Shown here: piece after piece, positions 1 through 64,000 of the stretch
How the letters are laid out: the number at the start of each line of letters is the position of its first letter
How positions within the stretch are numbered: the first letter of the stretch is position 1
Origin: Acidimicrobiaceae bacterium
Lineage (GTDB): Bacteria > Actinomycetota > Acidimicrobiia > Acidimicrobiales > Ilumatobacteraceae
Reading direction: 5' to 3'
Length of the DNA stretch: 64,000 bases
Assembly: GCA_016722025.1 (NCBI GenBank)
Contig: JADKGZ010000018.1
Span: 3,437 to 67,436, forward strand
Notes under the pieces: generated by a model
What the model was told of the DNA's origin: nothing
Seen by the model: only the letters and a program-made list of their open reading frames with translations
The model's database searches: none
Made by a program: the position numbers and the translations under genes

Positions 1-606
1 CTGCGCGAAGTGCTCGCTGAAGCGCTGCGTGTCGATGGTGGCGGAGGTGACGATCAGCTTCAGGTCGGGCCGTTTCGGCAGCAGCTGGGCCAGGTAGCCG
101 AGCAGGAAGTCGATGTTCAGGCTGCGTTCGTGCGCCTCGTCGATGATCAGCGTGTCGTAGCGGCGCAGCATCCGGTCGCGCTGGATCTCGGCCAGCAGGA
201 TGCCGTCGGTCATCACCTTCACCAGGGTCTGCTCGCCGACGGTGTCGGTGAAGCGCACGGTGTAACCGACGGTGGCGCCCAGCTCGGTGCCCAGTTCCTC
301 GGCCACTCGCTCGGCGATGGTGCGTGCAGCCATCCGGCGCGGCTGCGTGTGGCCCACCAGCCCCGCCACGCCGCGGCCCAGGTCGAGGCACAACTTGGGG
401 AGTTGTGTGCTCTTCCCCGAGCCGGTCTCACCGGCGACGATGACCACCTGGTGATCGCGAATGGCGGCCATCAAGTCGTCGCGCCGTGCGGCGAGCGGCA
501 ACGCCGCAGGGCAGGCGAGCGCACCGCTGGCGCGCAACGACTCGACGGTGGCGGCGCGACGTTGAGCGGCTGCTTGGGCGCGGGTGGGGGTGGCGGGTTC
601 GGACAT
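1..606 (-). CDS. hrpA: ATP-dependent helicase HrpA, N-terminal part (CDS runs off the window start)
   Basis: Reverse translation from ATG at 606 gives MSEPATP... with Walker [17 protein letters not shown] box IIDEAHERS and TSATID. Absent from the ORF track because there is no stop in the window. Confidence 0.9.
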
Positions 607-694
607 GGCGGATTCGACCGTTCAGCATGGCACCCGGGTGCCGCGTTGCGCACGGTGATTGGTGGGTGGCCGCTCCGCGTGCGACCATGGCACC

Positions 695-1072
695 GTGAAG
701 GCACGCTGGTCCACTCTCGTCCCCGTCCTGTCCGTCGTTGCGGCCGCGCTTGCCGGTGCGGCGTGTGGAGCGGAACGCGACAGCGACCGGCCGATGACGC
801 AGGGCGAGCAGATCGCGCTCGACAACGGTTGCACGGCCTGCCACGGCACCAACGGCGAAGGCGGGGTGGGGCCGGCATGGAGGGGCCTCTACCAATCCGA
901 GGTGAAGCTCAGCGATGGCTCCACCGTCATCGCCGACGAGGCGTACCTCACTCAGTCGATCAGGGATCCTTCGGCGAAGCAGGTCACCGGCTTCGGAGCG
1001 ATGCCGGCCAACTCGTTGAACGACGCCGAGGTGCAGGCAGTGGTGGACTTCATCAAGTCGTTGGAGAAGTAG
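695..1072 (+). CDS. class I c-type cytochrome, probable lipoprotein
   Basis: Haem motif CTACH. Signal/lipobox-like LAGAAC after GTG 695 (the ORF opens at TTG 659). C-terminal Met ligand region GFGAMPAN. Confidence 0.85.
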   Translation: MKARWSTLVPVLSVVAAALAGAACGAERDSDRPMTQGEQIALDNGCTACHGTNGEGGVGPAWRGLYQSEVKLSDGSTVIADEAYLTQSIRDPSAKQVTGFGAMPANSLNDAEVQAVVDFIKSLEK

Positions 1073-2126
1073 CCGGCGCCCGGCCGGGCGCGGCGATCGC
1101 CAGGGTCAGCGCTGCCAACCCGAGGGCGGTGGTGACGAGCCCGCAGCTGATGGCCGCGGCGGCCGCGAAGCGGTCGAGCCAGCCGGGGGCGTTGGTCGCC
1201 AGGATGGCCTTGGAGAACCCCTCCCGGCGCATCCATGCCCACGCTGCCAGGTTCACGCCGGCCAGCAGCAGCAGCGCATTGCTGGTGAGTGACGAGCGGT
1301 TGCCGCGCCAGTGCAGCGCCACGGCGCCGGCGGCAGCGGCGGCGGCGATGGCCGGGAGCGCGAACCAGCCCACTTGCGGCCCGGTCTCGGTGGGCAGCGT
1401 GCGGTACTGCCAAGCACCCACGAAGGTGGCCAGCAGTGCGACGTCGAGCGTCGGTAGTGCACGCCAGCGCGACAAGGAGCCGAACCGACCGCCGAGGCCT
1501 GCCAGCAGCCCGGCCGCCAAGCCCACGATCGCGCCCAGCCACACCGGCGTTCGCGAGGCGGCCGGCATCCACACCGACTCGACGATGATGGACACTGCGA
1601 CGTCGTCGACCAGCAGCGGAACCTGCTCGCGCAGGACGACGTCGCCGGGGTGCCTGCCGGGTGGCCGCGAGTCGGTCATCCAGTGCACCCGATGGTCGTG
1701 CCACGCGTACCGGCCATCGGTGGCGACCGTGTGCCAGGCGGGTGGGGCATCGTCGACGAAGTCGGCGGGCAGGGCTGCGCCCTGTCGGGCCTTGCTGACG
1801 AAGTAGCTGGCCGACGTTCGGTTCTCCTGCACGGTGCCGTCGGCGAGGAAGCGGATGAACGGCTCGCTGCGATAGCCGAACACCTCCACCGCCGTGCCGC
1901 GATCGACGCGCAGCTCCAGGAACGAGTCGCCGCCGATGATCGATGCGTGCACCTGCGGGGTCGCCGGGTCGATCGCCACGATCCGCGATCGGTAGTCGGT
2001 GGGGCCGGCCGAGTCGGCCGCGGCAGCACCAGTGGGCAGTGCGACGAACAGCGCCAGCGTGACCGACAGCACGCGACCGACTCTGGCGGTGGCCGACAAA
2101 GTCGAGGTGAGGAGGTGTCGCTGCAC
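1053..2126 (-). CDS. hypothetical membrane protein (N-terminal exported domain plus C-terminal multi-TM region)
   Basis: Coherent ORF with a signal-like VLSVTLALFVALPTGAAAA and several hydrophobic helices at the C-terminus. Start chosen at GTG 2126 and is uncertain. Confidence 0.6.
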   Translation of the reverse strand: MQRHLLTSTLSATARVGRVLSVTLALFVALPTGAAAADSAGPTDYRSRIVAIDPATPQVHASIIGGDSFLELRVDRGTAVEVFGYRSEPFIRFLADGTVQENRTSASYFVSKARQGAALPADFVDDAPPAWHTVATDGRYAWHDHRVHWMTDSRPPGRHPGDVVLREQVPLLVDDVAVSIIVESVWMPAASRTPVWLGAIVGLAAGLLAGLGGRFGSLSRWRALPTLDVALLATFVGAWQYRTLPTETGPQVGWFALPAIAAAAAAGAVALHWRGNRSSLTSNALLLLAGVNLAAWAWMRREGFSKAILATNAPGWLDRFAAAAAISCGLVTTALGLAALTLAIAAPGRAPATSPTT

Positions 2127-2190
2127 CTCCTCACTCTTCCTGCTGTGAGACCTGCGTGTCACATCGGCTCGGGCGAGCCGGGCTGCGTGC

Positions 2191-3561
2191 TCAGCTCTCG
2201 GGCACCAGCACGGCGCCGAGCACGTGGATGACACCATTGGTGGCCTGCACGTTCTGCACCAGGATCGGGTTGCCGTCGATGTAGGTGACGCCGTCGACCT
2301 TCGTGACCGTCAGGTCGACGCCGGCCACTGTGGTGATGGTGCCCTCGACCAGCTGATCGGTGGTGAGCTTGCCGGCGATGACGTGGTAGGTGAGCACGGT
2401 GGCCAGCAGTTCCGGGTCGGCCAGCACCGCGTTCAGCGTGGCGGGGTCGAGCGCATCGAACGCATCGTCGACGGGAGCGAACACGGTGAACGGGCCCTCA
2501 CCCTTGAGCGTGTCGATGAGGTCGGCTTGGGTGACCAGGCTGGCCAGAGTGGTGAAGCCGGGCAACGTGGTGGCGACGTCGATGATGTCGCCGAGCGCGG
2601 GCACCAGCACGTTGGACATCACGTGGATCACGCCGTTGGTGGCCTGCACGTTCTGGACCGTGACTGCGTTGCCGTCGATGTAGGTGACTCCGTCGATCTT
2701 GGTGATGGTGAGGTCGTCGCCGGCGACCGTGGTGATGGTGCCTTCCGGCAGCTGATCGAGGTTGTACTTGCCGGCGATCACGTGGTGCGTGAGCACGGTG
2801 GCGAGCAGCGCGTCGTCGCCGGTGACGGTGTCGACGATGGCGGCCGGCAGTGCGGCGAACGCAGGGTCGGCGGGGGCGAACACGGTGAACGGGCCCTCAC
2901 CCTTGAGCGTGTCGATGAGGTCGGCCTGGGTGACCAGTGCGGCGAGGGTTTCGAAGCCGGGGAGGGTGGTGGCGACGTCGATGATGTCGCCGAGGGCCGG
3001 TACCAGCACATCGCCCATCACGTAGACGTAGCCGTTGGTGGCTTCGACGCCGGCGCCGATGGCATTGCCGTCGATGTAGAACATGCCGTCGCTCTCGGTG
3101 ACGGTGAGCGTGGTGCCGGCGGCGCTGGTGAGCTCGCCGGCCGCCATCTGTTCGGGCGTGATGGTGCCGGGCACCACGTGGTGCAGCAGCACGGACTTCA
3201 CCATCTCGGCGTTGTCCTCCACTGCGTGCAACACGTCGAGCGGCAGCTTGCCGAAGGCGGCGTCGGTGGGCGCGAACACGGTGAACGGGCCGCCGCGCAG
3301 GGTTTCCACCAGGCCGGCGTTGACGGCCATGCCCGCCAACTGGGTGAACACGTGACCGGTGAGGGCTGTCGCGACGAGGTCGCCCATGGGTAGCGGTGTC
3401 TCGGTGGTGGCGGTGGTCTCCTGCGTCGCTGCGGCCGAGGAGGTGGTGACGGCATCGTTCTTGTCGTCGGAGCAGGCCGCCGCCGCGAAGGCGAACAGGC
3501 TGAGCAGCGCAACTGCGCGACGGATGGAACGGTGGGGTGGCGACTGACGGTTCACGAACAC
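2191..3561 (-). CDS. fasciclin (FAS1) domain lipoprotein with three tandem FAS1 domains
   Basis: Three copies of the ...GPFTVFAP.D.AF..L... / NG(V/Y).HV...VL.P modules. Lipobox FAAAACS. Start GTG 3561 or 3555. Confidence 0.85.
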   Translation of the reverse strand: MFVNRQSPPHRSIRRAVALLSLFAFAAAACSDDKNDAVTTSSAAATQETTATTETPLPMGDLVATALTGHVFTQLAGMAVNAGLVETLRGGPFTVFAPTDAAFGKLPLDVLHAVEDNAEMVKSVLLHHVVPGTITPEQMAAGELTSAAGTTLTVTESDGMFYIDGNAIGAGVEATNGYVYVMGDVLVPALGDIIDVATTLPGFETLAALVTQADLIDTLKGEGPFTVFAPADPAFAALPAAIVDTVTGDDALLATVLTHHVIAGKYNLDQLPEGTITTVAGDDLTITKIDGVTYIDGNAVTVQNVQATNGVIHVMSNVLVPALGDIIDVATTLPGFTTLASLVTQADLIDTLKGEGPFTVFAPVDDAFDALDPATLNAVLADPELLATVLTYHVIAGKLTTDQLVEGTITTVAGVDLTVTKVDGVTYIDGNPILVQNVQATNGVIHVLGAVLVPES

Positions 3562-3661
3562 GTTGGCGACGCTAGTGACGGCGCCATATGGCGAGCAGGG
3601 GCGCTCGGCCCTGTCGGAGAGGACCAAAGGCCCTACGCGTGACGCGGCCTACATTGGGCGG

Positions 3662-4441
3662 ATGACCGATCTGGAACGCGAGTACTCACCCAGTTCGCGC
3701 GTGGGTGGTAGCTCCGAGCCGTTCGTTGCCGACCATCGGCTCCGCAGCGAGGCCGCTCGAGCACTTCTCGCGGCTCGTCTGACGACCACGAGTGGCGGCA
3801 CCCTGCTGGTCGCCGACGATCCGGCCGCTCCGTTGCTGGTGTTCATCCACGGTGGCTACTGGCAGGCCCTGAGCGCCGCCGACTCGCTGTATCTGGCCCC
3901 CGCCGCACTGGCTGCCGGCTGGTCGTACGCGGCGGTGGAGTACACCATCGCCCCCGCCGGCACGCTGCCGTCGATGGTCGACGAGTGCCGTGCGGCGCTG
4001 GCGACGCTGGCCGGTCTGGTCGCGCCGGCGCAGGTGGTGCTGGCGGGGCACTCCGCCGGGGCGCACCTGGCGGCGATGGTGTCGCTCGTGGGCCCGTCGC
4101 CGGTGCCGATCGCGCGCACCGTGCTCGTCAGCGGCGTCTTCGACCTGCGCCCGCTGGTGCACACCACGGTCAACCTCCCGCTCGGGCTGCACGAGGCGGC
4201 AGCTGCCGCGATCAGCCCTCAGCTGTTGCCGGTCGCGGCGTCACACGAGGTGGTGGTGGCCTGGGGCGACAACGAGACCGACGCTTTCAAGGCGCAGAGC
4301 CGGGCGTACGCCGCCCGCCTCGCGGCCGCAGGAACGCAGGTGTCGTCGGTGGAGTGCGCTGGTCGCCATCATTTCGACATCGTCGAAGATCTGGTCCGCC
4401 CCGGCACGCCGCTCGGGCGACTCGCCCTGGGAGGTTCGTGA
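3662..4441 (+). CDS. alpha/beta hydrolase (arylformamidase/esterase-like)
   Basis: HGGYW oxyanion motif and GHSAG nucleophile elbow. ATG at 3662. Confidence 0.8.
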   Translation: MTDLEREYSPSSRVGGSSEPFVADHRLRSEAARALLAARLTTTSGGTLLVADDPAAPLLVFIHGGYWQALSAADSLYLAPAALAAGWSYAAVEYTIAPAGTLPSMVDECRAALATLAGLVAPAQVVLAGHSAGAHLAAMVSLVGPSPVPIARTVLVSGVFDLRPLVHTTVNLPLGLHEAAAAAISPQLLPVAASHEVVVAWGDNETDAFKAQSRAYAARLAAAGTQVSSVECAGRHHFDIVEDLVRPGTPLGRLALGGS

Positions 4442-5955
4442 TGTCGGTCGTCAGCGCCGAGGTGGTGGTGGTCGGGGCCGGCTCGGCCGGCTGCGTGGTG
4501 GCTGGGCGCCTGGCCGAGCAGGGCCGCGACGTGTTGCTGCTGGAAGCCGGCCCCGACTACGGCCCGGTGGGTTCCGGTCGCTGGCCGGCGGAGCTGTTGA
4601 GTGCCCGCATGCTGGCCACCACGCACGACTGGGGCTACACGTCGGGCCGGTGGGTGTTCGAGCGAGCGAGGGTGATGGGTGGCTGCAGCAGCCACAACGG
4701 CGCCATCGCCGCTGTGGGCCACCGTGCCGACTACGACGGATGGGGTCTGCCGGGCTGGGCCGGCGACGACGTGGCACCCTTGTTCCAGCAGGTGATCGAG
4801 CGCATGCGGGTTCGCGCGTACGAGGCTCACGAGGCCGGGCCGTTCCACGCCCGCTGCCTCGACGCGGCGGCCGATCTCGGCTGGACGATCGCGAGCGACC
4901 TGTGCGACCTCGATGCCGGGGCTTCGTTCGGCCTGGAGACGGTCAACGTGGTCGGCCACACTCGTTGGAACGCCGGGTTCGCCTACCTCGACCACGTGCG
5001 TGGCGGCTCGCTGCGCGTGCTCGACGAGGTGATGGTGGATCGTCTGGTCGCGTGGGACGGCTCGGGGTCCTCGGGCGGCTCGGGGTCCTCCGGCGGCACG
5101 GGGTCGTCCGGCGGCACGGTGCGGCTCGCCGCCGAACGACGTGGCGAACCCATCGTCATCGAGGGCGGCACGGTGGTGCTGGCCGGCGGGGTGTACGGCA
5201 CGCCGTTGCTGCTCGAACGATCGGGCATCGGCGCCCCCGAGGCGCTGCGCGCGGCCGGGGTGCAGGTTCGTGTCGCGCTGCCGGGGGTGGGCGGCAACTT
5301 GCACGACCACTCGATGGTGCACGCCGACCGGCGCGTCGGCCCCGTGTTGCAGCAGTGGCTCGACGAGGCCGCCGCCACCGGCTTCCTGCCCGAGGAGCAG
5401 ACGTTGGGCAAGTTCGTCTCGTCGGTGTCGACGGATGGGTTGTACGACACACATGTGTTCCCGGTGTGTGCCAGCGATCAGACCAGCTTCCTGCATGGTC
5501 GTGTGCATGTCGAAGTGGCGTGCATGACCCCTCGCAGCCGGGGTGCGGTGCACATCAGCTCGGCGGCCCCGCAGGCCCACCCGCACATCGACCACGGCTA
5601 TCTCAACGACACGGCCAACCCCGACGGCAGCAGCCACGACCTGGCCGTGTTGCGCGATGGCCTGGTGCACGCCGAACGCCTGCTCCAGCACCCGCGGCTG
5701 GCGCAGGTGCTGGGCGAGCGGCTCACCGACATGAGCACCGATTCGGCCATCCGCGACACGGTGACGCACTACTACCACCCGGTGGGCACCTGTGCGATGG
5801 GCGATGGCCCGCTGGCCGTGTGCGATGCCGATGGCCGGGTGCACGGCGTCCCCGGGGTGGTCGTGGCCGACGTGTGCCTGATGCCGCAGATCCCGCGCGG
5901 CAACACCAACCTGCCGGCAGTGATGATCGGCGAACGGATCGCGCTCACGCTGTGA
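4441..5955 (+). CDS. GMC family FAD-dependent oxidoreductase
   Basis: N-terminal VVVVGAGSAGCVVAGRLAE dinucleotide fold and C-terminal GMC signature region ...HPVGTCAMG. The start ATG shares its A with the upstream TGA (TGATG). Confidence 0.85.
   Translation: MSVVSAEVVVVGAGSAGCVVAGRLAEQGRDVLLLEAGPDYGPVGSGRWPAELLSARMLATTHDWGYTSGRWVFERARVMGGCSSHNGAIAAVGHRADYDGWGLPGWAGDDVAPLFQQVIERMRVRAYEAHEAGPFHARCLDAAADLGWTIASDLCDLDAGASFGLETVNVVGHTRWNAGFAYLDHVRGGSLRVLDEVMVDRLVAWDGSGSSGGSGSSGGTGSSGGTVRLAAERRGEPIVIEGGTVVLAGGVYGTPLLLERSGIGAPEALRAAGVQVRVALPGVGGNLHDHSMVHADRRVGPVLQQWLDEAAATGFLPEEQTLGKFVSSVSTDGLYDTHVFPVCASDQTSFLHGRVHVEVACMTPRSRGAVHISSAAPQAHPHIDHGYLNDTANPDGSSHDLAVLRDGLVHAERLLQHPRLAQVLGERLTDMSTDSAIRDTVTHYYHPVGTCAMGDGPLAVCDADGRVHGVPGVVVADVCLMPQIPRGNTNLPAVMIGERIALTL
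5059..5121 (+). repeat. in-frame 18-bp tandem repeat (about 3.5 copies) encoding GSGSSG GSGSSG GTGSSG GT inside the GMC oxidoreductase
   Basis: Units at 5059-5076, 5077-5094 and 5095-5112, plus a partial unit to 5121. Confidence 0.9.
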
Positions 5956-5966
5956 GCGCTGCTGCC

Positions 5967-6326
5967 TCAGGCGGTGGGCTCGGGCGAGAACTCGCAGAAC
6001 GCGGCATAGGCCCGCGGGCCGTAGATCGTTCCTGGGCCACCGTTCATCAGCATCGCCACGCCCACTGCTTCGGCAGCTTCCTGGCGGGTCGCCCCGGCCT
6101 TGGCCGCACCTTCCGCGTGGGAGGCGATGCAGCCGTCGCAGTGCTCGACGACGCCGATGGCGAACGCGATCAGCTCCTTCGTCTTCACGTCGAGGGCGCC
6201 GGCGGCGAACGCTGCGTGGTGGAACTCGCCGAATCCCTTGTACACATCGGGGATCGCGTGGCGCAGCTCGCGGTGCAGCGGGCGCAACTCGTCGAGCACT
6301 GCTTTGCCGTAACTGTGATCGGTCAT
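5967..6326 (-). CDS. carboxymuconolactone decarboxylase / AhpD-like family protein
   Basis: 119 aa. CxxC-type motif EHCDGCIASH typical of AhpD/CMD. AGGAGG RBS upstream. Confidence 0.85.
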   Translation of the reverse strand: MTDHSYGKAVLDELRPLHRELRHAIPDVYKGFGEFHHAAFAAGALDVKTKELIAFAIGVVEHCDGCIASHAEGAAKAGATRQEAAEAVGVAMLMNGGPGTIYGPRAYAAFCEFSPEPTA

Positions 6327-6342
6327 GGCTGACCTCCTGCTT

Positions 6343-6379
6343 TCGTGGTTCGGGTCGTTCGGGTCGTTCGGGGTCGTTC
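6343..6379. repeat. 9-bp tandem repeat GGGTCGTTC (3 full copies plus 1 degenerate)
   Basis: Copies at 6352-6360, 6361-6369 and 6371-6379, with a degenerate copy at 6343-6351. Lies between the MMPL stop and the CMD-family gene start. Confidence 0.85.
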
Positions 6380-8563
6380 AGTGCGAGAAGTGCACGTGGG
6401 GCAGGCGCTTGTCGAGCCAGGCGGGGATCCACCAGTTGCGCTCGCCGAGCAGCTTCATCAACGATGGCACCAACATCATGCGCACGACGGTGGCGTCGAG
6501 CAACACGGCGAGCGCCAAGGTGATGCCCAGCTCGGTGGGTGGGATGGGCCCGGTGACGCCGAAGGCGATGAACACCACGATCATGATGAGCGCTGCGTTG
6601 GTGATCGGCCGGCCGGTGCGGGCGATGCCGTCGCGGATCGCCAGTTGGGTGTCGCCGGTGGCCTCGTAGCGCTCGCGGATGGCGGCCAGCAGGAACAGCT
6701 GGTAGTCCATCGACAGGCCGAAGAGCAGGGCGAAGAAGAACAACGGTGCCCACGCATCGACGAAGCCCTGCGGGTGGATGCCGATCAGGCTTGCTCCCCA
6801 CCCGTGCTGGAACACCAGCGTGGCGAAGCCGAAGCTGGCGCCGACGCTGATGAAGTTGAGCAGGATCGACGAGATGGCCAACGCCAGGCTGCGGAACACG
6901 ACCAGCAGCAGCACGAACGCCACCAGCGTGATCACCGCGATGGCGAGCGGCGCTTTGCCGGTGAGCACCTCGGTGAGGTCGTAGTTCTGAGCGGCAGGAC
7001 CACCGACCTCGGCAGTGGGTGCGGCCTCGCCGATCGAGCTGCGCAGGCGGGCGATCAAGTCGGAGGTGGCGGCGTCATCGACCGCAGTGGCCGGAGTGAT
7101 GCGCACGACCGTGCGGCCGGTGGTTTCCGAAGGTTGGGCGACGATGCGCGCATCCACGACGCCGGCGTCGGCCTGTGCCGTGGCAACCACTTGGTCGGCC
7201 TGCGCGGCGTCGACGGTGACGAACAGCGGGCCGGCGGCACCAGGGCCGAATGCCGAGACGACCATCTCGTAGCCGTCGCGGCTGGAGCGGCCCTCGTCGA
7301 CCACGCAGGCGCCGGGCATGCCGAGCCGCATCCCGAGCGCCGGCGCGGCCAGTACCAGCAGCATGCCCAGGCCGATGGCCAGGGTGATCGCGGGGCGCTT
7401 CATCGCCCGAGCAGTCCATCGGGTCCAGCGGCCTTCGGCGGCGCGGTCGGGGTCGTCGGCGGCGCTGGCCACGAGCACCCGGTCACCCAAGGCCACCAGC
7501 ACGGCCGGCAGCAGTGTGAGTGACGCGGCGGCAACGGCCACCACGGAGAAGATCATGCCCAGTGCCATCGACCGGAAGACCATGACCGGCACGACGAACA
7601 CCGCAGCAAGGGACAGGACGACGGCGAGTGCAGAGAGGAACACGGCCTTGCCGGCGGTGTCGAGCGTTGCGGCGATCGCCCTCCGGCGTCCTTGCCGTCC
7701 TCGCGCTCCTCCCGGTAGCGCGAGACGATGAACAGGCTGTAGTCGATGCCGACGGCGAGGCCGATCATCATCGAGAAGTTCATCGACCACACCGACAGCG
7801 GCGTGAACGAAGTGGCCAGGTGGAGGCTGGCGAAGCCGACCGCGATGCCCGACACGGCCAGGATCAACGGCAACCCGGCAGCGATGGCCGAGCCGAATGC
7901 GATGAACAGCAGGATGAGGGTGGGGAGACCCGAGAGCAGTTCAGCCTTGTGCAGTGCCTCCTCGTTCGAGTTGTTGAAGTCGCTCCACACTGGCCACTCG
8001 CCGGTGACCTCGGCGCGGGCACCCGCCGGCAGCTCGAGGTCGGCGACCCGGTCGATGACGAGGCCGGCCGACTCTGGACGCTGCGCGTCGTCGGTTGCGA
8101 GCAGTTCCACCGGGATGAGTGCGGTGAGGCCGTCCTGGGAGATGAGGCCCGCTTCCGGCGGCATGGTCATCGGGTCGGCGACGGCCTGCACGCCCTCCGC
8201 GCCGGTGAGTGCTGCCACCACGGCGGCGACGGCAGACGGGTCGTCGACGATCGGCGTGGCCTGCTGCACGACCACGACGGCCGCCTCGGCGCCCACCTCG
8301 GGGAAGTCGCTGCGCAGCTCGTCGCGCACACGCTGGGCGATCGACCCCTGCGCTTCCCAGCCGGCGCCCGACAGCGAGCTGCTGACGCTGATCGCCAGCG
8401 GTGCCGCGGACAGCGCCACGACCAGCCAGGCGAAGATCAGGGGCTTGCGTCGGCGGGCGGAGAAGCGGCCGAGGCGAGCGAACCAGTGCTCGGCTGCCTG
8501 CCCTTCGAGAGCGCTGTCGCCGTTGGCGTCGTGGTCGGTGGGCGTGTCGAGAGTTGCAGCCAT
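6378..8563 (-). pseudogene. MMPL/RND-superfamily membrane transporter interrupted by a -1 frameshift near 7678-7684
   Basis: ORF 7553-8563 reads ...SLFIVSRYREEREDGKDAG and then turns to nonsense. ORF 6378-7790 resumes with AIAATLDTAGKAVFLSALAVV... in the -1 frame. Together they form one typical two-bundle MMPL protein. Confidence 0.8.
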
Positions 8564-8579
8564 GACGGCATGCTAGCGA

Positions 8580-8595
8580 ATACCCCCGGGGGTAT
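8580..8595. promoter_or_regulatory. perfect 16-bp palindrome ATACCCCCGGGGGTAT (copy 1), candidate operator
   Basis: Read directly from the sequence. It lies 17 nt upstream of the MMPL ATG and 100 nt upstream of the DUF2892 ATG. An identical element is at 12373-12388. Confidence 0.6.
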
Positions 8596-8694
8596 ACAAC
8601 CTGACACGTGCGAGGTGATGTGACGGATCGCGCGAATGGCGCATCTACTCCGGTGGCGGCGCACATGCCGCTCACTTCCCAGAGGAGTCACCTC

Positions 8695-8916
8695 ATGTCC
8701 TTCGCTCGTTTCATGGCAGGTCCGGTTGGTCGCGGCGTTCGAGTCGCGGCCGGCCTGGCGATGATCATTGCCGGCATCGCAATCGGCTCTACCGGCGGAT
8801 GGATCCTTGCCGTCGTTGGCGTGCTGCCGTTGCTGGCCGGGGCGCTCAACGTGTGCGCGCTCGCGCCGATCCTGAAGGCGCCGTTCAGCGGGAAGGCCGC
8901 GTTGAACAGCAAGTAG
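8695..8916 (+). CDS. DUF2892 (YgaP-like) small membrane protein
   Basis: 73 aa with two hydrophobic helices. The ...GRGVRVAAGLAMIIAG...LLAGALNVCALAPIL pattern is typical of DUF2892. GAGGAG RBS upstream. Confidence 0.75.
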   Translation: MSFARFMAGPVGRGVRVAAGLAMIIAGIAIGSTGGWILAVVGVLPLLAGALNVCALAPILKAPFSGKAALNSK

Positions 8917-8930
8917 GGCAGACTTCCCGC

Positions 8931-9458
8931 GTGGATTCGTCGGATCGTCCGCTGACGCCCGCTGAGCGTTCGTGGCTCATCGAGCTGTTCGAGCGCACGG
9001 TCGACGGCGCGCATAACGTTGCGTACCGGCTGGTGTGGAACCATGCCGATGCCCTCGACGTGGTGCAGAGTGCGTTCGTCAGCGCTGCTCGTCACCGTCA
9101 CCAGCTCCGCGATCCGCAACGGGCGCGGAGCTGGTTGCTGGCATTGCCTCATCGCGAAGCACTGATGGTGCTTCGGTCGCGCCGCGACGTGCCCACCGAC
9201 CCGGTGGACCTGCCCGAACCCGTGCTCGTCGAGGTCGACCCGGCGGAGTCCGCGATCCGCAGCGAGCTGGCGCGCCTGCTCGACTGTGCGATTCGCGACC
9301 TGCCCGATCTGTTGCGAGCGGCGTTCGTGTTGCGCGACGTGGAGGAGCTGCCGATGAACGAAGTGGCCCATGTGCTGGAGATCGGCGAGTCGGCGGCGAA
9401 GATGCGAGTCGCCCGTGCTCGTGAGAGCCTGCGCATCACGTTGGCCGGAAGGATCTGA
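8931..9458 (+). CDS. ECF (group IV) sigma-70 family sigma factor
   Basis: Region 2 (DALDVVQSAFV...) and region 4 HTH (ELPMNEVAHVLEIGESAAKMRVARAR). GTG start at 8931. Confidence 0.85.
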   Translation: MDSSDRPLTPAERSWLIELFERTVDGAHNVAYRLVWNHADALDVVQSAFVSAARHRHQLRDPQRARSWLLALPHREALMVLRSRRDVPTDPVDLPEPVLVEVDPAESAIRSELARLLDCAIRDLPDLLRAAFVLRDVEELPMNEVAHVLEIGESAAKMRVARARESLRITLAGRI

Positions 9459-9459
9459 G

Positions 9460-9735
9460 ATGAACTGCAGTGAGTTGGAAGCGCATCTCACCGACTTCCT
9501 CGACGGTCAGCTCGGCCCGGCCACTGAAGCTGCTGCGCTCGAGCACATCGCCTCCTGTGCACGATGCGAGGCAGTGCTCGCGGGCACACGCGCGGTGATC
9601 GACCTGGCGGGCGACGTGGGCAGAGTGGAACTCGAGGCGGCCGGTCGTGAGCGCCTGCTGCAGAGCATCCTCCACGCGTCGCGCTCGCGCGCGGTGCCAG
9701 ACGGCAGCGTGGGTTCAGCTGAGCGCGAGCGCTGA
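9460..9735 (+). CDS. soluble zinc-binding anti-sigma factor (ZAS, RsrA-like)
   Basis: Starts 1 nt after the sigma gene stop. Carries the H-x3-C-x2-C motif (HIASCARC) plus an upstream Cys3. No TM segment. 91 aa. Confidence 0.75.
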   Translation: MNCSELEAHLTDFLDGQLGPATEAAALEHIASCARCEAVLAGTRAVIDLAGDVGRVELEAAGRERLLQSILHASRSRAVPDGSVGSAERER

Positions 9736-10572
9736 GCGCACTGCCGTGTACACGGCCACCACCACCAGCAGGCCAACGAACCAGCGCTGCAAGGAACTGG
9801 AGTCGCGGGTGCTCGCCAGGCGGCTGCCGATCACCACACCGATCATGCTGGCGATCGTGAAGGGGATCACCGTTCCCCACTCGATCGATCCCGCTTGCAG
9901 CCGAGTGGAGAGCGCAACGACCGAGTTGATCGTGATCACGAGCAGCGACGTGCCCACCGCCTCCGCCATCGTGAAGCCGAGGGCGAGCACCAGTGCCGGC
10001 ACGATGACGAAGCCGCCGCCGACGCCGAAGAAGCCGGTCAGCAGACCGACCACGGTTCCTGCGACGACGACCTTCACGATCGTGCCCGGGTCGATGTGGC
10101 GCGCCGTGACGGCGGCGCCACCAGCACCCGGGGCCGTGCCGGGCGTGTCGTCCGGCGTGTCGTCGGGCGTGTCGTCGGAAGGGCTACCGGCTGATGTCGA
10201 TGGTGTCGTGGCCTTGCTCGCTCGTCGCCACATCGCATAGGCAGCGACCAGCATCAGGCCGGAGAACGCGAGCAGGAGCACATCGGGGTCGGCGGCCTTG
10301 TTCCAGTGCGAGCCCAACAGCGAACCACCGATGCCGGCGAGCCCGAAGATGGTGCCGGCGACGAACCGCACGCGGCCGGCGCGCCAGTGAGGGGCGATGC
10401 CGATCAGGGCAGTGAGAGCGACGAGCACCAGCGAGGTGGTCGTGGCCTGCTTCGGGCTCTGCCCGGCGGCGTACACCAGTGCCGGCACTGCCAGGATGGA
10501 CCCGCCGCCGCCCAGCGCCCCCAGCGAGATGCCGATGAGGAGGCCAAGTGGTGAGGCCAGCAGCGCGCGCAT
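9715..10572 (-). CDS. TauE/SafE family sulfite/anion exporter
   Basis: Two repeated 4-TM halves with GGGGSILAVPAL and GVGGGFVIVPAL motifs. Confidence 0.85.
   Translation of the reverse strand: MRALLASPLGLLIGISLGALGGGGSILAVPALVYAAGQSPKQATTTSLVLVALTALIGIAPHWRAGRVRFVAGTIFGLAGIGGSLLGSHWNKAADPDVLLLAFSGLMLVAAYAMWRRASKATTPSTSAGSPSDDTPDDTPDDTPGTAPGAGGAAVTARHIDPGTIVKVVVAGTVVGLLTGFFGVGGGFVIVPALVLALGFTMAEAVGTSLLVITINSVVALSTRLQAGSIEWGTVIPFTIASMIGVVIGSRLASTRDSSSLQRWFVGLLVVVAVYTAVRSALALS
10142..10177 (-). repeat. in-frame 12-bp tandem repeat x3 encoding DDTP DDTP DDTP in the central loop of TauE
   Basis: Units at 10142-10153, 10154-10165 and 10166-10177. Confidence 0.9.
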
Positions 10573-10579
10573 GAAACGC

Positions 10580-10921
10580 TCAGATCACCACGCCGGGGTT
10601 GCCGGCGTGATTGACCATCGGGTGCCCGAAGCTGGACCATGCGTACATGCCGCCGGTCATGTTGAACGCGTCGAAGCCTTGCTCGCGCAGCCAAGCAGTG
10701 ACACGCGCCGAGCGGTTTCCCGAGCGGCAGATGCAGATCGTGCGCCGAGTGCGGTCGAGCTCTCCGATGCGATCGGCGAGCTCGCTCATCGCAATGTGAA
10801 CGGCGTTGGGTGCGTGTCCGCTCATCCACTCTTCGTACTCGCGCACGTCGAGCAACACGGTGTCGGCCGGTGCGGATGCAGCGGCGTCCACATCGATGGA
10901 GGGCAACAGGTCGGGCGCCAT
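10580..10921 (-). CDS. single-domain rhodanese sulfurtransferase
   Basis: 113 aa with active-site loop CRSGNRS. The ATG overlaps the stop of the upstream gene (TGATG). Confidence 0.85.
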   Translation of the reverse strand: MAPDLLPSIDVDAAASAPADTVLLDVREYEEWMSGHAPNAVHIAMSELADRIGELDRTRRTICICRSGNRSARVTAWLREQGFDAFNMTGGMYAWSSFGHPMVNHAGNPGVVI

Positions 10922-12315
10922 CACTGCGTGCCTTCCGCGAGAGCGTGGGCCTGCCAGGCGGTGTAGCCGCCGACGAGATCGCTCACGTCGCTGAAGCCAT
11001 GTGAGCGCAGCAGGCTGGAGGCGATGGCCGAGCGATAGCCGCCGGCGCAGAACACGACCGTCGGTGCAGCGGGGTCGAGCTGGTCGAGGCTGTTCAAGAG
11101 TGCGGGAAGGCTGATCTTCCGGGAGCCGGCGATGCTGCCGAGGGCGACCTCGCCCGGGTTGCGCACATCCACGAGCACCAGCTGCGGCACGGTGGCGATC
11201 CGCTCGACAAGCGTGTCGGCCGACAGTCGCGACAGCGGTTCCACGTGCTCGGGGTGCGCGAGGAACGCCTCGAACGGCTGCGCCAGTGCACCCAGCACGC
11301 GATCGAAGCCGATGCGTGCGAGTCGCACCTTGGCTTCTGCTTCGTGGCCCGGCGGAGTGACCAGGACGATCGGGGTCTCCGGTCGCATCACCTCGCCGGC
11401 GTATTCGGCGAAACGGCCGCCGAGACCGACGTTCACCGACCCGCGCAGGTGGCCGGCCGCGAAGGCCATGTCGTCGCGCGCATCGAGAACGACGGCGCCG
11501 TCGTGCTGATGGGCCAGCACCTGCTCGATGGTGAGCGGGGCGACGCTGACATCCTCGGCCAGCAGCTCGCGCAGCTCGCGGTTGCGATTCGCGGCGAAGG
11601 AGAAGTAGAGCGGCGCCACCGACTGACCCTGGGTGACCGCTTCGACGAAGTCGTCCTCGCTCATCGGGGCGAGCGCGTAGTTGGTACGCCGCTGCTCGCC
11701 GATGGTGGAGACCGTCTCGGTGGAGAGGTTCTTGCCGCACGCCGACCCTGCACCGTGTGCGGGAAACACCTTGGTCGCATCGGGCAGCGTGAGCAGTTGC
11801 TCGTGCAGCGAGTGGTACAGCTGCCGGCCCAGCTCCTCGGCGGTGACGCCGACGGATGCCAGCAGGTCGGGTCGACCGACGTCGCCGATGAACAGCGTGT
11901 CGCCGGTGAGCACGCCGTAGGGCAGATCGTCGGTGCCGTGGGGATAGATGACGATGCTGATCGACCTCCGTGTGTGCCCGGGGGTCTCGCGAACCTGCAG
12001 CGCGACCTCGCCGAGGTCGATGACCGCACCGTGCGCGTAGGTCGTGATCGGGAACTCGGCGCGCCCTTCGGCAGCGCTGCCGTAGCCGATCGTGGCGCCG
12101 GTGTGCGCGGCGAGCTCGAGATGGCCGGAGAGGAAGTCGGCATGGAAGTGAGTTTCCAACACGTGAGTGATGGTGAGGCCATGCGCCTCGGCGTCGGCGA
12201 GGTACTCCGCAACATCGCGCTGGGGGTCGACCACCACGGCCCTGCCAGTGGTGGTGTCACCGATGAGGTAGCTGGCGTGCGAGAGGCACCCGAGGTAGTA
12301 CTGGCGGAAGAACAC
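10921..12315 (-). CDS. MBL-fold persulfide dioxygenase fused to rhodanese domains (CstB-like)
   Basis: N-terminal metallo-beta-lactamase fold (ETHFHADF). C-terminal rhodanese with catalytic loop CAGGYRS. AAGGAG RBS 8 nt before GTG 12315. Confidence 0.9.
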   Translation of the reverse strand: MFFRQYYLGCLSHASYLIGDTTTGRAVVVDPQRDVAEYLADAEAHGLTITHVLETHFHADFLSGHLELAAHTGATIGYGSAAEGRAEFPITTYAHGAVIDLGEVALQVRETPGHTRRSISIVIYPHGTDDLPYGVLTGDTLFIGDVGRPDLLASVGVTAEELGRQLYHSLHEQLLTLPDATKVFPAHGAGSACGKNLSTETVSTIGEQRRTNYALAPMSEDDFVEAVTQGQSVAPLYFSFAANRNRELRELLAEDVSVAPLTIEQVLAHQHDGAVVLDARDDMAFAAGHLRGSVNVGLGGRFAEYAGEVMRPETPIVLVTPPGHEAEAKVRLARIGFDRVLGALAQPFEAFLAHPEHVEPLSRLSADTLVERIATVPQLVLVDVRNPGEVALGSIAGSRKISLPALLNSLDQLDPAAPTVVFCAGGYRSAIASSLLRSHGFSDVSDLVGGYTAWQAHALAEGTQ

Positions 12316-12368
12316 GATTGATGCTCCTTGTCGAGAACGGTCGAGGTTCGAGGCGGTTCTTGTGTGGC

Positions 12369-12394
12369 AACTATACCCCCGGGGGTATTATTCC
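12369..12394 (-). promoter_or_regulatory. candidate ECF (SigR/SigH-type) promoter GGAAT-N18-GTT
   Basis: The minus strand reads GGAAT aatacccccgggggtata GTT, so the spacer is exactly 18 nt. It lies 54 nt upstream of the CstB-like GTG. Confidence 0.5.
12373..12388. promoter_or_regulatory. perfect 16-bp palindrome ATACCCCCGGGGGTAT (copy 2), candidate operator
   Basis: Identical to 8580-8595. With flanks, the 18-mer AATACCCCCGGGGGTATA is identical in the direction of the downstream operon at both sites. Confidence 0.6.
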
Positions 12395-12412
12395 AACTCG
12401 TTGGATCGACGC

Positions 12413-13144
12413 TCAACCACTCGAGCCGCGCTCCATGTCGCTGGCAATGATCGCGTCGTAGTCGGCCTGTGAGATGTACGCGGGCGTGTAGTCGGCGCCA
12501 TTCTTCGCGAGCTGCTTCGTGAACGCACGCAGGTGGTTGCGGGACCCCTTCTCCAGGTTCGCATACACCAGCGCCAGGTCGGGTGTGTCGGTGGCGAGTG
12601 ACCGCAGGTCGGAGATGTCGAGGTCTTCGATCGTGGCGCCCACCTCGAGTGCATCGACCAGCGAGCTGCTCCCTCGTTCGACGAGGCTGGTGTAGAGCGA
12701 CTGCAGGTCGGCGTTGGTGAACTCACCGACCGCGTTCCCCGCAGCAGGGTCGGCGAGGTCGTAGCGATCCAGCAACGTCAGCACCGCGTCGGTGTGCGTC
12801 AGCTCGGAGGACGAGATGTTGTCGAACGCCTGCAGCTGCCACTGGTCGTAGAGCGTCGAGTACACGTCATGAGCCAGCTTCTCCTCCTCGCGCATGCGCA
12901 GCAGGCCCGCCGTCTCGGCGGTCGTCAGCTCCGCCTTGGGCATGGCCTCGAGCCGGGTGTCCAGCACCGCAGGATCGAAGTTGCTCTCGCCGTTGGAGCC
13001 GACCTGCATCGGGCCCGATCCGCCGCCGTTGCCAGTGCCGTTGCCGTTGCCGTTGCCGCCGGACGAGCAGGCGGCGAGCACCACGGCGGCCACCACCATC
13101 ACTGCCGTGCGGCGCGCGGAAACCTCTTCGACTCTGCATCGCAT
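12413..13144 (-). CDS. DUF2202 ferritin-like domain lipoprotein
   Basis: Lipobox VLAACSS followed by a GNGNGNGTGNGGGS linker. MREEEKLAHDVY and SSELTHTDA motifs are typical of DUF2202. Start uncertain. Confidence 0.65.
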   Translation of the reverse strand: MRCRVEEVSARRTAVMVVAAVVLAACSSGGNGNGNGTGNGGGSGPMQVGSNGESNFDPAVLDTRLEAMPKAELTTAETAGLLRMREEEKLAHDVYSTLYDQWQLQAFDNISSSELTHTDAVLTLLDRYDLADPAAGNAVGEFTNADLQSLYTSLVERGSSSLVDALEVGATIEDLDISDLRSLATDTPDLALVYANLEKGSRNHLRAFTKQLAKNGADYTPAYISQADYDAIIASDMERGSSG

Positions 13145-13256
13145 CCTCCTTCGGATACCTCCCAGGGTATGACGAGGAGCGTTGCGTGGATACTGCCGAA
13201 AGGCCTCTTGGTGGAACGCTGGCGGTGGACGCAACTGCTGAGCTCGCAGGCTGGGC

Positions 13257-14645
13257 TCAGCAGTCGATCTCGTAGAACTGCACGGGGGCACCTGGCAGCG
13301 GGCTCAGCTCGAGACCGATGGTGAACGTGGCGCCGGTGCCCTGCACCACGATGTCGCCGCGGGTGGCTGCCGCGGGGCGCAACTCGACGATGTGCAGTGG
13401 CCCGTGTGCTGCGATCAACCGGCCAGCTTCCGCACGTCGCCTGACCAGCGCGTCGTCGAGATCGACGTTGTCGTCGAACAGCGCTGCGGCATCGCCGTCG
13501 CTCCACTCGTTGAGCAGGGCCACCAGTCGGTGGGCGGCAGCCGCCCAGTGCGGCCCCGCCGGCACCGGAGTGGCCGGCGCGTGGCCATGAGCGAGCAGCA
13601 CATCGAGCATGCGCATGGTGAGCACGCCCATCGGCGCGTAGGTGGTGTTGCCCAGCGCGATCGCACCAACGCCGCGACCCGCCAGCCAGCGCATGTTGCT
13701 GCCGTAGCCCGGGAGGCCTCCGGCGTGTGCAACCACCTTGCCCAGGCTGGGTTCGTCGCGCACGTTGAGCCCGAATCCGTAGCCCGCGGGGCACGAGCGC
13801 CCGGCCACCGTCGTGACGCCGATGTAGGTGTGCGCACGCTGCATCTCGCGCCGGCTGGCCGCCGAGAGGCCGTCGCTCGCGGGCTGATGCGGCAGCGAGT
13901 TGGCCGAGTCCAGCCAGGCGATCCACTTGGCGAGGTCGGCGACGGTGCTCCACAACCCACCCATCGGGGCGATCTCGCCGTCGCCGATGGGTGTCGGCCA
14001 GTCGCGGACCAGTTCCCCGTCGCGCCAACGGTGTGGTCGAGCCCAGTGTTCGTGCTCGGGTCGCACCCACGTGGTGTCGACCATGCCCAAGGGCTGCAGC
14101 AGTCGACTCGTGATGTGCTGCTGCACGCGGCTGCCGGTGGCGCGCAGCACAGCCCGGCCGATCATGCCGAAGCCGAGGTTGCTGTACTCGTAGGCGGTGT
14201 CGGGCAGGTGAGCAAAGGTTGGCCCTGCGGCGTAGATGCCGTCGATCTCCTCGGCCGTGATGTCGAGGTGACGGTCGGCCCACGCATCGTCGGTGGCCAA
14301 ACCCGAGGTCATCGAGAGCAGGTGGCGCAGCGTGATGGGCGGCGAACCGGCGGGGCCGGACACCGAGCCCAACTCGGGCGCGTGACGCGCGACCGGGTCG
14401 TCGAGCTGCCAGACACCTTCGTCGCGCAGCGCGAGCACCACTGCCGCGGTGAAGCTCTTCGTCATCGATGCGATGCGGTAGACCGCTCGCTCGTCGGCCG
14501 GTAGGTGGTCGTGGAGGGTGCCGGTGCATCCGTGCTCGACGAGCTGGCCGCCGGCGACGACGCCCCACGAGATGGAGGCGACGTGCTCGTCGAGCGCAGT
14601 CGTGTCGGAGAGTTCTTGCAGCTCGGCACGGCACTCAGGAGTCAC
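13257..14645 (-). CDS. serine hydrolase (class C beta-lactamase / PBP-like family)
   Basis: S-x-x-K motif SMTK in ...YRIASMTKSFTAAVVLAL. Start placed at GTG 14645, although ATG 14702 is also possible. Confidence 0.8.
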   Translation of the reverse strand: MTPECRAELQELSDTTALDEHVASISWGVVAGGQLVEHGCTGTLHDHLPADERAVYRIASMTKSFTAAVVLALRDEGVWQLDDPVARHAPELGSVSGPAGSPPITLRHLLSMTSGLATDDAWADRHLDITAEEIDGIYAAGPTFAHLPDTAYEYSNLGFGMIGRAVLRATGSRVQQHITSRLLQPLGMVDTTWVRPEHEHWARPHRWRDGELVRDWPTPIGDGEIAPMGGLWSTVADLAKWIAWLDSANSLPHQPASDGLSAASRREMQRAHTYIGVTTVAGRSCPAGYGFGLNVRDEPSLGKVVAHAGGLPGYGSNMRWLAGRGVGAIALGNTTYAPMGVLTMRMLDVLLAHGHAPATPVPAGPHWAAAAHRLVALLNEWSDGDAAALFDDNVDLDDALVRRRAEAGRLIAAHGPLHIVELRPAAATRGDIVVQGTGATFTIGLELSPLPGAPVQFYEIDC

Positions 14646-14656
14646 GGAGAGCGACG

Positions 14657-15391
14657 CTACCCGCCCAGCCCGCCGAGGCTCCAGCACCGCCACCCATCCC
14701 ATCGCCCGACCGCAGCCGGGCACGCCCCGACAGCGCTACGAAGGTGGCTGGCCTGGGAGAGGGAGGCGGTGATGGCGGTGAGGAGCTGGTCGTAGGTGTG
14801 GTTCGCGGGGAACTGCGGGAACTGGGCCGTGATGGCGTCGGGGGCGTGGAACCAGAAGCCGGCGTCGGCCGCGCCCAGCATGGCAGCGTCGTTGTACGAG
14901 TCGCCGGCGGCCACGACCCGGTAGTTCAACCCGCGCAACGCATTGACCGCGTGGCGCTTCTGATCGGGCATGCGCAGCGCGTAGTCGATGACGCGGTCGT
15001 CGTGCACGATCAACTGGTGGCAGAAGATGGCGGGCATGCCCAGCTGCCGCATCAGCGGCGCCGCGAACTGCTCGAACGTGTCACTGAGGATGATCACCTG
15101 CGTGCGGGCGCGCAGGGCATCGAGGAAGTCGCGTGCGCCATCCATCGGCTCGAGCCCGGCGATCACATCGGTGATCGTGCTCATCCGCAGCCCGTGTTGG
15201 GCCAGCAACGCCAGGCGCCCCTTCATCAGCACGTCGTAGTCGGGTTCGTCGCGGGTGGTGCGCCGCAACGCCTCGATGCCGGTGCGCTCGGCAACAGCGA
15301 TCCAGATCTCCGGCACCAGCACCCCCTCCAGGTCGAGGGTGACGATGGTCTGCTGCGGCACGGTCTGTTGCGGGGCTGCTGTCGCGTTCAC
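14657..15391 (-). CDS. thrH: phosphoserine phosphatase / homoserine phosphotransferase ThrH (HAD family)
   Basis: LDLEGVLVPEIWIAVAERTGI...TTRDEPDYDVLM...ILSDTF...AAGDSYND closely follows Pseudomonas ThrH as I remember it. Confidence 0.85.
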   Translation of the reverse strand: MNATAAPQQTVPQQTIVTLDLEGVLVPEIWIAVAERTGIEALRRTTRDEPDYDVLMKGRLALLAQHGLRMSTITDVIAGLEPMDGARDFLDALRARTQVIILSDTFEQFAAPLMRQLGMPAIFCHQLIVHDDRVIDYALRMPDQKRHAVNALRGLNYRVVAAGDSYNDAAMLGAADAGFWFHAPDAITAQFPQFPANHTYDQLLTAITASLSQASHLRSAVGACPAAVGRWDGWRCWSLGGLGG

Positions 15392-15445
15392 GGTGGCCTA
15401 TTCTTCACGACGGCCGGGCTCCGGCGCGAACGAGGGGAACATCTC

Positions 15446-17102
15446 ATGCCGATCAGCACCATGTCCAGCACGATGATGGACGACTACCAGCTCACGTTGC
15501 TGCCCGTCTTCCGGTACGGCCGGCAGGTGCACGCCAACAGCAAGATCATCACGTTCACCGGCGCCTCCGACGATGCCGGTGGCGTACGTGGAGAGCACGT
15601 TCGAGCAGGTTGCCGACCGGGCCGATCGGCTGGCCTCGGCCCTGGCCCGCCTGGGTGTGCAGCCCGGCGACCGGGTGGGCACGTTCATGTGGAACAACCA
15701 GACCCACATGGAGGCGTACCTGGCCATTCCGTGCATGGGCGCGGTGTTGCACACGCTCAACATCCGCCTGTTCCCCGAGCAGCTCGCGTACGTCATCAAC
15801 CACGCCGAGGACCGGGTCATCATCATCGACGCGTCCATCGCCCCGTTGCTGGCCCGCGTGCGCGACCAGCTCACCACCGTGCAGCACATCATCGTCAAAG
15901 GTCCTGGCGACGCAAGCAGCCTGATGGTTGCAGGCCACGGCGATCTGCTGGACTACGACGAGCTGCTGGCGGCTGAGCCGGGCGGCTACAACTACCCCGA
16001 AGTCACCGAGAACACCGGCGCGGCGATGTGCTACACCAGCGGCACCACGGGCAACCCCAAGGGTGTGATGTACAGCCACCGCAGCACGTACATGCACTCG
16101 CTGATGGTCACGTCCACCTCCAACATCGCGCTCAGCGAACGCGATCGCATGCTGGTGATCGTGCCGATGTTCCACGCCAACGCATGGGGCACGCCATACG
16201 CGGCATGGATGATCGGCGCCGATCTGGTGTTCCCGCAGCAGTTCCTGCAGGCCGCGCCCATCGCTCGCATCATCGCCGAGACGAAGCCGACGCTCACCGG
16301 TGCCGTGCCCACCGTGTTGAACGATCTCCTGCACAACGCACCCGACACCGACATGAGCAGCTTCCGGCTGGTGATGTGCGGCGGCTCGGCGGTGCCGCGC
16401 GGTCTCATCGACGGCTACCGCGACACCTTTCACGTGCCCATCGTGCAGGGCTGGGGCATGACCGAGACCAGCCCCGTGTGCGCCATCGGCCATCCGCCCA
16501 AGGACATGGGCAGTGGCTCCGAGACCGACTGGCGGGTGAAGACCGGCCGCGTGATGCCGGGGGTCGAGCTGCGCATCACCGACGACAACGGCGATGTGCA
16601 GCCCTGGGACGGCGAAGCACTGGGTGAGATCGAGGTGCGCGGCTCGTGGATCACCGGCAGCTACTACCACGTGGATGATCCGGAGAAGTTCCACGACGGG
16701 TGGCTGCGCACCGGCGATGTCGCCAGCGTGTTGCCCAACGGCTACGTGATGATCAGCGACCGGGCCAAGGACGTCATCAAGAGTGGTGGCGAGTGGGTGT
16801 CGTCGGTCGATCTGGAGAACACGCTGATGGGTCACCCGGCAGTGCTGGAGGCGGCGGTCATCGGCGTGCCCGACGATCGCTGGGACGAGCGGCCGTTGGC
16901 CTGCATCGTGCTCAAGCCCGGCGAGTCGCTGACAGCGGACGAGCTGCGCGCCTGGCTGGGCGAACGTACCGCCAAGTTCTGGCTGCCCGAACGATGGAGC
17001 TTCATCACCGAGGTGCCCAAGACCAGTGTCGGCAAGTTCGACAAGAAGGTGCTGCGCGCTCGCAACCAGGCCGGCGAGCTCGATGTGGAGAAGATCGCCT
17101 GA
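15446..17102 (+). pseudogene. long-chain acyl-CoA synthetase (AMP-binding) interrupted by a +1 frameshift near 15575-15582
   Basis: The conserved N-terminus MSSTMMDDYQLTLLPVFRYG...ITFTGASDDA is in frame 2 after a GAGGGGA RBS. The body (VAYVESTFEQV..., AMP motif YTSGTTGNPKG) is in frame 0 from 15573. Confidence 0.8.
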
Positions 17103-17189
17103 CCGATCTCCCTCGGCGACGGGGCGCCGGCCACGGCGGGTGGCCTTTGGCTCTGTCGTGCACACCGGCAGTGCGCGTCCACTGCAGGT

Positions 17190-18599
17190 ATGGCACCGGC
17201 ACAGTCGACTGCGGCAACCCTCACCTCCTACGGCGGCGTCGACACCGTCACCGGGAGTCGTCACCTCATCCAGGTCGGAAGCTCTGCGATCCTGCTCGAT
17301 TGCGGGCTGTTCCAGGGGCTGAAGGAGCTGCGCGAGCGGAACTGGGCACCGTTCCCCTTCGATGCGGCCTCGCTCGACGCGGTCGTCATCACGCATGCGC
17401 ACCTCGACCACTGCGGCTACCTGCCGCGGCTGATGCGGCAAGGCTTCAATGGCCCGGTCTACGTCAGCTACGACACCGGCAAGCTGATGTCGGTGGTGCT
17501 TCCCGACAGCGGTCGCCTGCTGGAGGAGGAAGCCGGCTACGCCAACAAGCGGGGCTACTCGCGGCACAGCCCCGCGCTGGCGCTGTACACCGAGGACGAC
17601 GCCTGGGCGGCGATCGAACTGCTGCACGCGCAACCGTTCGATCAGCGGTTCAGTGTGGCGCCCGACATCGAGGCGGCGTTCCAGCCCGCTGGGCACATCC
17701 TCGGCTCGGCCGTCATGCGCCTGCGGTTGGGCGATGCAACGATGGTGAGCAGCGGCGATCTCGGCCGCAACCACCACCCGTTCCTGCGGGCGCCGGCGCG
17801 CATCGGTGACGCCGATTGGGTGATGATCGAGTCGACGTACGGAGATCGCAAGCACGACAGCGAAGAGGCCGTCACCGAGCTCGCCGACGTGATCACCCGC
17901 ACCGCTGATCGCGGGGGTGTCGTCGTCATTCCGGCCTTTGCGGTCGACCGCACCGAGGTGCTGCTGTTCCACCTCCACCAGCTCGCGAAAGCGGGTCGGC
18001 TGCCGAACATCCCCATCTTCGTCGACAGCCCGATGGCGCTCGCCGGCCTCACCATCTACCGGGCTGCCCTGGCCGAAGCGGCGATCGACGTGAGCAGCGA
18101 CTTCCGCGGCCATCCCGACATCCTCGATCTCCCCAACCTGGAGGAGGTGCGCGACACGGAGGGTTCGAAGGCACTCGCTCACCGCAAGGGTGCGGCGGTC
18201 ATCATCGCCGGCGCCGGCATGGCCAGCGGCGGCCGTGTGGTGCATCACCTCGCCCGTCTGTTGCCCGACCCGCGCAACTCGGTCGTGCTCGTGGGCTTCC
18301 AGGCCGCGGGCACGCGTGGCCGGCAACTGCTGGAGGGTGCCCCGAGCGTGAAGATCCACGGGCAGTACGTGCGAGTGCGCGCCGAGGTGTGCGACCTCAC
18401 CGGCTTCTCCGTACACGCCGATGCCGACGAGCTGATCGGGTGGCTCGGCACGGCGACGCGAGAGCCGCAGGGCGTCTTCGTGGTGCACGGCGAGCGCGAT
18501 GCCTCTGCGGCACTGGCCGGCCGCATCGAGCGCGAGCTCGACTGGACGGCCGTCGAGCCTCGCCTGGGCGAGCGGCTGAGCCTGTCCGTGAGACGATGA
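17190..18599 (+). CDS. MBL-fold beta-CASP family hydrolase (RNA-metabolising type)
   Basis: HAHLDHCG motif, beta-CASP module and C-terminal HGE motif (VVHGE). Confidence 0.85.
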
Positions 18600-18623
18600 G
18601 CCCGGCGGTGCGGAGGTGACGCC

Positions 18624-19475
18624 TCAGCGAGTGGGTGCGGTGCCGGCCACCGTGGTGCGGTGCAGCTCGCGACGAACGCCGCGATAGTCGTTGAGCGCGT
18701 TGTGCTGCGTGCTGCGGTTGTCCCAGATGGCAAGAGTGTCGGGCGTCCAGCGGAAGCGGCAGGTGAACGCGTCGCGAGTGCTGTGCGCGTACAGGTGCTG
18801 CAGCAGCGGAGCGCTGTCGGCGGCCGACCAGCCATCGAAGCGCACGCTGTACGTCGGGTTGACGAAGAGCACCTTGGCTCCGCTCTCGGGGTGAGTGGGC
18901 ACGGCCGGGTGCGCATGCTCGCTGAGCGCATCGTCGGTGGTGTTGATCTGCATCGAACGCCCCTTGGCGCTACGCGCGAGCACACCGTCGGCGCTGTATG
19001 CCCAGCCGGCGCTGTGCACCACATCGAGCCCGTCGAGGGTGGCGCGCAAGCCGTCGCTCAGGGTCTCGTAGGCGAGCTGCTGGTTGCTCCACATCGTGTC
19101 GCCACCGAACGTGGGCACATCGACCGACCAGAGCAGCGTGAAGGCGGGTGGTGCGGGTTGGAAGCTCCAGTCGCTGTGCCACGCGCCCCCGAAGTTGAAG
19201 CCGCCCTCGTGTGCCTCGCGCACCACCTTCACCACGCCCGGATGATCGGGCATGGCCTCGAGGAACGGTGTGTGACCGTGGCCGCCGAGCTGTTCGGTGA
19301 GGCGTTCGAGGTGCTGGGTGGCGTAGTGCTGATCGCGGAGGAACACGACCTTGTGCTCGACGACAGCGGCTCGCAACGCATCCAGCTCGCCGTCGCCGAG
19401 GCGCCGAGTGAGGTCGAGACCGGTGAGCTCGGCGCCGAGGGCCCCGGCAATGCGATCGATGGTGAGTGCGCTCAT
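18624..19475 (-). CDS. TauD/TfdA family Fe(II)/2-oxoglutarate dioxygenase
   Basis: WHSDWSF (H-x-D) facial triad region, distal His in ...EHAHPAV, and WDNRSTQH. Confidence 0.85.
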   Translation of the reverse strand: MSALTIDRIAGALGAELTGLDLTRRLGDGELDALRAAVVEHKVVFLRDQHYATQHLERLTEQLGGHGHTPFLEAMPDHPGVVKVVREAHEGGFNFGGAWHSDWSFQPAPPAFTLLWSVDVPTFGGDTMWSNQQLAYETLSDGLRATLDGLDVVHSAGWAYSADGVLARSAKGRSMQINTTDDALSEHAHPAVPTHPESGAKVLFVNPTYSVRFDGWSAADSAPLLQHLYAHSTRDAFTCRFRWTPDTLAIWDNRSTQHNALNDYRGVRRELHRTTVAGTAPTR

Positions 19476-20094
19476 GAGGGCGAGTCTGGCATGCCGCGCG
19501 GTGGCGCATTGCATCGGCGACATCCTGTTGGGCCGCCGTGCCACCGGTGAGAGCGTCGATCACGCCCTGCCGATCCGGTTCATTCCGGTTTTGGCTGAGT
19601 TTGGCCTTGCCCTCGATGCGGAGATCGGTGAGCTCGATGCCGACCACGCCGCGGATCATCGCCGAGATGTACTCGCTCGGTGCGTCTGCGATCCGCCATG
19701 GAACTGCGCTGGGGCGTTCGAACCACTCGGTCTGCAGTTCGAGCACGGCGCGCTTCCACTCCGGGTCGTCGTGTCCGACGAGCGTGCCGTGCACGTGCAC
19801 CGTCTCGTAGTTCCACGTCGGCACCGCCTTGCCGTGCTCGCGCTTGCTCGGGTACCAGTTGGGGCTGACGTAGGCCTGCGCCCCGGTGAAGATCGCCAAC
19901 GCGGCACCTTCGTGTCGCCACAACGAGTTGGGGCGTGCAAGATGGCCGACGAGCGAGTCGCCGCGCCACAGCAGTGGCACTGGTGTGGCCAGCAGACCAT
20001 CGGCGCACGAAACCACCAACTGGGCGAGCGGATGGTCGGCGATGAGCCCGGTGGCCGCCTGGGCATCGGCAAGAAACGCAGGCGGTTGGTACAC
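19476..20094 (-). CDS. paiB: FMN-binding negative transcriptional regulator, PaiB family (conserved part; the ORF has no stop until 18970)
   Basis: MYQPPAF...YVSPNWYPSK...VPTWNYETVH...GKAKLSQNR is the PaiB pattern. Homology ends around residue 205, but the frame stays open through the tauD-like gene. Confidence 0.75.
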
Positions 20095-20101
20095 AGAAGG
20101 C

Positions 20102-22642
20102 TCAGCCGAGCAGTGCCGCCGAGAGGCGGACAGCTTCCCGCTCGCGCAGTGCGGCGTTCACCCGTTGACGTTCGAGCACCTGCTCCAGCGTCTTCGCGCC
20201 CTGAGGGATGGGGTGTTCGCTGAAGAAGCTCTGCACGTCGGCCACCACTGCGGGCGCGGTGAGCAGCTTCACCGGGTCGATCATGCGCACGATCGTGCTA
20301 CCGGGGAACTTCTCGTTGGCGGTATCCCACTGCTTGCGCACCGACTGCCATGCAGCCGCGCCGTGGTGGCGGTTGGCGATGCAGCGGTTGAGCAGGAACG
20401 GCGCGTTCTGCGTGCGCACCTCGCCGGAGAAGGCCAGCTGCACCGATCGTTCGATCTGCGCGGCTTCGGGGAACTCGGCCAACGCGTACAGGTAGCGCAG
20501 CTGCTCTTGCGGTGTGCCGGCTGTGCGGAACTTGGTGAGGAACTCGTCGTAGTCGGCGTCGGTGCCGTGTGCTGCCACCGCGTTGGTGGCAGCGGCGATC
20601 AGCTCGGGATCGGCGTTGCCCTCGGCGACGATGGTGCGACAACGAGCCTGGGTCTCGGCGTCGTTGCCCAGCACCGCCAACGTGCCCGTCAGCAGGCCAC
20701 GCAGCTTCGCCACCAGGTCGCCCTCGCCCTCGACCGGGGCCGAGCCGAGGTCTGCCACCGCCGGGCCCACCAGCGCTGCGACTCGGCGTTGGAGCGCCGT
20801 GAATGCGTCGCCCTCGACCAAGCGGCCGACGCCACGCAGACCGATCGCGATGGCCTGCCACACGGCCAACTCGCGGTTGCCGGCGAAAACCTCGACGAAC
20901 GACAGGAAGTCGTCGGCGGCCAGCCTGCCGGCGACCACTTCGTTCCACGCATCGTCGACGAGGTTGTACCGATCGACGATGGTGAGGGTGTCGAGCTCGG
21001 TCACCAACCGGCTGCGCAGGGCGGTGTCGTAGGAGACCCGCATGTAGCCGTGACCGCCGAAGTTGACGACGGCGCTGCTGGTGGCGGTGGGGAGCTGCAC
21101 GCGCAGATCGAAGCCGTCGAGCAGCACCTTCGAGGCGACCCCGTCGATGCGGAGGTGCACCGGCACCACGAAGAGGGTGGCATCAGCGGTCTCGCCGTAG
21201 GCGAAGCGCTGCTGGCTGAGCACCAGGTCGCCACCGTCTTGCCGAGCCGACACGAGTGGGTAGCCCGCCTGCCAGATCCAGCTGTCCATCAGCTGGCGCA
21301 CGGGTGTGCCGTCGTTGGCTTCCTCGATGGCGTCCCACAGGTCGCTCGTCTCGGTGTTGGAGTACTCGTGCTTGGACAGGTAGTGGCTGACCCCGAGCTG
21401 GAAGCGCTCAGGGGTGAGGTACTGCTCGAGCATTCGCAGCAGCGAGCCGCCCTTCTGGTACGTGAGCACGTCGAACATGCCGTCGCAGTCGGCAGGCGCC
21501 TCCACCGGGTACTCCACCGTGCGGGTGCTGGCCAGCGAGTCGACCTCGAAAGCGGCGCTGCGTTCGAGACTGAAGGTGGTCCAGCGCAACCAGTCGGGCC
21601 GGTACGCGTCGCAGCAGGCGATCTCCATGAAGGTGGCGAAGGCCTCGTTGAGCCAGATGCCGTTCCACCACTTCATCGTCACCAGGTCGCCGAACCACAT
21701 GTGCGCGAGCTCGTGGGCGATCACGTCGGCGAGGTTCTGCAGCTCGAACTGCGTCGACGTCGCTGGGTCGGCCAGCAGCAGGCTCTCGCGATAGGTGATG
21801 CAGCCCAGGTTCTCCATCGCACCGGCGGCGAAGTCGGGCAGGGCCAGCATGTCGCACTTGTCGGTGGGGTAGGGGATGCCGTAGTAGCGCTGGTACCAGG
21901 TGAGCGAGTGTGCCCCAACGTCGAGGCCGAACGCGGTGAGGTGGCCCTTGCCGGGCACGTGGATGATGCGCAGCGGGATGTAGTCGCCGTCGGCGCCGGC
22001 CCGCGGCACCAGCACCGGCTCGGTGGCCTCCAGCCGGCCGACCACGAAGGCAACCAGGTACGTGCTCATCGGCATCGTCTCGCCGAAGCGCACGGCGACC
22101 TTGCCGGTGTCGGTGCCGCTGCCGTCGTCGAACACCGTGCGTTCGATCTCGGGGCCGTTGCTCACTGCCATCAACTGCGGCTCGACGATGAGCGTGACGT
22201 CGAACACCGCTTTGAAGTCGGGCTCGTCGAAGCACGGGAAGGCTCGTCGGCAGTCGGTTGCCTGCATCTGCGAGGCGGCGATGACGTGCTGGGTGCCGTC
22301 GGCGTCGGTGTAGGTGCTGCGGTACCAGCCGCACAGCTTGTCGTTGAGCGTGCCCGTGAAGGTGATCTCGATGGAGGTGGTGCCGGCCGCCTGTGAGCTG
22401 TCGATCACCAACCGTTCGGTAGCGGGGTGCAGCGCGAACTCGGCGTCCTGGCCGCCTACCTTCACGTCGCTGATCTCCAACTCCTTGGCGTTGATCACGA
22501 TCTGCGACACGGGCTCGTTGACGTTGACATCGATGATCACGTGGCCGACGAACGTGGCGGCACCGAGATCCGGTTGCAGCGCCAGCGTACCGGTGAGGCA
22601 CAACGGCACGAGGAAGTCGATAGGGGCTGTCGGTGTGGGCAC
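20102..22642 (-). CDS. pepN: aminopeptidase N (M1 family)
   Basis: GAMEN exopeptidase motif and HELAHMWFGD...WLNEAFA zinc motif. Confidence 0.9.
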   Translation of the reverse strand: MPTPTAPIDFLVPLCLTGTLALQPDLGAATFVGHVIIDVNVNEPVSQIVINAKELEISDVKVGGQDAEFALHPATERLVIDSSQAAGTTSIEITFTGTLNDKLCGWYRSTYTDADGTQHVIAASQMQATDCRRAFPCFDEPDFKAVFDVTLIVEPQLMAVSNGPEIERTVFDDGSGTDTGKVAVRFGETMPMSTYLVAFVVGRLEATEPVLVPRAGADGDYIPLRIIHVPGKGHLTAFGLDVGAHSLTWYQRYYGIPYPTDKCDMLALPDFAAGAMENLGCITYRESLLLADPATSTQFELQNLADVIAHELAHMWFGDLVTMKWWNGIWLNEAFATFMEIACCDAYRPDWLRWTTFSLERSAAFEVDSLASTRTVEYPVEAPADCDGMFDVLTYQKGGSLLRMLEQYLTPERFQLGVSHYLSKHEYSNTETSDLWDAIEEANDGTPVRQLMDSWIWQAGYPLVSARQDGGDLVLSQQRFAYGETADATLFVVPVHLRIDGVASKVLLDGFDLRVQLPTATSSAVVNFGGHGYMRVSYDTALRSRLVTELDTLTIVDRYNLVDDAWNEVVAGRLAADDFLSFVEVFAGNRELAVWQAIAIGLRGVGRLVEGDAFTALQRRVAALVGPAVADLGSAPVEGEGDLVAKLRGLLTGTLAVLGNDAETQARCRTIVAEGNADPELIAAATNAVAAHGTDADYDEFLTKFRTAGTPQEQLRYLYALAEFPEAAQIERSVQLAFSGEVRTQNAPFLLNRCIANRHHGAAAWQSVRKQWDTANEKFPGSTIVRMIDPVKLLTAPAVVADVQSFFSEHPIPQGAKTLEQVLERQRVNAALREREAVRLSAALLG

Positions 22643-22721
22643 GGGTCACGTCGGCCAGGCTACCGGTGAGAGGTTCCTGGGTCGGGTCGTGAATCGGTCG
22701 TAGCGGGTAGCGTTAGCGCCC

Positions 22722-23720
22722 GTGTCAGCGACCCCTGTCTACGACGACGCCCGATACGACGTGGTCGGCGTGGGCAATGCGCTCGTCGACGTCATCAGCC
22801 ACGCCGACGACGGGTTCATCGCCACTCACGAACTGGTGAAGGGTTCGATGACGCTGGTCGACACCGACCGGGCGCTCTACCTGTATCGGGCGCTGGGCAC
22901 GGCGGTGGAGATGAGCGGCGGGTCGGCGGCCAACACGATGACGGGTGTTGCATCGTTCGGTGGTACGGCTGCCTACATCGGCAAGGTCAGCAGCGATTCG
23001 CTCGGCGACGTGTTCGGCCACGACCTGCGAGCCGTCGGCGTTCAGTTCCGTCCTGGGCGCCCCGACGGCGACACTCCCACCGGACGGTGCATCATCGTGG
23101 TCACGCCCGATGCCGAACGCACGATGAACACGTACCTCGGGGTGTCGTCGTTGCTGTGCCCGGCCGACATCGACGAGGCGACGGTGGCCGCCGGCAAGGT
23201 GCTGTACATGGAGGGCTACCTGTACGACCGCCCGGAGGCCAAGGAGGCCTTCCGCCACGCAGCTGCAGTGGCTCACGCACACGGCCGCCAGGTGTCGCTG
23301 ACGCTCAGCGACTCCTTCTGCGTGGATCGGCATCGCGCCGACTTCCGCTCGCTGGTCACCGACGAGGTCGACATCCTGTTCGGCAACCACGACGAACTGC
23401 TGTCGTTGTACGAGGTGGGTTCGTTCGATGAAGCCGTTGCCGCCGTGCAGCGCGATTGTCACCTCGCGGTCGTCACGGTCGGCGCCCGAGGTTGCTACAT
23501 CATCACCCGCGACGCCGTGCTCACCGCGCCCGCCGAGCCGGTGGCGCAGGTGCTCGACACCACCGGCGCCGGCGACCTGTTCGCCGCCGGCTTCCTGTTC
23601 GGCTACACGCGTGGGTACCCGTTGGTGCACTGCGCGAAGCTGGGCTCCATCGCCGCGGCCGAGGTGATCTCCCACGTCGGCCCCCGACCACTCCTCGAAC
23701 TGAGAACGCTGCTCCCATGA
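22722..23720 (+). CDS. PfkB-family kinase, probable adenosine kinase
   Basis: GVGNALVD N-terminal motif and TTGAGDLFAAGFL C-terminal PfkB signature. Sits in a nucleoside-salvage context. Confidence 0.8.
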   Translation: MSATPVYDDARYDVVGVGNALVDVISHADDGFIATHELVKGSMTLVDTDRALYLYRALGTAVEMSGGSAANTMTGVASFGGTAAYIGKVSSDSLGDVFGHDLRAVGVQFRPGRPDGDTPTGRCIIVVTPDAERTMNTYLGVSSLLCPADIDEATVAAGKVLYMEGYLYDRPEAKEAFRHAAAVAHAHGRQVSLTLSDSFCVDRHRADFRSLVTDEVDILFGNHDELLSLYEVGSFDEAVAAVQRDCHLAVVTVGARGCYIITRDAVLTAPAEPVAQVLDTTGAGDLFAAGFLFGYTRGYPLVHCAKLGSIAAAEVISHVGPRPLLELRTLLP

Positions 23721-25330
23721 CTGAGATGTCCGCTCTTCGCGAAACTGCCGAAGCCTGGCTTGCCGCCGAGCCCGATGCCGACATGCGCGAGGAGCTCGGT
23801 GCCCTCCTGCACGGTTCCGAGCAGGAGCTGCGCGATCGCTTCACCGGCCGCCTGCAGTTCGGCACCGCCGGCCTGCGGGCCGCGGTCGGTGTCGGCCCGC
23901 AGCGGATGAACCGCCTGGTGGTGCAGCAAGCAGCGGCCGGCCTGGTGGAGTACCTCCTCGCTCACGTGCCCGACGTCGCCGACGCCGGTGTGCTCATCGG
24001 CTACGACATGCGCCGCAAGAGCGATGCGTTCGCGCTCGACACGGCTCGGGTGTGCGCGGCCCGTGGCGTCAAGGCGCTGCTGTTCGACCAGATCGTGCCC
24101 ACGCCGGTGCTGGCGTGGAACATCACTGCGCTCGGTGCCGCTGCCGGCGTGATGGTGACCGCCTCGCACAACCCGCCGGCCGACAACGGGTACAAGGTCT
24201 ATCTGGCCACCGGCGCTCAGATCGTGCCTCCCGCCGACACCGACATCTCCGCGTGCATCGACGATGTCGACCCCACCTCGGTCGAGCTGGCTTCGCCCGA
24301 CCACCCGCTCATCCAGTACGTCGGCGCCGAGGAGATCGAGGCGTACCTGGCCGCGGTGCCGGCGGTGCGGCTGCTGCCGAACCTGCCCGGCGTGGCATCT
24401 GCCTACACCGCGCTGCACGGCGTGGGCGGCGCCACCCTGCTGGCAGCGTTCGAGCGCGCGGGCCTGCCGACGCCGTCGGTGGTTGCCGTGCAACAGCAGC
24501 CCGACGGCACTTTCCCCACGGTCTCGTTCCCCAACCCGGAAGAGCCCGGCGCGATGGATCTGCTGATGGCGCAGGCGGCCCAGTCCGGTGCGCTCATCGC
24601 GCTGGCCAACGACCCCGACGCCGACCGCATGGCCGCTGCCATTCCCACCCCTGCCAGCCTCACGTCACCGGGTGGTTGGCGGCGCCTCGGCGGCGACGAG
24701 ATCGGGTGGCTGCTGGCCGATCACATCCTGGCGCACACCTCCGGCGACGACCGGTTGGTCATCACCACCCTCGTCTCGTCGTCGCTGCTCGGTCGCATGG
24801 CCGCGGCTCACGGCGTCACCTGCCTCGAGACGTTCACGGGCTTCAAGTGGATCGGGCACACCGTGCTGCAGCACCCGGAACTGCACTTCGTGTTCGGCTA
24901 CGAGCAGGCGCTGGGCTACCTGGTGTGCGGTCAGCCACTCGACAAGGACGGCATCACCGCTGCGGTGCTGATGGCCGAGGTGGCGGCGCTCGCCGCCGCC
25001 GAAGGGGTGACCCTGCAGGATCGGCTGGATGCCATCACCGCCACATACGGTCGCCACGTGATGGCCGAGAAGTCGCTCCGCATGGCCCCTGCCGACGGTG
25101 CCGCAGCAGTTTCCCGGCTCCGCGCGGCGCCGCCGACGGACGTGGGCGGTCACGCGGTCACGGCTGTGGAGTGGTTCGAGGAGGCCGGTCTGCTGCGGCT
25201 GTCGCTGGGCGACTCGCTGCGCCTGCAGGTGCGCCCCAGCGGCACCGAGCCGAAGGTGAAGCTGTACGGCGAAGGCATCGACTGCGAGCCGGCGGAGTTC
25301 ATGGAGGCCCTGGCCGCGTTGTTGGTCTGA
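23717..25330 (+). CDS. phospho-sugar mutase (PGM2/phosphopentomutase-like alpha-D-phosphohexomutase)
   Basis: Active-site TASHNPPADNGYKVY. ATGA overlap with the kinase stop. Confidence 0.85.
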   Translation: MTEMSALRETAEAWLAAEPDADMREELGALLHGSEQELRDRFTGRLQFGTAGLRAAVGVGPQRMNRLVVQQAAAGLVEYLLAHVPDVADAGVLIGYDMRRKSDAFALDTARVCAARGVKALLFDQIVPTPVLAWNITALGAAAGVMVTASHNPPADNGYKVYLATGAQIVPPADTDISACIDDVDPTSVELASPDHPLIQYVGAEEIEAYLAAVPAVRLLPNLPGVASAYTALHGVGGATLLAAFERAGLPTPSVVAVQQQPDGTFPTVSFPNPEEPGAMDLLMAQAAQSGALIALANDPDADRMAAAIPTPASLTSPGGWRRLGGDEIGWLLADHILAHTSGDDRLVITTLVSSSLLGRMAAAHGVTCLETFTGFKWIGHTVLQHPELHFVFGYEQALGYLVCGQPLDKDGITAAVLMAEVAALAAAEGVTLQDRLDAITATYGRHVMAEKSLRMAPADGAAAVSRLRAAPPTDVGGHAVTAVEWFEEAGLLRLSLGDSLRLQVRPSGTEPKVKLYGEGIDCEPAEFMEALAALLV

Positions 25331-25482
25331 CGCCGCTGGGCGGGCCGCACGCTCGGTCTCGCGAACGGCAAGTCTTCGTCAAGTGTCTTCCCTGACTACC
25401 AGCGAGTAACTAAGGTGTCGTCGGTCACACGGGGGTGTGGCGCGACGGCACCAAGGTCGTTCGGCACCAGGGGGAGACGCTC

Positions 25483-26676
25483 ATGCGCAAGGTCGGTATG
25501 GCAGTGGTGTTGCTGGCGACGGGGCTGGTGCTGCCGGCACTGAGCTCGAGCTCGGCACAAGCCGATGGGGCAGGGGTCGGGAGCCCGTGGGTGGTCAGCC
25601 TCGGCGACTCGTACATCTCCGGCGAGGGAGGTCGCTGGGCCGGCAACAGCAACAGCAGCTCCTCCAGCGTCGACGCCGGTGGTGCTGCGGCCTACTTCGA
25701 CAACGCTACGCACACGGCCGAGACCATCAACCGTTGCCACCGCAGCACGGCGGCGGAGATCTACATCGGTGGGGGCGTCAACAGCCTCAACTTGGCGTGC
25801 TCGGGTGCGAAGACGGCAACGTTCACCAGCAGCGACGGCTACTTCAAGCCAGGCATCGACTTCTACAGCAGCGGCGCCAACCAAGGGCAGGCGCTGATGT
25901 TGCAGAACTTCGCCGCCACGCACAACGTGACGATGATCCAGCTCTCCATCGGCGGCAACAACTACGGCTTCGCCGACATCATCCAGCGGTGCGTCACCAA
26001 CTTCCTCACCTCGCCGTCGTGGTGGCCCAACTACTGCAACGACGACAGCGCGGTCACGGCCAACTTCACCACGGCCAACATCACTGCCCAGACCAACGCG
26101 ATCCTCGGCGCGATCAACAACATCAAGACTGCCATGGCCAACGCCGGCTACAGCGCCGGGCAGTACACGATCGTGCAGCAGACCTACCCCTCGCCGGTGC
26201 CCAACGGCTCGGCCTTCCGCTACTCGCAGTCGGGCTTCACCCGCCAGAGCACGGGCGGCTGCGGCTTCTGGAACAACGATGCCAACTGGGCCAACAGCAC
26301 GGCGCTGGTGAAGATCAACAACTCGGTCAAGAGCGCAGCCGCCACGGCAGGCGTGAAGGTGCTCGACCTGGCGGCTGCGTTCAACGGTCGCCGTCTGTGC
26401 GAGAACACGGTGAACCTGATGGAGAAAAGTGGCAAGGCCAACTGGACCGTCGCCGGCGCTGCCGACAGCACCGAGTGGATCGCGCAGATCCGCACGCTCA
26501 GCACTGTGTTCGGCCCGTACTACGTGCAGGAGAGCCTGCACCCGAACTGGTGGGGTGAGAAGGCCATTCGCAACTGCGTGCGCCAGGCGTACAACGCGGG
26601 GGTGCCCAAGGGCGGCGTGTGCAACCGTGGTACCGGCCTCAACGCGAACGGCGAACCGAACATGACGCTCGTCTGA
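25483..26676 (+). CDS. secreted SGNH/GDSL hydrolase (esterase/lipase-like)
   Basis: Signal peptide MRKVGMAVVLLATGLVLPALSSSSAQA. Block I GDSYISGEG and block III GGNNYGF. GGGGAG RBS. Confidence 0.8.
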   Translation: MRKVGMAVVLLATGLVLPALSSSSAQADGAGVGSPWVVSLGDSYISGEGGRWAGNSNSSSSSVDAGGAAAYFDNATHTAETINRCHRSTAAEIYIGGGVNSLNLACSGAKTATFTSSDGYFKPGIDFYSSGANQGQALMLQNFAATHNVTMIQLSIGGNNYGFADIIQRCVTNFLTSPSWWPNYCNDDSAVTANFTTANITAQTNAILGAINNIKTAMANAGYSAGQYTIVQQTYPSPVPNGSAFRYSQSGFTRQSTGGCGFWNNDANWANSTALVKINNSVKSAAATAGVKVLDLAAAFNGRRLCENTVNLMEKSGKANWTVAGAADSTEWIAQIRTLSTVFGPYYVQESLHPNWWGEKAIRNCVRQAYNAGVPKGGVCNRGTGLNANGEPNMTLV

Positions 26677-26703
26677 GCGAGTGTTCGACGGACAGCGGGC
26701 GAC

Positions 26704-26729
26704 CGGCCCGGGGCTACGGCCCCGGGCCG
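26704..26729. terminator. GC-rich hairpin between convergent genes (bidirectional terminator candidate)
   Basis: 11-bp stem cggcccggggc / gccccgggccg with a 4-nt loop. No clear U-tract. Confidence 0.55.
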
Positions 26730-26763
26730 TGACGCGTGGCGGGCGCTGCGCGCCGGCCGTTGC

Positions 26764-27399
26764 TCAGGCAGGGGAGCCGAACTGGCGGTCGCCGGCGTCG
26801 CCGAGGCCGGGCACGATGAAGGCGGTCTCGTTGAGGCGCTCGTCGAGGGAGGCCGTGTAGACGGCGAGGTCGAGGCCGCTCTGGCGCAGCAGTTCGATGC
26901 CCTCGGGGGCGGCCAGCACGCACACGACGATGATGGTGCCGGTGGCGCCGCGCTCCACCAGCAGGTTGCACGTGTGCGCCAGCGAGCCACCGGTGGCCAA
27001 CATCGGGTCGAGCACGATGATCTGCCGGCCGGCCAGGCTCTCCGGCAGCTTGTTCACGTATGGCTTGGGCTGATGGGTCTCCTCGTCGCGCGCCACGCCG
27101 ATGAAGCCGACGTCGGCGTTGGGCAGCAGGTCTTGTGCAGCGTGCAGGAAGCCGAGGCCGGCGCGAAGCACCGGCACCACCACCGGCTGGCTGGTGAGTT
27201 GTCGTCCGAGGGTTTCGGTGAGGGGGGTTTGCACTCGAACCGCGTGCGTGGGCAATCCGCGAGTGGCCTCGGCCATCAGCAGCGTGCCGATGCGCTCCAG
27301 CTCCTGGCGAAACAGCGCGTTCGGCGTGTCCTTGTCGCGCACGCGTGTGAGCGAATCGGCAATCAGCGGGTGGTCGACGACGTGGAGAGCAACAGCCAT
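26764..27399 (-). CDS. upp: uracil phosphoribosyltransferase
   Basis: HPLI...LRDK...T, and the PRPP loop VLDPMLATGGS. Confidence 0.9.
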   Translation of the reverse strand: MAVALHVVDHPLIADSLTRVRDKDTPNALFRQELERIGTLLMAEATRGLPTHAVRVQTPLTETLGRQLTSQPVVVPVLRAGLGFLHAAQDLLPNADVGFIGVARDEETHQPKPYVNKLPESLAGRQIIVLDPMLATGGSLAHTCNLLVERGATGTIIVVCVLAAPEGIELLRQSGLDLAVYTASLDERLNETAFIVPGLGDAGDRQFGSPA

Positions 27400-27437
27400 G
27401 CCACGAGTGTGCCAGATCGGTGCCCCGCCTCGAACTT

Positions 27438-27476
27438 CCAGTTTTGTGTCAAGACCCGGAACTCACAGGCCCAGGT
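27438..27476 (-). repeat. conserved 39-nt intergenic element, copy A (upstream of upp)
   Basis: CCAGTTTTGTGTCAAGACCCGGAACTCACAGGCCCAGGT, about 33/39 identical to 52227-52264. The minus strand contains TCTTGACAC. Confidence 0.7.
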
Positions 27477-27516
27477 CAGCCCCCGACAGCCTTTACGCAG
27501 AAGTGGGTCGGTGGGG

Positions 27517-28572
27517 TCAGAGGGCGCCGGCGCGGGCCATTGCGTAGCGAGGCTTGATGATGCCGTTGATGATCTTCAGCCGGTCGGGGAAGGGGGCGAA
27601 CGCGCTCTTCATGCCGTTGATCGTGATCCACTCGAAGTCGTCGATTCCCCAGCCGAAGGCGTCGCGCAGTTGCTCCATCTCGTAGCTCATCGACGTGGCG
27701 CTCATCAACCGGTTGTCGGTGTTGAGCGTGACCCGGAAGCGCAAGCGGCGCAGCATGCCGATGGGGTGTTCGGCCACGCTGGCGCAGATGCCGGTGCCCA
27801 CGTTGCTGGTGGGGCACAGCTCGAGCGGGATGCGGCGGTCGCGCACGAAGGTGGCGAGACGGCCCAGCTGCTCCTCGCCCTCGGGCCCGGTGATGTCGTC
27901 GATGATGCGCACACCGTGGCCCAAGCGCTCGGCGCCGCAGAACTGCACGGCCTCCCAGATGCTGGGGAGACCGAAGGCCTCGCCGGCATGAATGGTGATG
28001 TGGAAGTTCTCGCGCCGCACGTACTCGAAGGCGCCCAGGTGGCGTGTGGGCGGGTAGCCCGCCTCGGCGCCGGCGATGTCGAAGCCCACGCAGCCGGCAT
28101 CGCGCCAACGCACCGCCAGCTCGGCGATCTCGGTGCTGCGTGCAGCGGTGCGCATGGCGGAGCAGATGAGATAGATGGTGAGGTCGGTGCCGGCCGCCAG
28201 GCGGAAGCCGTCGAGGATGGCCTCGACCACCTCGTCGAGCGTGAGACCCTTCTCGGTGCACAGCTCGGGTGCCATCCGCACCTCCGCGTACACGACGCCG
28301 TCGGCGGCGAGGTCGACCGCGCACTCGTAGCTGACCCGCTCGATCGCGTCGCGGTGCTGCATCACGCCGACGGTGTGCGCGAAGGTCTCCAGGTACAGCA
28401 CCAGGTCGTTGCGCTTGGCGCCGCGGTTGAACCACGAGGCCAGCTCGGCCTCGTCGTGCGAGGGCAGGTTCTTGTAGCCGTACTCGTCGGCCAGTTCGAT
28501 CACCGTGCGGGGCCGCAACCCACCATCGAGGTGGTCGTGCAGCAGCACCTTGGGCAGCGTCGTGATGTTCAT
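27517..28572 (-). CDS. add: adenosine deaminase
   Basis: LHDHLDG metal motif, TIHAGE, and the CPTSN...T...NTDN pattern. Confidence 0.9.
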
Positions 28573-28629
28573 GCGGTCACCATCGTCTCAGCGTAGGCGG
28601 CTGCCCGCAGCACCCCTACCCTGTCGGCC

Positions 28630-29016
28630 ATGGAACAGCCAGCGCCCGCCCTCACCATCCTGGGCAGCACCGTTCGTCACGCCGTCGAGCACGTAGAGGT
28701 GTTCCCCGCGCCGGCCAACGTCACCACGGTTCGGTTCACCAACGACGAGCTCGCGTCGATGTGCCCCGTCACCCAGCAGCCCGACCTGTCCACCGTGGTC
28801 ATCGAGTACGTGCCCGGCCAGTGGTGCATCGAGAGCAAGAGCCTCAAGCTGTACCTGTGGGGGTTTCGCGATCGGGCCGTGTTCGCCGAAGCGATGGCGG
28901 CCGAGATCGCCGGTGAGGTGATGCTGTCGGCGCAGCCGCGGCACGTGCGGGTCACCCTCACCCAGCGCCCTCGCGGCGGCATCGAAGTGCAGGCTGTCGC
29001 CCAGTTCGGCGGCTGA
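28630..29016 (+). CDS. queF: NADPH-dependent 7-cyano-7-deazaguanine (preQ0) reductase, unimodular type
   Basis: Catalytic Cys in MCPVTQQPD and the QueF motif ESKSLKLYLWGFR. Confidence 0.9.
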   Translation: MEQPAPALTILGSTVRHAVEHVEVFPAPANVTTVRFTNDELASMCPVTQQPDLSTVVIEYVPGQWCIESKSLKLYLWGFRDRAVFAEAMAAEIAGEVMLSAQPRHVRVTLTQRPRGGIEVQAVAQFGG

Positions 29017-29027
29017 CGCCGGCCCGG

Positions 29028-30212
29028 CTACGACCGCGACCGGAGCGCTCCCGAGGCGCGCAGGTTGGCCACTCCGTCGGGCGTGTAGCCCAACTCGGCG
29101 AGCACCTCCTCGCCGTGCTCCCCGATGAGCGCTGCCTGCCGACGCACGCCCGCGGGGGTGCTGTCGAAGACGACAGGCGACGGGATCACGTGGTAGCTGC
29201 CCGCATGCGAGTGCTCGGCGACCGGATACCCGGCCACCAGCTCGTCGAGGTTCACGATCGGACTGCACGGGATGTCGTGCTCGTCACAGAACTCGAGCCA
29301 CGAGGCGGTGCTGCGCGTGCGGACGATCTCGGCGACCGCCGCGTACAGCACCTCCACGTTCGCCGAGCGGCTGGCCCGGTTCTCCAGGACGGGGTCGGCG
29401 GCGAGGTCGTCGCGCCCTCCCAGGCGGAACAGGTCGACGTAGTTGTCGCGGCTGTAGGGGAGCATGTGGATCCAGCCGTCGGCGGTGCGTTGCGGCCCGC
29501 GGTCGGCGGACAGCACCCGTCGGTAGCCGGTGCTGCCCAGCGGCGGCTCCGGAATCGCGTCGGCGCCGTGCTCGACGAGCATGAAGGCCTGCATCGTGGG
29601 CACCATCGGCACCTCCACCCGCTGCCCCTCGCCGGTTCGGTCGCGATGGTGCAGTGCCGCCAGCACCGCGTAGACGATCGTGATGCCGCTGACCTTGTCG
29701 GCGATGATCGACGGGACGATGCGCGGCTCGCCCCCTTGCTGCTCGTAGAGGTGGGCGACTCCGGCTGCCGACTGCACCACGTCGTCGTACGCAGGCCGGT
29801 CGCCCGCGGCGGAGTCGGTGGGCCAGCCCTGCGCCTGGCAGTAGATGATGTCAGGCTTGCGCGTGGCGACATCGGGGTAGGCGAGGCGGAGGCGCCCCAG
29901 TGGGCCCGGGCGCAGGTTGGTGACGAGGATGTCGCTGTGTTCGGCCAGGCGCAGGCAGGCCTCGCGGCCGTCGGGGTGCTTGAGATCGAGCGAGATGTTG
30001 CGCTTGTTGCGCAGCAGGTTCAACGCGGTGCCGGAGAGCTGCGGGTGTCGGCCCTGCCCCATGAACCGGTTGGTGTCGCCGCCGATGTCCTCGACCGTGA
30101 TCACGTCGGCGCCGAGGTCACCCAGGATCTGCGTGGCCAGCGGCCCCATCACCACGGAGGTGAGATCGAGCACGCGCACGTCCGAGAGCGGGCCGCCCGC
30201 GGCTGATGTCAT
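29028..30212 (-). CDS. family III CoA-transferase (CaiB/BaiF)
   Basis: PLSDVRVLDLTSVVMGPLATQILGDLGADVI N-terminus is typical of the family. Confidence 0.85.
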   Translation of the reverse strand: MTSAAGGPLSDVRVLDLTSVVMGPLATQILGDLGADVITVEDIGGDTNRFMGQGRHPQLSGTALNLLRNKRNISLDLKHPDGREACLRLAEHSDILVTNLRPGPLGRLRLAYPDVATRKPDIIYCQAQGWPTDSAAGDRPAYDDVVQSAAGVAHLYEQQGGEPRIVPSIIADKVSGITIVYAVLAALHHRDRTGEGQRVEVPMVPTMQAFMLVEHGADAIPEPPLGSTGYRRVLSADRGPQRTADGWIHMLPYSRDNYVDLFRLGGRDDLAADPVLENRASRSANVEVLYAAVAEIVRTRSTASWLEFCDEHDIPCSPIVNLDELVAGYPVAEHSHAGSYHVIPSPVVFDSTPAGVRRQAALIGEHGEEVLAELGYTPDGVANLRASGALRSRS

Positions 30213-30221
30213 CTCGGTGCG

Positions 30222-31529
30222 CTAGTGGCTCTCGCCGCTGCGGTACGGCAGGCCGGCATGCGCCGGTGGGCGCAGGCGTTGGCTGGCAGTGGCCAGCACG
30301 ATCAAGGTGAGCAGGTAGGGGGCTGCTTTGGTGAGCGGCTCGGGCACCTCGTCGATGGTGAAGTAGCCGATCAGCAGCACCGCCGCCGCGAGTGCGCCGT
30401 TGATGGCCGGAACCACCTTCTTCTGCACCATCGACACGATGGCCGCAAGTGCGCCGACCGATGCCAGGAAGAGGAACAACTTGGGCAGGCTCTCCGGGCC
30501 GACCAGCTGCAGTGCCTCTGCGAAACCGAACAGTGCCGCGCCACCGAGCACCCCGGTGGGGCGCCAGTTGCCGAAGATGGTGGTGGCCAACCCGACGAAG
30601 CCACGGCTCGCGGTTTGACCCTGCTGGTAGTAGTTGGACATCACGATCGACAGGAAGCCGCCACCGAGGCCCGCCAGGCCACCGCTGATGGCCAACGCGA
30701 GGTAGCGCAGCGGCGTGACCTTCACGCCCAGGGTCTCCGCTGCTGCCGGCGCCTCGCCGGAGGACCGCACTCGCAAGCCGAAGCGCGTGCGCCACAGCAC
30801 CCACGCCGACAGCGGCACCATCAGCAAGGCGATGACGCTGGCCCACGAGACGTTGAACACCAGGCCGCGCAGCACGCCCGCGATGTCGGGTAGCAGGAAG
30901 AACGGCTTCTTCTCCAGCCAGCCGAGCATGTCGGGACTCTTCCACCCACCGATCTGGCCGCCGGAAAGGAACGGCATGTTGATGCGCGGGATGGCCCCCT
31001 TCTGCTGGGGTGACTTGCTGATGCCGCCGCCGGTGTCGGGGGTGTACACCAGCTCGCTCAGGTAGCGCATCGCTCCGAACGCGAAGAGGTTGATGGCGAC
31101 ACCGGAGATGACGTGGTTGACGTTGAACCGCACCACGGCGAAGGCATGGATGAGGCCCCCGACGCAGCCGGCGAGCACGGCCAGCAGCAACCCGACCCAA
31201 GGGCCGTACTTCCACGCACCCCAGCCGCCGAACCAGGTGCCGAGGATCATCATGCCCTCGATGCCGATGTTGACAATGCCCACGCGTTCGGCCCACAGGC
31301 CCGCCAGACCAGCGAGCAGGATGGGCGTGGTGACCCGCAAGGTGGTGCTCATCGTGCCCGACGACGTGAGGTCGTCGCCGTCGGTGATCATGCGAGTGAG
31401 CGAGAGCAGCGTGAACAGCACGCCGCCCACCACCATCACTCGTGCGGCCGACGGCTTGGCGAGCAGCGCCATCCACTTTGAACTCGTCGGTTCAGAAGCC
31501 GAGGTGCCGGTGAGCTCGGTGGTGGTCAT
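30222..31529 (-). CDS. ABC transporter permease (BMP/nucleoside uptake system)
   Basis: Multi-TM permease. 4-nt overlap with the upstream permease. Confidence 0.85.
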   Translation of the reverse strand: MTTTELTGTSASEPTSSKWMALLAKPSAARVMVVGGVLFTLLSLTRMITDGDDLTSSGTMSTTLRVTTPILLAGLAGLWAERVGIVNIGIEGMMILGTWFGGWGAWKYGPWVGLLLAVLAGCVGGLIHAFAVVRFNVNHVISGVAINLFAFGAMRYLSELVYTPDTGGGISKSPQQKGAIPRINMPFLSGGQIGGWKSPDMLGWLEKKPFFLLPDIAGVLRGLVFNVSWASVIALLMVPLSAWVLWRTRFGLRVRSSGEAPAAAETLGVKVTPLRYLALAISGGLAGLGGGFLSIVMSNYYQQGQTASRGFVGLATTIFGNWRPTGVLGGAALFGFAEALQLVGPESLPKLFLFLASVGALAAIVSMVQKKVVPAINGALAAAVLLIGYFTIDEVPEPLTKAAPYLLTLIVLATASQRLRPPAHAGLPYRSGESH

Positions 31530-32704
31530 GCCGTCACCGCCACCGGGGCGGCGAGCTGGGCGGCAGTTCGGTCAGCCGTGCGCTTCGCCATCTTCCGGTT
31601 CACCACTTCGTTCACGATCACGACTGTGATCAAGATGATGGCCTTGATGACCAGGATGATCGACTGCGGGATCTTGGCGATCTGCAGCGGCCCGGCCGTG
31701 GCATCGAGGAAACCCCACAGCAGCGCCGAGATGATGATGCCCGCTGGGTGGTTGCGGCCCAGGAGTGCCACCGCGATGCCGTTGAAGCCGTAGCCGTCGG
31801 GTCGGGTGGGGCCATAGGAGTGAGTGGTGCCCAGCAGCGCTGGCAAGCCCGCCAAACCGGCCACGCCGCCGGAGAGCAGCATGGCGGTGAGGATCATCCG
31901 GTTCGAGCTGATGCCGGCGGTGCGAGCGGCCACCGCGTTGCCGCCGGACGCTCGCAGACGGAACCCGAACTGGCTCTTGTAGATCAGCAGCCAGAACGCG
32001 ACCACGACCAGCAGGGCAATCAGCACGAACGATGTGACGTCGGTGCTCACCGACCCGCCGCCGTCGGTCTTGGACGTGACGGTGAACAGCGTCGGCATCC
32101 ATGCGGACGTGGGCAGCGGCTTCGTACGCACGTCGAGGTTGCCCGGGTTCTCGTAGCGGAAGAAGTCGTTGAACAGCCAGTCGATCAAGGCCAGCGCGAT
32201 CGAGTTGAGCATGATCGTCGCGATCACCTCGTTGACGCCTCGCTTCACTCGCAGCAACCCTGCGATGCCGGCCCAGATGGCGCCGGCGATGATGCCGATC
32301 AGGAGACAGAAGGTGACGTGCAGCACCGGTGGCAGCTCGACGTAGGCGCCGGCCACTCCTGCCCAGAACATGCCCATCAGGAACTGACCTTCGACACCGA
32401 TGTTGAAGAGGTTCATCTTGAACCCGATGGCCACTGCCACGGCGGCGATGATCAGCGGGGTTGCGCGCTGCACGGCCTCGGCCAGCTTGTACGGCTGTGT
32501 GCCGCTGCTCACCATCTTGGAGAACGCTTCGACCGGGTCCTTGCCGGTGACCAGCAGCACCAGGCCGCCGATCAGCATGGCCAGCACCACTGCGGCAGCA
32601 GAGCTGGCAAGGGTGACCAGCACGGATTGGCCGCTGCGAGGACGACCGATGCGGCTGAAGAAGCCGGCCATCCCTTCGGCCGACGTGGAGACGGGTGTGT
32701 TCAC
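31526..32704 (-). CDS. ABC transporter permease (BMP/nucleoside uptake system)
   Basis: Multi-TM permease. 4-nt overlaps on both sides. Confidence 0.85.
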   Translation of the reverse strand: MNTPVSTSAEGMAGFFSRIGRPRSGQSVLVTLASSAAAVVLAMLIGGLVLLVTGKDPVEAFSKMVSSGTQPYKLAEAVQRATPLIIAAVAVAIGFKMNLFNIGVEGQFLMGMFWAGVAGAYVELPPVLHVTFCLLIGIIAGAIWAGIAGLLRVKRGVNEVIATIMLNSIALALIDWLFNDFFRYENPGNLDVRTKPLPTSAWMPTLFTVTSKTDGGGSVSTDVTSFVLIALLVVVAFWLLIYKSQFGFRLRASGGNAVAARTAGISSNRMILTAMLLSGGVAGLAGLPALLGTTHSYGPTRPDGYGFNGIAVALLGRNHPAGIIISALLWGFLDATAGPLQIAKIPQSIILVIKAIILITVVIVNEVVNRKMAKRTADRTAAQLAAPVAVTA

Positions 32705-34233
32705 GATGCCACCTCCTGGAGGCCACCGGTCATGTACGTGCCGAGCAGCTCAGGGGTTGCGTCGCCCGGGGTGAGGCGAGCATTGATGCGCCCGTCGAAC
32801 ATCACCACGATGTTGTCGGAGAGGCCGATCAGCTCCTCCAGGTCGGCGGAGATGAGCAGCACCGCCAGGCCTTGGTCGCGGGCAACGCGGAGCTTGTCCC
32901 AGATGGCGGCTTGCGCGCCGATGTCGACGCCCCGAGTCGGGTGAGCGGCGATCAGCACCTGCGGGTCGCTGGACAGCTCGCGACCGACGAGCAGCTTCTG
33001 CTGGTTGCCGCCGGAGAGCGCATAGGCAGGCACGACCTCGCTGGGAGTGCGGACATCGAACTGCTCGATGATGTCGCGGCAATCGGCCCGAGTGGCGGCG
33101 CCGTCGATGAACGGACCCTTGAGGAACTCAGGATTCGCGTCGCGACCGAGCAGCGTGTTCTCCCAGAGCGGGAACTCGAGCAGCAAGCCTTCGCGATGGC
33201 GGTCGAACGGGATGTAGGACAGCCCGTTCACCAGTCGGTCGTGCGCGCTGGCGCCGGTGACGTCGGCGCCGCCGATGTGGACCGACCCGGCGCTGGGCTT
33301 CACCTGACCGAGGATGGCTTCACAGAGCTCGAACTGGCCGTTGCCCTCCACGCCGGCGACACCGAGCACCTCGCCGCGTCGGATGACGAACGAGACGTCG
33401 TCGACCAGCGGCTTGTGGCCTGGGCCGGTGACCGTGAGCGACTTCACCTCCAGTTGCACCTCCGTGCCCACCTCAGTGGTGCGGCCGTGCGGTGACGGCA
33501 GCTCGCTGCCCACCATCAGCTCGGCCAGCTGACCACGAGTGACGTCGGCCGGCTTCACTTCGGCGACCGTCGTGCCGGCACGGATGACGGTGATGTCGTC
33601 GGAGACGGTGAGCACTTCGTCGAGCTTGTGGGAGATGAAGATGATCGTGGCGCCGTCGGCCACCAGTCGGTGCAGGTTGCCGAACAGCTCTTCCACTTCC
33701 TGAGGCACCAGCACCGCAGTGGGCTCGTCGAGGATGAGGATCTTGGCGCCCCGGAACAGCACCTTGAGGATCTCCACTCGTTGGCGCTGGCCGACCCCGA
33801 GGTCGGACACGGTTGCTTCGAGATCGACGTGGGTGCCGGACTGCGCCATGATGGCCTGCAGCGTGCGCCGGGCGTCGTCGTACTTGATGACACCGCCCGC
33901 CACCGGCTCGGCCCCGAGCACGATGTTCTCCAAGACGGTGAGGTTGTCGGCGAGCATGAAGTGCTGGTGCACCATGCCGATGCCGGCAGCGATCGCATCG
34001 CTCGGCGAGCGAAAGGTGATCGGCTGATCGAAGACCGAGATGGTGCCGGCCTCGGGCTGGTGCATGCCGTACAGGGTCTTCATCAACGTCGACTTGCCGG
34101 CGCCGTTCTCGCCCACGATTGCGTGGATGGTGCGCGCCCGAACGTTGAGGTTGACGTCGTGGTTGGCGATCACACCGGGGAATCGCTTCTCGATCCCCGC
34201 GAGCTGCACCGCCAGCGTCTCGTTGCCCATCAT
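32701..34233 (-). CDS. ABC transporter ATP-binding protein with duplicated ATPase domains
   Basis: Walker A GENGAGKST, signature LSGGNQQK, and two nucleotide-binding halves. Confidence 0.9.
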   Translation of the reverse strand: MMGNETLAVQLAGIEKRFPGVIANHDVNLNVRARTIHAIVGENGAGKSTLMKTLYGMHQPEAGTISVFDQPITFRSPSDAIAAGIGMVHQHFMLADNLTVLENIVLGAEPVAGGVIKYDDARRTLQAIMAQSGTHVDLEATVSDLGVGQRQRVEILKVLFRGAKILILDEPTAVLVPQEVEELFGNLHRLVADGATIIFISHKLDEVLTVSDDITVIRAGTTVAEVKPADVTRGQLAELMVGSELPSPHGRTTEVGTEVQLEVKSLTVTGPGHKPLVDDVSFVIRRGEVLGVAGVEGNGQFELCEAILGQVKPSAGSVHIGGADVTGASAHDRLVNGLSYIPFDRHREGLLLEFPLWENTLLGRDANPEFLKGPFIDGAATRADCRDIIEQFDVRTPSEVVPAYALSGGNQQKLLVGRELSSDPQVLIAAHPTRGVDIGAQAAIWDKLRVARDQGLAVLLISADLEELIGLSDNIVVMFDGRINARLTPGDATPELLGTYMTGGLQEVAS

Positions 34234-34270
34234 CCCCCTCGTACGTTTCGTTCAGGTGCCGTTATAGCAG

Positions 34271-34298
34271 AGAGCCCGGGGGCGCACCCCCGGGCTCT
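34271..34298 (-). terminator. intercistronic 12-bp perfect stem-loop between the substrate-binding protein and ATPase genes
   Basis: agagcccggggg cgca cccccgggctct. Confidence 0.5.
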
Positions 34299-34330
34299 CG
34301 ACTTGCTAATGGTGACTGATCTGTGTCAGA

Positions 34331-35410
34331 TCAGGGTGCGGTCGGAACCACGATCGTGCCGGCAACGATGTCGGCCTTGATCTGCTCCAACTGATCCTTC
34401 ACGTCGTCGAGGTAGCCACCCGAGGTGGAGTAGCCCACGCCGTCGACCTTGAGGTCGTAGGTGGCGAAGCCACCGGCGAGGGTGCCGTCCTGAGCGGCCT
34501 TGACGGTCTCGAACACGGCGACGTCGACGCGCTTGAGCATCGAGGTGAGGATGTGTGCCTGCTGCTCGGGAGTGGCGGTGGCCCACTGGTCACTGTCCAC
34601 GCCGATGGCCCACTTGCCGCTCTCGACAGCGGCGGCGATGGTGCCGTTACCAGAACCACCAGCGGCCGTGTAGACCACGTCGGCGCCATCGGCGTACCAG
34701 CCGTTGGCGATCTCCTTGGCCTTGTCGGGCGAGTTCCAGGCGTTGTTGTCGCCGGCAGCACCGAGGTACTGCACGTTGACCACGATGTCGGGGTTGATGT
34801 ACTTCGCCCCGGCCGTGTAACCAGCCTCGAACTTCTTGATGAGGTCGATCTCCTGGCCGCCGATGAAGCCGATGATGCCGCTCTCGCTCTTCAGTGCCGC
34901 GGCGGCACCGACGAGGAACGAACCTTCGTGCTCGGCGAAGCCGAGGAAGAGGACGTTGGGGGTGGCGTTCTCGTAGAAGCCGTCGACGTTGGCGTAGATG
35001 GTGCCGGGGTTGGCGGCAGCGACTTCCGCAAGGCCTTCACCGAAGGCGAAACCGACCGCGATGATCGGGTTGTTGCCGTTGGCAGTGAGGGTCTCGAGGT
35101 TGGGCTTGCGGTCTTCCGCAGTGGTGGCTTCGAGCTCGTCGACGGTGACGCCGAGCTCGGAGGTGGCCAGGTCGGCGCCGGCAGCTGCCGAGTCGTTGAA
35201 CGTGCCGTCGCCACGGCCACCGGTGTCGAATGCCAGACCGACCTTGATGTCAGTGGCAGGTGCGGTGGTGTCGCCGGTCGTTTCGCCCGGTGCAGTCGTG
35301 TCGGCGGGTGCCTTCGTGTCGCTGCTCTCGGAATCGGAGCCGCATGATGCAGCCACGAGACCAAACGCCGCAACGAGGGCAATAGCAGCGAAATGCTTGC
35401 TCTTGCGCAT
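34331..35410 (-). CDS. BMP-family (PnrA/Med-like) ABC substrate-binding lipoprotein
   Basis: MRKSKHFAAIALVAAFGLVAASCGS lipobox. GGGGGAG RBS. BMP-like body. Confidence 0.85.
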   Translation of the reverse strand: MRKSKHFAAIALVAAFGLVAASCGSDSESSDTKAPADTTAPGETTGDTTAPATDIKVGLAFDTGGRGDGTFNDSAAAGADLATSELGVTVDELEATTAEDRKPNLETLTANGNNPIIAVGFAFGEGLAEVAAANPGTIYANVDGFYENATPNVLFLGFAEHEGSFLVGAAAALKSESGIIGFIGGQEIDLIKKFEAGYTAGAKYINPDIVVNVQYLGAAGDNNAWNSPDKAKEIANGWYADGADVVYTAAGGSGNGTIAAAVESGKWAIGVDSDQWATATPEQQAHILTSMLKRVDVAVFETVKAAQDGTLAGGFATYDLKVDGVGYSTSGGYLDDVKDQLEQIKADIVAGTIVVPTAP

Positions 35411-35531
35411 GTTGTCTCCCCCTTGGAGTGTTGGAGTTGGTGGATGAACTATCCGCTCCAAAGCGTAGCCGTGATGGAGGCTCGTGCTCCATTGCCTGCG
35501 GGATCGTTCTCCTGCTCGTAACCTTGTCCCG

Positions 35532-35802
35532 ATGTCGATGTCACAGGGGCACCGAGCCGCCCCGGCGGGCCGCGGGCGGGCGAGCCAGCGCACCTACATG
35601 GTGCGCCGCCTTGTCGCCCTCGCGTTCGTGGTCGCGCTGGGTTGGGGTCTCGTCAGCGTCATCGCCACCGTCTTCGGCGACGGCGACCCGCAGCAGGCGG
35701 CGGCTGTGCAGCCCACCATCATCACGGTGGTCAACGACGGTCAACCCACCACGGTGCCGGTCATCACCTCGCCGCCCACGGTCGTCACGGAACCGCCGGT
35801 GA
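35532..35802 (+). CDS. N-terminal membrane-anchor/linker fragment, probably the detached 5' part of the downstream DUF459 gene
   Basis: Basic N-terminus, TM VRRLVALAFVVALGWGLVSVIATVF, and a Pro/Thr/Val linker. The frame then runs on as nonsense to 36218. Confidence 0.45.
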
Positions 35803-35814
35803 AGGGAGCGCACG

Positions 35815-36498
35815 GTGCCGTCGGCGGAGAACCCCGCCGAACTGCTCATCCTCGGCGACTCCGACGCGGGCAGCTTCGGCCCGTACCTGCAGACCCTGCT
35901 CGACGCCACCGGCATGGTCACCACCGCGCTCGACTACAAGACATCGTCCGGTCTGGCTCGTCCCGACTTCTTCGATTGGCCGTCATACATGCGCCAGATC
36001 GTGCCGGCGGCCAACCCCGACATCGTCGTGGTCACGTTCGGCGGCAACGATGCGCAGGGTCTGCGCAACCTCGACAAGTCGTGGGCGGTGAACCACGAGC
36101 CGGCATCGGGCGTCGACGACGCCGACTGGCGAACCGAGTACGGCGCCCGCGTCGGTGCAGCCATGGACTACCTCAGCGACGGGAACCGCACGCTGATCTG
36201 GGTGGGCATCCCCAATGACGACAACCCCGACGTGACCGCACGTATGAAGGTGCAGGACGAAGTGGTGCGCGCGGAGGTGGCGAAGCGTCCGAACGTGGTG
36301 TTCGTCGACACCTGGGCGCGCTTCAGCGGTCGCAACGTGGGCTGGGCCGAGTTCGTGGTCGATCCGCGCGACGGCGAGGGCAAGGACGTGCGCGCCGACG
36401 ACGGGTTCCACCTCAACCAGACCGGCGCCGAGATCCTGGCCATCGACATCGCTGCCGCCGTCACCGCCGACCTCCGGGCCCGCGGCGCCACCATCTGA
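35815..36498 (+). CDS. SGNH hydrolase, DUF459-type
   Basis: LILGDSDAGSFG (block I), FGGNDAQG (block III), DGFHLN (block V). GTG 35815 follows AAGGGAG. Confidence 0.8.
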   Translation: MPSAENPAELLILGDSDAGSFGPYLQTLLDATGMVTTALDYKTSSGLARPDFFDWPSYMRQIVPAANPDIVVVTFGGNDAQGLRNLDKSWAVNHEPASGVDDADWRTEYGARVGAAMDYLSDGNRTLIWVGIPNDDNPDVTARMKVQDEVVRAEVAKRPNVVFVDTWARFSGRNVGWAEFVVDPRDGEGKDVRADDGFHLNQTGAEILAIDIAAAVTADLRARGATI

Positions 36499-36575
36499 GC
36501 CAGTCACCCGCCAGCGTCACCCGCTCTCGCTCACCGCCCGCGGCCCGCCGCCGCGGTTCGTACAGGTCATTGCGT

Positions 36576-36638
36576 GCGCAACTGGGGAGCACCGGAAGCC
36601 TACGTAGCGAACCGGGGAGACCCATTTGCGTCTGCAAC
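36576..36638 (+). repeat. 63-nt direct repeat, left copy, flanking the DUF559 gene
   Basis: About 78 percent identical to 37535-37597 by hand alignment. Contains ACTGGGGAGC...CTACGTAG...ACCGGGGAGA. Confidence 0.7.
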
Positions 36639-36715
36639 TACACGGGGCCGGCGGTCGAGTCGTGATGTCACTGTGCTGTGAGGAGGGCTGTGAGTCGGCT
36701 GCGTTGGATGGACGC

Positions 36716-37525
36716 ATGAGCACCACCACACGCGGCATCCGAATCCAAGGCGACCCTCCGCTTGCGTTCCTGCGCAAGTTGCAGCAACTGGAAGCCCTGG
36801 TGGCGTCGATCGGCCAGGCCTGCTGGGTGTCAGGCCCAACGGCCGCGGCCATCCTCGGCCTCGACGGCTTCACCCTGAAGCCGCCCTTTCATGTCACCGT
36901 GCCCCGTGCCCGTCGTGTGCATCGCCACCAGCACCTCGTGCATCGCGCTCGATCGATCACTCGGCTCGACACCACCATGGCGATGGGCATGCCTTGCTTG
37001 TCGGCCACCCGATTGCTCATCGAGCTGGCAGCGAGCGAGTCGCCGAGGCGACTCACGGTCGCGCTCGACAGCGCGCTTCGCGACGGTCTCACGAGCGAGG
37101 ACTTCCTCCATCGACGGTTGATCGAGCTGCGCGGTCGGGGTCGCTCGGGCATCGATCGACTGCTGGCGGTCATCGCCGGCAGCGAGCTCGGCCGCGGCGG
37201 TCACTCGTACCTGGAACGGACGTTCCTGGAGCTGATGGACGAGCTGGGGTTCGAGCACCCGGCCACCCAGCAGGTGCTGGCCCAGCGCAAGAAGAGGTTG
37301 GTGAGGGTGGATTGTCACTTCCCTGGCACCAATGTCGTGGTCGAGTTGCTCGGTTACCAGTTCCATCGCACTCCGATGCAGATGCAGGAAGACGCCGAAC
37401 GGGTGAACCGGCTCCAGCTCGATGGCTACGTCGTGATGCAGTTCACCTACACCGATGTGGTGACTCGTTCGACGGTGATGCGGGAAACCCTCGCCGAGGC
37501 CTTGCGACGGTCCGACGTGCAATGA
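36716..37525 (+). CDS. DUF559 (Vsr-like endonuclease fold) protein with AbiEi-like N-terminal domain
   Basis: C-terminal ...VDCHFPGTNVVVELLGYQFH...DAERVNRLQLDGYVVMQFTYTDV is the DUF559 pattern. Confidence 0.75.
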   Translation: MSTTTRGIRIQGDPPLAFLRKLQQLEALVASIGQACWVSGPTAAAILGLDGFTLKPPFHVTVPRARRVHRHQHLVHRARSITRLDTTMAMGMPCLSATRLLIELAASESPRRLTVALDSALRDGLTSEDFLHRRLIELRGRGRSGIDRLLAVIAGSELGRGGHSYLERTFLELMDELGFEHPATQQVLAQRKKRLVRVDCHFPGTNVVVELLGYQFHRTPMQMQEDAERVNRLQLDGYVVMQFTYTDVVTRSTVMRETLAEALRRSDVQ

Positions 37526-37534
37526 ACCTTGTGC

Positions 37535-37597
37535 CCGCAACTGGGGAGCCGCGGAAGCCTACGTGGCGATCTGGGGAGGCCCGGTTGCGAGCACAAC
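37535..37597 (+). repeat. 63-nt direct repeat, right copy
   Basis: Starts 10 nt after the DUF559 stop. See 36576-36638. Confidence 0.7.
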
Positions 37598-37605
37598 CAT
37601 CTCCT

Positions 37606-37720
37606 GAAGGCCGGGGGCGATGCGGCTGGGTCGACGAAGGGCCGGGGACGATGCGGCCGGGTCGACGAAGGGCCGGGGCCGATGCGGCCGGGTCGACGAA
37701 GGGCCGGGGACGATGCGGCC
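37606..37720. repeat. 31-bp tandem repeat, about 3.7 copies (GAAGGGCCGGGGNCGATGCGGCCGGGTCGAC)
   Basis: Copies at 37606-37635, 37636-37666 and 37667-37697, plus a partial copy at 37698-37720. The unit is not a multiple of 3. Intergenic between convergent genes. Confidence 0.9.
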
Positions 37721-37729
37721 GCGCGGGCG

Positions 37730-38509
37730 CTACTGCTGGCGGCCGCGTTGTTGGATGGCGAGGCGGCGGGCCTCTACGTGTTCGGGGCTGAACATCTCGC
37801 GCTGCCAGCGGGCGGCGTTGGTGGCCTCGAGCTGCCAGCCGGGCTGATCGCCGTGGATCTCGCCGTACGTGGCGCGGATCTGACGGACGCCGGGCTGGTC
37901 GTTGCCGACGATGTCGCGGGCCAGCTGGCGGGTGAACGGCAGCAGATCGAGGTGGGCGACGACGTGGTTGACGAGGCCGAAGTGCAGCGCTTCCTCGGCC
38001 AGCATGAAGTTGCCGGTGAAGCTCATCTCCCGGGCGCGGCGAACGCCGATGGCCTGCGGCAACAGCACGGTCAGACCCCACCCGGGCATCACACCGACGC
38101 GTGAGTGCGTGTCGCCGAACTTGGCGAGCTCGCTGGCGACGAGGAAGTCGCAGTTGAGTGCCAGCTCGAAGCCGCCGGTGATGGCCACGCCGTTGACGGC
38201 CCCGATGACAGGCTTGGTCATGGCAGGAAACGGGCCGCGCACGCCATCGCGGTTCGGTCGGCCATCGGCCCCTGTCGCGCCGAGGTTGCCACCGGTGGAG
38301 CCGAGCTCCTTCAGATCGAGGCCGGCGCAGAACGCCGGGTCGCTGCCGGTGAGGATGACGACATCGACCTCGGCGTCCGCGTCGGCTTCACGCATGCGTT
38401 GCGGGAGCAGGCGCAGCACCTCGCTGGACAACGCGTTGCGCGCCTCTGGCCGGTTGAGGGTGATGGTGGCGATGCGTTCGCTCACCTCGTACACGACGAC
38501 GTCAGACAT
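37730..38509 (-). CDS. enoyl-CoA hydratase/isomerase (crotonase) family
   Basis: ITLNRPEARNAL...FCAGLDLKE...AVNGVAITGGFELAL. Confidence 0.85.
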   Translation of the reverse strand: MSDVVVYEVSERIATITLNRPEARNALSSEVLRLLPQRMREADADAEVDVVILTGSDPAFCAGLDLKELGSTGGNLGATGADGRPNRDGVRGPFPAMTKPVIGAVNGVAITGGFELALNCDFLVASELAKFGDTHSRVGVMPGWGLTVLLPQAIGVRRAREMSFTGNFMLAEEALHFGLVNHVVAHLDLLPFTRQLARDIVGNDQPGVRQIRATYGEIHGDQPGWQLEATNAARWQREMFSPEHVEARRLAIQQRGRQQ

Positions 38510-38570
38510 GGCCCGACCCTGCCACAGCGCTGTTGGGCGCGACGAGCCGCAGCACGCTCGCCGGTGAGGC

Positions 38571-39145
38571 TCAGCGCAGGTCGGCCAACTTCACCAGCGT
38601 TGCAGCGATCCAGCCGCCGAGCACCCCGAGGTGATCGTCGAGCAGGGTGTTGGCACCGTCGGCCAACGTCACCTCGGCCAGTTCGTAGAGGCCCTCGTAC
38701 GTCACCTCCACCGCGTGGTCGGGAGTGCTGCGGCTCTCCTCGGCGAACGCGATCTCCACCGTCACCCCCGCCCGCTCGAGACGACCATCGCCGATGAGCG
38801 GGCTCAGCTCTTCGGTGGCGCCGTGTGCGCCGGCTCGGGCGGCTCGAGCATGTTCTGCACCCGGAACACGATCTCGATCTCGATGGCGGGTTGCCGCTCG
38901 AGCACCTCGTCGACGTACCACTGGCGATATGCGGTCTGGCTCCATGACGGCCAGTCGAACGTGATGTGCGCCACCACATGTGGCGGCAGGCCTTCGCCGG
39001 GCAGGCCGTAACTCGTCTCCCACGTCAGGTCGCCGAGGAGGATGTCGGACTGGAAGTGCTCCTCGAACGGCTGGCGTTCGAGGAACGCAGCCTCGAACGC
39101 GTCGCGCAGCGCACTGATGGCATCGGTGAAGACGTGGTCGAGCAT
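38571..39145 (-). pseudogene. hypothetical protein, apparently split by a -1 frameshift near 38805-38850
   Basis: A plausible N-terminal 100 aa (MLDHVFTDAISALRDAFE...FRVQNMLE) ends at the TGA at 38804. A plausible C-terminal part (ATEELSPLIGDGRLERAGVTVEIAF...LVKLADLR) continues in the -1 frame to 38571. Confidence 0.5.
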
Positions 39146-39196
39146 GCGCCTGCGACGGTAGCGGGCTGCGCCGGGTCGATGAGTACGGTTGCACTC

Positions 39197-39955
39197 ATGT
39201 CGCTCGTACTTGTCGATGTGGCCGACGGTGTCGCCACGCTCACGCTCAACAACCCTGCCGAACGCAACACGCTCACCGCTGCCATGGTGGCGGAGATCAT
39301 CGGGGCAATGGACGACATCGAGTCCAACACCGCGGTTGGTGCACTGGTGGTCACCGGCACAGCGCCCGCCTTCTGCGCCGGTGCCAACCTGGGCAACCTG
39401 GCCGAATCCACCAAGGAGAGCCTGGGCGGCATCTATGAGGGCTTCCTGCGCATCGCCCGTAGCCCGCTCCCCACACTCGCGGCGGTGAACGGTGCTGCCG
39501 TCGGCGCCGGCATGAACCTGGCACTCGGATGCGACGTGCGCCTGGCAGCCCGTCGGGCCAAGTTCGACACCCGCTTCCTGCAGATCGGCATCCACCCCGG
39601 CGGCGGCCACACCTGGATGCTGCGCCGCATCGTCGGCCCACAGGCCACCTTCGCCGGCGTGGTGTTCGGTGAGGTGATGGATGGCCCCGAGGCCGAGCGC
39701 GTCGGCCTGGTGCACCGCTGCTACGACGATGACCAGCTGCTCGCGGCCGCACAGGAGATGGCGGCCCGTGCCGCCACCGCGCCGCGCGAACTGCTGATCG
39801 AAGTCAAGAAGACCATCCAGGACATGGCCGACGTCGGCACCCACCCCGAAGCGGTGGATCGTGAGCTGGTGCCCCAGGTGTGGAGCACCCGTCAACCCTG
39901 GTTCGCGCAGCGCATCGCCGCGTTGCAGGCGAAAATCAGCTCCAAGAAGGGCTGA
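39197..39955 (+). CDS. enoyl-CoA hydratase/isomerase (crotonase) family
   Basis: LTLNNPAERNTL...FCAGANL...AVNGAAVGAGMNLAL. Confidence 0.85.
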   Translation: MSLVLVDVADGVATLTLNNPAERNTLTAAMVAEIIGAMDDIESNTAVGALVVTGTAPAFCAGANLGNLAESTKESLGGIYEGFLRIARSPLPTLAAVNGAAVGAGMNLALGCDVRLAARRAKFDTRFLQIGIHPGGGHTWMLRRIVGPQATFAGVVFGEVMDGPEAERVGLVHRCYDDDQLLAAAQEMAARAATAPRELLIEVKKTIQDMADVGTHPEAVDRELVPQVWSTRQPWFAQRIAALQAKISSKKG

Positions 39956-40077
39956 CGCGCAGCGCGTCCAAAAGCGCGCAGAACTGTTACGGAAAGTCCC
40001 TACCTGGCCGCCGGCCCTTGGTCTACCGTTCGCGTACGGAGAGCAGCAGTACGTTCCGAAATCACACGGAGGTACCT

Positions 40078-40395
40078 ATGAGCCAGCGCCATCGCAACCA
40101 AGAGGCGGTTCCACCGCCGAAAGTGGATGCACAGGCACACGCCCACAACGAGCGGCATCGCATCAACAGCGAGTTGCATGCCGTTGCGGCCCAAGTGAGT
40201 GCGGGCTACGAGCCCGACGAGGTGCACGAGCCAGGCCGGGCCTGGGTGCCGCCGCACCATCACGACGCCGAGCGCGGCAAGAAGAGCGCCATGGCCAAGC
40301 CGCTGCGTCACTGGAAGGTGAAGGACTGGAAGCGGCGGACCGCGGTGCGCAAGGCGAAGGCGCAAGCCACTCGCCTCGTTGCCGAACAAGCCTGA
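40078..40395 (+). CDS. hypothetical small basic protein
   Basis: 105-aa ORF with an ACGGAGG RBS 6 nt upstream. His/Lys/Arg-rich. No family recognised. Confidence 0.45.
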   Translation: MSQRHRNQEAVPPPKVDAQAHAHNERHRINSELHAVAAQVSAGYEPDEVHEPGRAWVPPHHHDAERGKKSAMAKPLRHWKVKDWKRRTAVRKAKAQATRLVAEQA

Positions 40396-40419
40396 CCAAC
40401 CGCTCGGTCGGCCGCCGGC

Positions 40420-41046
40420 TCACAACCAGGCGGCCGACAGTTCGGCGCGGCGAGCCTGCCACTCCTCGGCGGTGATGCCGTAGCGAACGTGGTCTTCCCA
40501 CGCGCCGTTGATCTCGAGGAAGCGTTGTGCGACCCCTTCCTCGCGCAGCGCCAGCACTTCCACCACTCGTCGGCTGTTGAAGTTGCGCGGCACGATGCAG
40601 ATCTCGAGCCGGTGGAGGTGCAACTGCTCGAACGAGAACCGCATCACGGTGGCGACGCCTTCTGCGATGTACCGATGCCCGGCCTTGGCGCGGTCGATCC
40701 AGTAGCCGATGGTGCCACCTTGATGCGCACCGCGCACGATGCCGTTGAGGTTCACCTCGCCGGCGAGGTCGGCGCCGACGAAGAGGCCGAACCCGAAGGC
40801 GATGCCCATCTGCCGGTCGCGGTCGCGTGCGCTGCAGCGCGAACTGAACGCGTCGCGATCGCGGGTGGGGTCGAGCAGGTTGGCGGGGCGCAGCGGCTCC
40901 CAGGGGGTGAGCCATTGCTCGTTGCGCTGGCGCACCTCGCTCCACTGCTGCCAGTCTGCGGCGGTGAGCGGGCGCAGCATCACGCGGCGCCCATAGAGCC
41001 TGATGGCGCCACCCGTCGGCGCCGAAGGGTGACCGCGCCCGCTCAT
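40420..41046 (-). CDS. GNAT N-acetyltransferase (RimJ/RimL-like)
   Basis: ...GYWIDRAKAGHRYIAEGVATVMRFSFEQLHLHRLEICIVPRNFNSRRVVE. ATGA overlap with the upstream gene. Confidence 0.8.
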   Translation of the reverse strand: MSGRGHPSAPTGGAIRLYGRRVMLRPLTAADWQQWSEVRQRNEQWLTPWEPLRPANLLDPTRDRDAFSSRCSARDRDRQMGIAFGFGLFVGADLAGEVNLNGIVRGAHQGGTIGYWIDRAKAGHRYIAEGVATVMRFSFEQLHLHRLEICIVPRNFNSRRVVEVLALREEGVAQRFLEINGAWEDHVRYGITAEEWQARRAELSAAWL

Positions 41047-41528
41047 GGGGCCACCGCATCGCTGACGACCGTGAGCTGAACTGCCTGCAGGCCCCGGAGC
41101 GTCGCGACCAGCGCACAGCACACGCCGAGGATGTGGTGCACCTCGGCGGCGGGCAGCCCCGGGTTGCGGGCGCGGTTGGCGAGGGCCTCGGTGGCGAGGG
41201 TGCGGAACACTTCCTCGGCGGCGCCGCGCGACACATCGAACGGCAAGCCTTCCGAATGGCCGACCTCGGTGTCGACCAGTGCCTGCAGCCCGGGCCCGCA
41301 CACCTCGATGCTGTCGGCGAACGTGGAACTGGGGACTTCTCGCGTGACGTCTTCGATGTGATCCATGAAGATGCCGATGGCGTTGGTGAGCTCCTCGGGC
41401 AGCGGGGGGTCGGCCGCGATCATGGCTGCCAGCGTGTCGGTGCCGATGGGCACGGTGTAGCGCGCGCCGGCCTCACGATCGGCGAACACGGTGTCGCGCT
41501 GGCCCAGGCTGACGTGCAACGTGGTCAC
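41043..41528 (-). CDS. Ppx/GppA-family fragment (second subdomain only; the N-terminal subdomain is missing)
   Basis: 161 aa resembling ...DPP..EEL...(V/I)CGPG...ERARNPGL...(RADV-like)...VSDA of Ppx/GppA. GTGA overlap with the DUF501 stop. This is the usual DUF501-ppx gene order. Confidence 0.45.
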   Translation of the reverse strand: MTTLHVSLGQRDTVFADREAGARYTVPIGTDTLAAMIAADPPLPEELTNAIGIFMDHIEDVTREVPSSTFADSIEVCGPGLQALVDTEVGHSEGLPFDVSRGAAEEVFRTLATEALANRARNPGLPAAEVHHILGVCCALVATLRGLQAVQLTVVSDAVAP

Positions 41529-42058
41529 GCCGGCGCCTGCTCGCCCTGGTCGTTGATAGCACTGTCGTTGATGGCACTGTCGTTGATGGCACCGGGGTCG
41601 TCGGCCGCCTCGGCCAGCTTGGCTGCCACCCACCGGCCCACCGGGTCGTCGCCGCCCGCGAGGTGGTAGGCGTAGTGCGCGTGCAGGCACTTCACGCCGG
41701 TGCGCGTGCCGGCCACGCCCCCCGACGGCCGCGGGCCTGCGTGCCCTTGCGGGATCGCCGAGTCGCGCTCGGCGGCGTACCGTGCGTGGGCCGCCGCCAG
41801 CTCGGCGGCAGGGATGGCGGCCTCTGCGGCGCGGACGCCGCCCGCGGCCTCCAATCGGCTGACCCTGCGCAGTGCGTCCTTGCCGGCCAACCAGTACAGC
41901 GTGGGCATCGGACGCCCGTTGAACATCAACGGGTCGTTGCGCAGCACGACCGGCTCGCCCGACGCGTCGCGGACGACGACTTCGAAGGTGGCTTCCGGCT
42001 CGCGCCCGAGCAACTCGGCAACGCGCCGGGCATCGTGTGAGGCAGCACGGGTGGCCAT
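41525..42058 (-). CDS. DUF501 domain protein
   Basis: ...PMPTLYWL...GGVAGTRTGVKCLHAHYAYHLAGGDDPVGRW is the DUF501 pattern. Confidence 0.75.
   Translation of the reverse strand: MATRAASHDARRVAELLGREPEATFEVVVRDASGEPVVLRNDPLMFNGRPMPTLYWLAGKDALRRVSRLEAAGGVRAAEAAIPAAELAAAHARYAAERDSAIPQGHAGPRPSGGVAGTRTGVKCLHAHYAYHLAGGDDPVGRWVAAKLAEAADDPGAINDSAINDSAINDQGEQAPA
41549..41593 (-). repeat. in-frame 15-bp tandem repeat x3 (AINDS AINDS AINDQ) at the DUF501 C-terminus
   Basis: Units at 41549-41563, 41564-41578 and 41579-41593. Confidence 0.9.
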
Positions 42059-42071
42059 GGTGGCCTGGGGA

Positions 42072-42776
42072 CTACTTGCGCAGACGCCGCAGGACGAGCA
42101 GCAGCACCACGAGCCCACCGAACAGCGGCAGCAGGCGCTTCAGCACTGCCGATCCGGCGACATCGCTGAGCTCGATGGGCTCCGCGGCGGGGCCTTGGAT
42201 CTTGCGCACGGTGGGCGCCACCGGTGGTTGGTCGGTGGGTGCGGCGTCACCCGCGTCGGTGGCCGGCGTGGTGGGTGCTGCGGGCACCGGCTCGGCCGTC
42301 GCCGCTGCCGCGGGTTCATCGACCTCGGCATCGAGCATGGTGTTGAGGTTGTGGGCGAAGTCGGACATCAACTTCTCGCTGGTGTCGCGGATGACGCCCA
42401 AGCGGCCGAACTGGGCCACCTTGCCGGTGAGCTTGATGTCGGACTCGACCAGCACTTTGGTGACTTCGGGCGACACTGCGTGCAGCGTGGCCGTGATGAG
42501 CGCTTCGGCGTTGCCCTTGCCACCGGTGTCGCGGCCTTCGCCCTTCAGCACTGCGCGGTGGTTGACGTCGTCGCGCTCCAGGAAGTGTGCCTGGCCCTTG
42601 AACTGCGTGGAGATGGGCCCCAGCTTGAGCTTGACGACGCCGCGGTACATGTCGCCTTCGATCTCCTGCAGCTCGGCACCCTTCATGCACGGGGCGATGC
42701 GTTCGACGTTGGTGAGCACGGCCCAGGTGTGCTCGATGGAGCGATGGACGGTGAACTCGTTCAGCAGTGGTTCCAT
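42072..42776 (-). CDS. coxG: CoxG-like SRPBCC protein with C-terminal membrane anchor
   Basis: N-terminal CoxG pattern (KLGPISTQFKG...TGKVAQFG), a Pro/Ala/Thr linker, and a terminal TM LFGGLVVLLLVL. Confidence 0.75.
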   Translation of the reverse strand: MEPLLNEFTVHRSIEHTWAVLTNVERIAPCMKGAELQEIEGDMYRGVVKLKLGPISTQFKGQAHFLERDDVNHRAVLKGEGRDTGGKGNAEALITATLHAVSPEVTKVLVESDIKLTGKVAQFGRLGVIRDTSEKLMSDFAHNLNTMLDAEVDEPAAAATAEPVPAAPTTPATDAGDAAPTDQPPVAPTVRKIQGPAAEPIELSDVAGSAVLKRLLPLFGGLVVLLLVLRRLRK

Positions 42777-43327
42777 CGGGCGAGATCCTCCAGCGTGTCG
42801 ATGTCGGCCACCGATCCTACGCAGCTCACCGAGCAGACCCACTCCGGATGATCGCGTATGAGGCTGCGGGCGCCTTCGTCACCGCTGGTGGGGAGCAACG
42901 GCCACACCGGCGCGGCCAACCGCACCGGGTTGGGGCCGGGTGTGCCGTCATACGTGGCGATGACGATGCGACAGTCGGCCGCTGCCTGGGCCACTGCTCG
43001 CCAGGCAGCAGCGGTGACGAAGGGTTGGTCGGCGAGCCCGATGGTGACGGCGGAGGCGCCGAGCTCGCGGGCGGCGGCCACCGCCACCTGCACCGAGCTG
43101 GCCTGGCCGGTGGCCCAGGCAGCGTTGTGACGCACCACCGTGTGCGCCGTCCAGGGCAGTGCGACGGCGCCCGTGACGATCACCACATGATCGAAACCGG
43201 CAGCCTGCACCTGGTGCAACGCCCATTCCCACACCGGCTTGCCGCGCAGGATGCCGAGCAGCTTGTGCTCGTTGCCGGCGAAGCGAGTACCGCCGCCGGC
43301 AGCGAGAAGAGCGGCGACGGCGGGCAC
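42761..43327 (-). CDS. mocA: MobA-like NTP transferase, probable molybdenum cofactor cytidylyltransferase
   Basis: LLAAGGGTRF nucleotide-binding loop. Cox/Xdh accessory context. Confidence 0.7.
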   Translation of the reverse strand: MPAVAALLAAGGGTRFAGNEHKLLGILRGKPVWEWALHQVQAAGFDHVVIVTGAVALPWTAHTVVRHNAAWATGQASSVQVAVAAARELGASAVTIGLADQPFVTAAAWRAVAQAAADCRIVIATYDGTPGPNPVRLAAPVWPLLPTSGDEGARSLIRDHPEWVCSVSCVGSVADIDTLEDLARWNHC

Positions 43328-43421
43328 GTGGCGGAGCTTAGGCCACCTCGATGGGCGCCAACGGGTGTCTCATCGCACTCGATCGACATGACGAAATGAT
43401 GACGAAATCTTCACCGCGACG

Positions 43422-43451
43422 TTGATTGTTGCAGTTTCATGTCGCTATGGT
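43422..43451 (+). promoter_or_regulatory. candidate sigma-70 promoter TTGATT-N18-TATGGT
   Basis: -35 at 43422-43427 and -10 at 43446-43451, 174 nt upstream of the NlpC/P60 ATG. Confidence 0.45.
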
Positions 43452-43457
43452 TGCGGC

Positions 43458-43610
43458 CTGTTACATCAGCCGGTCGCATTCGTTCGCGTCCGGGTGGCCG
43501 ACACACCAACGCGGTGGCGCTCTCGTTTGGCGTCTTCGCCGTGGAAGAGGGTTGCAGACCCTTGTTCACGTCCGAACGACACTCACCTCGGTGAGTGCGA
43601 CCATGAGAGA
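43458..43610 (+). promoter_or_regulatory. candidate ydaO/yuaA-type (c-di-AMP) riboswitch in the NlpC/P60 leader
   Basis: CCGAACGACACUCACCUCGGUGAGUGCG (43572-43599) resembles the conserved 3' segment CCGAA.CCGACAGCU.ACCUCGU..GCG. Several upstream hairpins. The gene class matches known targets. Confidence 0.45.
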
Positions 43611-43624
43611 GGAACGTCACCATC

Positions 43625-44293
43625 ATGACGGTTCGTCACACCGTGCACGCAACAGTTCTCGCCGCATCGCTCGCTCTGGGCTGTGCAGCACTTCCGGCAG
43701 CGGCGTCCGCTGCACCGGCCACCCCGTCGGTGGCAAGCCCTTCGGTCGTCGTCGCCGGCGCCGATGGCCTGGCCGGGTACGCCAACAACGCGCTCGCGCA
43801 GTGGGCCAGGTACGCGCAGGCCGGCAACTCCGATGCGTTCACTCAGTTCGCCTCCATCCGCGATGGTGTCGCTGCCGAGGCGGCCAACCGCTTGGGCCTC
43901 GATGTCGCCCGCATGCAGTTGGCATGGCGCAACGCCGATGCTCCGCACCAGGTTGCGCTGATGGCCGCGTTCGCCGAGTTGGGCACCCCGTACCGCCGCA
44001 ACACCAGTTCGCCCGGTGTCGGGTTCGACTGCTCGGGCCTCACCACCTACGCGTGGGGCCAGGCCGGGGTGAAGCTCTTCCGCCAGAGTCGTACGCAGAT
44101 CAACAACGCCAAGGCAGTCACTCGTGAGACGGCACAGGCCGGCGATCTGGTGTACTACCCGGGGCACGTGATGATGTATCTCGGCATCGACAACGCCATC
44201 ATCCACGCACCGTTCACCGGGCGCAACGTGGAAGTCGACTTCATCTCCAAGAGCAGGGTCAACTCGGTTCGCTTCGGCAACCCGATGGGTTGA
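43625..44293 (+). CDS. NlpC/P60 (C40) cell-wall peptidase, secreted
   Basis: Signal peptide. Catalytic Cys in GFDCSGLTTYAW and His in PGHVMMYLG. Confidence 0.85.
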   Translation: MTVRHTVHATVLAASLALGCAALPAAASAAPATPSVASPSVVVAGADGLAGYANNALAQWARYAQAGNSDAFTQFASIRDGVAAEAANRLGLDVARMQLAWRNADAPHQVALMAAFAELGTPYRRNTSSPGVGFDCSGLTTYAWGQAGVKLFRQSRTQINNAKAVTRETAQAGDLVYYPGHVMMYLGIDNAIIHAPFTGRNVEVDFISKSRVNSVRFGNPMG

Positions 44294-44297
44294 GCCG

Positions 44298-45095
44298 TCA
44301 GCCGTGAATCGGCCCCACCGCGTCGCGCAACGACGGTGTGGCCCGGCCGGTTCGGCGGGCGATGATCTCCGCGCAGATCGAGATGGCCGTTTCCTCGGGC
44401 GTGCGGGCACCGAGATCGAGACCGATCGGCGACATCAGGCGGGCCAGCTGATCTGCGTGGGTGACGCCCACTTCGGCCAGCCGCTGCAACCGCGTGGCGT
44501 GCGTTGTGCGGCTGCCCATCACACCGATGTAGCCGGCCGTGGTGGCCAGCGCTCCCTGCACCGCGGGGACGTCGAACTTCGGGTCGTGCGTGAGGATGCA
44601 CACCGCATCGCGCGGGGCCAACGTGTGCCCTCGCTCGGCGAACACCGGCCCGGGCCATGACACGAGCACTTCGTCGGCCATCGGGAATCGCCGACGAGTG
44701 GCGAAGATCTCGCGCGCATCGCACACCAGCACCCGGTAGCCCAACACCTTGGCGACCTTGGCCAGGGCCGCCGTGAAGTCGACGGCGCCGAAGATCCACA
44801 TCTGCGGCGGTGGCGCCCAGCTCTCGATGAAGGCCACGACGACCGGCGTGCCCGCCAGGTCCTCAGGGGTGGTCTCTCCGTTGGGGCCGTAGTGACGGAT
44901 GCCGCTACGACCCGCCTCCAGCTCGCCGAGCGCGTCGCGGGCGGCAATGCGATCGAGCTCGGGGCTGCCGAGCGTGCCCAGTGGCGCAGCGCCAGGGGCG
45001 ACCAACAGCTTGCTGCCGATGCCCGCCCCTTCGATGACGGTGACCAGAGCGACAGGCTGCTCGCTGCGGATGCGCTCGTTGAGCTGCTCGTACAT
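44298..45095 (-). CDS. XdhC/CoxI family accessory protein, Rossmann-like C-terminal module
   Basis: ...MWIFGAVDFTAALAKVAKVLGYRV...GVMGSR...LMSPIGLDLGARTPEE. Confidence 0.8.
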   Translation of the reverse strand: MYEQLNERIRSEQPVALVTVIEGAGIGSKLLVAPGAAPLGTLGSPELDRIAARDALGELEAGRSGIRHYGPNGETTPEDLAGTPVVVAFIESWAPPPQMWIFGAVDFTAALAKVAKVLGYRVLVCDAREIFATRRRFPMADEVLVSWPGPVFAERGHTLAPRDAVCILTHDPKFDVPAVQGALATTAGYIGVMGSRTTHATRLQRLAEVGVTHADQLARLMSPIGLDLGARTPEETAISICAEIIARRTGRATPSLRDAVGPIHG

Positions 45096-45100
45096 CGGGT

Positions 45101-45418
45101 TCACCAGTCGAGGGGTTCGATGAACAGGCGGATGATGCCCCCGCATGTGAGGCCGACTGCGAACGCGTCGTCGTCGCTGTAGCCGAAGGTGACCACCCGC
45201 GCCGGGGCATCGCCGTGCAGGATCGCCAACGCCTCGGCCACGACGGCGCTCTCCACGCACCCTCCGCTGACGCTGCCGGTCACCTCGCCGGCCTCGTTGA
45301 CGGCCATCGCCGCGCCCGGCAACCGTGGGCCGGACCCTTCGATGTCGACGACCCTGGCGATGGCGACGCGGGCGCCGGTTGCCCGCCACCGGTCGATGTC
45401 GTCGAGCAGCTCTTTCAT
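45101..45418 (-). CDS. XdhC/CoxI family accessory protein, N-terminal module (separate gene)
   Basis: ...GSGPRLPGAAMAV...G.VSGGCVE. ATGA overlap with the coxE stop. Confidence 0.8.
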   Translation of the reverse strand: MKELLDDIDRWRATGARVAIARVVDIEGSGPRLPGAAMAVNEAGEVTGSVSGGCVESAVVAEALAILHGDAPARVVTFGYSDDDAFAVGLTCGGIIRLFIEPLDW

Positions 45419-46596
45419 CGTGGCTCCAGCTTGCTCGGTGGGACCTGGGACGTGCGGCGCAGTGGCGCCCCGGCGATGACTCCTGCCAGCTCGTGCATGG
45501 CTGACAGGCTGTGCCCTTCCACGAAGTCGTCGACGAAGGGCAGTGCAGCTGCCATGCCACGGGCCAAGGGCGCGTAGCCGGGGGTGACCTTCAGCGGGTT
45601 CACCCAGATCGTCTGGTACGTGATCCGTTGCAGCCGCTGCATCTGGTCGGCGAGCACCTGCGGGTCGCCACGGTCCCATCCATCGCTGAGGATGACCACG
45701 ATGGCGCCGCGGGCCATGCCACGCACGCCCCACTGGTCGTTGAACTCGCGCAGGCAGTCGCCAAGCCGCGTGCCACCGCTCCAGTCGTGCACCCGCCTGC
45801 CGGCCGCGGCGAGCGCGGTGTCGGGGTCGCGACTGTGCAGCTCCTTGGTCATCCGGGTGAGCCGGGTGCCGATGGCGAACGCTTCCACGCGTTGGCGGCC
45901 GGAGACGGCGGCGTGCACGAAGCGCAGCATCGCACGAGCGTACGGCTCCATCGAGCCCGAGATGTCGAGCAGCACCACCAGCCGCCGCAACCGCTCGCCG
46001 GGCTCGCGCCAGTGTCGACGAATGGGTTCGCCGCCTGCTCGCAGGGAGGCGCGCACGGTGGCAGGGAGGTCGGGCCGGCTGCCGCGGCGTGAGCGACGGT
46101 ACCGAAACGAGTGACGTGGTGGCCCGATGAAGCGCAGCTGCGACATCAGCTCCTGCGCGAGGCGAAGCTCGTCGGTGGTGTAGGCGGCGAAGTCCTTGTC
46201 GCGCAACACCTCCATCGGGCTGAAGCGCAACACGATGGTGGGCTCGTCGTTCGCCGCGCCGTCACCGTCGTGGTCGTCATCGTCGGGCTCGTCGTCGAGC
46301 GCGAGCGTGATGTGCAACGGCTCGTCGGGTTGCTGGTCGGCATCGTCGTGGGCGGCGCTGAGCCAGAAGACCGCGAACGACCGGTCGTAGAGCTCGAAGT
46401 CCTCGGGCTTGCGAACCAGTGTGGCTCGCCCTGCCCAGTACACGCAGGTGCGGTCCTGCATGCCCACCTGCCCCAGCGCATCGACGAACGCCAGCACGCT
46501 GCCCATGGGCACGCGCAGGCCCGCGCCCCGCAACACGCGGGCGAAGGTGACGGCCATGCGCTCGGCCGGCGTGTGTGGCGCGAGCACGTCGCTCAT
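45415..46596 (-). CDS. coxE: VWA-domain CoxE-like protein
   Basis: C-terminal VWA with LLDISGSM (MIDAS DxSxS). Follows the MoxR ATPase. Confidence 0.85.
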   Translation of the reverse strand: MSDVLAPHTPAERMAVTFARVLRGAGLRVPMGSVLAFVDALGQVGMQDRTCVYWAGRATLVRKPEDFELYDRSFAVFWLSAAHDDADQQPDEPLHITLALDDEPDDDDHDGDGAANDEPTIVLRFSPMEVLRDKDFAAYTTDELRLAQELMSQLRFIGPPRHSFRYRRSRRGSRPDLPATVRASLRAGGEPIRRHWREPGERLRRLVVLLDISGSMEPYARAMLRFVHAAVSGRQRVEAFAIGTRLTRMTKELHSRDPDTALAAAGRRVHDWSGGTRLGDCLREFNDQWGVRGMARGAIVVILSDGWDRGDPQVLADQMQRLQRITYQTIWVNPLKVTPGYAPLARGMAAALPFVDDFVEGHSLSAMHELAGVIAGAPLRRTSQVPPSKLEPR

Positions 46597-46609
46597 CCGT
46601 CGCCCGCGT

Positions 46610-47533
46610 TCATGACGATTGGAAGCCTCGCTCGAAGGCTTGCTTGACGAGGTCGGCGATGCCGTGCTGGCGCGTGCGGTCCTGGTCTTCGCGGTACTTC
46701 AGCACCGCCCCCAGCGTTGCCTCCACGATCGCTTCGTCGAGCTCGGTGCGGCCCAGCGCTGCCAACGCCTGTGCCCAGTCGATGGTCTCTGCAACGCCCG
46801 GCGGCTTGTACAGGTTGAGCGTGCGCAGCGCCTCGACGGCGCCGGCCACCTGCCGGGCCAGCCGGTCGAGCACCTGTGGCACCCGCATGCGCACGATGCG
46901 AACCTCACGCTCGAAGTCGGGGTGCTCGACCCAGTGGTAGAGGCAGCGGCGCTTCAGGGCGTCGTGCACGTCGCGCGTGCGGTTGGAGGTGAGGATGACC
47001 AGCGGCGGACGCACCGCGTTGAAGCGTCCGATCTCGGGCACGGTGATCTGGTACTCGGACAGCACCTCCAGGAGGTAGGCCTCGAACTCGTCGTCGGCAC
47101 GGTCGATCTCGTCGATGAGCAGCACCGGCGGGATCTCGCCGGCGTGATCGATGGCCTGCAGCAGCGCTCGCTTCAACAGGAAGCGCTCGTTGTACAGCTG
47201 CTGCTCGAGCGCGTTGGTGGTGAGCCCCAACGACTCGCCGGTGGCCTCGGCAGCACGCAGGTGCAGCAGTTGTCGGCTGTAGTCCCAGTCGTACACAGCC
47301 TGTGACACGTCGATGCCCTCGTAGCACTGCAGGCGGATGAGCTCGCCACCCGTCCACCGGCTGAGCACCTTCGCCACTTCGGTCTTGCCCACACCGGCTT
47401 CGCCCTCCAGCAGCAGCGGGCGGCGAAGGGTCATCGCGAGGAAGACCGAGGTGGCCAGACCGTCGTCGGGGATGTAGCCGTGCAGGCTGAGCGCATGCGA
47501 GACATCAGCGGGGGTGTTGGGCTGGGTGACCAT
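46610..47533 (-). CDS. coxD: MoxR-type AAA+ ATPase CoxD-like
   Basis: Walker A GEAGVGKT and Walker B LLIDEIDRA. Confidence 0.9.
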   Translation of the reverse strand: MVTQPNTPADVSHALSLHGYIPDDGLATSVFLAMTLRRPLLLEGEAGVGKTEVAKVLSRWTGGELIRLQCYEGIDVSQAVYDWDYSRQLLHLRAAEATGESLGLTTNALEQQLYNERFLLKRALLQAIDHAGEIPPVLLIDEIDRADDEFEAYLLEVLSEYQITVPEIGRFNAVRPPLVILTSNRTRDVHDALKRRCLYHWVEHPDFEREVRIVRMRVPQVLDRLARQVAGAVEALRTLNLYKPPGVAETIDWAQALAALGRTELDEAIVEATLGAVLKYREDQDRTRQHGIADLVKQAFERGFQSS

Positions 47534-47554
47534 TGCGGTGCAGGTTAGAGCCGG

Positions 47555-49192
47555 ATGGCAGGCTGGTGCTCGATGAACGCTCTTCGCCGTCTCCGAGTCC
47601 CCGCGCCCGGCGCCCAACAGGTCGCCGTGTTCGTCCGTTCGCACCATCTCCCCGGCGAGGTTTCCTCGGTCGCGGCTCGACGCGAGGACGACTCGTGGGT
47701 GGCCGAGTTCGAGGCCGCGGTGGGCGACCACTACTGGATCCGAGTGGATGACGGGCCACCGCTGCTCGACCCCAGTTGCCACGACCTGCTCGTCACGCCC
47801 GATGGTCCGCGCAGCGTTGTACGCGATCCCTGGCCTCGCCAGCGTCAAGGTGCGCCACTCGCACAGTCACCGGTGGTCTACGAACTGCACGTTCGCGGCT
47901 TCGGCCGAACGTTCAGTGGGTGCATCCAGCACCTCGATCACGTTGCCGGCATCGGCGTGAACGTGATCGAGCTGATGCCCGTGCACCCGTTCGACCCACA
48001 GCACAACTACTGGGGCTACATGCCCTTGGTGTGGGGCGCGGTGCACCGACCGTACGCAATGCAACCCGAGCGTGCTGCCGAGGAGATGGCCGAGCTGGTC
48101 GCCGCTGCTCACGACCGGGGCATGCACGTGTGGCTCGACGTCGTCTTCAACCACACCGGCGAGGGCAATGCCAGCCTGCCCACTCACAGCCTGCGCGGGC
48201 TCGACGACGATCATGCGTATCGCCACCATGCCGACGGTCGCTACATCGACGACAGCGGGTGTGGCAACGACATCAACCCTGGCGATCCCTACGTTCGCGA
48301 GCTGGTGCTGGAGGCGTTGGGGCGCTACGCAGATCTGGGCATCGACGGTTTCCGGTTCGACCTCGCCTCGTTGCTCACGCGCGACGGCGGCGAGCTGGTG
48401 CAGATGATCACCGACTGGGCGGCACCACGTGGCGTGGCGCTGATCGCCGAACCGTGGGATCTCGGCGCGTACCAGGTCGGCTCGCCGGTGTGGCCGCCGG
48501 GCTGGCTGCAGTGGAACGACCGCTTCCGAGACGATGTGCGCGGCTTCCTTCGTGGTGAACCCGGTCTGGTCGGCGCGATCCGACAACGGGTGCAGGGCAG
48601 CCCCGACCAGTTCGGGGCCGACGGTGCACAGCGCACCGTCAACTTCGTGACCGCGCACGACGGCCTGACGCTCCACGACCTCACCATCGTCACCAGCGAT
48701 CGCCATCGATCGTGGGACACCGGCCCCGAACTGCGCCTGCAGCAGCTGAAGAACCACGTCGTACTGCTGCTGCTGTCGGCCGGCACGCCCATGTGGGTGA
48801 TGGGCGATGAGTTCGCCCGAACCCAGGATGGCAACGACAACCCGTACGACATCGATGGTCCGCTCACCTGGGTCGATTGGGCCCGGGCGCGGGCCTGGCA
48901 CGAGCTCACCGAGTGCATCCGATCGCTCGTGCAGCTTCGCCGCAACCATCCCCCGGTCGACGTTCACTTCTACGGTGTGGGCGCGGAGGTGGACGACTCG
49001 CACGAATCGCGATCCATCGCGTGGAGCGCGAGCGGCCTGTACGTGATGGTGAACGCGTGGTGGGAGCAGTTGACGTTCGACGTGCAGGAGCCGGGCGACT
49101 GGCAGGTGGTGATCGCCACTGCCGAGCCGGCAGCGCGCGGGCCGGGCAGCTTCACGCTCGCGCCGCGCAGCATCGTGGTGCTGCGCCGCTGA
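47555..49192 (+). CDS. GH13 debranching-type glycosidase (GlgX/isoamylase-like, short N-terminus)
   Basis: GH13 regions DVVFNHT, GFRFDLAS, EPWD and FVTAHD. Confidence 0.8.
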   Translation: MAGWCSMNALRRLRVPAPGAQQVAVFVRSHHLPGEVSSVAARREDDSWVAEFEAAVGDHYWIRVDDGPPLLDPSCHDLLVTPDGPRSVVRDPWPRQRQGAPLAQSPVVYELHVRGFGRTFSGCIQHLDHVAGIGVNVIELMPVHPFDPQHNYWGYMPLVWGAVHRPYAMQPERAAEEMAELVAAAHDRGMHVWLDVVFNHTGEGNASLPTHSLRGLDDDHAYRHHADGRYIDDSGCGNDINPGDPYVRELVLEALGRYADLGIDGFRFDLASLLTRDGGELVQMITDWAAPRGVALIAEPWDLGAYQVGSPVWPPGWLQWNDRFRDDVRGFLRGEPGLVGAIRQRVQGSPDQFGADGAQRTVNFVTAHDGLTLHDLTIVTSDRHRSWDTGPELRLQQLKNHVVLLLLSAGTPMWVMGDEFARTQDGNDNPYDIDGPLTWVDWARARAWHELTECIRSLVQLRRNHPPVDVHFYGVGAEVDDSHESRSIAWSASGLYVMVNAWWEQLTFDVQEPGDWQVVIATAEPAARGPGSFTLAPRSIVVLRR

Positions 49193-49204
49193 CCCGGCCG
49201 AGCG

Positions 49205-50644
49205 TCAGCTGTCGAAGCCGAGGCCGAAGCGGTCGAGGCCACGCAGCCACAGGTTGCGCTTGCCGGACTTGTCCTCGTGGTTCAAGGAGTAGCGGGTGGC
49301 CTGGATGCCGATGAATCGGAACGGCTCGGGTGGGAACGGCAGCGGCTTGCTCTTCACGAACTCGGTGCTCGTGGCCTTGCTGCGCTTGCCGTCGATCATG
49401 TCGAGCATCACCTCCGCGCCGAAGCGGGTGGACGCGACGCCGAGACCGGTGTAGCCGACGGAGTACGCCACCCTGCCTTGCATGGCGCTGCCCCAGAACA
49501 CGCAGAACCGGCTGCAGGTGTCGATGACGCCGCCCCACGCATGTGTGAACTTGAGGCCCTCCAGCTGAGGGAAGGTGTCGAAGAAGTGCTTGCTGAGCTT
49601 GGCCCAGGTCTCGGGTCGGCTCTCCAGCTCGGTGTTCACCTTGCCGCGCCAGTAGTAGATGACGTCGTAGCCACCCCACAGGATTCGGTTGTCCTCGGTG
49701 AGGCGGTAGTAGTGGAACTGGTTGCTGATGTCGCTGAGGCCCTGGCGACCCTTCCACCCGATGTCGGCCAGTTGCTGGTTGGAGAGCGGCTCGGTGACCA
49801 TGCAGTAGTCGTACACCGGAGCCACGTAGTGGCTGATCCGCTTCAGCAGCGGCTTGAACGCATTGGTGGCCAGCGCCACCTTGCCGGCGCGGATGCGGCC
49901 GAGCGGTGTGGTGATGAGCACACCGACGCCGTCCTTCTCGATGGCGGTGGCCTTGGTGTCTTCGTAGATGCGCACGCCCAACGACATGGCGGCGCCCTTC
50001 AGGCCCCAGGCCAGGCGGGCCGGGTCGACGATGGCCGCGCGATCCTTGCGCCACAGCCCACCGGTGTAGGTGGGTGAGTTGACCTGTGCCTGCATCGCAG
50101 CCTTGTCGAGCCACTCCACCTTCTGGCCCAGCGAGCGCAGCTGCGTGTAGTCGTCGCGCAGCTCGTCGAGGTATGAGGGCGAGTGGAACTCGGTGGCGAT
50201 GTCGATCACACCGGTGCGTTCGTAGTCGCAGTCGATGTTGTAGCGCTTGATCGCAGCTTCGATGTCGTTGAGGTTCTTCAGGCCCAGTTCTTCGAGCAAG
50301 GGCAGCTCGTCGGGAAAGCGCTCCTGCCCGTTGGCCACGCCGTGAGTGAGGCTGCTCTCCATGAAGCCGCCGTTGCGACCGCTGGCGGCCGAGCCGACTT
50401 CGTGTGCCTCGATGAGGATGACGTCGCGGCTCGGGTCGCGCTCCTTGGCGATGATGGCGGTCCACAGGCCGTTGTAACCGCCGCCAACGACGCACAGGTC
50501 GCAGATCTCACTGCGTACCAACGTCGGATTGCTATCGGGTTCGTCGGCGTCGTCGTACCAGTACGGGTACGGATCTGCATCGGCTATCGCGTCGAGGTGG
50601 AAGGCATCGAACTGCGAGTTCTCGTCGTCGGGGTTGAACGACAT
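49205..50644 (-). CDS. FAD-dependent oxidoreductase (DAO family)
   Basis: VVGGGYNGLWTA dinucleotide fold, then GRNGGF. Confidence 0.85.
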   Translation of the reverse strand: MSFNPDDENSQFDAFHLDAIADADPYPYWYDDADEPDSNPTLVRSEICDLCVVGGGYNGLWTAIIAKERDPSRDVILIEAHEVGSAASGRNGGFMESSLTHGVANGQERFPDELPLLEELGLKNLNDIEAAIKRYNIDCDYERTGVIDIATEFHSPSYLDELRDDYTQLRSLGQKVEWLDKAAMQAQVNSPTYTGGLWRKDRAAIVDPARLAWGLKGAAMSLGVRIYEDTKATAIEKDGVGVLITTPLGRIRAGKVALATNAFKPLLKRISHYVAPVYDYCMVTEPLSNQQLADIGWKGRQGLSDISNQFHYYRLTEDNRILWGGYDVIYYWRGKVNTELESRPETWAKLSKHFFDTFPQLEGLKFTHAWGGVIDTCSRFCVFWGSAMQGRVAYSVGYTGLGVASTRFGAEVMLDMIDGKRSKATSTEFVKSKPLPFPPEPFRFIGIQATRYSLNHEDKSGKRNLWLRGLDRFGLGFDS

Positions 50645-50714
50645 GGTGTCACTATCTCTCGGAGAGGCGCGGGTGATCGAGCGCCAGGCTAGCCACCTGC
50701 ACCTGGTGGTGAGC

Positions 50715-51101
50715 TCACTCGACCTCGGGGGCCGGCAGCAGCGTCAGCTGGTACTGCTCGAACCGAGGGTCGAACGTGGCAATGGTGCGCACGCGATGGC
50801 GTTCGGCCATCACCAACGTGAGCGCCAGATCGAGGTCGCCGCCAGAGGATGTGCGCTTCGCCGCTCGGCGATGCTGCATGCCGACCCACAGGCGATCGAC
50901 GGGAGCGAACCTGCCGCGGCGATCGAACCCGCCGTGTGCACGAAGGTGATCGCTGACCGCGACCAGCAGCACCGCCTCGACCTCGTACTCGGCAACCAGA
51001 CGGAGGTACTCGCCGGTGGCGCGCTCGTGCTGTTCGTGCTGGTCGTCGGCGACAGCGTGCAGGAACGAGTGCTCGAGCAGCACCTTCGGAGGATCGATCA
51101 T
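50715..51101 (-). CDS. PIN-domain protein (VapC-like), no cognate antitoxin gene seen
   Basis: VLLEHSFL (acidic 1, Glu instead of Asp), an internal acidic residue, and the ...LDLALTLVMAERHRVRTIATFDPRF C-terminal PIN pattern. Confidence 0.5.
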   Translation of the reverse strand: MIDPPKVLLEHSFLHAVADDQHEQHERATGEYLRLVAEYEVEAVLLVAVSDHLRAHGGFDRRGRFAPVDRLWVGMQHRRAAKRTSSGGDLDLALTLVMAERHRVRTIATFDPRFEQYQLTLLPAPEVE

Positions 51102-51105
51102 GGCA

Positions 51106-52176
51106 TCACCGGTGCCGGTGCCGGTGCCGGTGCCGGCGCCGGCGAAGCGCGGCACGTGCCCGGTGGCTGCGCGCGACCCGGGTGCGGCGCTCCATCCGGT
51201 TCCAGAACCAGAAGGTGCCGACGGTGATTCCCCAGCCGACCAGGCCATCGATCACCCAGTGTTCGCCGAGGTAGACCAGTGAGGCCAGCATCGTGATGGG
51301 GAACAGCAGCAGGGCCACCTTCACCCACGTCTGGCGGATCCACTGCATGAAGAACAGCGGCACGATGAGCGCGAAGGACGCATGCAGCGACGGCATCGCG
51401 GCAACGCCGTTGCCGTTGCTGAGTGCGATCTTGTAATCGTTGGTGAAGCCCTTGAACCCGAGGTGGCGAAAGCCGCGGCCGGCGTCGCGATGCAGCTCGT
51501 GGAACAGCTGGTACGGGTACTTGGGGCTGGCCACCATCCATGGTGGCGCGGTGGGCAGCAGCACGAACAGCAGGCAGCCGACGCCCAGCAGTGTGGCGAA
51601 GCGCTTCATGAACCGCACCCACTGCCGATGGCTGAGCACCCACAGCACCGCCATCGCGATGATGGGGAACACGAAGTGGGTCATGTACGTCGCCGAGGCC
51701 ACCACGTCGTACCAGCGCACCGATCGCTCCCAGAAGTGATCCTGCAGCACGGTGTTGGGGTCGTGTCCGAAGAACATCGCGCGGTCGATGTTGCGCATCG
51801 ACTCCACCTGCAGCGGATACGGCCCGACCTGGAACAGCCCGAAGACCTGAAAGCCGTCGTCGGCGGCGCCGCGTGTCTTCTCGTAGGCGAGCCACATCAC
51901 GATGTAGAAGGCACAATCGACCAGCAGGATGCCCCAGGTGCGCCAGCTGCGCCCGACGAAGGCGCAGACCAGGAAGATGGCCACGCTGATGGCCACCGAG
52001 ATGCGGTCGATGGGCAAGCCCTTCAGGCGCAGCCAGAGCAGGTAGGCCAACAGGTAACTGAACATCAGCCCCAGTCGCACCGGTTGGAGGTGGTCGACCG
52101 GAACCACCGAACGCAGCGACAGGCGCGTCGGCGGCGGCACGAAGGTGGGTGCCTCGGTGGTCGACATGGTCGCCAA
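51106..52176 (-). CDS. PAP2-superfamily membrane protein (PAP2_3 / IPC-synthase-like type)
   Basis: Multi-TM, with the MPSLHASFAL motif and a basic tail ending [12 protein letters not shown]. Confidence 0.75.
   Translation of the reverse strand: MATMSTTEAPTFVPPPTRLSLRSVVPVDHLQPVRLGLMFSYLLAYLLWLRLKGLPIDRISVAISVAIFLVCAFVGRSWRTWGILLVDCAFYIVMWLAYEKTRGAADDGFQVFGLFQVGPYPLQVESMRNIDRAMFFGHDPNTVLQDHFWERSVRWYDVVASATYMTHFVFPIIAMAVLWVLSHRQWVRFMKRFATLLGVGCLLFVLLPTAPPWMVASPKYPYQLFHELHRDAGRGFRHLGFKGFTNDYKIALSNGNGVAAMPSLHASFALIVPLFFMQWIRQTWVKVALLLFPITMLASLVYLGEHWVIDGLVGWGITVGTFWFWNRMERRTRVARSHRARAALRRRRHRHRHRHR
51111..51140. repeat. hexanucleotide repeat (GGTGCC x4 plus GGCGCC)
   Basis: Read directly. Encodes the HRHRHRHR tail of PAP2 and lies 10 nt upstream of the PIN start. 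Confidence 0.9.
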
Positions 52177-52226
52177 CGCTACCGATCGTTCACCTCCGGT
52201 TCATGGCACCTTTGCGACCATGCCCA

Positions 52227-52264
52227 CCAGTTTGTGTCAAGAACGCGAACTCACAGCACCAGGT
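52227..52264 (-). repeat. conserved 38-nt intergenic element, copy B (upstream of the PAP2 gene)
   Basis: CCAGTTTGTGTCAAGAACGCGAACTCACAGCACCAGGT. See copy A at 27438-27476. Confidence 0.7.
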
Positions 52265-52297
52265 GAACGCTCGACAGACTGTACGTACAGCGGATGA

Positions 52298-53122
52298 TCA
52301 GTGGGAGGCTTCGTCGAGGGCGCGGCGCACCAGGACCTTGGCGAGATGCGTGCGGTACTCGGTGCTGGCGTTGAGGTCGGCCTGCGGCTCGGCGTCGGCG
52401 GCGGCCAACTGGGCCGCGTCGGCGACGGACGCGCCGCCGGCGAGGGCAGCAGAGACACTGCCGGCGAGGATGGGCGTGCTGCCCATGTTGACCAGCGCGA
52501 CGCCGGAGGAACCGTTGCCGCGCCACGCCGCCACGCCCACGATGGCCCAATCCTGCGCACGCCGGTTGAACTTCTGGAAGCTCCAACCGGCGCCGCCCAT
52601 CTTGGGCACTCGGATCTCGGTGAGCATCTCGTCGGGCTCGAGCGCAGACTCGAGGAAGCCCTGGTAGAAGTCGGTGGCAGCGATCTCGCGTGTGCCGTTG
52701 GGGCCTTGCACCACATAGGTGGCGCCGAGCGCGAGCGTGGTTGCGGGCAGGTCGCTGGCGGGGTCGGCGTGGGCGATGGTGCCCCCCAGGGTGCCGCGGT
52801 GGCGCACCTGTGGATCGCCCACGTAGCCGGCGGCGTGCGCCAGCAGCGGCACGTGTTCCTTCAGGACCGCGCTGGTCTCGACATCCATGTGGCGTGTGAG
52901 GGCGCCGATCGCGATGTGGTCGCCGGCGTCGCGGATGTAGTTGAGGTCGCTGACGCGGCCGATGTCGACCAGCACGCTGGGCGATGCGAGGCGCAGCTTC
53001 ATCAGTGGCAGCAGGCTGTGCCCGCCGGCGAGGAACTTGGCCTCGTCGCCGTGCTGGCCGATGAGGCTGATCGCCTCGGCAGCTGAGCCGGCACGGACGT
53101 AGTCGAATGCTGCGGGAATCAC
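52298..53122 (-). CDS. coxM: molybdoenzyme FAD-binding medium subunit (CoxM-like)
   Basis: [11 protein letters not shown]...FLAGGHSLLPLMKLR. GTGA overlap with the coxL stop. Confidence 0.85.
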   Translation of the reverse strand: MIPAAFDYVRAGSAAEAISLIGQHGDEAKFLAGGHSLLPLMKLRLASPSVLVDIGRVSDLNYIRDAGDHIAIGALTRHMDVETSAVLKEHVPLLAHAAGYVGDPQVRHRGTLGGTIAHADPASDLPATTLALGATYVVQGPNGTREIAATDFYQGFLESALEPDEMLTEIRVPKMGGAGWSFQKFNRRAQDWAIVGVAAWRGNGSSGVALVNMGSTPILAGSVSAALAGGASVADAAQLAAADAEPQADLNASTEYRTHLAKVLVRRALDEASH

Positions 53123-55536
53123 TTGGTTGCTCCGTTCTGAGCGGTGGTCTGGGAGTGAGCGTTCTGGGCGGCTTGCAGGGCGTTCCAGACGGTGTTGGGG
53201 CTTGCCGGCATCATCATCTCGGTGACGCCGAGGCCCGACAGTGCGTCGACGACGGCATTGATGACGGCGGGTGCGGCGCCGATGGTGCCGGCCTCGCCGA
53301 TGCCCTTGACGCCCAGCTGGTTGGTGGGTGATGGCGTGATGGTGTGACCCAGCGTGAGGCTGGGGACGTCGCTGGCTGCGGGCACCAGGTACTCGGCCAG
53401 CGAGGCGTTCTTCAGGTTGCCCTCGGTGTCGTAGACCGCTTCTTCGAAGAGTGCCTGCGCCAGACCTTGGATGACGCCGCCGTGCACCTGGCCCTCGACG
53501 ATCATCGGGTTCACCTGGTTGCCGCAGTCGTCGACCGCCACGTACTGCAGCACCTGCACGTGGCCGGTCTCGACGTCGACCTCGACGGTGCAGATGTGAG
53601 TGCCGAACGGCCACGAGAAGTTGGGTGGGTCGTAGGTGACGTGCGCTTCCAGGTTCGGCTCCAGGCCGTCGGGCAGGTCGTGGGCGGTGAACGCCGCGAA
53701 GGCGATGGCCGCCAGCGGCATTGCCTTGTCGGGCGAACCCTTGACGGTGAACGTGCCCCCGGCGAACTCGAGGTCGTCCTCGCTCGCCTCCAGCTGGTGG
53801 GCGGCGATCTTCTTCGCCTTGTCGATCACCTTGTCGCACGCCATCGCGATGGCGACGCCGCCCACGGGCAGCGACCGTGAGCCATAGGTGTCGAGGCCCA
53901 GCGGAGCAATGGCCGTATCGCTGTGCAACACGTCGACGTCTTCCGGTGCAACCCCCAGCTTGTCGGCAACGATCATGCTCCACGAGGTCTCGTGGCCCTG
54001 ACCGTGCGGTGCGGTGCCGGTGACCACCTGGATCTTGTTGGTGGGCAGCACGCGCACGGTGGCGGCCTCCCAGCCGCCGGCCGAGTAGTTCAACGAAGCC
54101 AGCACGCGTGACGGGGCCAGGCCGCACATCTCGAAGTAGCTGGCCTGCCCGATGCCGATGCGCTTGGTTGCGCCTGCCACGTTCTGCGTGGCCTGGCGGG
54201 CACGAACGCCCTCGTAGTCGGCCAGCCCTGCGGCCATCTCGGCAGCAGCAAGATGATCGCCGCTGTCGTAGGTGAGGCCGGTCATCGCCGTGTAGGGGAA
54301 CTGCTCCTTCTGGATGAAGTTGCGCTTGCGCAGCTCCATCGGATCGATGCCCATCTTGCGGGCCAGCGAATCCACCGCGCGCTCGATGGCGTACGTGGCC
54401 TCGGGCCGCCCGGCACCGCGATAGGCATCGGTGGGGGTGAGTGTGGTGAACACGCTGGTGCAGCTGAAGTCGTAGAGCGGGATGTCGTACACGCCGGCGT
54501 ACAGGAATGCCCCGAGCAGCGGGATGCCGGGCGTGACCAGTTGCAGGTACGCACCCATGTCGCCGAGGATGCGGACCCGTACGGCGGTGATCTTGCCCTG
54601 GGCGTCGGCGGCGAGCTCCATGTGCTGGATCTGGCCGCGACCGTGAATGGTGGCCACCGCGTTCTCGCCGCGCTCCTCGTTCCAGCGAACCGGCACCTTG
54701 TGCTTGCGGGCAAGGGCGAGGCAGAGCAGCTCCTCTGCGTACACGTTGAGCTTGCTGCCGAAACCGCCACCGACGGACGGGGTGGTGACGCGTAGCTGGT
54801 GCTCGGGGATGCCGAGCGTGATGGCGCTCATGATCTTCAGGATGTGCGGCACCTGCGTGCTGGAGTACAGCGTGATGTCGCCGCCGAAGGGCTGCGGCAC
54901 GGCGGCAACGGCACGGGGCTCCATTGCCATCGGCAGCAGACGCTGCTGCACGTAGCGGTCGTGGACGGTGTAGGCGGCCGCGGCGAAGGCTTCGTCGATG
55001 GCACCCTCGTGGTCCTCGATCTTGAGGTCCCACTGGTAGCTCTTGTTGGTGCCCAGCTCGTCGTGGATGACCACGCGATCGCTGAGGGCATCCTCGAGAT
55101 CGACGACGGCAGCGAGCGGCTCGTAGCGCACGTCGATGAGCTCGATGGCGTCGCGAGCGGCGGCGTCGCTGGTGGCGAGCACCACCGCAACGGCATCGCC
55201 CACGTAGGCGGCCTTGCCAACCGCCACGGGATAGTGAGCCGGGTTCTTCATGTCGGCCGTGACCGGCCACGCACACGGCATGGGAGCGGCCCACAGGTCG
55301 GTGAGATCGGCACCGGTGTAGGCGGCAACGACGCCAGGTGCGGCGAGCGCCGCGCCGAGGTCGATGCTGATGATGCGTGCGTGCGCGTACGGGCTGCGGG
55401 CGAGCGCCAGGTGCAGTGCACCGGGCAGTTGCAGGTCGTTGGTGTACTTGGCTTCGCCGGTGAGCAGAGCCGGGTCTTCACGACGCAGCAGCCGGCTCCC
55501 CAGCACGGCTGCAGGTCGATCGTCGGTGACGGTCAT
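53119..55536 (-). CDS. coxL: form II CoxL-like molybdopterin large subunit (xanthine dehydrogenase family)
   Basis: 805 aa. The active-site loop reads AYRGAGR (form II) rather than the AYXCSFR of bona fide CO dehydrogenases. Confidence 0.9.
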
Positions 55537-55570
55537 TCGGGTACCCCCAGTACCTCGTGCGGATGTGTGA

Positions 55571-56030
55571 CTACTCGCCCGCGGCGCAAGCCAGGACGGA
55601 CTTGACGATGTTGTGGTAGCCGGTGCACCGGCACAGGTTGCCCTCGAGCCCGATGCGCACTTCCTCTTCGGAAGGGTGCGGGTTCTCCTTCAACAAGCTG
55701 GTGGCGGCCATCACCATGCCGGGCGTGCAATAGCCGCACTGCAGGCCGTGGTTCTCCATGAACGCCTGCTGCATCGGGTGCATCACACCATCGACGGCCA
55801 TGCCCTCGATCGTCGTGATCGACCGCTCCGTCGGCCTGCACGGCGAGGACGGTGCAGCTCTTCACGGCCTCGCCATCGAGGTGCACGCTGCATGCGCCGC
55901 ACGACGAGGTGTCGCAGCCGATGTTGGTGCCGGTGAGCGCCAATGCTTCTCGGATGTAGTGCACGAGCAGCGTGCGTGGCTCGACGTCACTCTCGTGGAC
56001 CGTCCCGTTGACGGTGACTGAAATCTTCAC
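55571..56030 (-). pseudogene. coxS: [2Fe-2S] small subunit (CoxS-like) interrupted by a +1 frameshift near 55826-55829
   Basis: The N-terminal frame gives MKISVTVNG...[11 protein letters not shown]...AVQADG and then nonsense. The next frame gives (R)[12 protein letters not shown]...QCGYCTPG...CRCTGY to the stop at 55571. Confidence 0.85.
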
Positions 56031-56174
56031 CCGTGATCTCCTCTGTCATGCCCCCAAATGGCTCGCCCATCATGCACCAAAACTGGTGGGCCGTGCGACC
56101 GGGACACCGAACGCGTGCAACGGAAGCCGTGCGGATCGGCGAACGGGCCCAGGCCGCCGTGCCACAGTGTGCCG

Positions 56175-57269
56175 ATGATCCTGCTTCGGGTCCTGGCCGC
56201 GATGGCCGGGTCGGCACTGGTGGTGGCGACGCTCGCCTCCGCTCTGAAGACGATCGTGGTGCCGCGTGGCTACGCCTCGTGGCTCACCCGGGGCCACTTC
56301 ATCGTGTGGCGGCGCCTGTTCGGGCTCTTCGCTCGGCCGAGCCGGCCATACGCCCGACGCGACCGGGTGCTGGCGCACTTCTCGCCGGTGGCGTTGGTCA
56401 CGCTGCCCGCAGTGTGGGTCACGTTGGTGGGAGTGGGGTTCACCGGTGTTTTCTGGGCGTCGGGTGTGCAGCCGCTGACGGAGGCGTTCGCTGCCAGCGG
56501 GTCATCGTTGTTCACGCTCGGCTTCATCCGGCCGCCGGGCACCGGCCGCGTGGTGCTGTCGTTCGTGGAAGCCGGAATCGGTCTCGGCCTGGTGAGCCTG
56601 ATGATCTCGTACCTGCCCACCATCTACGGCGCGTTCAGCCGCCGCGAGGCATTGGTCGGTCTGCTGGAGGTGCGCGCCGGCCTGCCGCCGTCGCCGATCG
56701 AGCTGTTGACGCGCTATGCCCGCATCGGCTGGCTGCACCGGCTCGACGACGACCTGTTCGAGCGGTGGGAGCAGTGGTTCATGGACGTCGAGGAGAGCCA
56801 CACCAGCCAGCCGTCGCTGGTGTTCTTCCGCTCGCCGCACCCCGAGCGCAGCTGGATCACCGCCGCCGGGTGCGTGCTCGACACCGCGGCGATCACGGCA
56901 TCCACCATCGACCGGCCGCACAACGCGCAGACCGACTTGATGTTGCGCACGGGCTTCTTCGCGTTGCGCCGCATCGCCGACTACTTCGGCATGTCGTACG
57001 ACCCGGACCCTGCCGCCGACGCACCGATCTCGGTGAGCCGCCGCGAGTTCGATCTGCTGTGCGTGGAGCTGCGTGCGATGGACATCCCGTTGAAGCCCGA
57101 CCTCGATGTGGCGTGGCGCGACTACGCCGGCTGGCGGGTGAACTACGACTCGGTGCTGATCCAGCTGTGCGGTCTGGTGATGGCGCCGCCCGGCAAGTGG
57201 AGCAGCGATCGGGTGCAGGTGGACACCACCTTCCCGAAGGTGTTCCGCAGGCCGAGGCGGCGGCACTGA
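56175..57269 (+). CDS. membrane protein with 2-TM pore-loop-like N-terminus and large cytoplasmic domain (function unknown)
   Basis: TM1, then the segment EAFAASGSSLFTLGF, then TM2. This resembles a degenerate K-channel pore. The remainder was not recognised. Confidence 0.55.
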   Translation: MILLRVLAAMAGSALVVATLASALKTIVVPRGYASWLTRGHFIVWRRLFGLFARPSRPYARRDRVLAHFSPVALVTLPAVWVTLVGVGFTGVFWASGVQPLTEAFAASGSSLFTLGFIRPPGTGRVVLSFVEAGIGLGLVSLMISYLPTIYGAFSRREALVGLLEVRAGLPPSPIELLTRYARIGWLHRLDDDLFERWEQWFMDVEESHTSQPSLVFFRSPHPERSWITAAGCVLDTAAITASTIDRPHNAQTDLMLRTGFFALRRIADYFGMSYDPDPAADAPISVSRREFDLLCVELRAMDIPLKPDLDVAWRDYAGWRVNYDSVLIQLCGLVMAPPGKWSSDRVQVDTTFPKVFRRPRRRH

Positions 57270-57278
57270 CATGGCCCG

Positions 57279-57325
57279 GTCGTGAGCGCTGTCGTGAGCG
57301 CTGTCGTGAGCGCTGTCGTGGGCGC
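57279..57325. repeat. 12-bp tandem repeat GTCGTGAGCGCT, about 3.9 copies
   Basis: Units at 57279-57290, 57291-57302, 57303-57314 and a degenerate unit at 57315-57325. Each unit contains the palindrome AGCGCT. Lies between convergent genes. Confidence 0.9.
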
Positions 57326-57354
57326 GGCGGTGGGCGTTGCGCAGCTGCGGCGCG

Positions 57355-58248
57355 TCAGCCAACGACGATGACGGAGGCCACGAGCGCGACGAGCGCGACC
57401 GCTGCCGGAGCTGCGTAGCCGGCCCACTTGGGCATCGGCTTCCAGCCGGGCGCGAGCATGACGAAGCCGCAGATGGCGCCGCCGATGGCGCCGCCGACGT
57501 GCCCCCCGATCGAGATGCCGCTGATGGAGAAGGTGAGCACCAGGTTGAGGAGCAACGTGGTGCCGATGCCGGTGCTGAACACGTTGACACCCCGGCGGTG
57601 CAACCCGACAGCGGCGCCGGCCATCAACCCGAACACGGCGCCCGACGCGCCACCGGTGAGCGCGGCGCCACCGACCAACAGCACGCCGAGCGACCCGGCG
57701 AGCAGGCTGGCGAAGTACATCGCCGTCAACTTGACGGCGCCCAGCGCCCGCTCGAGCAGCGCTCCCAGCTGGAACAGCAGCAGCATGTTCATCGCGATGT
57801 GGAAGAGGCCGAAGTGGATGAAGCCCGAGGTGACGAGGCGGTACCACTGGTGCGCCGGAATGGGCGTGCCATCGAGGTCGCCGACGCGGCCCTGGAGAAT
57901 GGCCTTGCTGAGCCCGAGGTCGGCGTGCGCCTGAGTGATGCTGCCCCCCAGTGTGCGTGAATCGGCGAGGACCATCAACACGAACACGGCCACGTTGAGC
58001 CCGATGAGCGTGTACGTCACCGGCGTGAGCACCCGCGACGAGGCCAGCTTGGCGCGGGTGGCGACATCGGAGCGAGCCGCCCTGGCGCAGTCGAGGCAGT
58101 GGGACCCGATGCTGGCCTGCACCAGGCAGTCGCCGCATGCCGGCTTGCCGCAGCGGGTGCAACTGCGGCCCGCCTCGCGATCCGGGTGGCGATAGCAGCG
58201 GGGCACCGTGGGTGATTCGGGCAGCGACACGGCGGTCAGGCTAGCCAC
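57355..58248 (-). CDS. rhomboid intramembrane serine protease with N-terminal Cys-rich zinc-ribbon
   Basis: CYRHP...CTRCGKPACGDC...HCLDC. Catalytic GASGAVFG and the downstream GGHVGG His. Confidence 0.85.
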   Translation of the reverse strand: MASLTAVSLPESPTVPRCYRHPDREAGRSCTRCGKPACGDCLVQASIGSHCLDCARAARSDVATRAKLASSRVLTPVTYTLIGLNVAVFVLMVLADSRTLGGSITQAHADLGLSKAILQGRVGDLDGTPIPAHQWYRLVTSGFIHFGLFHIAMNMLLLFQLGALLERALGAVKLTAMYFASLLAGSLGVLLVGGAALTGGASGAVFGLMAGAAVGLHRRGVNVFSTGIGTTLLLNLVLTFSISGISIGGHVGGAIGGAICGFVMLAPGWKPMPKWAGYAAPAAVALVALVASVIVVG

Positions 58249-58270
58249 GCCCGCGCGCAGACGTGCCGCG

Positions 58271-58918
58271 TCAGAGCACCGCGTCGAGCGTGATCGCCAG
58301 GAGCACCAGGATCACGAGGAGACCGTTGTAGACGGTGTGGGCGGTGGTGGATTCGATCGTCGCAGCGTGCTCGCTCTGGTGCACCCGGAACGCGCGCAGG
58401 TAGACCCACATGAAGTACGCGCCGCCGATCGACAGTGCCATCGCGGCGCCGATGGGGATGCCGATGATCGCGTGGATCATGCCGAACTGCAGCACCTTCA
58501 GTGTTCGTCGGCCGCGAGCCCATCGCTGCGCTCCGGTGCGGAACATCCGCTCTTCGGCGTACGCGAACAGCGGCAGTGCCGGCAGCAGCAGCGCCATGAA
58601 CGTCAGCGGGATGATCCACTCCAGCACGGTGCCGGCGGTGGCGTCGGAGTCGCCGAACACCGGGTTGCCGATGCCGCCCAGCATCGACCACCATCCCCAC
58701 GACAGGCCGGGCACCTGAACGAGAGCGGTTGCGACTGCGATCACTGCGGTGAGCAGCAAGGGCACCGGCCACACGTGCCGCCACCCGATGTTGTGCACCA
58801 CCGCTGCCACGATCGAACGACCTTCGGTGGATCGAGATCGACGGAGGCCGGTGACCAATCGCACGCCCATGAAGCCCAACACGGCGAAGGTGAGCACGTT
58901 CGTCAGAGAGTTGCTCAC
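58271..58918 (-). CDS. CPBP (CAAX/Abi) family intramembrane glutamic endopeptidase
   Basis: Motifs EERMFR (EExxxR), FGMIH (FxxxH) and HTVYN (HxxxN). Confidence 0.7.
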   Translation of the reverse strand: MSNSLTNVLTFAVLGFMGVRLVTGLRRSRSTEGRSIVAAVVHNIGWRHVWPVPLLLTAVIAVATALVQVPGLSWGWWSMLGGIGNPVFGDSDATAGTVLEWIIPLTFMALLLPALPLFAYAEERMFRTGAQRWARGRRTLKVLQFGMIHAIIGIPIGAAMALSIGGAYFMWVYLRAFRVHQSEHAATIESTTAHTVYNGLLVILVLLAITLDAVL

Positions 58919-58972
58919 GAGCGGCGAGTGTACGAGCGGGTGCAGTGGCCTCGGCCGCCGTGGCCGTGGCGG

Positions 58973-61021
58973 CTACCGATTCGTGCGGCTGGCGAACACG
59001 TCGGCAGCCGCCGGCTCGCCCAGCAGGTGGCCTTGCACCAGGTCGCAGCCGAGCACGCGCAGCCGGCGCAGCTGGTCGGCGGAGGTGACCCATTCGGCCA
59101 CGACCTGCATGTCGAGCGCATGAGCGAGCTGGATGATGGCGCGCACGATGGGGTCGTCGTCGCCGCTGGTGCCCAGCATGCGCGCCACCGTGCCGTCGAG
59201 CTTGAGCACGTCGGCCTCGCAGGTTCGCAAGGCGGTGAGCGACGAGATGCCGGTACCGAAGCGGTCGAGTGCCAGTTGCACACCGAAGCGACGCAGCGCC
59301 TGCATCGCGCGCAGGTTGCCGGGCTGGCGATCGTTGAGCGTGTTCTCGTCGAAGTCGAGCGTGACCTGGTGAGGGTTCAGCTCCATCTGGCGCACGGTGG
59401 CCAGCACTCGCTCGACGAACGTGCCTTCCGCGAGTTGGCGGGCGGCGACGTTGATGTGCACGCTGAACCCGCGATCGACCAGGCCGGCATCGAGCCAGGC
59501 ACGCGTGTCGACGCACGCCTGGCGGATGACCCAGTCGCCGATGGGCACGATGACGCCCGACTCCTCGGCGAGGTGCAGGAACTGCGCCGGCAGCAACGGG
59601 CCGCGCTCGGGGTGATCCCACCGCAGCAGCGCCTCGGCGCCCGCCACGCGGCCGCTGTGCGTGGAGATGATGGGCTGGTAGGCCAGGCGCAGCTGCCCGG
59701 CCGCCAATGCCCGCTCGAGCTCGTTGGAGAGCTGCTTGTGGTGGCGCGACTCGGCGCGCATGGCGTCGGTGTACAGCTCGCTGCGCGAACGACCACGGCG
59801 CTTGGCCTGGTACATCGCGATGTCGGCGTTGCGCAGCAGCTCGATGGCGGCTTCCTGGCAGCTGACCCCTTCCAGGTGTGCCGGTAGGCCGACAGCGACA
59901 CCGACGCTGACGGAGAGCTCGACCTCGACGCCGTGCACCATGATGCGCCCGCTGAGCGAGTGGCGGATGCGCTCGGCGAGGTCGACCGCGGTGTGCTCGT
60001 CGATGTTGCCGTCGCACAGCACGACGAACTCGTCGCCGCCGATGCGAGCCACGACGTCGGACGGGCGGGTGGCGTGGGAGATGCGGTTCGCCACTTGCGC
60101 CAGCAGCGCATCGCCGATCTCGTGCCCGACCGTGTCGTTGACGTCCTTCAGGCGATCGACGTCCATGAACAGGATCGCGACGTTGTTGCGCGTGCTGCGG
60201 ATGCCTTCCAGCGCGTCGGCCGCGGTGCGCAGCAGCAGCAGGCGGTTGGGCAGACCGGTGAGGGGGTCGTGATTGGCCTGCCGCGTCAGCTCGCTCTGCA
60301 GGTGCTTGGTGGCCGTGATGTCGCGAGCGACGCCGCCCCAGTACTCGACGACACCGTCGGCGGTGCGGTGCAACAGGAGATCGATGTCGAGCGTGCGCTG
60401 CAGGCCGTCGGGGCCGCGGAAGCCCACTTCGCCCGACCACGAGGAGGTTTCACTGCTGGCGATGACCTCGCGGGGAACCTGATCGCGGATCGCCTGCAGC
60501 AGCCCGCGGGCCGCTGCGTCGCGGATGAGGTCGAGCTCGTCGTCGACACCGAACAGCCGCCGAGCGGCGGCGTTGGTGTACACCGGGGCACCATTGCGAT
60601 CGAGGATGATGACCACGTCGTCGGAGGCGCCCACCACCCCCGACAACCGGTCGAGCAGCAGCTGCTGGCCGACGCTCTCGGTGTGGTCGAGCGCGGTGCC
60701 GCCATAGCCGGTGATCATGCCCTGGGAATCGTGCATGGCCTGTGCGTCGATGCGCACCCACGTCATTCGCCCTTCGCCGTGCCACACTCGGAACTCGAGG
60801 CGGATGTCGTCGCCGGCCTCGATGCACCGTCGCCACTGCAGTTCGGCGGACGCTCGGTCGCCGGGATGAGCGTTGGCCCACGGTGGCGCACCGACCGGTG
60901 AGCCCACCGACACCTGTACGAGCGCGCCAAATGCTGCGTTGGCCGCGCGCACGCGACCATCACGATCGGCCTGGAACAGGCCCACCGGCAGCGTTGGTAA
61001 CAACTCGATGATGTCCGCCAT
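58973..61021 (-). CDS. PAS-PAS-GGDEF-EAL c-di-GMP turnover protein
   Basis: RIGGDEFVVL (intact GGDEF), AEALLRW (EAL) and DRFGTG. N-terminal PAS-like repeats. Confidence 0.9.
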   Translation of the reverse strand: MADIIELLPTLPVGLFQADRDGRVRAANAAFGALVQVSVGSPVGAPPWANAHPGDRASAELQWRRCIEAGDDIRLEFRVWHGEGRMTWVRIDAQAMHDSQGMITGYGGTALDHTESVGQQLLLDRLSGVVGASDDVVIILDRNGAPVYTNAAARRLFGVDDELDLIRDAAARGLLQAIRDQVPREVIASSETSSWSGEVGFRGPDGLQRTLDIDLLLHRTADGVVEYWGGVARDITATKHLQSELTRQANHDPLTGLPNRLLLLRTAADALEGIRSTRNNVAILFMDVDRLKDVNDTVGHEIGDALLAQVANRISHATRPSDVVARIGGDEFVVLCDGNIDEHTAVDLAERIRHSLSGRIMVHGVEVELSVSVGVAVGLPAHLEGVSCQEAAIELLRNADIAMYQAKRRGRSRSELYTDAMRAESRHHKQLSNELERALAAGQLRLAYQPIISTHSGRVAGAEALLRWDHPERGPLLPAQFLHLAEESGVIVPIGDWVIRQACVDTRAWLDAGLVDRGFSVHINVAARQLAEGTFVERVLATVRQMELNPHQVTLDFDENTLNDRQPGNLRAMQALRRFGVQLALDRFGTGISSLTALRTCEADVLKLDGTVARMLGTSGDDDPIVRAIIQLAHALDMQVVAEWVTSADQLRRLRVLGCDLVQGHLLGEPAAADVFASRTNR

Positions 61022-61061
61022 CCTTACAAGGTCGAAGTGTCAAGTGGTGTATCGGCCGAAG

Positions 61062-61715
61062 CTAGTTACGACTAAAGGTGCCAGTGACCTCGGCAGATGC
61101 GGTTTGGGCCGAGGTGATCGCTGCGATCAGCTCGGTGGCCGGTGTGCCGTTGTCGAGCCCTGTCGCATTGTCAAGATAGTGCACCGTGATGGCGTACCGG
61201 TGCGTGCTGCCTGCCGGTGGGCAGGGGCCGGTGTAGCCGATGTCGTCGAGGCCGTTGGTGGCCTCGTAGGCATCGAGCGGCACGGTGGCCTCGTCGAGGG
61301 CGATGCTCTGCGGCGGGATGCCGGCGATCACCCAGTGCGCGAAGCCCGGTGCGTCGAGGTCGCTCAGGGTGATCGCGATCTCGACGGTGCCGGCCGGGGC
61401 CGCGCTCCAGGAGAGCGCGGGAGACACGTTGAGGCCGTCGCACGTGTAACGGGCGTCGATGGCGGCGCCGGTGCGCCACGGCGCGGTGACCAGCAGCACC
61501 GGTGCGGCCGGAGGCAGGGTGATGGTGGAGGTGACGGCATCGTCGATGCCGTCGGGATCCACGAAGGTCGGGTCGTCGGTGGACGACGGAATGGGCACGG
61601 AGATGGATTCGGTCTGGTCGGAGGAGGCCGGGCGCAGCGTGCGGCCGTCGTTTCGGCAACCCCCGACGACCATCAGCAGAAGACAGGAGAGGGTGATCGT
61701 GGCTACTCGTCGCAC
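61062..61715 (-). CDS. YbhB/YbcL (PEBP) family lipoprotein
   Basis: Lipobox VVGGC. PEBP core ...DLDAPGFAHWV...GYTGPCPPAGSTHRY. Confidence 0.8.
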   Translation of the reverse strand: MRRVATITLSCLLLMVVGGCRNDGRTLRPASSDQTESISVPIPSSTDDPTFVDPDGIDDAVTSTITLPPAAPVLLVTAPWRTGAAIDARYTCDGLNVSPALSWSAAPAGTVEIAITLSDLDAPGFAHWVIAGIPPQSIALDEATVPLDAYEATNGLDDIGYTGPCPPAGSTHRYAITVHYLDNATGLDNGTPATELIAAITSAQTASAEVTGTFSRN

Positions 61716-61771
61716 CGGTGCAGCCTACGCAGCGGTGGGTCGCGTGAGGGTGCAGGGGATAACGTGCCGGC

Positions 61772-62689
61772 GTGGAATCCAGCCCCCTCTGCGTGCTCAC
61801 CGTGCACGCTCACCCCGACGACGAAGCGTCCAAAGGCGCGCCCACGCTGGCGAAGTACCACGCCGAAGGTGTTCGCACGGTGCTGGTGTGCTGCACCGGC
61901 GGCGAAGAGGGCGATCTGCAGAACCCCGGCCTGCGCGAGCCGGGGCAGCCGTTCCACGATCTCAGCGCCGACCAGGAAAAGGCCCTGTTGGCCGAACTGC
62001 GCCCGCTCGAGCTGGCCCGTTCCGCCGCCATCATCGGCTTCGACGAGGTGGTGATGCTCGGCTACCGCGACTCGGGCATGGCCGACTCGGAGGCCAACCA
62101 CCACCCCGACTGCTTCCACATGGCCCCGCTCGACGACGCAGTGGGTCGGCTGGTGGCCATCATCCGCCGCGAGAAGCCGCAGGTCATCATCACCTATGGC
62201 GACGATCAGCGTGGCTACCTGCATCCCGACCACCTGAAGGTGCACGACATCTCCGGGCCGGCCTTCGACCGCGCCGGCGACCCGGCCTGGTACCCCGAGT
62301 TGGGTGAGCCATGGCAGCCGCAGAAGCTGTACTACACGGTGTGGTCGAAGGCGCGGCTGATGGCCGTGCACGAGGGCATGATCAAGCATCGCGGCGAGTC
62401 GCCGTACGAGCAGGATTGGCTCGATCGGCCCGGCCACGACCATCGCATCACCACTCGCATCGAGGTCGGGCCGTATCTGTGGGCGCGCAGCGGTTCGTTG
62501 CGGGCGCATGCCACTCAGGTCGACCCCACCGAGCCGTGGTGGTTCGGCCTCAGCGACGAGCAGTTGGCCGAGGCCTACCCATGGGAAGACTGGATCCTCG
62601 CCCGTTCGCTGGTCGGCGAGCCCCAGCAGGGTGAGCTGGAGGGCGACCTCTTCGCCGGTGTCCCACGCTCCGTCGGCGTCTCGCGATGA
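61772..62689 (+). CDS. mca: mycothiol S-conjugate amidase (LmbE/PIG-L family)
   Basis: VHAHPDDE metal motif, CTGGEEG and HPDH. The start may be GTG 61793 rather than 61772. Confidence 0.8.
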   Translation: MESSPLCVLTVHAHPDDEASKGAPTLAKYHAEGVRTVLVCCTGGEEGDLQNPGLREPGQPFHDLSADQEKALLAELRPLELARSAAIIGFDEVVMLGYRDSGMADSEANHHPDCFHMAPLDDAVGRLVAIIRREKPQVIITYGDDQRGYLHPDHLKVHDISGPAFDRAGDPAWYPELGEPWQPQKLYYTVWSKARLMAVHEGMIKHRGESPYEQDWLDRPGHDHRITTRIEVGPYLWARSGSLRAHATQVDPTEPWWFGLSDEQLAEAYPWEDWILARSLVGEPQQGELEGDLFAGVPRSVGVSR

Positions 62690-62913
62690 GCGTGCAGTAC
62701 CGGGTGGTGTTCGCCAAGAACGACGAAGCGGTAGCCGGCCCCGACGACGCCGATGTCGTGGTCACCATCGGTGTTGCCGATGCAGGGCTGGCACCGGCCA
62801 CCGCGTTCATGCTGGGCAAGCTGAAGAACACCGGGCCCACCGGTGCGTTGTTCGCCGCCTTCCGTGATGGCTCGGCGGCAGCGGCGATCAGCCGGCTCGC
62901 ATCGCGTCCCTGA
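62686..62913 (+). CDS. small SCP2-like protein (hypothetical)
   Basis: 75 aa. FMLGKLKNTGPTGALF resembles the SCP2 C-terminal motif. ATGA overlap with the mca stop. Confidence 0.45.
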   Translation: MSVQYRVVFAKNDEAVAGPDDADVVVTIGVADAGLAPATAFMLGKLKNTGPTGALFAAFRDGSAAAAISRLASRP

Positions 62914-63736
62914 GCGCTCGGTAGCCGATCGGTGTCGCGCCCGACTCGGCCAGCAACGTGCGCAGGGTGGCATCGGCGGTGACCAACTCGTGGTCGTCGA
63001 TCCAGAGTGCGGCGGCGTCGGTGATGGCCCGCACCTCCGGAGTGTCGATGGACGGCTGGACGTGGATCTCGGTGACGCCCGCGGGCAAGCTGCGCACCGC
63101 GTCGTAGACCCGCTCGCGGCTACCCGCTCGCCAGTCGTGGTCGAAGTGATCGGGGAACACGACGCCTTCCTCCGCGGCCAACCGGCGGAAGGGGAACCCG
63201 GCCTGCTCGGCGGTGATGGTGGAAGGCAGGCGGATGGGCAGGCGGAACTCGCACGCGAGCTCGAGGTACACATCGAAGAACTCGGGTCGCAGCGTGATCA
63301 CCGAGAGGTGCGGCGCCAAGTGCGTGACATCGATGCCCCACGCCATCGCGCGTTCGATCTGCGCCCGGCACTCGCGCAACACCTCCGCCGGGTCGGCGTG
63401 CTGCCACAGATCGTCGACTTCGCGCGGGAAGCCGCCTTCGCCCGACAGCAATGACGGAGCGTGCGTGATGGGGCCGAAGCGGTAGGCCGCGTGCTCGCAG
63501 TTGAGCGTGAGGTGCACGCCGATGTCGTCGGTGGGTTGGCACCGAGCGGCCGCATCGCGTGCCCACGGAGCGGGCACCATCAGGCTCGCGCAGGTGGCGA
63601 CGCCGTGATGCAGCGCGTCGAGCACGCCCTCGTTGGCGGCGTGGCAGCTACCCAGGTCGTCGCAGGAGATGATGACCAGCCGTGCCTCGGGGCCGTACCC
63701 GAGTCGTTGGGCGAGAGAGCGTGAGGGCGCGGACAT
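62888..63736 (-). CDS. ChbG/YdjC-family carbohydrate deacetylase
   Basis: LVIISCDDLGSCHAANEGV...HLTLN is the YdjC pattern. Confidence 0.8.
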   Translation of the reverse strand: MSAPSRSLAQRLGYGPEARLVIISCDDLGSCHAANEGVLDALHHGVATCASLMVPAPWARDAAARCQPTDDIGVHLTLNCEHAAYRFGPITHAPSLLSGEGGFPREVDDLWQHADPAEVLRECRAQIERAMAWGIDVTHLAPHLSVITLRPEFFDVYLELACEFRLPIRLPSTITAEQAGFPFRRLAAEEGVVFPDHFDHDWRAGSRERVYDAVRSLPAGVTEIHVQPSIDTPEVRAITDAAALWIDDHELVTADATLRTLLAESGATPIGYRALRDAMRAG

Positions 63737-63747
63737 CGTTGCGAACG

Positions 63748-64000
63748 CTATCCGCTGCACCCGGCCCACAGGCCCAGGTCGGCGGCCTCCGCAGTTCGGG
63801 CGGCGGCAACGAACTGGTCGGCGTGGGCCACGTTGGGCGCGATGGTGAGCGGCAGCGCGTACCCCTGACCGATGATCTCCATGTTCACGAACAAGCCGTC
63901 GTCGCTGCGGTACACGTAGGCCAGCAACCTGCCGTAGGCGTCGCGTGCCTCGACATCGCGTTCGAGGTGCAGCGAGGTGCCTTCAGGAAGCAGCGATCTG
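63748..64000 (-). CDS. thermonuclease (SNase-like) family protein, C-terminal part (CDS runs off the window end)
   Basis: The reverse frame reads ...DAYGRLLAYVY...DGLFVNMEIIGQGYA...A...AEAADLGLWAGCSG and stops at the TAG at 63748-63750. Confidence 0.7.
   Translation of the reverse strand, partial: RSLLPEGTSLHLERDVEARDAYGRLLAYVYRSDDGLFVNMEIIGQGYALPLTIAPNVAHADQFVAAARTAEAADLGLWAGCSG

What the first reader, a model, noticed from the sequence alone, without database searches (positions are those of the whole stretch)
8579..12394. Identical 18-nt palindromic element occurs twice and brackets a persulfide/sulfite-handling locus
AATACCCCCGGGGGTATA occurs at 8579-8596 on the plus strand and as an exact reverse-strand copy at 12372-12389. 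The core is a perfect 16-bp palindrome, ATACCCCCGGGGGTAT. Each copy sits just upstream of an operon pointing into the locus. One operon is DUF2892, ECF sigma and ZAS anti-sigma (plus strand). The other is the CstB-like persulfide dioxygenase-rhodanese fusion, a rhodanese and TauE (minus strand). In both, the right half-site runs into a -10-like TATA(C/G)(A/T). The architecture (AT-rich arms, C5/G5 core) resembles the operators I recall for CsoR/RcnR-family repressors, which include the persulfide sensor CstR. No CsoR-like (DUF156) or ArsR-type (BigR/SqrR) gene is visible in this window, so the cognate regulator is unassigned.
Basis: partly seen in the sequence, partly recalled or inferred. Interest (0 to 1): 0.75.

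Follow-up and report, generated by a model that had tools for sequence, protein, structure and literature searches.

The report
Persulfide-repressor (CstR-type) operator sites
The repeated palindrome is almost certainly the DNA docking site of a known kind of sulfur-stress repressor (CstR) that switches on sulfide-detoxifying genes in an uncultured wastewater actinobacterium, so it is real but largely ordinary, with a few extra target genes worth a look.

Summary
ATACCCCCGGGGGTAT is exact at 8580-8595 and 12373-12388. All three fit ATACC-N6-GGTAT (0.11 expected by chance), which is the EMSA-defined binding site of the Streptomyces coelicolor CstR-type repressor ScCsoR.

I scanned species-representative genomes for the exact 16-mer. 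Of these, 64 carry a CstB-like gene, 59 a rhodanese, 33 TauE and 54 a CsoR-family gene. Among those 54, 51 are the two-Cys, no-His CstR type.

- Site 1 most likely serves the outward-facing MMPL plus AhpD-like unit. The DUF2892/sigma/anti-sigma operon has its own conserved ECF-like promoter and keeps it in relatives that lack the palindrome.
- The 18-nt identity is strain-specific. Centre bases vary among strains; the arms do not.

Additions:
- DUF2202, MMPL and the AhpD-like gene recur as targets.
- The cstB promoter reads GGAATA-N17-GTTG (SigR/SigH type), with the operator filling the spacer.

Verdict: a new member of a known kind, of modest interest.

The parts
8580..8595 (.). Operator site 1, ATACCCCCGGGGGTAT. 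It sits in the divergent MMPL / DUF2892 intergenic region, 16 nt from the MMPL ATG.
   Evidence: Arms are invariant in 16 same-species sequences. The equivalent site in L127 lies between CMD and DUF2892. The palindrome lies directly upstream of MMPL genes in L046, L078, L079 and L096.
12373..12388 (.). Operator site 2, ATACCCCCGGGGGTAT. It is 57 nt upstream of the cstB-like GTG and 24 nt downstream of the DUF2202 stop codon.
   Evidence: The same position occurs upstream of CstB-like genes in many loci.
13155..13170 (.). Operator site 3, ATACCTCCCAGGGTAT (ATACCCTGGGAGGTAT in gene orientation).
   Evidence: It is conserved in same-species contigs. Similar ATACCCT..GGGTAT sites lie upstream of DUF2202 in L179-L182, L088 and L083.
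12368..12394 (-). Putative SigR/SigH-type promoter of the cstB operon: GGAATA (12394-12389), N17 (12388-12372, holding the palindrome), GTTG (12371-12368). It overlaps a sigma-70-like TATAGT.
   Evidence: Sequence. The pattern GGAA-N19-GTT around the palindrome occurs in 7 of 352 oriented sites, from at least 4 lineages, against about 0.1 expected. Consensus sequences come from PMC5005934 and PMC4803200. Function is inferred.
10921..12315 (-). CstB-like persulfide dioxygenase: MBL domain plus two rhodanese domains, 464 aa.
   Evidence: Pfam. Full-length matches to PDB 3tp9 (5.8e-84) and 3r2u (4.5e-58), and partial matches to ETHE1 and BpPRF.
10580..10921 (-). Single-domain rhodanese, 113 aa. 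Its start overlaps the cstB stop codon.
9715..10572 (-). TauE/SafE-type sulfite exporter.
   Evidence: Pfam 2.2e-49.
12413..13144 (-). DUF2202 ferritin-like lipoprotein (lipobox LAAC), directly downstream of site 3.
   Evidence: Pfam 1.7e-58. PDB 3q4n, MJ0754, uncharacterised. In a gene-first test, 4 of 6 homologues carry the site.
6378..8563 (-). MMPL-family transporter gene, directly downstream of site 1 on the minus strand. It carries a 1-nt deletion near 7683 in this window; the ORF is an intact 728 aa in the five same-species contigs aligned and in ten further contigs with called genes.
5967..6326 (-). AhpD-like CMD protein with a CxxC motif (EHCDGCIASH), downstream of MMPL.
   Evidence: In L179 it is the last gene of the DUF2202-cstB-rhd-tauE unit. 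In L127 it is the gene divergent from the site.
8570..8575 (-). -10-like TAGCAT, 4 nt from the palindrome and 6 nt from the MMPL ATG (leaderless-type geometry).
   Evidence: Sequence. TAGGAT in L127 and TAGGGT in L051 occupy the same offset. Inferred.
8695..9735 (+). DUF2892 (8695-8916), ECF sigma (8931-9458) and RsrA-like ZAS anti-sigma (9460-9735). It is probably a separate unit.
   Evidence: The anti-sigma carries H-x3-C-x2-C (HIASCARC) and an N-terminal Cys.
8618..8646 (+). Conserved ECF-like promoter candidate ATGTGAC-N17-CATCT upstream of DUF2892.
   Evidence: Conserved in the window, L126, L127 and L129. It is the only match to the strict pattern in the window. Inferred.

Best explanation
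The three ATACC-N6-GGTAT palindromes are operators for a CstR-type repressor. CstR is the persulfide-sensing branch of the CsoR family, with two Cys and no His. The repressor gene lies outside this 64-kb window.

With its cysteines reduced, the tetrameric repressor sits on each operator. Site 2 fills the spacer between the -35 and -10 of the cstB-rhodanese-tauE promoter. Site 1 covers the spacer/-35 area of the leftward MMPL plus AhpD-like promoter. Site 3 lies 10 nt from the DUF2202 start codon. When sulfide-derived persulfides or polysulfides modify or cross-link the two sensor cysteines, the repressor leaves the DNA. The cell then makes the enzymes that oxidise persulfide to sulfite, the sulfite exporter, and the accessory proteins.

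Shown here: the sequence match to an EMSA-defined operator, the positions of the sites, and cross-genome co-occurrence with cst genes and CstR-type regulators. Inferred: binding itself, the promoter elements, the inducer, and the existence of the regulator in this genome.
For: - All three sites fit ATACC-N6-GGTAT exactly. This is the site defined by EMSA for S. coelicolor ScCsoR, which represses csoR, pdo, rhodanese and tauE and is released by polysulfide through Cys37 and Cys66 (PMC7533328). The S. mitis cst operator ATATACCCTTATGGGGTATAT is of the same type (PMC8643695).
- I scanned species-representative genomes for the exact 16-mer. Within the 8-kb blocks, 64 hold a CstB-like gene, 59 a rhodanese, 54 a CsoR-family gene, 33 TauE, 7 MMPL and 4 DUF2202. 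In all, 84 of 120 have at least one of these, and 90 of 120 when thioredoxin-, SQR- and CoADR-flanked sites are added.
- Of the 54 CsoR-family proteins, 51 have the Cys pair with a non-His residue at the Cu-ligand position. PF02583 membership was confirmed for two of them.
- Genes immediately downstream of the motif cluster as follows: rhodanese-domain proteins 65, CstR 16, thioredoxin 11, SQR-like 5, MMPL 5, DUF2202 3.
- The same loci hold 41 further ATACC-N6-GGTAT sites against 0.25 expected.
- Within the species, the arms are invariant while the centre is polymorphic. In the diverged relative L127, sites are kept at the CMD/DUF2892 and cstB promoters.
- In the gene-first test, 4 of 6 DUF2202 homologues carry the site 0-80 nt upstream.
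- A very conserved CstR family exists in related Microthrixaceae and Acidimicrobiales: more than 1400 proteins, with the listed hits 83-94% identical. The one context examined has tandem ATACC-N6-GGTAT sites in front of a cstB paralogue.
Against: No CsoR-family gene is in the window, nor in the 4 kb beyond its left end seen in same-species contigs. I could not assign a specific regulator to this species. No binding or expression data exist. The same palindrome also sits next to a Cu-type C-H-C CsoR with CopZ in one Firmicute (L038) and near P-type ATPases in three loci. Sequence alone therefore cannot exclude cross-talk with a copper CsoR. About a quarter of the 120 loci show no sulfur gene; some of these are non-actinobacterial and probably chance matches.
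Confidence: 0.85

Rival explanations
1. The palindromes are operators of a copper-sensing CsoR/RicR-type repressor (C-H-C), so the locus would respond to copper rather than to reactive sulfur.
For: CsoR, RicR and CstR operators look alike; Lu et al. aligned the ScCsoR site with those of G. thermodenitrificans CsoR and M. tuberculosis RicR. L038 has the identical 16-mer upstream of a C-H-C CsoR and CopZ. Three loci have a P-type ATPase 240-270 nt from the motif.
Against: The window targets are sulfur genes, and no CopA, CopZ or multicopper oxidase is next to any site. Only 2 of 54 regulators near the exact motif are C-H-C, and only 1 of 120 loci has CopZ.
Confidence: 0.05
2. The locus is controlled only by its own ECF sigma and ZAS anti-sigma pair, and the palindromes are incidental sequence or are recognised by that system.
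For: The sigma/anti-sigma operon is embedded in the locus. It sits next to tauE-rhd-cstB in four related genomes: the window, L126, L127 and L128. The anti-sigma has an RsrA-like H-x3-C-x2-C motif. The cstB promoter reads as an ECF-type GGAATA-N17-GTTG.
Against: Sigma factors do not read 16-bp perfect palindromes. L179 and L180 have the same GGAAT-N18-GTTG cstB promoter and palindrome without the sigma operon, while L127 has the sigma operon but no GGAAT. The candidate promoter of the sigma operon itself (TGTGAC-N17-CATCT) is a different motif. The palindrome tracks cstR genes across phyla.
Confidence: 0.04
3. The palindromes act at the RNA level as hairpins (terminator, stabiliser or attenuator), for example ending the DUF2202 transcript at site 2.
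For: A perfect GC-rich palindrome can form a 6-bp stem. Site 2 lies 24 nt after the DUF2202 stop codon.
Against: Folding energies are no better than shuffles (z = -0.16, -0.07, +0.82, -0.98). There is no T-tract and no terminator call in 8300-13400. There is no Rfam match. Natural variants and site 3 break the central pairing but keep the arms, which is the pattern expected for a protein site.
Confidence: 0.03
4. The palindrome is a REP-like or mobile dispersed repeat with no regulatory role.
For: Two identical copies lie in inverted orientation 3.8 kb apart.
Against: Only three sites occur in 64 kb, all at promoters of one functional locus. Flanks beyond the 16 bp are unrelated. No transposase is present. 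The cross-genome association with sulfur genes is strong.
Confidence: 0.02

Closest known systems
Streptomyces coelicolor ScCsoR (SCO0620) sulfane-sulfur circuit (Lu et al. 2020, PMC7533328)
   Same: The operator consensus is the same, ATACC-N6-GGTAT. The core targets are the same: a persulfide dioxygenase-rhodanese fusion, a rhodanese and TauE. The operator overlaps the core promoter, and the phylum is the same.
   Different: Here the regulator gene is not adjacent and is absent from 64 kb. Each promoter has a single site rather than the -48/-9 pair. There are extra candidate targets (DUF2202, MMPL, AhpD-like CMD). The cstB promoter looks SigR/SigH-type.
Staphylococcus aureus / Enterococcus / Streptococcus CstR and cst operons (Giedroc lab; PMC8643695)
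   Same: The regulators found beside the motif are of the x-C-x-C CsoR family, and the operator is a GC-core palindrome with AT-rich ends. CstB-like and rhodanese genes are the targets.
   Different: The sequence-similarity cluster differs: actinomycete cluster 3, which that paper calls 'largely uncharacterized'. The low-molecular-weight thiol context also differs. The Firmicute systems have no TauE/MMPL/DUF2202 set.
Cu(I)-sensing CsoR / RicR operators (B. subtilis, S. lividans, M. tuberculosis)
   Same: The operator architecture is similar, and in one case (L038) the 16-mer is identical.
   Different: The regulated genes here are sulfur genes, not copper genes. Associated regulators lack the His ligand in 51 of 54 cases.
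SigR-RsrA / SigH-RshA thiol-stress regulons of actinobacteria
   Same: The cstB promoter matches GGAAYR-N17-GTT / GGAAT...GTTG exactly. The locus encodes a short cytoplasmic ZAS anti-sigma with the H-x3-C-x2-C motif and an N-terminal Cys (the RsrA-like Cys/His spacing is from my own knowledge).
   Different: The locus sigma is not a SigH/SigR orthologue by NCBIfam: no such model appears among its best 25 hits. Its own candidate promoter is a different motif. Placing a repressor operator in the spacer is not a described feature of SigR/SigH promoters in the papers searched.

Membership tests
CstR/ScCsoR-type operator (CsoR-family DNA site) | 16-bp inverted repeat ATACC-N6-GGTAT with a C/G-rich centre | tested here: met
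   Three exact matches against 0.11 expected. The consensus is taken from PMC7533328.
CstR/ScCsoR-type operator (CsoR-family DNA site) | Lies in the promoter region of persulfide-oxidation genes | tested here: met
   Site 2 is 57 nt upstream of cstB and overlaps predicted promoter elements. Sites 1 and 3 are 16 and 10 nt from start codons.
CstR/ScCsoR-type operator (CsoR-family DNA site) | The same motif accompanies x-C-x-C CsoR-family genes in other genomes | tested here: met
   54 of 120 loci hold a CsoR-family gene, and 51 of those are x-C-x-C.
CstR/ScCsoR-type operator (CsoR-family DNA site) | A cognate CstR is encoded in this genome | tested here: inconclusive
   None in the 64-kb window or in the extra 4 kb seen in relatives. 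The rest of the genome is not available. A conserved CstR family exists in related Acidimicrobiia.
CstR/ScCsoR-type operator (CsoR-family DNA site) | Bound by reduced CstR and released by persulfide or polysulfide | not testable with these tools
   Needs EMSA or anisotropy measurements and expression assays.
cst / ScPDO sulfane-sulfur oxidation gene circuit | Persulfide dioxygenase (MBL fold) fused to rhodanese, plus a separate rhodanese and a TauE exporter in one unit | tested here: met
   Pfam. PDB 3tp9, 3r2u and ETHE1 matches. HxHxDH-type motif ETHFHADF and a C-terminal CAGGYRS loop are read from the translation.
cst / ScPDO sulfane-sulfur oxidation gene circuit | Repressor gene adjacent to the operon and autoregulated | tested here: not met
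   No PF02583-like ORF in the window.
Copper CsoR/RicR regulon | Sites precede copper efflux, chaperone or oxidase genes, and the regulator has C-H-C ligands | tested here: not met
   No copper genes at the sites. Only 2 of 54 associated regulators are C-H-C.
REP-like dispersed repeat | Many copies at functionally unrelated intergenic sites | tested here: not met
   Three sites in 64 kb, all in one locus. Cross-genome copies sit next to sulfur genes. A whole-genome count for this species was not possible.
SigR/SigH-type (ECF12-like) promoter | GGAAYR-N17-GTT (GGAAT-N18-GTTG) | tested here: met
   GGAATA-N17-GTTG at 12394-12368 on the minus strand. The arrangement recurs in at least 4 lineages. 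Consensus.
SigR/SigH-type (ECF12-like) promoter | Transcription depends on a SigR/SigH orthologue | not testable with these tools
   Needs transcription start mapping and in vitro transcription.
ZAS (zinc-binding) anti-sigma factor | H-x3-C-x2-C motif in an N-terminal anti-sigma domain | tested here: met
   zf-HC2 8.6e-08. The sequence reads HIASCARC. The hit to antisig_RsrA is weak and below cut-off.

The most novel reading that the evidence does not exclude
In this and at least three other actinobacterial lineages, the CstR operator sits exactly in the 17-18-nt spacer of a SigR/SigH-type promoter (GGAAT-N18-GTTG). The persulfide-oxidation operon would then need two thiol-based sensors at once: release of an ECF sigma from a ZAS anti-sigma, and release of CstR. 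In addition, the actinobacterial CstR regulon would regularly include proteins never linked to sulfide stress: the secreted ferritin-like DUF2202 lipoprotein, an MMPL transporter and an AhpD-like CxxC protein.
Probability: 0.4. Interest if true: 0.5.

Novelty: new member of a known kind. Interest (0 to 1): 0.3.

Why it matters
The result assigns three promoters of an abundant, uncultured wastewater Acidimicrobiia species to a known persulfide-sensing circuit, so the finding itself is explained. Three small leads follow:
- DUF2202 has a solved but uncharacterised structure (MJ0754) and is named in one paper of the library. Together with an MMPL transporter and an AhpD-like protein, it gains a testable link to reactive-sulfur stress.
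- A composite promoter (SigR/SigH-type elements with a CstR operator as the spacer) would be a simple natural AND gate between disulfide stress and persulfide stress.
- The motif ATACC-N6-GGTAT can be used to predict CstR regulons across the largely uncharacterised actinomycete branch of the family.

Tried and rejected
- Regulator in the window: tblastn with remembered CsoR, CstR, RcnR, BigR and SqrR sequences found nothing. A profile built from 54 motif-linked CsoR-family proteins, run against the six-frame translation, also found nothing. Pfam on small coding ORFs found no ArsR- or CsoR-type protein, but this was not exhaustive for ArsR.
- Source genome: exact look-ups of cstB and of two end-of-window proteins failed. 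The CMD protein did find the species in many wastewater assemblies and three MAGs. These add only 4 kb beyond the window's left end, holding a helicase and cytochrome bd but no cstR.
- Naming the species' CstR: a search with the Microthrixaceae CstR gave more than 1400 near-identical proteins. The commonest, P0042, sits in another locus (cstR, two sites, cstB paralogue), but I could not show that it belongs to the same genome.
- RNA readings: hairpin energies are unremarkable and there is no Rfam hit.
- The sigma-70 promoter scan found a candidate only at site 2, TTGAGC-18-AATAAT. I give it less weight than the cross-lineage GGAAT-N18-GTT pattern.
- The idea that the locus sigma drives the cstB promoter was considered and judged unlikely, because there is no co-variation between the sigma operon and the promoter type.

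Full report
**Observation.** The 18-mer AATACCCCCGGGGGTATA is at 8579-8596, and its exact reverse complement is at 12372-12389. The perfect 16-bp palindrome ATACCCCCGGGGGTAT occurs at 8580-8595 and 12373-12388. Allowing three mismatches brings in a third site, ATACCTCCCAGGGTAT at 13155-13170, against 0.01 matches expected. The pattern ATACC-N6-GGTAT gives exactly these three sites in 64 kb, against 0.11 expected.

**Gene map.** The gene map comes:
- AhpD-like CMD protein, 5967-6326 (-)
- MMPL transporter, 6378-8563 (-)
- site 1
- DUF2892, 8695-8916 (+)
- ECF sigma, 8931-9458 (+)
- zf-HC2 anti-sigma, 9460-9735 (+)
- TauE, 9715-10572 (-)
- rhodanese, 10580-10921 (-)
- MBL plus two rhodanese domains, 10921-12315 (-)
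- site 2
- DUF2202 lipoprotein, 12413-13144 (-)
- site 3
- a serine beta-lactamase-like gene

**What the motif is.** ATACC-n6-GGTAT is the binding site defined by EMSA for ScCsoR (SCO0620) of Streptomyces coelicolor. ScCsoR is a CstR-type member of the CsoR family. It represses its own gene, a persulfide dioxygenase, a rhodanese and tauE, and it is released by polysulfide through Cys37 and Cys66 (PMC7533328). Fakhoury et al. place ScCsoR in a cluster of 3,175 'largely uncharacterized' actinomycete candidate persulfide sensors. They also give a streptococcal cst operator of the same type, ATATACCCTTATGGGGTATAT (PMC8643695).

**Cross-genome test.** I scanned one genome per species for the exact 16-mer.
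- Within the 8-kb blocks, 64 carry a CstB-like gene, 59 a rhodanese, 54 a CsoR-family gene, 33 TauE, 7 MMPL, 4 DUF2202 and 1 CopZ.
- At least one of the CstB, rhodanese, TauE, CsoR-family, MMPL, DUF2202 or DUF2892 queries hits in 84 of 120 loci. The count is 90 of 120 when thioredoxin-, SQR- and CoADR-flanked sites are added.
- Of the 54 CsoR-family proteins, 51 have the Cys pair with Gly, Ala, Ser, Asn or Thr where copper sensors have His. Two are C-H-C.
- The same loci hold 41 additional ATACC-N6-GGTAT sites against 0.25 expected, so multi-operator loci like this one are common.

This rules out a REP-like element and strongly favours a CstR operator.

**The regulator.** A profile built from the motif-linked regulators finds nothing in the six-frame translation of the window (best E = 2.5). 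tblastn with remembered CsoR, CstR, RcnR, BigR and SqrR sequences also finds nothing.

The species is an uncultured Acidimicrobiia organism that is common in wastewater assemblies; its CMD protein appears in 417 blocks of the collection. NCBI names the MAGs that carry it Acidimicrobiaceae or Ilumatobacteraceae. Same-species contigs add 4 kb to the left of the window, holding a helicase and cytochrome bd but no cstR.

In the nearest relatives, cstR sits next to the MMPL gene. L051 has palindrome, then cstR, then MMPL. L078 has cstR and MMPL divergent. L079 has MMPL followed by cstR. A very conserved CstR family exists in this group (more than 1400 proteins; the listed hits are 83-94% identical to the L051 protein). 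One widespread member precedes two tandem sites and a second cstB-like gene. I could not prove that any of these belongs to the window's genome.

**Which genes the sites serve.**

*Site 2.* In the direction of cstB the sequence reads GGAATA, then A-TACCCCCGGGGGTAT-A (N17), then GTTG. This is a perfect match to the SigR/SigH-type promoter: GGAAT and GTTG (PMC5005934) and GGAAYR-N17-GTT (PMC4803200). The operator fills the spacer. Among 352 oriented sites from a non-redundant locus set, GGAA-N19-GTT framing the palindrome occurs seven times:
- the window, L179 and L180 (Acidimicrobiia)
- L081 and L043 (two Streptomyces)
- L050 (Demequina)
- L021 (Micromonospora)

Other spacings occur once each, and about 0.1 is expected by chance. 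A sigma-70-like TATAGT overlaps this element, and the scan tool offers TTGAGC-18-AATAAT. On any of these readings the operator overlaps the core promoter.

*Site 1.* Relatives separate the two candidate targets. L126 and L129 keep DUF2892-sigma-anti-sigma and a conserved upstream element (A)TGTGAC-N17-C(G/A)TC(T/A), at window 8618-8646. They have no divergent CMD or MMPL gene and no palindrome. L127 has a divergent CMD gene and keeps the palindrome. On the minus strand, a -10-like TAGCAT (TAGGAT in L127, TAGGGT in L051) lies 3-4 nt from the palindrome. In the window it is 6 nt from the MMPL ATG, a leaderless-type geometry. The exact palindrome also lies 4-57 nt upstream of MMPL genes in L046, L078, L079 and L096. 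In L179 the CMD gene is the last gene of a DUF2202-cstB-rhd-tauE-CMD unit. I conclude that site 1 mainly controls the outward MMPL-CMD unit. Control of the sigma operon from about -65 cannot be excluded, but it has no comparative support.

*Site 3.* It is conserved in same-species contigs. In a gene-first test, four of six diverse DUF2202 homologues (L179-L182) carry an exact ATACC-N6-GGTAT 0-80 nt upstream of the start, and one of these is a stand-alone gene. The pattern-first scan found the same arrangement in Nanopelagicales and Gordonia.

**Population data.** Across 15 contigs of the species the arms never change. The central base is polymorphic at both perfect sites, roughly half and half, and base 8579 is A or G. 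The identity of the two 18-mers is therefore strain-specific. The pattern of constraint is what a protein site with a tolerant centre predicts, and not what an RNA stem predicts. RNA folding of the sites is no better than shuffles, no terminator-like site was found in 8300-13400, and no Rfam family matches 5500-15000.

**Mechanism proposed.** Reduced CstR occupies the three operators and blocks RNA polymerase. Persulfide or polysulfide modifies its two cysteines and releases it. The cell then makes:
- CstB (persulfide to sulfite, with thiosulfate handling by the rhodanese domains)
- the rhodanese
- TauE (sulfite export)
- the AhpD-like CxxC protein
- the MMPL transporter
- the DUF2202 lipoprotein

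The enzymology is inferred from family membership. The regulatory steps are inferred from ScCsoR and CstR work. A possible extra layer is that the cstB promoter needs a SigR/SigH-type sigma. The locus sigma is probably not that factor. It is not a SigH/SigR orthologue by NCBIfam. Its candidate own promoter differs. Its presence does not co-vary with the GGAAT promoter.

**Comparison and novelty.** This is a new member of a known kind: the actinomycete ScCsoR/CstR circuit. It differs from the S. coelicolor case in four ways: the regulator is unlinked, each promoter has a single site, there are extra targets, and the promoter may be composite. In the library searched, DUF2202 is named in one paper, which is on ferrosomes. 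No listed paper on bacterial CstR or persulfide dioxygenase also mentions SigR or SigH. These two points are modest new leads, not established findings.

**Verdict.** Confidence that these are CstR-type operators is 0.85. Interest is 0.3.

Noticed in passing
window ~7683 (within MMPL gene 6378-8563, minus strand): A single-base deletion splits the MMPL gene into two overlapping ORFs (7553-8563 and 6378-7790). Five aligned contigs of the same species have an intact 728-aa ORF, as do ten further contigs with called genes. This is either a strain-specific pseudogene or an assembly error.
   Followed up: yes
window 12368-12394, minus strand: GGAATA-N17-GTTG is a perfect SigR/SigH-type promoter whose spacer is the CstR-type palindrome. 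The same arrangement (GGAA-N19-GTT) recurs at CstR-type sites in Streptomyces, Demequina, Micromonospora and two other Acidimicrobiia loci.
   Followed up: partly
window 8618-8646, plus strand: ATGTGAC-N17-CATCT lies upstream of DUF2892. It is conserved in diverged relatives (L126, L127, L129) as (A)TGTGAC-N17-C(G/A)TC(T/A). It is probably the autoregulated ECF promoter of the DUF2892-sigma-anti-sigma operon.
   Followed up: partly
window 9460-9735 (+) and 9715-10572 (-): The ZAS anti-sigma gene and tauE converge, and their 3' ends overlap by about 21 nt. The 91-aa anti-sigma has no membrane segment. It has Cys3 and His29-x3-Cys33-x2-Cys36, the same spacing as RsrA Cys11/His37/Cys41/Cys44 (from my own knowledge), which suggests a redox-sensitive switch.
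   Followed up: no
window 12413-13144 (DUF2202) and loci L179-L182, L083, L088: DUF2202 is a ferritin-like protein with a solved but uncharacterised structure (MJ0754, PDB 3q4n). It is repeatedly preceded by a CstR-type operator in several actinobacterial orders. Its Asn/Gly-rich linker after the lipobox varies in length among strains (242-244 aa).
   Followed up: partly
loci L001, L009, L019, L066, L070, L075, L080, L094 and L040, L059, L091, L092, L101: The exact palindrome also lies immediately upstream of thioredoxin genes (11 loci) and SQR-like flavoproteins (5 loci). This suggests a wider actinobacterial CstR regulon than the four-gene S. coelicolor circuit.
   Followed up: partly
L169-L178, about 3-4 kb beyond the left end of the window: In same-species contigs an HrpA-like helicase and cytochrome bd oxidase subunit I lie just left of the window. 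Cytochrome bd is a terminal oxidase known to tolerate sulfide (own knowledge), and it sits about 10 kb from the cst locus. No operator was checked there.
   Followed up: no
L159-L168 (cstR P0042 context): A widespread wastewater Acidimicrobiia cstR is followed by two ATACC-N6-GGTAT sites 23 bp apart and a second MBL-rhodanese gene, in a ppk/whiB/sdh neighbourhood. It may be the unlinked regulator locus of this or a sister species.
   Followed up: partly

Follow-up and report, generated by a model that had tools for sequence, protein, structure and literature searches.

A putative CstR-type operator nested in the spacer of a probable SigH/SigR-type promoter upstream of a cstB-like operon in Acidimicrobiia

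Introduction

The 64 kb stretch of Acidimicrobiaceae DNA analysed here (the window) contains a sulfide-detoxification operon with a perfect palindrome in its promoter region, and the palindrome is framed by two short motifs that recall an ECF sigma factor promoter. Is this a genuine composite of promoter and operator and, if so, which sigma factor and which repressor act on it? An initial annotation, made from the letters of the window, had proposed a SigR/SigH-type promoter and had pointed to an ECF sigma/anti-sigma pair encoded in the same locus. We examined these proposals in the window and in a set of related loci, which are identified below by L numbers (WIN is the window).

The operon and its promoter region

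The three genes of the operon lie on the minus strand. The first (10921-12315, with a GTG start at 12315) encodes a CstB-like persulfide dioxygenase with a metallo-beta-lactamase fold and two rhodanese domains (Pfam Lactamase_B and Rhodanese, the latter twice), and orthologues that are 80-85% identical are found in L001, L084, L085 and L131. It is followed by a gene for a single-domain rhodanese (10580-10918; NCBIfam rhodanese models) that is syntenic in the same four loci, and by one for a TauE/SafE sulfite exporter (9715-10572; Pfam TauE, E = 2e-49), which is also syntenic. Upstream, and on the same strand, is a gene for a predicted DUF2202 lipoprotein (12413-13144; Pfam DUF2202, E = 2e-58), in which a signal peptide and a lipobox were recognised by eye. 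No terminator (GC-rich hairpin and T run) was found for this gene (fold z-score -0.96), and the region 8400-13400 returned no Rfam match.

Direct reading of the minus strand from 12394 to 12369 gave GGAAT-AATACCCCCGGGGGTATA-GTT, confirming that GGAAT-N18-GTT encloses the palindrome as the initial annotation had stated. In a hexamer reading, the element consists of GGAATA (12394-12389), which begins 18 nt downstream of the DUF2202 stop codon, a 17 nt spacer and GTT (12371-12369), followed by G (12368). The optimal SigH/SigR promoter is GGAAYR-N17-GTT (PMC4803200), and the flanks of the palindrome are of exactly this form: GGAATA is a variant of GGAAYR, and GTT begins exactly 17 nt past it, where 17 is the rule and 18 is rare. 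They also fit gGGAAta/GTTg and include the sigma-H-specific T at position 5, which is typical of sigma-H-only promoters (PMC10012870). The resemblance to the SigH/SigR consensus that the initial annotation noted is thus borne out by the published optimal form (PMC4803200, PMC10012870).

The 16 bp palindrome, ATACCCCCGGGGGTAT (12373-12388), occupies 16 of the 17 spacer positions between the predicted -35 element (12389-12394) and the predicted -10 element GTT(G) (12368-12371). The distance from the end of GTT to the GTG start of the metallo-beta-lactamase-rhodanese-rhodanese gene is 53 nt, close to the 54 nt given in the initial annotation. From the usual ECF -10-to-start distance of 6-10 nt, transcription is predicted to start on the minus strand within 12358-12363, and a Shine-Dalgarno sequence, AAGGAG (12324-12329, minus strand), is kept in L001, L131 and L085.

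Distribution and conservation of the composite element

In the window alone, the number of matches is no more than chance, as would be expected if the flanks were a fortuitous match or belonged to a longer operator and had nothing to do with promoter function. GGAAT-N18-GTT occurs twice (0.32 expected; 6 of 100 shuffles reach two) and GGAAYR-N17-GTT once (0.61 expected). The second GGAAT-N18-GTT, at 51206-51231, sits inside a membrane-protein ORF and was therefore dismissed as chance, and no other convincing SigH-type motif was found near genes in the 64 kb window.

The comparison across loci gave a different picture. Because the loci were picked for carrying cstB, enrichment is expressed relative to their own flanks: of 52 genome loci, five have GGAAT-N18-GTT in the 200 nt that precede cstB, the background rate being 0.002 per 200 nt. 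GGAAT[AG]-N17-GTT[GA] has only 15 matches in 1.07 Mb of actinobacterial loci; ten precede cstB and two precede the gene for thioredoxin, which is a classic target of SigH/SigR. Beside 123 operator sites, all 11 promoter-like motifs are GGAATA with exactly N17; GGAAC and other spacings are each represented by none.

The composite is present in eight cstB loci (WIN, L001, L003, L041, L085, L110, L131 and L139). A check of orthologous loci had been suggested with the original prediction, and GGAATA, GTTG and the operator proved to be co-conserved in the seven besides the window, which represent at least four lineages, while the neighbouring bases drift. When WIN, L001, L003 and L041 were aligned, no block outside the operator core was invariant other than GGAATA and GTTG. 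The exception is L084, which is syntenic and has a CstB that is 81% identical, but reads GGAAAT-ATACCCCTAGGGGTAT-ACAGTG and has therefore lost the SigH-type elements.

The position of the operator is offset by 1 nt in L003, L110 and L139, yet N17 is retained. Upstream of thioredoxin in L045 and L116, GGAATA-N17-GTTG occurs in a third register, in which the -35 element overlaps the operator. The spacing is thus N17 in each of the three registers that the operator adopts; GGAATA is invariant in the eight cstB and two thioredoxin loci, with variable bases upstream of it, and GTTG is invariant in all ten composite sites. Every composite site is oriented toward its gene, despite the symmetry of the operator. 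The two flanks are also asymmetric (GGAATA versus AGTTGC) and therefore do not extend the palindrome. Set against these features, namely retention in at least four lineages, constant orientation and constant spacing in three registers, a chance match or extended operator is highly improbable, and the cross-locus comparison indicates that the composite is not a product of chance.

Some related arrangements were recorded separately. GGAAT-N18-GTT is found immediately upstream of the operator in L017 and L027, and L120 was left out of the composite count because its GGAAT and GTT are separated by N20. Mycobacterium-type loci carry GGAAT-N18/19-CTTGACA, in which GGAAT is present and GTT is absent, and were not counted as support.

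The operator and its putative repressor

The binding site of the Streptomyces coelicolor regulator ScCsoR, a CstR, is ATACC-N6-GGTAT (PMC7533328). This pattern, with a central G/C tract, is found in ATACCCCCGGGGGTAT, which occurs both at 12373-12388 (copy 2) and at 8580-8595 (copy 1), and in ATACCTCCCAGGGTAT at 13155-13170 (copy 3), a third site that is absent from the initial annotation. The locus thus holds three sites, against 0.58 expected for a relaxed motif. Copy 1, which is kept in L001 and L084, lies between a divergent MMPL gene and an operon that includes an ECF sigma gene, and was confirmed to lack the GGAAT and GTT flanks. Copy 3 is upstream of the DUF2202 gene and is found in the same place in L001, L131 and L084. 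Sites of this type are located in the promoters of persulfide dioxygenase, rhodanese and TauE genes, both here and in dozens of related loci.

Operators of the copper-sensing CsoR at copZA in S. lividans are nearly identical (PMC3902906), and CstR and copper-sensing CsoR are inseparable from the operator sequence alone. In relatives, CsoR-family regulators with an x-C-G-C motif adjoin cstB, and 43 of 48 CsoR-family entries from related loci (a few of which are double) have D/E-C-G-C and no copper-ligand His. No CsoR/CstR gene was found in the 64 kb window by a regular-expression search or by tblastn with five family members; the best tblastn match (947-1099) was rejected, as it falls within a cytochrome c gene encoded on the opposite strand. 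We infer that a CstR-type, persulfide-sensing repressor of the CsoR family, encoded outside the window, uses the palindrome as its operator.

The neighbouring ECF sigma module

An ECF sigma/anti-sigma pair is indeed present 2.6-3.4 kb from the cstB promoter. On the plus strand, genes for a YgaP-like transmembrane (TM) protein (8695-8916), an ECF sigma factor (8931-9458) and a zf-HC2 anti-sigma factor (9460-9735) form a module (8695-9735; assigned by Pfam, NCBIfam and PDB ranking) that recurs in unrelated contexts and has sulfur genes in its vicinity in L081 and L082. A phmmer search against all ORFs found no other ECF sigma gene in the window, with 8931-9458 the sole match. If this sigma factor, once freed from its zf-HC2 anti-sigma, read GGAAT-N18-GTT, CstR would act at copy 1 on the sigma operon and at copy 2 on the target of the sigma, in a feed-forward loop. 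The short distance of 2.6 kb, the CstR-type operator that precedes the sigma operon in WIN, L001 and L084, and the sulfur genes close to the module in L081 and L082 are all consistent with this, as are the zf-HC2 domain of the anti-sigma and its residues C3, H29, C33 and C36, which by eye are spaced as in RsrA.

The family assignments, however, point elsewhere. For the ECF sigma factor, SigH_actino is outside the best 25 NCBIfam models, the PDB ranking is SigJ > SigE > SigW >> SigH with Mycobacterium tuberculosis (Mtb) SigH in 11th place, and identity to the SigH-like sigma of L048, described below, is 28%. The anti-sigma had been called RsrA-like, a label that does not stand, as it shares only the zf-HC2 motif, to which its match to the RsrA model is confined (22.5 bits, cut-off 62.5). 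Compared with the SigH_actino and RsrA models, the two proteins are therefore not SigR/SigH-type orthologues, and no SigH/RsrA-type pair was found in the 64 kb window.

The module also appears to have a promoter of its own. All six module-bearing loci contain TGTGACCGAT-N13-GCATCCAC 45-55 nt before the first gene of the module and none has GGAAT-GTT there, which argues against autoregulation from GGAAT-N18-GTT. In the window the probable promoter of the ECF operon is TGTGACGGAT-N13-GCATCTAC (8619-8648, plus strand), which differs from GGAAT-N18-GTT. Copy 1 of the operator is approximately 24 nt upstream of this motif and, by eye, suits the divergent MMPL promoter better. Finally, the composite and the module dissociate in both directions: L131, L003, L041 and L110 have the composite without the module, and L084 has the module without the composite, GGAAT and GTT having been lost. 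On family assignment, promoter motif and this double dissociation, the earlier proposal that the neighbouring pair drives the cstB promoter was rejected. The neighbouring ECF sigma is probably not the reader, and we regard the feed-forward loop as quite improbable.

An Acidimicrobiia locus, L048, encodes an ECF sigma with SigH_actino as its best model and an RsrA-like anti-sigma (ZAS). The pair, located by tblastn with approximate Mtb SigH, RshA and RsrA queries and then checked independently with NCBIfam, has its own GGAATG-N17-GTT just upstream, and both proteins score below the NCBIfam equivalog cut-offs. By these matches, a SigH-like system is present in the class Acidimicrobiia.

Sigma-A promoters at the same operator

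In close relatives, sigma-A elements flank this operator (TTGACG-N17-TATAAT in L086 and TTGACG-N17-TATCAT in L090), TTGACA of a sigma-A promoter is found at the operator in L033 and L039, and sigma-A spacers that contain CsoR-family operators are common among the relatives examined. The window could likewise have an ordinary sigma-A promoter under a CstR operator, as most relatives do, with GGAAT and GTT as by-products. Its -10 hexamer would be either TATAGT (12376-12371, minus strand; identified by eye), which has a poor -35, or AATAAT (12392-12387), which has TTGAGC 18 nt upstream; a sigma-70 scan returned this TTGAGC-18-AATAAT at 12416-12387, preceded by TG. A TAnnnT hexamer can be read at the right edge of the operator in WIN, L001, L003, L041 and L084 (TATAGT, TATGTT, TACCGT and TACAGT), and a recognisable -35 is often missing from actinobacterial sigma-A promoters (PMC10012870).

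However, TTGAGC-18-AATAAT is not conserved, with AATAAT replaced in L003 (AATAGG), in L110 and L139 (AATATG) and in L045 and L116 (AATACC). The TATAGT-type -10 readings persist without a -35, and TTGnnn is found 16-18 nt before TAnnnT in none of the eight composite loci. The invariant GGAATA, the G after GTT and the constancy of N17 in three registers would also be left unexplained. We therefore consider an ordinary sigma-A promoter unlikely. An additional sigma-A promoter overlapping the SigH promoter is possible by analogy with dnaK P1 and P2 of Corynebacterium glutamicum (PMC3917453). As the predicted starts nearly coincide, 5'-RACE would be unable to separate the SigH and TATAGT sigma-A readings.

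A proposed two-signal promoter

On balance, we favour as likely a CstR-type operator nested in a SigH/SigR-type promoter, with the SigH-like sigma and CstR both encoded elsewhere, and with occlusion and two-signal control. The element would then be a composite promoter-operator for the cstB-like persulfide dioxygenase/rhodanese/TauE sulfite exporter operon, read by a SigH-like sigma that an RsrA-like zinc anti-sigma keeps sequestered. Because an ECF sigma would not depend on the individual bases of the spacer, an operator can be accommodated there. CsoR-family operators are bound by two tetramers (PMC3902906, PMC8643695), and two tetramers of reduced CstR would extend over both promoter elements as well as the DNA that separates them, excluding RNA polymerase. 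Sulfane sulfur would cross-link the CstR cysteines and release the repressor. A free SigH-like sigma, liberated by thiol oxidation, would be needed as well, so the promoter would fire fully only with both signals. Some basal expression may be supplied by the weak overlapping sigma-A -10 (TATAGT, 12371-12376). As the design is kept in related genomes, the operon probably needs both signals.

A stronger version can be put forward only tentatively. In it, both inputs would be strictly required, making the promoter a genuine AND gate that sigma-A could not effectively bypass: sulfane sulfur would release CstR, and thiol oxidation would free the SigH-like sigma from its zinc anti-sigma. A fixed operator would have been re-framed repeatedly by sigma-A (TTGACN/TATAAT) or sigma-H (GGAATA/GTTG) elements in Acidimicrobiia and mycobacteria, with promoter class as the part that can evolve around a constant operator. 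The YgaP-TM/ECF/ZAS module, which has a CstR site close by, would form a sulfur-stress sigma system in its own right.

If the composite promoter-operator is real, the thiol-oxidation (SigH/SigR-RsrA) and reactive-sulfur (CstR) circuits of actinobacteria, each well studied but so far separate, would be joined at one promoter, and SigH-type promoter logic would extend to the little-studied and mostly uncultured Acidimicrobiia. A repressor site within an ECF promoter spacer would provide a compact, testable case of combinatorial control. The natural series of one operator in sigma-A or sigma-H frames could be useful for studies of promoter-class evolution and for synthetic AND-gate promoters built on ECF sigmas.

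Comparison with known systems

The novelty suggested in the initial annotation is overstated. SigH promoters with dedicated repressors are known in C. glutamicum, where HspR/HAIR at dnaK, SufR and ClgR are examples (PMC3489674, PMC3917453); the pairing of CstR with a SigH-type promoter, and an operator set within the spacer, would be a novel variation on that theme. Our literature search found no link between SigH/SigR and CstR, and none of the SigH/SigR targets in PMC4803200, PMC10012870 and PMC3489674 is a cst gene, a persulfide dioxygenase gene or a gene under CstR control. [quoted passage not shown] It differs in its Acidimicrobiia-type host, whose SigH-like proteins fall below the family's equivalog cut-off.

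The cst operons of Staphylococcus aureus and Streptococcus resemble the window in their TACC..GGTA operator and in the gene set of CstB, rhodanese and TauE, and would share with it a persulfide-sensing x-C-x-C CsoR-family repressor, CstR (PMC8643695, PMC5480029), but these are Firmicutes systems with AT-rich operators and sigma-A promoters, and no ECF sigma input is known for them. The ScCsoR (CstR) circuit of S. coelicolor shares ATACC-N6-GGTAT, the PDO-rhodanese, rhodanese and TauE targets, the presence of several operators per locus and the overlap of one of them with the core promoter; the S. coelicolor site lies at -9 relative to the mapped start (PMC7533328). There, the repressor gene sco0620 is adjacent and autoregulated, whereas no cstR lies within the 64 kb window, and no alternative sigma is reported, whereas the window operator is framed by GGAATA and GTTG (PMC7533328). 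The apparent regulon in the window also adds DUF2202, MMPL and the ECF module.

In its logic, the element resembles C. glutamicum dnaK, where overlapping sigma-A P1 and sigma-H P2 promoters are accompanied by HspR operators (HAIR) (PMC3917453); in the window, too, an ECF sigma-H promoter would be combined with a dedicated stress repressor of dominant effect and, possibly, with an overlapping sigma-A promoter (PMC3917453, PMC3489674). Unlike dnaK, the window element would use a repressor of another family and respond to sulfane sulfur rather than heat, its operator is wholly inside the ECF spacer, and sister lineages frame the same operator with sigma-A elements.

Sequence anatomy of the cstB promoter

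The minus strand reads GGAAT-AATACCCCCGGGGGTATA-GTT from 12394 to 12369. As a hexamer, the element is GGAATA (12394–12389), 17 nt and GTT (12371–12369) followed by G, and the perfect palindrome ATACCCCCGGGGGTAT (12373–12388) makes up 16 of the 17 spacer bases. GTT ends 53 nt from the GTG start of a minus-strand gene for a CstB-like 464-aa protein with a metallo-beta-lactamase fold and two rhodanese domains (10921–12315; Shine-Dalgarno AAGGAG at 12329–12324, minus strand). Genes for a single-domain rhodanese (10580–10918) and a TauE sulfite exporter (9715–10572) follow on the same strand. Upstream of GGAATA and in the same orientation (minus) is a DUF2202 gene (12413–13144); 18 nt separate its stop codon from GGAATA. 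The palindrome is present again at 8580–8595 (copy 1), and a variant, ATACCTCCCAGGGTAT, is at 13155–13170 (copy 3). A plus-strand module encodes a YgaP-like membrane protein (8695–8916), an ECF sigma factor (8931–9458) and a zf-HC2 anti-sigma factor (9460–9735), and a divergent MMPL gene lies beyond copy 1. Every element of the locus described in the initial annotation was found in the sequence. A hairpin at the palindrome was rejected as a terminator, and no Rfam family matched in the region.

The palindrome fits exactly the 16 bp site ATACC-N6-GGTAT bound by Streptomyces coelicolor ScCsoR (CstR), a persulfide-sensing CsoR-family repressor that targets its own promoter as well as those of the persulfide dioxygenase and rhodanese genes; at one of these sites, operator and core promoter overlap (PMC7533328). 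CstR-like proteins of actinomycetes form a large, mostly uncharacterised CsoR-family cluster (PMC8643695), and on such operators two tetramers of CsoR-family proteins are bound (PMC3902906, PMC8643695). As the copper-CsoR operators of Streptomyces lividans are almost identical in sequence (PMC3902906), assignment of the palindrome as a CstR-type operator rests on gene context and the regulators of relatives. A CsoR-family gene often adjoins cstB in related loci, and among the 48 CsoR-family entries listed from the fetched loci (a few of them twice), 43 have D/E-C-G-C at the sensing positions: a pair of cysteines, and no copper-ligand histidine. Just one is of the copper type (Y-C-H-C), and it is 5.5 kb from cstB. 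No CsoR-family gene was found in the 64 kb window.

Copy 3 is placed 11 nt ahead of the DUF2202 gene, which encodes a predicted lipoprotein, and the position of this copy is kept in three related loci (L001, L131 and L084); the CstR regulon therefore appears to include DUF2202. Copy 1 and the ATG (8563) of the MMPL transporter gene are 17 nt apart. By eye, TTGTAT-N18-TAGCAT frames this copy on the minus strand, suggesting a leaderless MMPL gene under CstR repression. The reading frame of that gene is broken into two overlapping ORFs (6378–7790 and 7553–8563), either by a frameshift or by an assembly error. An MMPL gene also adjoins a CsoR-family gene in the related locus L082.

Conservation of the flanking elements

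The SigH consensus is GGAAYR-N17(-18)-GTT in Mycobacterium tuberculosis (PMC4803200) and gGGAAta / t/cGTTgaa in Corynebacterium glutamicum, where T at position 5 is the sign of recognition by sigma-H and not by sigma-E (PMC10012870). The flanks in the window are the optimal form of this consensus. Counts of the motif in the window by itself do not reach significance, with two matches to GGAAT-N18-GTT (0.32 expected; at least two in 6 of 100 shuffles) and one to GGAAYR-N17-GTT (0.61 expected). The second GGAAT-N18-GTT (51206–51231, minus strand) is inside a 356-aa membrane-protein ORF (51106–52176) and was set aside as a chance match. The case for the motif therefore rests on comparison across loci, for which we used 80 genome and 80 metagenome loci encoding CstB-like relatives, the nearest from Ilumatobacteraceae/Acidimicrobiia MAGs (80–85% identity). 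This match assigns the window to that group and not to the classical actinomycetes. In 5 of 52 genome loci, GGAAT-N18-GTT stands within 200 nt of cstB; the background frequency is 0.002 per 200 nt. In 1.07 Mb, GGAAT[AG]-N17-GTT[GA] has 15 matches, 10 preceding cstB and two preceding trx. GGAA[CT]-N17-19-GTT is near 11 of 123 operator sites, and all 11 are GGAATA with N17. A chance match is thus a very improbable explanation.

The composite, as we call GGAATA-N17-GTTG whose spacer contains the operator, is present in eight cstB loci, namely the window and L001, L003, L041, L085, L110, L131 and L139 (L110 and L139 are near-duplicates), with CstB 59% to 85% identical to that of the window. When the window, L001, L003 and L041 were aligned, only GGAATA, the operator core and GTTG were invariant blocks. 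The co-conservation of GGAAT and GTT with the palindrome, which the initial annotation had proposed to check, holds in seven other cstB loci. L084 has lost the flanks. This syntenic locus (CstB 81% identical) retains the operator and reads GGAAAT-ATACCCCTAGGGGTAT-ACAGTG (9915–9975, minus strand); its SigH-type elements look to have decayed by a 1 nt insertion and substitutions. L084 shows that even a close relative can lose these elements.

In L003, L110 and L139 the operator is 1 nt nearer the -10 element and the distance from GGAATA to GTT is still 17. In L045 (11505–11957) and in L116 (operon order trx-cstR-cstB, 353–2575), GGAATA-N17-GTTG precedes genes for thioredoxin, a classic SigH/SigR target, and its -35 element overlaps a CstR-type operator (GGAATACC...). 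In L017 (Acidimicrobiales) and L027 (Mycolicibacterium), GGAAT-N18-GTT is just upstream of the operator. All composite sites are oriented toward the gene, while the operator itself is symmetric. With constant spacing of its own and several registers relative to the operator, the bipartite element behaves as a promoter would, unlike an extended operator.

Promoter class and the sigma factor

Recognition by sigma-A only is unlikely. The right edge of the operator offers a possible TAnnnT hexamer in the window, L001, L003, L041 and L084, and a promoter scan of the window returned TTGAGC-18-AATAAT, but AATAAT is not retained in L003, L110, L139, L045 and L116, and no composite locus has a TTGnnn -35. 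Other close relatives carry a sigma-A frame around the same operator: TTGACG-N17-TATAAT (L086), TTGACG-N17-TATCAT (L090), TTGACA with TATAAT or TATATT (L033, L039) and TTGTnT-N17-TATCAT (L002, L005, L087, L089, L140). Sigma-A-type loci usually have a CsoR-family gene within 0.1–0.9 kb; those with the SigH-type frame have none within the fetched flanks, except L027 (2 kb away). Mycobacterium-type loci (L018, L020, L024, L025, L029, L035, L112, L120) have two to four tandem CstR-type operators upstream of cstB and a conserved GGAAT, then (C/G/A)TTGA(C/T)A 18–20 nt later. GGAAT is kept and a sigma-A -35 stands in place of GTT, an arrangement that may be a hybrid or decayed SigH promoter.

The initial annotation had the promoter read by the neighbouring sigma factor, paired with an RsrA-like anti-sigma factor, a proposal that we consider quite improbable despite its proximity. 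The best NCBIfam and PDB matches of this sigma factor are generic ECF, SigJ, SigE, SigM and SigW; SigH_actino is absent from its best 25 NCBIfam models, and M. tuberculosis SigH ranks no higher than 11th among its PDB matches (E = 2e-5). The anti-sigma factor scored 22.5 bits against the RsrA model (cut-off 62.5), sharing solely the zf-HC2 motif. By these matches, the sigma factor is not SigH/SigR-like. The module recurs in varied contexts in Acidimicrobiia, and all six copies compared (window, L001, L081–L084) have aTGTGACCGAT-N13-GCATCcAC 45–55 nt before the first gene (8619–8648, plus strand, in the window). This motif, probably the sigma factor's own promoter, has no resemblance to GGAAT-N18-GTT, and no further copy was found in the window or the compared loci. 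Composite and module also dissociate: L131, L003, L041 and L110 have the composite without the module in their flanks, and L084, fully syntenic and with the module present, lacks the SigH-type elements. The small soluble zinc anti-sigma factor and frequent sulfur-gene neighbours hint that the module is an uncharacterised sulfur or thiol stress system.

The likely reader is a SigH-like sigma factor encoded elsewhere. L048 (Acidimicrobiia) encodes an ECF sigma factor, 28% identical to that in the window, for which SigH_actino is the top model with 116.7 bits, a score under the equivalog cut-off; a 98-aa anti-sigma factor (best model RsrA) follows, and GGAATG-N17-GTT is immediately upstream. This pair (13717–14616) is 4.4 kb from a cstR-cstB operon.

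Proposed mechanism and relation to known systems

A composite SigH-type promoter with a nested CstR operator is, in our judgement, the probable explanation. From the observed anatomy and conservation, we infer CstR binding, occlusion, the sigma factor's identity and AND-type logic. Bound at 12373–12388, reduced CstR would occupy the spacer, extend to both promoter elements and keep RNA polymerase out. Once sulfane sulfur had released CstR, a SigH-like sigma factor freed from its zinc anti-sigma factor by thiol oxidation would initiate near 12358–12363, giving a predicted leader of ~45 nt that carries AAGGAG. An overlapping weak sigma-A -10 (TATAGT) may soften the AND-type logic.

The arrangement had been put forward as undescribed. 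Its ingredients are each known: CstR operators over promoters, SigH/SigR promoters, and SigH promoters combined with repressors, namely HspR, SufR and ClgR (PMC3489674). CstR was not found mentioned together with SigH or SigR in the literature searched. Three features appear new: CstR and SigH/SigR circuits meet at a single promoter, an operator lies wholly within an ECF spacer, and sigma-A and sigma-H frames replace each other around an operator that stays constant. With its possible overlapping sigma-A -10, the proposed design resembles dnaK of C. glutamicum, whose promoter region combines HspR sites with overlapping sigma-A (P1) and sigma-H (P2) promoters (PMC3917453).
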